Below are positions 1-4,658 of a DNA stretch of 4,658 bases, piece after piece. Within the stretch, counting starts at the first letter, position 1. Each line of letters begins with the position of its first letter. The DNA lies in IMG/VR virus record IMGVR_UViG_2531839374_000008. One strand, given 5' to 3'. Under the pieces are notes generated by a model. It was not told the origin of the DNA. It did not search any database and worked only from the letters and a program-made list of their open reading frames with translations. The position numbers and the translations under genes are program-made. Origin of the DNA: a virus (Duplodnaviria > Heunggongvirae > Uroviricota > Caudoviricetes).

Positions 1-543
1 CTGCCAGTTGCGCCAAATCTGCTGAACCAGACGTTCGCTCCTACAGCACCAAATCAGGTCTGGGTGGCGGACCTGACGTATGTTGCCACACAGGAGGGAT
101 GGTTGTACCTCGCTGGCATCAAAGATGTTTATACGTGCGAAATTGTCGGCTACGCCATGGGAGAGCGCATGACAAAAGAGCTGACAGGTAAAGCCCTGTT
201 TATGGCGCTCAGGAGCCAGCGCCCACCTGCCGGGCTAATCCACCACTCTGATCGAGGTTCACAGTACTGCGCATACGATTACCGGGTCATACAGGAGCAG
301 TCTGGTCTGAAAACATCAATGTCGCGTAAAGGTCACTGTTACGACAACGCTCCGATGGAAAGCTTCTGGGGAACGCTGAAAAATGAGAGCCTGAGCCACT
401 ATCGTTTTAATAACCGGGATGAAGCCATCTCAGTAATACGGGAATACATTGAGATTTTCTACAATCGTCAGCGTCGTCACTCTCGTCTGGGGAATATCTC
501 CCCGGCAGCCTTCAGGGAAAAATATCATCAGATGGCTGCTTAA
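1..543 (+). CDS. IS3-family transposase OrfB, C-terminal catalytic (DDE/integrase-core) fragment; 5' end lies outside the window
   Basis: Frame 1 is open from base 1 (LPVAPNLLNQTFAPTAPNQVWVADLTYV...) to TAA at 541-543. It carries the conserved IS3-family motifs WVADLTYV (first D), HSDRGSQY (second D) and YDNAPMESF (E). Overall it resembles retroviral-integrase-like OrfB of IS3-family elements. It is clearly different from the IS911-like OrfB that begins at 4297. Confidence 0.9.
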   Translation: MPVAPNLLNQTFAPTAPNQVWVADLTYVATQEGWLYLAGIKDVYTCEIVGYAMGERMTKELTGKALFMALRSQRPPAGLIHHSDRGSQYCAYDYRVIQEQSGLKTSMSRKGHCYDNAPMESFWGTLKNESLSHYRFNNRDEAISVIREYIEIFYNRQRRHSRLGNISPAAFREKYHQMAA

Positions 544-590
544 AAAAAGAACAAATGGTAGTGTCCGCTATTGCCAGTACACCTCATTCA
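1..590 (+). mobile_element. 3' portion of an IS3-family insertion sequence (distinct from the IS911-like copy at the right); right terminus inferred near 590
   Basis: Contains the C-terminal part of a DDE transposase (1..543). About 47 bp after the stop the sequence ends ...CAGTACACCTCATTCA (575-590), which resembles the reverse complement of the IS911-like left end at 3977 (TGAAGTGGCACACTG) and ends in the CA typical of IS3-family termini. An outward-facing TTGCCA (571-576) lies 14 bp from this inferred end. The exact boundary is an inference because the left end of the element is outside the window. Confidence 0.7.
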
Positions 591-619
591 AAGAAGCCTA
601 CATTGCTGAGTTCGACCGC

Positions 620-868
620 ATGGAGGCCGAACTGCGCCAGAATAACACCCCACCTGCTGACAAGATGATTCCGGGTGATGGTCGCACTCTGGTTGTTCAC
701 TTCGACAAATTCGGCAATGTCGAATTCACCGAAACCGTTCCTGATGGCGCACTGGTCTGTACCCTGGAGACTTTCCGGTTTTATCTGGAAAAACAGGGAT
801 GGACTCTTGTTAACCGGGGCGCAATTAAAAATATGACTGTGGAACAATTACTCAAAATTCATTGTTGA
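620..868 (+). CDS. hypothetical protein (82 aa from ATG 620); possibly the 3' remnant of a gene truncated by the upstream IS insertion
   Basis: Open frame with protein-like composition (MEAELRQNNTPPADKMIPGDGRTLVVHFDKFGNVEFTETVPDGALVCTLETFRFYLEKQGWTLVNRGAIKNMTVEQLLKIHC), stop TGA 866-868. The same frame stays open and protein-like upstream to the inferred IS end (...KEAYIAEFDR before the ATG), and there is no convincing SD before ATG 620. The part of the track ORF upstream of ~590 (449..) is transposase DNA read in another frame. Confidence 0.4.
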   Translation: MEAELRQNNTPPADKMIPGDGRTLVVHFDKFGNVEFTETVPDGALVCTLETFRFYLEKQGWTLVNRGAIKNMTVEQLLKIHC

Positions 869-878
869 GGACGCAATA

Positions 879-1007
879 ATGGAGACGTTATTACCAAACG
901 TTAATACGTCTGAAGGTTGTTTTGAAATTGGTGTCACTATCAGTAACCCTGTATTTACTGAAGATGCCATTAACAAGAAGAAAACACGAACGGGAGCTAT
1001 TAAATAA
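879..1007 (+). CDS. tiny hypothetical ORF (42 aa), speculative
   Basis: ATG at 879 preceded by GAGGA (867-871, 7-nt spacer); METLLPNVNTSEGCFEIGVTISNPVFTEDAINKKKTRTGAIK, stop TAA 1005-1007. Below the ORF-track size cutoff. Short and AT-rich, so coding status is uncertain. Confidence 0.15.
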   Translation: METLLPNVNTSEGCFEIGVTISNPVFTEDAINKKKTRTGAIK

Positions 1008-1064
1008 AATATGCATTGTTTCAATGCTGGCTCGTTTACGTCTGATGCCAAAAGGATGTGCACA

Positions 1065-1256
1065 ATGAATACAGTATTTGCACTCGTTCTGACGGTTTTT
1101 CTTGTTTCCGGTGAACCGGTTGACATGGTTACTGGCGTATACAGCTCAATGAAAGAATGTATGACTGCCGCAGCGAAACAGAAAATTCCCGGTGACTGTT
1201 ATCCGGTCGATAAAGTTATTCACCATGATAATAACGAAATCCCGGCAGGTCTTTAA
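1065..1256 (+). CDS. small hypothetical protein (63 aa) with an N-terminal hydrophobic segment (signal peptide or membrane anchor); family not recognised
   Basis: ATG 1065 preceded by AAGGA (1052-1056, 8-nt spacer), the best-supported of three in-frame ATGs (1011, 1056, 1065). Product MNTVFALVLTVFLVSGEPVDMVTGVYSSMKECMTAAAKQKIPGDCYPVDKVIHHDNNEIPAGL; stop TAA 1254-1256. Two Cys residues in the mature part. No lipobox. Confidence 0.5.
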   Translation: MNTVFALVLTVFLVSGEPVDMVTGVYSSMKECMTAAAKQKIPGDCYPVDKVIHHDNNEIPAGL

Positions 1257-1328
1257 AACAGTTCCGTAATAAATATCCGGTTTCATTCTTATATGCCAGC
1301 AATGGCAGGGGTTCGCTCAACCTTAATT

Positions 1329-1334
1329 AAGGAG
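1329..1334 (+). promoter_or_regulatory. Shine-Dalgarno (AAGGAG) for the 1341 CDS
   Basis: Perfect AAGGAG with a 6-nt spacer to ATG 1341. Confidence 0.6.
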
Positions 1335-1340
1335 AAAAAC

Positions 1341-1538
1341 ATGATTACCAGTTATGAAGCCACTGTTGTAACTACTGATGACATTGTTCACGAGGTTAAT
1401 CTGGAAGGAAAGCGTATTGGCTACGTGATTAAGACAGAAAATAAAGAAACCCCATTCACTGTGGTTGATATCGACGGTCCATCAGGCAACGTTAAAACAC
1501 TTAACGATGGTGTAAAAAAATGTGTCTGGTGCACATAG
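1341..1538 (+). CDS. small hypothetical protein (65 aa as encoded; may be ~91 aa if the frame break at A7 1514-1520 is repaired, ending at TGA 1613-1615)
   Basis: Strong RBS. Product MITSYEATVVTTDDIVHEVNLEGKRIGYVIKTENKETPFTVVDIDGPSGNVKTLNDGVKKCVWCT, stop TAG 1536-1538. Directly after the A7 run the -1 frame reads a clean, helix-like continuation (MCLVHIGKNLPAEKKAEFLATLIAMKLKGEI). Family not recognised. Confidence 0.6.
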   Translation: MITSYEATVVTTDDIVHEVNLEGKRIGYVIKTENKETPFTVVDIDGPSGNVKTLNDGVKKCVWCT

Positions 1539-1613
1539 GAAAGAATCTGCCCGCAGAAAAAAAAGCCGAATTTCTGGCAACTCTGATTGCAATGAAATTA
1601 AAAGGTGAAATCT

Positions 1614-1644
1614 GAAAAAAAGAAAGCCTGCACACTGTGCAGGC
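1614..1644 (-). terminator. putative rho-independent terminator oriented for the minus strand (possibly bidirectional)
   Basis: Perfect palindrome GCCTGCACA-C-TGTGCAGGC (1626-1644) immediately preceded on the + strand by an A-rich run (1614-1625, AAAAAAAGAAA), which gives a hairpin plus U-tract when read on the minus strand. There is no T-tract after the hairpin on the + strand. Confidence 0.3.
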
Positions 1645-1714
1645 CTGAGTGAAGAACCTGGGACATTTATTCATCACTCGCAGTAATTTTAATCTGAGTT
1701 GAGGTTAAAAAACA

Positions 1715-3517
1715 ATGAACACCGATAAACAAGTTTACCCACTGTATTACGAAGCAAAAAATGACAAAGTAAGAAAACGTCTCGGTATTAAAGGCGGTTT
1801 TTACTGGGCTGAAGCGAAAAAATTATCCATTGCCATCTCCCGTGGTGCTGTTGCGATTGACGATGCTGGATACGATGAAGATGACTTCAAAAAACCTGTT
1901 CGCGTCAATTTGCCCGTTGTTGATGACCTCCCACCAGAAGGCGTGTTTGATACGGAATTCTGCAACCGTTACGAAAAAGGCGGGGAAGATGGCATCACAA
2001 TGGTATTTATCGCGCCCTCACCCTCTGCGCAGGACAAACCAGCCAGCACTGACAATACCAATGTTAATGGCGAAGACATGACGGAGATTGAGGAGAATAT
2101 GCTACTCCCGATTTCTGGTCAGGAGCTGCCCATTCGCTGGCTTGCTCAACACGGCAGCGAAAAACCGGTAACGCACGTTTCACGCGACGAACTCCAGGCA
2201 TTACACATTGCACGGGCTGAGGAACTACCAGCTGTTACTGCCCTGGCTGTTTCGCATAAAACCAGCCTGCTCGACCCGCTGGAAATTCGCGATCTCCACA
2301 AACTCGTGCGTGATACTGACAAAGTTTTCCCTAATCCTGGCAATTCAAATCTGGGACTGATGACTGCTTTTTTCGAAGCATATCTGGATGCCAACTACAC
2401 CGATCGCGGTCTGCTGACAAAAGAGTGGATGAAAGGAAATCGTGTTTCACGCATCACGCGCACGGCTTCCGGTGCGAATGCTGGCGGCGGGAACCTCACC
2501 GATCGCGGCGAAGGTTTCGTCCACGATCTGACGTCGCTGGCGCGCGACGTAGCCACTGGCGTACTGGCCCGTTCAATGGACGTGGATATTTATAACCTTC
2601 ATCCGGCACACGCTAAACGTGTCGAGGAAATTATCGCTGAAAATAAACCGCCCTTTTCTGTTTTCCGCGACAAATTCATCACCATGCCTGGCGGGATGGA
2701 TTATTCCCGCGCCATCGTGGTTGCGTCAGTGAAAGAAGCACCGATTGGTATCGAGGTCATCCCCGCGCACGTCACTGAATATCTGAACAAGGTACTGACT
2801 GAAACCGATCATGCCAACCCTGATCCGGAAATCGTGGATATTGCCTGCGGTCGCTCCTCTGCCCCGATGCCGCAACGTGTAACAGAAGAAGGAAAACAGG
2901 ATGATGAAGAAAAACCGCAACCATCTTGCGCAATGGCAGATGAACAGGCAACGGCTGAAACAGTGGAACCGGATGCAACTGAACATCATCAGGACACGCA
3001 GCCGCTGGATGCTCAGTCACAGGTAAATGCTGTTGATGCGAAATATCAGAAACTGCGGACAGAACTCCATGAAGCCCGGAAAAACATTCCGCCCAAAAAT
3101 CCTGTCGATGCAGACAAATTACTGGCTGCCTCTCGCGGAGAATTTGTTGAAGGGATTAGCGACCCGAATGATTCGAAATGGATTCCCGGTCATCATATCT
3201 CCTCAAATGAAGTCAAAAAAACGGAAAATGAAGTGCGACAGACTGAAGATAAACAGCACCAGAACAGCGAACCGGAGGAGGGAACACCCTGCAATCAGAC
3301 TGGCGAGGATAACTGCCCTGACTGTGGCGCGGTGATGGGAGACGCAACTTATCAGGAAACTTTTGACGAAAAAAACCAGATGAAGCACAGGAAGAAGAGC
3401 CGAAGAAAACGGAAAAAGCTGATGATTTGTTGCCGGAGAACGCTGGCAGCGATCAGCATAATGATAGCAATAATGAAACTGGCGAAGATGAACTCAACTG
3501 GAAAAAACAGGTGTTGA
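1715..3517 (+). CDS. large hypothetical protein (600 codons as encoded), family not recognised; the 3' end appears frame-disrupted
   Basis: Uninterrupted 1803-nt ORF from ATG 1715 (GAGG at 1701-1704). The first ~380 aa look globular, followed by a long acidic low-complexity region rich in E/D/Q/T/P (from about nt 2870). After the A7 run at 3369-3375 the in-frame tail becomes implausible ([12 protein letters not shown]... then stop 3515-3517) while the -1 frame continues the acidic character. No Walker A, DDE, HTH or other motif I can confidently name. Confidence 0.8.
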
Positions 3518-3668
3518 TTGCGGCGGTTTACGGTTTATGTGCGAATCCTGCGTGCATAGCCTATGCGCCTGCAATCCCTGGCATCGCAATGATGATTGCC
3601 AACAAGCTTGAAAATTTTGGAGTGACCAGTGATGAGCGCTTACCCGATTTTTTGATCGTATTGAAGAA

Positions 3669-3929
3669 ATGGCATGGGCTCGTCACTACCAGCAGATCGT
3701 TCGTGAAGAAAAAGAAACGGAACTGGCGGACGATCTGGAAAAAGGTCTGCCTCAGCACCTGTTTGAATCGCTCTGCATCGACCATTTGCAACGCCACGGT
3801 GCCAATAAACAGGCAATCAGCCACGCATTTGATGATGATGTTGAGTTTCAGGAGCGCATGGCAGAACACATCCGGTACATGGCTGAAACCATTGCCCACC
3901 ACCAGGTTGATATTGATTTGGAGGACTAA
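3669..3929 (+). CDS. 86-aa ORF; either an independent small gene or the C-terminal segment of the frame-disrupted large gene
   Basis: ATG 3669 to TAA 3927-3929: [86 protein letters not shown]. Helical, charged and protein-like. The frame is open upstream to 3636 and there is only a weak SD (GAAGAA) before the ATG. Confidence 0.45.
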
Positions 3930-3976
3930 AATCTATGGCGCTTTTTCAACGAGCAATAAACACACAGGCCTATCTA

Positions 3977-4012
3977 TGAAGTGGCACACTGAATTTGGCC
4001 ACCTGAACAGAG
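3977..4012 (+). repeat. left terminal inverted repeat (IRL) of the IS911-like element, about 36 bp
   Basis: Terminal TGAAGTGG... lies 72 bp upstream of the orfA start. The length is taken from what is known of IS911 (about 36-bp IRs). The inner boundary is approximate. Confidence 0.55.
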
Positions 4013-4048
4013 GTGATATGCTCACCTCAGAACAACACAGGTGCTCCA

Positions 4049-4658
<610 letters not shown>

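Follow-up and report, generated by a model that had tools for sequence, protein, structure and literature searches.

Results

Gene content of the contig

The stretch of DNA analysed here (the window, 4,658 bp) is the complete draft contig AMGB01000047.1 of assembly GCA_000296305.1, whose proteins were deposited under Shigella flexneri 1485-80. The contig starts inside a copy of IS600 and finishes inside a copy of IS911, the pattern left by a short-read assembler that breaks at repeats. Between them lies a piece of the early operon of a lambdoid (Qin/Rac-like) prophage. All listed prophage genes are on the + strand, in the order remnant ORF, dicB, a DUF1482 gene, a phrog_4778 gene, a RecE/exonuclease VIII-like gene, gam and the stump of an AAA ATPase gene. 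The remnant ORF (620-868) encodes the 82-amino acid protein EJZ66707.1, which carries the GenBank name "phage regulatory protein, Rha family domain protein". Scanning the window with Rfam for DicF or for isrK/C4 gave only two matches, both at chance level and away from the remnant.

Homology to the prophage of E. coli CFSAN029787 ends about 50 nt past the DUF1482 gene (window position 1310, position 5726 of the corresponding locus L001). Past this point the window follows another prophage type, with phrog_4778, RecE-like, Gam and AAA ATPase genes, that is present at the ttcA site of E. coli O121 201805972. The switch of prophage type at position 1310 is a mosaic joint of the kind typical of lambdoid prophages.

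The DicB protein (EJZ66708.1) is shortened to 42 residues instead of 62 (window 879-1007) by a 1-base insertion at window position 978, where the contig reads AAGAAGAAAAC and CFSAN029787 reads AAGAGAAAAC. In S. boydii-type assemblies dicB is shortened to 36 residues, and IS66-family transposase genes lie directly downstream. Three further genes carry indels in homopolymer runs at window positions 1513, 3368 and 3648 when compared with E. coli O121 201805972, namely A7 versus A9 in the phrog_4778 gene, A7 versus A8 in the RecE-like gene, and T6 versus T5 in gam, the last of which breaks the first 12 gam codons. These indels could be real slippage mutations or sequencing errors of a 2012-era draft. 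IS911 occupies window positions 3977-4658, with its left end TGAAGTGGCACACTG... at 3977, and cuts the AAA-family ATPase gene located 3' of gam after 14 codons (3935-3976; MALFQRAINTQAYL). This stump is the second IS-made gene stump on the contig.

IS600 and its right boundary

The 3' part of IS600, an IS3 family element, occupies window positions 1-586 on the + strand. The contig starts within the element and contains orfB codons up to the stop codon at 541-543. Positions 1-584 are 99.8% identical to copies annotated as "IS3-like element IS600 family transposase", including the 3' end of orfB, and the Pfam families rve, rve_2 and rve_3 match in this part. The right terminal inverted repeat of 27 bp, ending ...CACCTCA, spans 560-586 (+ strand). 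Its reverse complement, TGAGGTGTACTGGCAATAGCGGACACT, agrees at 19 of 27 positions with the IS600 left end, TGAGGTAGCCTGAGTTTAACGGACACT, taken from full copies, and the element thus has the imperfect 5'-TG...CA-3' terminal repeats of IS600.

The window and two independent IS600 copies are the same up to and including ...GTACACCTCA and differ from the following base onward, which sets the right end of the element at window position 586. The initial annotation had put this terminus at about 590; a boundary does lie near there, and alignment of the IS600 copies moves it by 4 nt. Codon 190 of the parent gene described below begins at position 587. BLAST homology to that gene seemingly begins at 585, because the terminal CA of IS600 equals the target sequence by chance. 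The orfB stop codon is located 44 nt before the junction and in a frame other than that of the remnant.

An intact parent gene in E. coli

The proposal in the initial annotation was that an IS had cut a pre-existing gene and left its 3' ~90 codons, and that a homology search should find the intact gene. Such a gene is present, uninterrupted, in E. coli CFSAN029787 (L001:4436-5284), where it is annotated with 282 amino acids (WP_046881151.1) under the RefSeq name "Rha family phage regulatory protein". The remnant, at 587-868 on the + strand, corresponds to codons 190-282 of this annotation plus the TGA stop; with 93 codons and the stop it agrees well with the proposed length. It is 100% identical in amino acid sequence to residues 190-282 of WP_046881151.1 (L001:5003-5284). 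The single base difference over 587-868 is at window position 592 (AAA versus AAG, both Lys), and DNA identity is about 99.6%. The two genes are colinear and occupy the same genomic position, with dicB and the DUF1482 gene next in both. Megablast of positions 582-1300 against 5,426 complete E. coli genomes gave alignments from position 585 onward to a feature named "Rha family phage regulatory protein". The best E-value of the remnant homology was 1e-57, and the remnant also matched phrog_25059 and the C-terminal end of phrog_995 ("transcriptional regulator"). All database homologues of the remnant were Rha-family proteins or fragments of such proteins.

In the intact 282-residue annotation, the Pfam family Phage_ASH covers residues 14-105, Phage_pRha residues 118-202, and TIGR02681 residues 107-208. 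The scores are well above the respective cut-offs (105.4 bits against 29.9 for PF09669, and 107 bits against 45.95 for TIGR02681), and the last ~80 residues carry no Pfam or NCBIfam assignment. The remnant retains the last 13 residues of the Pfam Rha domain and 19 of TIGR02681. Neither the remnant (587-865) nor the longer open frame (449-868) matched any family in Pfam or NCBIfam, so that the remnant fails the PF09669 and TIGR02681 cut-offs that the intact parent passes. The remnant is a fragment of a Rha-family member and not a member itself.

The annotated N-terminus of the parent deserves a separate comment. An Rfam search of the intact locus identified isrK, with its terminator, at L001 4487-4566 (63.7 bits, gathering score 50) and C4 antisense RNA at 4585-4672 (71.3 bits, gathering score 45). 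Both RNAs fall within the annotated 5' third of the coding sequence, its "Ash" part (L001:4436-4750). A GGAGG motif is located 8 nt upstream of the ATG at L001 4727 (Met98), and an orf45-like ORF of 46 codons runs from the ATG at 4589 in frame into the ATG at 4727. Cluster members with 184 residues, from E. coli and S. sonnei, carry annotations as complete proteins of the Rha family. The real parent protein therefore probably has about 185 residues and starts at Met98, and the 282-residue annotation probably over-extends across the isrK and C4 RNA genes. What is annotated as the N-terminus may be a translated regulatory RNA leader rather than protein, and the same might hold for some of the Pfam Ash family. 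On this numbering the remnant would probably comprise residues 93-185, the C-terminal half of the protein.

The parent gene lies directly upstream of dicB in a Qin/Rac-like lambdoid prophage, and an isrK sRNA and a leader ORF are found directly 5' of the regulator; both are absent from the window. The isrK/C4 leader shows weak similarity to the SfV "immunity region" and adjoins antirepressor-annotated genes in other phages. From this organisation we infer that the parent is an anrP-type regulator of about 185 residues, with a putative antirepressor function suggested by the family annotation and by synteny with Gifsy-1.

Origin of the junction

The junction between the IS600 right repeat and TTCAAAGAAGCC was found in eight Shigella assemblies, this one and seven others that include the closed chromosome CP026731.1. 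None of the 5,426 complete E. coli genomes carried it, and the exact junction pattern had no match in GTDB representative genomes. The left end of this IS600 copy lies outside our contig and was therefore examined in the seven sister assemblies. Where visible, their left flank (...GCGATCGACCTGCGCCTGCAC; ...CGCCTGCAC in CP026731.1) is neither rha nor TTC: it ends in CAC, the right flank starts with TTC, and a 3-bp target-site duplication is lacking. A control IS600 insertion, which splits a dnaB-like gene, has the duplication CAT|IS600|CAT. The missing duplication together with the unrelated left flank points to a scar of an IS-mediated deletion or rearrangement and not to an intact simple insertion. 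For the same reason the copy is not a pristine insertion, which is no argument against its identity as IS600. For strain 1485-80, the rearrangement step is deduced from the sister genomes that share the junction.

The left-flank DNA in the sister assemblies is a fragment of a DUF4376 tail-region gene, just downstream of an ipaH-type gene. The ipaH-type effector gene at this place encodes 571 residues with LRR_TTSS and NEL domains (L011:6696-8704 in CP026731.1; also L012-L015 and L020). Several further copies of IS600, IS1, IS66 and IS110 are located within 10 kb in the sister genomes, and in one of them (L017) the locus is inverted between IS600 copies relative to L011.

These data bear on where the element first landed. 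IS600 may have inserted elsewhere upstream, after which an adjacent deletion, or recombination between IS600 copies, ran into rha and ended at codon 190. The lack of a target-site duplication and the unrelated left flank in every assembly that shows both ends speak for this order of events, as do the several IS600 copies within 10 kb and the inversion between copies. If IS600 had instead inserted into rha and later recombined with a second copy, the same junction and the same truncated gene would result. We regard an upstream insertion as a real but somewhat less probable course; it is a variant of truncation at IS600 and not an alternative to it. A reciprocal junction ...GCCGCTGCATTC|TGAGGTAGCC... 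in Shigella would mean that IS600 had inserted at the exact site with duplication of TTC. A query with the N-terminal half of the parent returned nothing near-identical among Shigella products ending in ...KKAAAF, the expected reciprocal fragment, in a word-indexed search that yielded few candidates.

Two scaffolds, L016 and L019, were considered as IS-free or reversed-IS junctions and were discarded since each has a scaffold "N" at the critical base. L019 (FTVD01000154.1; 6584-7066 and 7020-8283) also contains a second rha-like copy, the 3' end of which (...ATGACTGTGGAACAATTACT) is broken by a reversed IS600. This copy suggests repeated IS600 strikes on rha paralogues, in a scaffold that has an N gap at the neighbouring junction.

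Coding potential of the 82-residue ORF

The frame of the remnant is open upstream through the IS end to a TTG at position 449 within IS600, in keeping with the earlier description of this frame as open and protein-like, and from position 587 onward it encodes residues 190-282 of the intact gene. Gene finders call the ORF at 620-868 (+ strand; EJZ66707.1), whose start is the internal Met201 of the parent. The ORF holds 2 residues of the Pfam Rha domain (118-202) and 8 of TIGR02681 (107-208). No Shine-Dalgarno motif precedes the ATG at 620 (upstream sequence ...ctgagttcgaccgcATG), as had been noted from the letters alone; in contrast, the dicB start is preceded by GAGGA, which overlaps the stop codon of the remnant. 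A scan of 400-1100 on both strands detected no sigma-70-like promoter. Because the ATG at 620 is an internal Met that lacks a Shine-Dalgarno sequence and because no promoter-like site was detected, the remnant is presumably not expressed as a protein of its own.

The initial annotation had named homologues that start at the equivalent of ATG 620, with their own promoter and ribosome binding site, as evidence that would speak against truncation. None was found. P0006 and P0009 (94-97 residues) begin at base 1 of their own contigs and are edge partials. P0011 starts at the equivalent of Met201, 60 nt 3' of a 100-residue Phage_pRha ORF; it is parted from its own Rha head by small local indels and an in-frame stop, and constitutes the downstream half of a locally frameshifted rha. 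In the S. boydii partial protein P0001, the reading frame crosses this same IS600 end and continues into the same remnant sequence. Alternative ORFs that overlap the locus (antisense 584-847, 675-836 in the +2 frame, and 555-668) lacked Pfam or PHROG matches and were treated as spurious.

We also weighed whether the 82-residue ORF is a genuine free-standing gene, expressed by read-through from IS600 and supplying the C-terminal module as a regulator in its own right, for instance a dominant-negative or partner-titrating fragment. It is called by gene finders and in GenBank, an identical 82-residue protein is encoded on 16 contigs from several Shigella lineages, its tail module folds confidently in an AF2 model and occurs in other architectures (at the N-terminus of P0032, and after an unrelated N-terminal part in P0027), and transcripts could plausibly run out of orfB, whose end is 44 nt before the junction. 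The conservation is nevertheless explained by very low divergence, given a single synonymous change relative to CFSAN029787, and with so few substitutions selection and recency are indistinguishable for this ORF. The start codon is the parent's internal Met201 without a Shine-Dalgarno sequence, positions 400-1100 lack a promoter-like site, close homologues of similar length are all contig-edge partials or split pseudogenes, and the neighbouring genes on the contig are decaying too. A free-standing gene is accordingly improbable, and a truncated, silent remnant accounts better for the ORF.

The C-terminal module

The remnant consists of the last helix of the Rha head and a conserved C-terminal accessory module of about 70 residues (659-865, + strand), with the pattern GDGRTLV..FD..GN..FTE.VPD...VCT...F.FYLE..GW... 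The suggestion that the retained end could be a small DNA-binding domain did not hold, since the DNA-binding part is the Phage_pRha domain that was lost and the tail is an accessory module. The tail had no family match in Pfam or NCBIfam and no fold match in the PDB. This accessory module is small, of alpha/beta type, and confidently folded in an AF2 model.

When 1.84 billion representative proteins were searched exhaustively with phmmer, only 24 matched the module at E<=1e-3. In full-length relatives the module is found C-terminal to three types of heads, Phage_pRha (P0025, P0038), AntA (P0023) and ORF6N (P0030). In P0032 it is N-terminal and in P0027 it follows an unrelated N-terminus, architectures from which it may be able to fold and act alone. 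Tblastn of the remnant against 50,697 deposited phages gave no match at E<=1e-5. Deposited phages match only residues 1-108 of the 185-residue protein and the tail finds no match; these head-only matches indicate that the boundary between head and tail is a mosaic joint. The beta-hairpin stretch GDGRTLVVHFDKFGNVEFTETVPDG of the tail gave weak, multi-stretch phmmer matches to repeat proteins of 592-2,859 residues (P0031, P0035, P0036, P0039, P0040, P0042 and P0043). This stretch of ~30 residues may be a generic repeat-like motif, and the repeat-protein matches look like motif resemblance.

Speculatively, the tail could serve in partner binding or oligomerisation in the intact protein and not in DNA binding. 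A more far-reaching proposal, that the tail is a distinct unclassified domain, possibly a module for repressor-binding specificity, with the 82-residue fragment perhaps made by read-through as a decoy, strikes us as quite unlikely.

Discussion

Taken together, positions 587-868 very probably represent the 3' end of a regulator gene from a prophage early operon, truncated at IS600 and no longer functional. IS600 abuts codon 190, inside the Phage_pRha domain, and the promoter, the isrK/C4 leader RNAs, the ribosome binding site, the start codon and nearly all of the DNA-binding Rha head are absent from the contig. By deletion or recombination, IS600 would have eliminated the 5' part or moved it elsewhere, either following a simple insertion or in place of one. 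An assembly artefact, in which collapsed IS repeats yield a chimeric contig end, is a scarcely credible source of the junction, for although this is a draft contig with both ends inside IS elements (IS600 and IS911) and the sister scaffolds L016 and L019 have an "N" gap near the junction, the junction lies 586 bp inside the contig, recurs base for base in the closed chromosome CP026731.1 and six other independent assemblies, and is read through by the independent S. boydii partial protein P0001.

By itself the remnant matters little: Shigella prophages are heavily decayed, and this adds one further pseudogene made by an IS. Its value lies in annotation. The name "Rha family domain protein" for the 82-residue product is misleading, since it contains essentially no Rha domain, and the ORF should be marked as a pseudogene fragment. 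Similarly, the 282-residue coding sequence of the parent likely overruns isrK and C4, and its match to the Pfam "Ash" family may reflect a translated RNA leader. The cut separates dicB and the downstream early genes from what formerly lay upstream, including the regulatory leader, a separation in line with the silencing of prophage functions that is general in Shigella. The retained tail is worth keeping on record as a rare unclassified module.

The closest known relative is the Rha family protein WP_046881151.1, with which the remnant is colinear over residues 190-282 and whose gene has the same place upstream of dicB and the DUF1482 gene. Unlike that protein's gene, the remnant lacks a start codon, a ribosome binding site and a promoter, and it matches neither domain model. 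At the level of domain organisation, Iyer, Koonin and Aravind (2002) are said to have described modular phage regulators built from KilA-N, Bro-N, Rha, AntA and ORF6N domains with shuffled C-terminal domains. The tail module behind Phage_pRha, AntA and ORF6N heads resembles such regulators, from which it differs in belonging to no Pfam or NCBIfam family and in having no PDB fold match.

With respect to the leader, the intact parent resembles the isrK-orf45-anrP module of the Salmonella prophage Gifsy-1, in which translation of orf45, and through coupling also that of the antirepressor-like AnrP, is activated in trans by IsrK (Hershko-Shalev et al., 2016, PMC4825925). Like that module, the parent locus has isrK with its terminator, C4 overlapping an orf45-like ORF, and a Rha/antirepressor-like ORF of ~185 residues. 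The orf45-like ORF of the parent is fused in frame, whereas in Gifsy-1 the two ORFs share an AUGA overlap; in S. dysenteriae, orf45 is apparently fused to anrP to give 287 residues (PMC4825925). The window differs further from Gifsy-1 in that the RNA leader is absent. The c4-icd-ant arrangement of P1 has been named as related to the Gifsy-1 module.

A parallel to the truncation itself is found in E. coli O145:H28 RM12761, where the same gene upstream of dicB is cut on its 5' side by an IS3-family element. That copy is annotated by PGAP as an incomplete pseudogene, a Rha family regulator "missing N-terminus". It represents an independent event, as 420 nt of the gene are kept compared with 282 nt here and the IS, which is not annotated as IS600, has the opposite orientation. 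An IS-truncated prophage pseudogene of this kind is thus ordinary and already known, and public annotation treats such pieces as partial Rha-family genes.

Follow-up and report, generated by a model that had tools for sequence, protein, structure and literature searches.

Single-base run-length changes, probably of mixed origin, break racC, a recE-like gene and gam in a Shigella flexneri prophage remnant

The window, by which we mean the whole stretch of 4,658 nucleotides analysed here, is the entire 4658-bp contig AMGB01000047.1 from the draft assembly of Shigella flexneri 1485-80. Its genes lie in the order rha'-dicB-ydfD-racC-(recE-N-like)-gam, preceded by the 3' end of an IS600 and followed by the 5' end of an IS911. 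It represents the non-functional remains of an early-left operon from a Rac/lambdoid prophage, enclosed by these two insertion sequences. The features are as follows.

1-586, plus strand: 3' part of IS600 (C-terminus of orfB, stop at 541-543), bounding the prophage remnant on the left.
587-868, plus strand: 3' remnant of a gene for a Rha-family phage regulator (82-aa ORF at 620-868), cut by IS600.
879-1068, plus strand: dicB (cell-division inhibitor), encoding 42 aa and not 62 aa because of a frameshifting extra A at 977-978.
1065-1256, plus strand: ydfD-like DUF1482 gene, intact (PF07358 match over 1-57/57).
1341-1615, plus strand: racC, broken at A7 1514-1520; 65 aa as written, with a TAG at 1536-1538, and the 91-aa RacC with an 8-nt run.
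1715-3655, plus strand: recE-N-terminal-like gene without nuclease domain, broken at A7 3369-3375.
3632-3929, plus strand: gam (RecBCD inhibitor), broken at T6 3648-3653; as written ATG...ATT TTT TGA, and the 98-aa Gam with T5.
3977-4658, plus strand: 5' part of IS911, with orfA at 4049-4351, an A AAA AAG motif at 4300-4306 and the start of orfB.

The IS600 part is 99.8% identical to an element annotated by PGAP as 'IS3-like element IS600', and its orfB portion matches the Pfam families rve, rve_3 and rve_2. Next to it, positions 582-837 match the end of the Rha CDS of locus L002 at 98.8%; the identical 82-aa Rha remnant product was found on 16 contigs, and the IS600|rha' junction is also present in L070-L074 and L077-L079. 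At the other end, the IS911 part is 99.6% identical to an 'IS3-like element IS911' annotated by PGAP, 682 nt of the window being aligned with 681 nt of that element. Its A AAA AAG is the known -1 frameshift motif of this element. At 4648-4650, 8 nt before the contig ends, the window has GGG where L005, L008, L009 and L069 have GG, and the additional G truncates orfB. The gam|IS911 junction is common to the window and L010. The gam|IS911 locus of E. coli O121 (L069) was considered as an orthologous junction and rejected, because IS911 sits elsewhere in it and only L010 shares the junction. IS insertions were also seen in the same genes of sister strains, in the recE-like gene of L010, at the gam start of L013-L022 and in dicB of L070-L079.

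A preliminary description of this DNA had proposed that three reading frames break at A/T homopolymers, each repairable by adding one base. The observation was partly confirmed, and the interpretation drawn from it was partly supported. The three runs (A7, A7 and T6) do lie at a frame break each, and comparison with close homologues indicates that every break is a single-base indel, which the alignments place inside the run. Since runs of at least 6 nt cover 97 of the 4658 bases (2.1%) yet hold all three breaks, coincidence is not a concern. Adding one base restores racC and the recE-like gene, but gam is restored by removing one T. The changes are thus -1, -1 and +1, and not the same-direction errors that had been described. 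Two details were corrected as well: an in-frame A7 placed at 3219-3225 lies at 3215-3221, and a fourth frameshift, the extra A of dicB, had been left out of the list.

As written, racC encodes residues 1-60 in frame, followed by 5 aberrant residues and the stop. The 31 codons said to continue the 65-aa ORF in the +A frame (1520-1615) indeed complete it. The merged 91 aa correspond to full-length RacC, matching NCBIfam NF007306 / PRK09790 over 1-91/91 with 204 bits (cutoff 171), and this repaired RacC was found on at least 999 contigs. A7 is present at this run in all ten other Shigella loci (L003-L012), which were fetched via the 65-aa product and come mostly from long-read (PacBio-era) assemblies, themselves prone to homopolymer miscalls. 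Across NCBI, Logan and ENA, 82 contigs encode the identical 65-aa product, that of S. dysenteriae CDC 74-1112 among them; the copies on Logan, ENA and short contigs enter this figure as counts and not as individual readings. The in-frame 8-nt allele occurs in 26 of 33 IMG/VR loci. None of 144 E. coli complete genomes has an exact match to the racC A7 stretch of the window, and the eight best E. coli matches listed at this run, spanning 82 nt, carry A8. In L003 and other A7 lineages, the region 3' of the run has gathered additional changes. Because it is common to many independent Shigella assemblies, which argues against an artefact, the racC A7 is best read as a genuine, inherited pseudogenisation. 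Some of the A7 calls in databases may be noise too, because the S. flexneri complete genomes are split at this run, with A8 in five and A7 in four near-identical loci.

As written, the recE-like gene ends at 3517 and encodes 600 aa, a product recorded as EJZ66711.1 of S. flexneri 1485-80 and present on one 4658-bp contig alone; with A8 and T5 it would encode 646 aa and end at a TGA 23 nt inside gam. The claim that the large gene reads on past its A7 when one A is added was borne out, RecE homology extending 40 aa further in that frame and homology to gp06 of Shigella phage 75/02 Stx continuing almost to the end of gp06. Over residues 1-591 the protein shares 85% identity with a 1042-aa exodeoxyribonuclease VIII, PF06630 is matched, and the RecE equivalog NF007259 is matched over positions 1-596 of 877 with 1064 bits, below its cutoff of 1269. 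According to this profile and the alignment, the C-terminal nuclease domain of RecE is absent from the protein, whose C-terminus matches the tail of gp06 instead. Residues 1-636 of the 646-aa form align with residues 1-678 of the 682-aa gp06, and the product is predicted to be a RecE-N-like protein and not exonuclease VIII. We also considered that the 646-aa gene could be an already dead recE remnant, as a 'missing C-terminus' note by PGAP would have it, and rejected this view, since the alignment with gp06 runs nearly from end to end. The gp06 protein comes from an inducible Stx phage, and its gene ends at gam.

The ten E. coli complete genomes compared at the recE-like run all have A8, as do 7/10 IMG/VR loci. 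The Shigella loci are divided, with A8 in seven (L003, L004, L006, L007, L009, L011 and L012) and A7 in three (L005, L008 and L010). Altogether, A7 was found outside the window in L005, L008, L010/L033, L027 and L030, whose backgrounds share 97.5-99.8% identity with the window; it recurs on at least four sequence backgrounds. The 600-aa product of the L008 type was found on 3 contigs, and also under NCBI accessions of other S. dysenteriae assemblies; the commonest 646-aa product was found on 57. In our judgement, the A7 of this contig could equally well stem from a mutational hotspot in a gene that has escaped selection or from repeated miscalling. When the frameshifted tail was searched against protein cluster representatives, other E. 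coli recE-like genes turned out to be frameshifted nearby.

The T6 had been placed in the large gene by the preliminary description. It belongs to gam, of which it forms part of codons 6-8 counted from the ATG at 3632. With T6, the ORF starting at 3632 stops after 7 codons, and the remaining 86 aa of Gam are encoded by the ORF at 3669-3929, starting at Met13. With T5, Gam matches Pfam PF06064 over 1-97/98 (E = 8e-56). T5 was found in all 35 relatives (12/12 NCBI loci, 13/13 IMG/VR loci and 10/10 E. coli genomes) and T6 in none of them, so that the window carries an extra T whose repair is a deletion. The proposed merging of the large gene and gam into one ORF, like the same-direction argument, fails because T6 lies in gam and contains a surplus T; in the T5 form the large gene stops shortly inside gam, and its phage homologue also ends at the gam start. 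The presence of the 86-aa Gam remainder on at least 1000 contigs could be taken as a sign that T6 is common. This idea was rejected, the S. flexneri copies having T5 and an IS at the gam start. T6 is private to the contig and seems to us somewhat better explained by an assembly over-call than by a strain-private mutation, which we nevertheless take as a substantial possibility.

Intact DicB matches PF05358 over 1-62/62. A single A is present at the site of the dicB frameshift in L001, L004, L010, L070-L076 and L079 and in three IMG/VR loci, and the 42-aa product is confined to this contig and to Logan contigs such as SRR061723. The SRR061723 assembly, which may represent another strain, has the rare dicB allele of the window and is identical to it over 802-2013 except at the A-runs at 1557 and 1615. 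The changes from A to AA in dicB and from GG to GGG in IS911 are further private run-length changes of the window, and they hint at noisy reads.

Such changes bear on the leading idea of the preliminary description, according to which all three breaks would be homopolymer miscalls from flow-based or long-read sequencing, racC, the recE-like gene and gam being intact in the real genome. Consistent with this idea, the private indels of the contig are all run-length changes (the recE-like A7, the gam T6, the dicB AA and the IS911 GGG), an independent Logan assembly that shares the rare dicB allele departs from the window at just two other A-runs, and scattered run-length differences are present in other 454-era or PacBio-era assemblies (L004, L012, L003 and L030). 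We consider it very unlikely as an account of all three breaks, since the racC A7 recurs in all ten of the other Shigella loci fetched and its product comes from several sources, the directions of the changes are mixed, the dicB and IS911 changes affect short runs, and the L008-type 600-aa product is found in other S. dysenteriae assemblies.

It is also possible, if rather doubtful, that the three breaks and the dicB frameshift are all real mutations, accumulated while the genes of a prophage remnant, trapped in an IS-rich Shigella genome, gradually turned into pseudogenes. The racC A7 is lineage-wide, the recE-like A7 has turned up on several backgrounds, which an unselected slippage hotspot would produce, and the dicB AA is present in two assemblies. 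Moreover, IS600 and IS911 flank the segment, the rest of the prophage is absent, and IS insertions in relatives hit the same genes. Against a wholly mutational origin, the gam T6 is confined to the window among the relatives compared and the dicB AA is found in none of about 13, the window differs from its nearest relative L010 by 3 private indels and 7 substitutions, which is a high ratio, and the extra G next to the contig end resembles an assembly-end error.

Compared break by break, the run lengths in homologous loci yield a different answer for each: the racC A7 is shared, the recE-like A7 is recurrent although most loci have A8, and the gam T6 is private. The reading that we favour, and hold to be probable, is that the three breaks are single-base run-length changes of mixed origin and direction in a prophage remnant, none of them designed. 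The anatomy, the directions of the indels and their distribution among relatives were obtained directly, whereas we infer the cause of the recE-like A7 and of the gam T6. In this scheme, the racC run would have gone from 8 to 7 nt by slipped-strand mispairing and then been inherited across S. dysenteriae, S. boydii and this S. flexneri strain, the recE-like run would have changed repeatedly from A8 to A7 on several backgrounds, and the change from T5 to T6 in gam would be an insertion confined to this contig. Of the causes that the preliminary description had offered, pseudogenisation thus holds for racC, and sequencing error is possible but unproven for the recE-like A7 and the gam T6.

The remaining cause that it had offered is slippage, which would make the runs functional recoding or phase-variation sites, where frameshifting or RNA-polymerase slippage sets a low level of full-length RacC, RecE-like protein and Gam. 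At racC the run forms an in-phase heptamer of the X XXY YYZ type, GT[A AAA AAA]TGT, on which a -1 shift would give exactly the wild-type 91 aa; the recE-like run similarly reads GA[A AAA AAC], and a +1 shift at UUU UGA would give exactly wild-type Gam. A Shigella precedent is the transcriptional slippage known for mxiE (PMC1088944). However, in-phase heptamers and exact repair are the automatic consequence of any 1-nt change inside a run, as when A8 loses one base. Selection against slippage-prone runs is evident from roughly 9 nt in many genomes (Baranov et al. 2005, PMC1088944), and the present runs of 7, 7 and 6 nt fall short of the ~9-nt length for efficient transcriptional slippage (PMC1088944). 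Homologues carry the in-frame allele, phage 75/02 has no run at the recE-like or gam site, and the changes gathered 3' of the racC run in A7 lineages also speak against such sites. A scan of the window against Rfam gave no match at E <= 0.1, and a conserved frameshifted two-ORF arrangement was not found among homologues in the 144 E. coli genomes, the IMG/VR loci or phage 75/02. Slippage rescue is therefore mechanistically possible but unsupported, we found no evidence for programmed recoding, and functional sites of this kind appear extremely improbable. It is just as hard to credit that the racC A7 allele, fixed in a Shigella lineage, is still alive, being expressed at a low set level as exact wild-type RacC by a -1 ribosomal shift on A_AAA_AAA, and gam T6 by a prfB-like +1 shift at UUU_UGA; if this were true, changes in run length would serve prophage genes as a dimmer switch. 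On the mixed account, any full-length product would come from background slippage alone.

The biological weight of these breaks is small, single-base frameshifts in homopolymers being routine in prophage remnants within IS-rich Shigella genomes and, as consensus errors, in older or long-read drafts. Their value is mainly for annotation: racC is a true pseudogene in the window, behind the label 'RecE family, incomplete' stands a complete RecE-N-like gene in frameshifted form, which Stx phages conserve and which ends at gam, and gam is a separate gene broken by an extra T. More generally, a series of 'fixable' frameshifts need not have one cause or one direction.

Homopolymer-length consensus errors are established for 454, Ion Torrent, PacBio and ONT assemblies. 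The window resembles such cases in that its private indels are all run-length changes and near-identical assemblies disagree at other runs, and differs from them by a racC A7 repeated in many independent assemblies and by the mixed directions. Programmed recoding is exemplified by the A AAA AAG of IS911 (-1), the CUU UGA of prfB (+1) and the U-run slippage of mxiE. The in-phase motifs at racC (A AAA AAA) and gam (UUU UGA) look alike, and the window itself contains a genuine IS911 site, but the arrangement at the breaks is not conserved, no stimulatory element was found by the Rfam scan, and the runs are shorter than efficient tracts.

Decay of Shigella genomes by pseudogene formation and IS insertion is well established. 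The remnant lying between IS600 and IS911, the frameshifts in four genes and the IS hits in sister strains all fit this pattern, except that a non-biological origin is possible for at least one or two breaks. Compared with the racC-recE region of the Rac prophage of E. coli, the window has a racC that is full-length once repaired and a large gene whose first 591 aa resemble exodeoxyribonuclease VIII, but its racC is frameshifted and it has neither the RecE nuclease domain nor recT. The layout also resembles the early-left recombination module of lambdoid Stx phages such as Shigella phage 75/02 Stx, where gp06 ('exonuclease VIII-like', 682 aa) is followed by gam, the recE-N-like gene lying directly upstream of gam and overlapping it in both. 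The repaired 646-aa protein shares 56% identity with gp06 over the aligned residues, including a conserved hydrophobic C-terminal tail, and Gam of the window gives a full Pfam match with T5. The recE-like gene and gam are frameshifted in the window, whereas homopolymers are missing from both break positions in the phage; and the module of the window ends at IS911 after gam, whereas the phage continues with bet and exo and the E. coli relatives have an AAA_24 ATPase after gam.

Between its two insertion sequence ends, the window carries a portion of the early-left operon of a Rac/lambdoid prophage, laid out as follows.

1-586: 3' part of IS600, 99.8% identical to a PGAP-annotated IS600
Between the IS ends, in order: 3' remnant of a Rha regulator gene, dicB, a DUF1482 (ydfD-like) gene, racC, a large recE-like gene and gam
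1715-3514: recE-like gene as written, 600-aa product
3977-4658: 5' part of IS911, 99.6% identity

The 600-aa product is identical to EJZ66711.1/WP_005135629.1 of S. flexneri 1485-80 and occurs on a single contig in a collection of 15 billion proteins; this contig, AMGB01000047.1 (4658 bp), is the window itself. In IS911, orfA is joined to orfB by the motif A AAA AAG at 4300-4306, the known -1 frameshift motif of this element.

The three runs in which the preliminary description had placed frame breaks are all present (A7 at 1514-1520, A7 at 3369-3375 and T6 at 3648-3653), while an in-frame A7 given as 3219-3225 actually lies at 3215-3221. The window contains 15 runs of at least 6 nt, compared with about 4 expected from base-shuffles (maximum 11 in 500), and 13 of the 15 are A-runs on the coding strand. 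Together they make up 97 bases (2.1% of the window). All three listed breaks lie in such runs, and in alignments with close relatives each of the three runs contains a single-base indel. The coincidence of runs and breaks is real rather than due to chance, and slippage-prone tracts are unusually frequent in this region. Such homopolymer frame breaks are an ordinary and already-known phenomenon. The runs and breaks were thus correctly seen, but the third break was assigned to the wrong gene and is opposite in direction, and a further one, in dicB, was overlooked. Since the three changes are -1 (racC), -1 (recE-like) and +1 (gam), the argument for homopolymer under-calling from same-direction errors fails.

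As proposed, adding one A to racC fuses the 65-aa ORF with 31 downstream codons, giving a 91-aa RacC that matches NF007306 end to end (204 bits for a cutoff of 171, full profile). This form is found on at least 999 contigs, and the merged ORF corresponds to the ancestral gene. Of the 144 E. coli complete genomes carrying the racC segment, none matches the window exactly, and the best eight listed align over 82 nt to the 81-nt query, that is, with an 8-nt run. Among IMG/VR prophages, the run has 8 nt in 26 of 33 (20 TA7, 5 A8 and one TAAAGAAA), 9 nt in three and A7 in four. The frameshifted 65-aa product was detected on 82 contigs, drawn from NCBI, Logan and ENA sources and among them one of S. 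dysenteriae CDC 74-1112. A7 was found in all ten Shigella loci retrieved with this product, some of them in complete genomes of S. dysenteriae and S. boydii with differing IS contexts. Judged by its distribution, the racC A7 is very probably an inherited frameshift, that is, true pseudogenisation, and a sequencing error seems improbable. Near-identical S. flexneri complete genomes are split between A8 (five) and A7 (four), indicating that some database calls are noisy or that the racC tract is hypermutable.

In the recE-like gene, adding one A at 3369-3375 does give a frame in which the exodeoxyribonuclease VIII homology continues for 40 residues past the run. Homology to the 1042-aa exodeoxyribonuclease VIII ends at residue 591 of the repaired protein, and the protein has no RecE nuclease domain: NF007259 is matched at positions 1-596 of 877 only, below cutoff. 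A8, the intact state, was observed in 10/10 E. coli complete genomes, 7/10 Shigella loci (L003, L004, L006, L007, L009, L011, L012) and 7/10 IMG/VR loci. Outside the window, A7 is present in L005, L008 (S. dysenteriae), L010, identical in sequence to L033 (S. boydii CP026766), and the more divergent L027 and L030 (98.3% and 97.5% identity to the window). The L008-type 600-aa product was found on 3 contigs and the commonest 646-aa product on 57; the hypothetical repaired 646-aa form of the window is absent from the protein collection, where its 600-aa version is unique. A7 thus occurs on at least four sequence backgrounds, consistent with either a slippage hotspot in a gene that has ceased to be selected or a recurrent miscall, and in the window a real mutation and an error appear to us equally probable. 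In the S. boydii locus, the A7 is accompanied by an extra A (A6 to A7) at 3502-3507, 133 nt downstream, which brings translation back into frame after 44 aberrant codons and leads to a 570-aa product; this pair reflects either compensating mutations or paired miscalls. Called products of other E. coli recE-like genes (P0090, P0092 and P0093) enter the same alternative frame soon after a 17-residue motif, indicating that frameshifts recur across alleles in this part of the gene.

The T6 does not belong to the large gene but to codons 6-8 of gam, which starts with an ATG at 3632 and reads ATG AGC GCT TAC CCG ATT TTT TGA. T5 was found in 12 NCBI loci, 13/13 IMG/VR loci and all 10 E. coli complete genomes carrying the segment; none of these 10 is identical to the window, the matches listed spanning 80 nt against the 81 nt of the query. 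Since every relative examined carries T5, gam has one surplus T in the window, and its repair is a deletion, not the insertion proposed. The T5 form of gam encodes a 98-aa protein matching Pfam Gam over 1-97 of 98, and with T5 the recE-like gene stops at a TGA 23 nt inside gam. The frame after T6 looked protein-like because it is the overlapping gam frame, and the suggested recE-gam merged ORF is seen in no homologue. The T6 is on balance probably an error, although a real mutation is quite possible. An 86-aa Gam remainder on at least 1000 contigs was considered as a sign of T6 and rejected, as the S. flexneri copies concerned carry T5, with an IS at the gam start. In S. flexneri complete genomes (L013-L022, at about 4440-4500), an IS end adjoins gam just past the start codon position with T5 kept, so that gene callers give an 86-aa Gam from Met13. 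The gam N-terminus is lost there through the IS, a different route from the extra T of the window.

The fourth frameshift lies in dicB (879-1068), where a surplus A at 977-978 (A to AA; AAGAGAAAA to AAGAAGAAAA) leads to a 42-aa DicB. It is absent from about 13 relatives, and the exact product was found only on the window contig and short Logan contigs, SRR061723 among them. Another dicB allele (P0072) gives a similar 42-aa product, and elsewhere a neighbouring run is frameshifted (P0064). In IS911, GGG replaces the GG of other copies at 4648-4650, 8 nt from the contig end, truncating orfB; this looks like a contig-end assembly error. These two private run-length changes are indirect hints of noisy reads, which may also account for the recE-like A7 and gam T6. 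The Logan contig sharing the dicB allele points the same way, as over 802-2013 it differs from the window only in its A-runs at 1557 and 1615, each one base shorter, where the window matches relatives and the Logan contig deviates, as does the high indel to substitution ratio (3 private indels, 7 substitutions) to the nearest relative, L010. Conversely, real mutations in a decaying remnant would agree with a segment trapped between IS elements under no obvious selection, with IS insertions in the same genes of sister strains, and with the A7 of the recE-like gene in other assemblies. Among the interpretations first offered, pseudogenisation holds for racC, error may explain the other two runs, and the recE-gam fusion falls. 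A literature search on strain 1485-80 found nothing. The near-identical loci L003, L004, L005, L012, L019 and L030, which are long-read or older assemblies, vary by single bases at other runs, among them 1557, 3215, 2862, 3611, 3709 and 3895, as well as another racC tract in L019. Throughout this region, run lengths are noisy or hypermutable.

The motifs at all three breaks are classical shifty motifs. A -1 shift on GT[A AAA AAA] in racC yields exactly the wild-type RacC, a +1 shift on UUU UGA in gam exactly the wild-type Gam, and the recE-like gene contains GA[A AAA AAC]. However, such motifs arise automatically from a one-base change within a run, homologues carry in-frame alleles, and phage 75/02 lacks a run at either the recE-like or the gam position. 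Moreover, selection against slippage-prone runs is evident in many bacteria from roughly 9 nt upward (Baranov et al. 2005, PMC1088944), a length that none of these runs reaches. Programmed recoding is very unlikely, while low-level leaky expression is plausible as background. An Rfam scan of the window gave no match.

PGAP labels the recE-like gene (1715-3655 in the window, 1595-3643 in L080) "RecE family, incomplete, missing C-terminus", its E. coli orthologues being called incomplete because the nuclease domain is missing. This label is misleading, since the 646-aa form aligns nearly whole with gp06 of the inducible Shigella phage 75/02 Stx. The gene is rather a complete, conserved RecE-N-terminal-like gene of lambdoid and Stx phages devoid of the nuclease domain. 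Residues 1-636 of the repaired protein align with 1-678 of the 682-aa gp06 at 56% identity, both share a conserved hydrophobic C-terminal tail (AAVYGLCANPAC...MIAN.LENFG), and the gp06 gene likewise finishes where gam starts.

Follow-up and report, generated by a model that had tools for sequence, protein, structure and literature searches.

The stretch analysed here, 4,658 nucleotides of a Caudoviricetes record of IMG/VR (IMGVR_UViG_2531839374_000008; hereafter the window), carries between 1341 and 1615 two reading frames that meet at a run of seven A residues (Table 1). The good ribosome-binding site that an earlier note had claimed for the gene starting at 1341 is present. Codons 1 to 60 of this gene are authentic RacC sequence and are followed by five out-of-frame codons (CVWCT) and a TAG stop located 15 nt downstream of the run; the description of the stop as just after A7 in the earlier text therefore stands, and the title of that text, which had put the stop inside the run, does not. 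The second frame is an ORF of 31 codons at 1520-1615 in the -1 frame (MCLVHIGKNLPAEKKAEFLATLIAMKLKGEI), the ATG of which spans 1520-1522, confirming that one extra A would fuse both ORFs into a product of 91 aa. The junction of full-length RacC reads ...TLNDGVKKMCLVHIGK, as opposed to ...GVKKCVWCT in the truncated protein.

The tail ends as had been stated, at a TGA followed by a further A7 tract and a palindrome. Read on the minus strand, the segment 1615-1646 consists of a 10-bp hairpin and then TCTTTTTTT, the pattern of an intrinsic terminator. The hairpin folds at -16.7 kcal/mol (z -2.35), and the palindrome with its A7 tract is the sole terminator-like site within 1150-1800. The plus strand has no T-run behind the hairpin. 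A possible role of this putative terminator is to keep antisense transcription coming from the recE side out of racC. K-12 carries a different hairpin at the position of this palindrome. A second homopolymer run, A8, lies inside the racC tail; it had been overlooked in the earlier note, and in relatives frameshifts are as frequent there as at the first run.

The neighbouring genes fit an early-left operon of the Rac or Qin type. At its left end, the window starts with the 3' end of an IS3-family element (C-terminus of orfB, stop at 541-543), at which a Rha/Ash-type gene (Phage_pRha, Phage_ASH) is cut at about position 589, leaving only its last ~90 codons, to 868. The dicB gene has an extra A at 978 compared to a close Shigella relative (L010, DicB of 62 aa), which shortens the product to 42 aa; the remaining DicB sequence (...ERELLNKICIVSMLARLRLMPKGCAQ) lies in an ORF at 922-1068. 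A frameshift at the A-run 3369-3375 (A7 versus A8 in the relative L003) leaves the recE-like gene with 600 instead of 646 aa, and the Pfam scan of this gene returned Exonuc_VIII only, with no match to DUF3799. A further difference, A6 versus A7, is seen at 3501 in comparison with L010. In the start region of gam, T6 instead of T5 at 3648 shifts the first ~12 codons, and the product has 86 aa as against 98 aa in relatives. The indels at 978, 3368 or 3501, and 3648 are private to the window and may reflect either additional decay or a less accurate sequence. As a whole, the window is a prophage remnant in an advanced state of decay, whose IS elements and other frameshifts point to ordinary pseudogene decay.

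Table 1. Features of the racC locus and its surroundings, in window coordinates
Feature	Position	Strand	Remarks
IS3-family end	1-589
DicB	879-1007
DUF1482 protein	1011-1256
Shine-Dalgarno AAGGAG	1329-1334	+	6 nt ahead of ATG 1341; identical in K-12 and O121 (alignment)
5' part of racC (ORF)	1341-1538	+	65 aa ending ...GVKKCVWCT; TAG 1536-1538
A7 run, frameshift site with net loss of one base	1514-1520	+	read from sequence
3' part of racC (RacC codons 61-91)	1521-1615	+	-1 frame; stop TGA 1613-1615
Second homopolymer run, A8 (GAA AAA AAA G)	1557-1564	+	inside racC tail; intact in window
A7 run	1615-1621		directly at racC TGA, ahead of palindrome
Palindrome, 10-bp stem	1624-1646	-	between racC and recE-like gene
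recE-like gene	1715-3517	+	Pfam Exonuc_VIII (PF06630), E 1.4e-37; 600 aa
Gam	3669-3929		86 aa from ATG 3669
IS3-family end	3976-4658

Identity of the gene and its homologues

Joined at the run, the two ORFs of the window are homologous to RacC of E. coli K-12 over its whole length, with 88 of 91 residues identical. Residues 1-60 account for all three differences (57/60 identical), while the tail matches residues 61-91 of K-12 RacC perfectly (31/31), its DNA showing 4 synonymous and 0 nonsynonymous differences. The match to the RacC C-terminus rules out that the tail is a chance ORF. The best protein match is named 'protein RacC' (E 1e-49), and K-12, BL21 and other strains carry the annotation 'racC: protein RacC'. 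In the Rac prophage of K-12 MG1655, racC is a single ORF of 276 nt flanked by ydaE and recE. K-12 RacC (UniRef label RACC_ECOLI, 91 aa) and the 65-aa product of the window share one cluster at 90% identity; Pfam scans of the 65-aa and the joined 91-aa products returned no family. Of 5426 complete E. coli genomes, 1806 contain the DNA of the region, nearly always on the chromosome. The phage collection contributed six Rac-like records, in keeping with a prophage assignment, and a plasmid gene was ruled out, as the plasmid collection gave a single near-full match, in a megabase-sized record. Together these comparisons establish the identity of the gene: judged from its sequence, the locus 1341-1615 is racC of a Rac-type lambdoid prophage, broken by the loss of one base. 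Since a 65-aa ORF and a stranded 31-codon tail take the place of an intact single ORF of ~91 codons, the window copy is a pseudogene allele of the RacC family and not a separate family.

We aligned homologues to determine which length is normal, as the earlier note had proposed, and found that the intact ones (from K-12, O55:H7 and divergent relatives) encode ~91 aa (91-93) in one frame. All nine intact CDSs checked are single ORFs, colinear over 91 codons. None of them ends at the CVWCT terminus, and the tail, for which the alternative would have been a lack of conservation, is conserved in 9/9. Of the three frames of the tail, the RacC frame alone lacks stop codons in all nine. The run itself is missing from five of the nine; at its position, divergent intact homologues have AGA AAT CTT, AGA GCA ATG or AAA GCA ATA/ATG/ACA. 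Across divergent pairs, the pN/pS ratio of the tail was 0.58 in the RacC frame versus 0.69 and 0.96 in the other frames, a modest contrast; the frame kept open in nine homologues and the four synonymous, zero nonsynonymous changes relative to K-12 speak more clearly. The family is tiny: a profile search of 1.84 billion protein representatives returned 19 matches. Just three of these cover the profile from end to end and have no N-terminal extension (P0047, P0144, P0145); they are 91-93 aa long. Three long matches, with 8-11 matched stretches, look spurious. Of the two possibilities left by the earlier note, a frameshifted gene or two overlapping products of one locus, the single 91-aa frame of the homologues and the one-A difference from an in-frame Shigella copy support the former, and the lack of run conservation and of RNA structure, together with the 'frameshifted' pseudogene annotation of A9 alleles in relatives (see below), argues against the latter.

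Gene order supports the same assignment. The Exonuc_VIII gene of the window begins 100 nt past the racC stop, placing racC directly upstream of a recE-like gene, and the racC-recE order is also found in K-12 and at seven other loci. The exception is the most divergent homologue (L017), where racC is followed by an integrase gene.

Run-length alleles and the origin of the lesion

The sequence at the run differs between relatives, with alleles in frame, one nucleotide short and one nucleotide long (Table 2). Over the shared stretch compared, the sole difference between the window and a second Shigella copy of racC is one A. Because this second copy has an in-frame A8, the window A7 and E. coli O121 A9, the one-nucleotide event is established as a contraction, and the window allele is, as read from the aligned alleles, A8 contracted to A7.

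Table 2. Sequence of the first racC run in the window and in relatives
Source	Sequence at the run	Frame
K-12	GTC AAA AAA ATG	in frame
O55:H7 CB9615 and strain M8	GTT AAA AAA ATG	in frame
Second Shigella copy (L027-L029), kilR-ydaE-racC context	GT-A8-TG	in frame
Window and 10 fetched Shigella loci encoding the 65-aa product	GT-A7-TG	-1 nt
E. coli O121 201805972 and VL7S7	GT-A9-TG	+1 nt
O157:H- 493/89 and 2013C-4974	GTT-A8	+1 nt

The simplest history takes two steps, a synonymous change followed by a loss in one lineage (A7) and a gain in another (A9). A change of the valine codon from GTC/GTT to GTA would have joined its A to AAA AAA A, creating a pure A8. Replication slippage would then have removed one A to give A7, and in another lineage the A8 would have expanded to A9. 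Translation from ATG 1341 leaves the RacC frame after Lys60, reads CVWCT and stops at TAG 1536, with the real last 31 codons stranded in the -1 frame. We infer the order of the mutations (GTT to GTA and then A8 to A7, or a direct loss of the T) from extant alleles only. Independent +1 alleles occur in O121, VL7S7, O157:H- 493/89 and 2013C-4974. We fetched the PGAP annotation for three of these (O121 201805972, O157:H- 493/89 and 2013C-4974), all of which PGAP marks as 'frameshifted'.

The second Shigella copy, although in frame at the run, is itself broken: racC is interrupted after codon 82, where GGTAATGCTGCCAACTTACTGATTTAGTGTATGATGGTG follows, with a DDE_Tnp_IS1 gene downstream. The insertion is taken to be IS1-like on the strength of these sequences. 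With the A7 allele, this means that Shigella assemblies hold at least two inactivated racC alleles.

The A7 allele is widespread. In the assembly collection, 115 blocks and 82 contigs contain the exact 65-aa product; the sources are NCBI, ENA and Logan records and include multi-megabase contigs from at least ten assemblies. Every named source is Shigella, among them Shigella flexneri 1485-80 and S. dysenteriae CDC 74-1112, and the fetched loci differ in their IS context, two of them having ipaH-like genes nearby. The presence of this product on 82 contigs across sources demonstrates that the allele is inherited and is not a read error; it appears fixed in Shigella prophage remnants, in which IS elements and further frameshifts abound. 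Counting exact matches in the complete E. coli genomes, a procedure that misses alleles with SNPs in the flanking sequence, gave no A7, no pure A8 and two exact A9 alleles. One Shigella copy has a Pro-to-Leu change. Decay of the Shigella tails cannot serve as a formal test for a relaxation of selection, since the loci had been chosen for an exactly identical 65-aa product and are identical upstream by construction.

Taking these data together, we conclude with a probability of about 0.93 that 1341-1615 is an inherited pseudogene allele in Shigella that arose by ordinary decay, and not a dual-coding locus.

Consequences of the truncation and alternative readings

In the screen reported by Bobonis et al. 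(bioRxiv 10.1101/2020.06.22.160242), the retron-Sen2 toxin RcaT was blocked most strongly by the 91-aa RacC of K-12, which is reported to act on the RcaT of retron-Eco9 as well. According to the same authors, racC and recE make up a pair of blocker and trigger: RecE activates the toxin by degrading msDNA, and RacC is presumed to bind RcaT directly (bioRxiv 10.1101/2020.06.22.160242). Newer literature on the mechanism of RacC yielded nothing beyond this preprint and reviews. We modeled an intact homologue with 95% identity by AlphaFold2, using an alignment of 20 sequences (mean pLDDT 78, pTM 0.62). The predicted fold consists of a five-strand sheet (strands within residues 5-51) and two helices at residues 54-69 and 72-87, in agreement with the helical character that the earlier note had ascribed to the tail. 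The frameshift after Lys60 removes most of the first predicted helix and all of the second and keeps the predicted N-terminal beta-sheet. This makes a loss of function likely, and the 65-aa product is most likely inactive, as far as the predicted structure can tell. The loss of racC in the window coincides with a broken recE-like neighbour. We speculate that, if the missing DUF3799 domain is the toxin-triggering nuclease, selection for keeping the blocker might have been relaxed.

It is possible that the A7 allele still leaks a small, unprogrammed amount of 91-aa RacC, by -1 slippage of the ribosome or by an extra A added by RNA polymerase. If so, 'pseudogene' may not mean zero function. The further proposal that the Shigella A7 allele still makes some RacC and that an anti-retron gene is tuned by mutation at its two A-runs seems to us quite improbable.

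We consider it very improbable that the run is a site of programmed recoding, at which a -1 ribosomal frameshift or transcriptional slippage would produce the 65-aa and 91-aa proteins in a set ratio. The run does have the form of a slippery heptamer X_XXY_YYZ: in GT A_AAA_AAA TG, read as GTA AAA AAA with codon boundaries at 1515 and 1518, the heptamer is in register with the zero frame, and a -1 shift gives ...GVKK-MCLVH..., the native RacC sequence. Moreover, Shigella is known to use transcriptional slippage in mxiE (PMC1088944). Against this, the run is unconserved and the divergent intact homologues have a single 91-codon ORF; among the nine intact homologues, the combination of slippery site and two-ORF layout is not conserved, and most E. 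coli copies require no shift. Stimulatory elements could not be discerned either: the 80 nt past the run (1521-1600) fold at -12.3 kcal/mol compared to a mean of -14 for shuffled sequences (z +0.61), that is, no better than these, and the 10-14 nt upstream of the run contain no SD-like motif as read from the sequence. In E. coli, A_AAA_AAA is far less shift-prone than A_AAA_AAG (PMC5009743). With seven A, the run is also below the length for frequent slippage of RNA polymerase in most bacteria (~9 or more A/T), and selection against slippage-prone runs in bacteria is typically visible only from ~9 nt (PMC1088944). Finally, the A9 (+1) allele on the same sequence background is unexplained by a programmed -1 site. 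These comparisons demonstrate the absence of conserved recoding signals and, given the unconserved run, programmed recoding appears strongly disfavoured.

Both runs break repeatedly among relatives. Many RacC variants in the protein database are shifted at one or the other and end in ...GVKKCVWCT (65 aa), ...GVKKNVSGAHRKESARRKKSRISGNSDCNEIKR (89 aa), ...AEKKSRISGNSDCNEIKR (88-89 aa) or ...EKKPNFWQL (81-82 aa). Those ending in ...AEKKSRISGNSDCNEIKR or ...EKKPNFWQL mark the second run, at 1557-1564, as a frameshift hot spot in relatives. Some of the Shigella copies have A in place of G at 1565, so that the uninterrupted A run of the stranded tail reaches 9 or 10. Compensated double shifts restore ...EFLATLIAMKLKGEI in P0042, P0044, P0064 and P0032. 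For P0042 (L026, 1001-1276) this can be followed at the DNA level, with A8 at the first run and A7 at the second: the 91 codons are kept and ~14 codons between the runs are read in another frame. These alleles suggest that the sequence of the linker between the runs is replaceable, the frame of the C-terminal helix being restored.

Such variation could be read as that of a contingency locus, in which the two A-runs act as a reversible ON/OFF switch (phase variation) of an anti-defence gene. Close relatives are indeed polymorphic in run length on nearly identical sequence (A7 in the window and 10 Shigella loci, A8 in L027-L029, A9 in O121 and VL7S7), frameshifts recur at both runs, and the four compensated alleles regain the C-terminal frame. 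However, the states look fixed by lineage, all 10 of the 10 fetched Shigella copies encoding the 65-aa product being A7, and the commonest alleles break the run with C or T. Furthermore, the surrounding prophage is decaying generally, and 7-9 A make a short run by the standards of classical phase variation. A switch function is in our view highly improbable. An assembly or sequencing artefact, by which a genuine A8 was miscalled as A7, is barely credible: the window does have other private 1-nt differences from its closest relatives in short runs (978, 3368 or 3501, 3648), as homopolymer errors would produce, but the identical 65-aa product, hence A7, recurs on the 82 contigs from NCBI, ENA and Logan, and the 10 Shigella loci carry A7 in different IS contexts.

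Under the preferred reading, an inherited pseudogene allele, the correct annotation of 1341-1538 together with 1520-1615 is one frameshifted racC pseudogene, not two genes or a recoding site. The significance of this result is small beyond annotation. The repeated breakage of the two poly-A runs of racC in natural Escherichia and Shigella prophages does, in addition, provide a small natural data set on where RacC, a reported phage-encoded blocker of the retron toxin RcaT, can vary: in these alleles, the segment between the runs tolerates change and the frame of the C-terminal helix is restored.

Comparison with known systems

The closest known counterpart is K-12 racC, which has the same Shine-Dalgarno sequence, the same start and the same place directly upstream of a gene matching Exonuc_VIII. 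The window differs from it by one base fewer at the run, resulting in 65 instead of 91 aa. It also differs in the upstream neighbours, which are dicB and the DUF1482 gene in the window and kilR and ydaE in K-12, and in the recE-like gene, which has an Exonuc_VIII match only and is followed by gam, whereas full-length RecE (L019, L021) has DUF3799. The pseudogene alleles of O121, O157:H- and 2013C-4974 affect the same gene and the same homopolymer run. They have one extra A, which leads into the third frame and to an 89-aa product ending in ...NVSGAHRKESARRKKSRISGNSDCNEIKR, whereas the window has one A fewer. The gene and this kind of homopolymer frameshift are thus already known, and the alleles of related genomes are flagged as pseudogenes.

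The IS element at the right end of the window itself contains a recoding site with which the racC run can be contrasted. It has A_AAA_AAG in register at 4300-4306, a stop of orfA at 4351 and orfB from 4378 in the -1 frame, which is the classical layout of programmed -1 frameshifting in IS3-family transposases; its OrfA presumably resembles that of IS911. The racC run shares with the A_AAA_AAG sites of IS3-family transposases and dnaX a heptamer of lysine codons in zero-frame register. It differs from them in being A_AAA_AAA, which is less shifty, in having no downstream structure and in being unconserved. A resemblance also exists to the genes rescued by transcriptional slippage (Baranov et al., 2005; PMC1088944), in which the ORF is likewise broken, an A-run lies at the frame transition and an extra A in the mRNA restores the product. 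That survey dealt with A or T tracts of 9 nt, and in a few species of 8, as compared to the 7 of the racC run.
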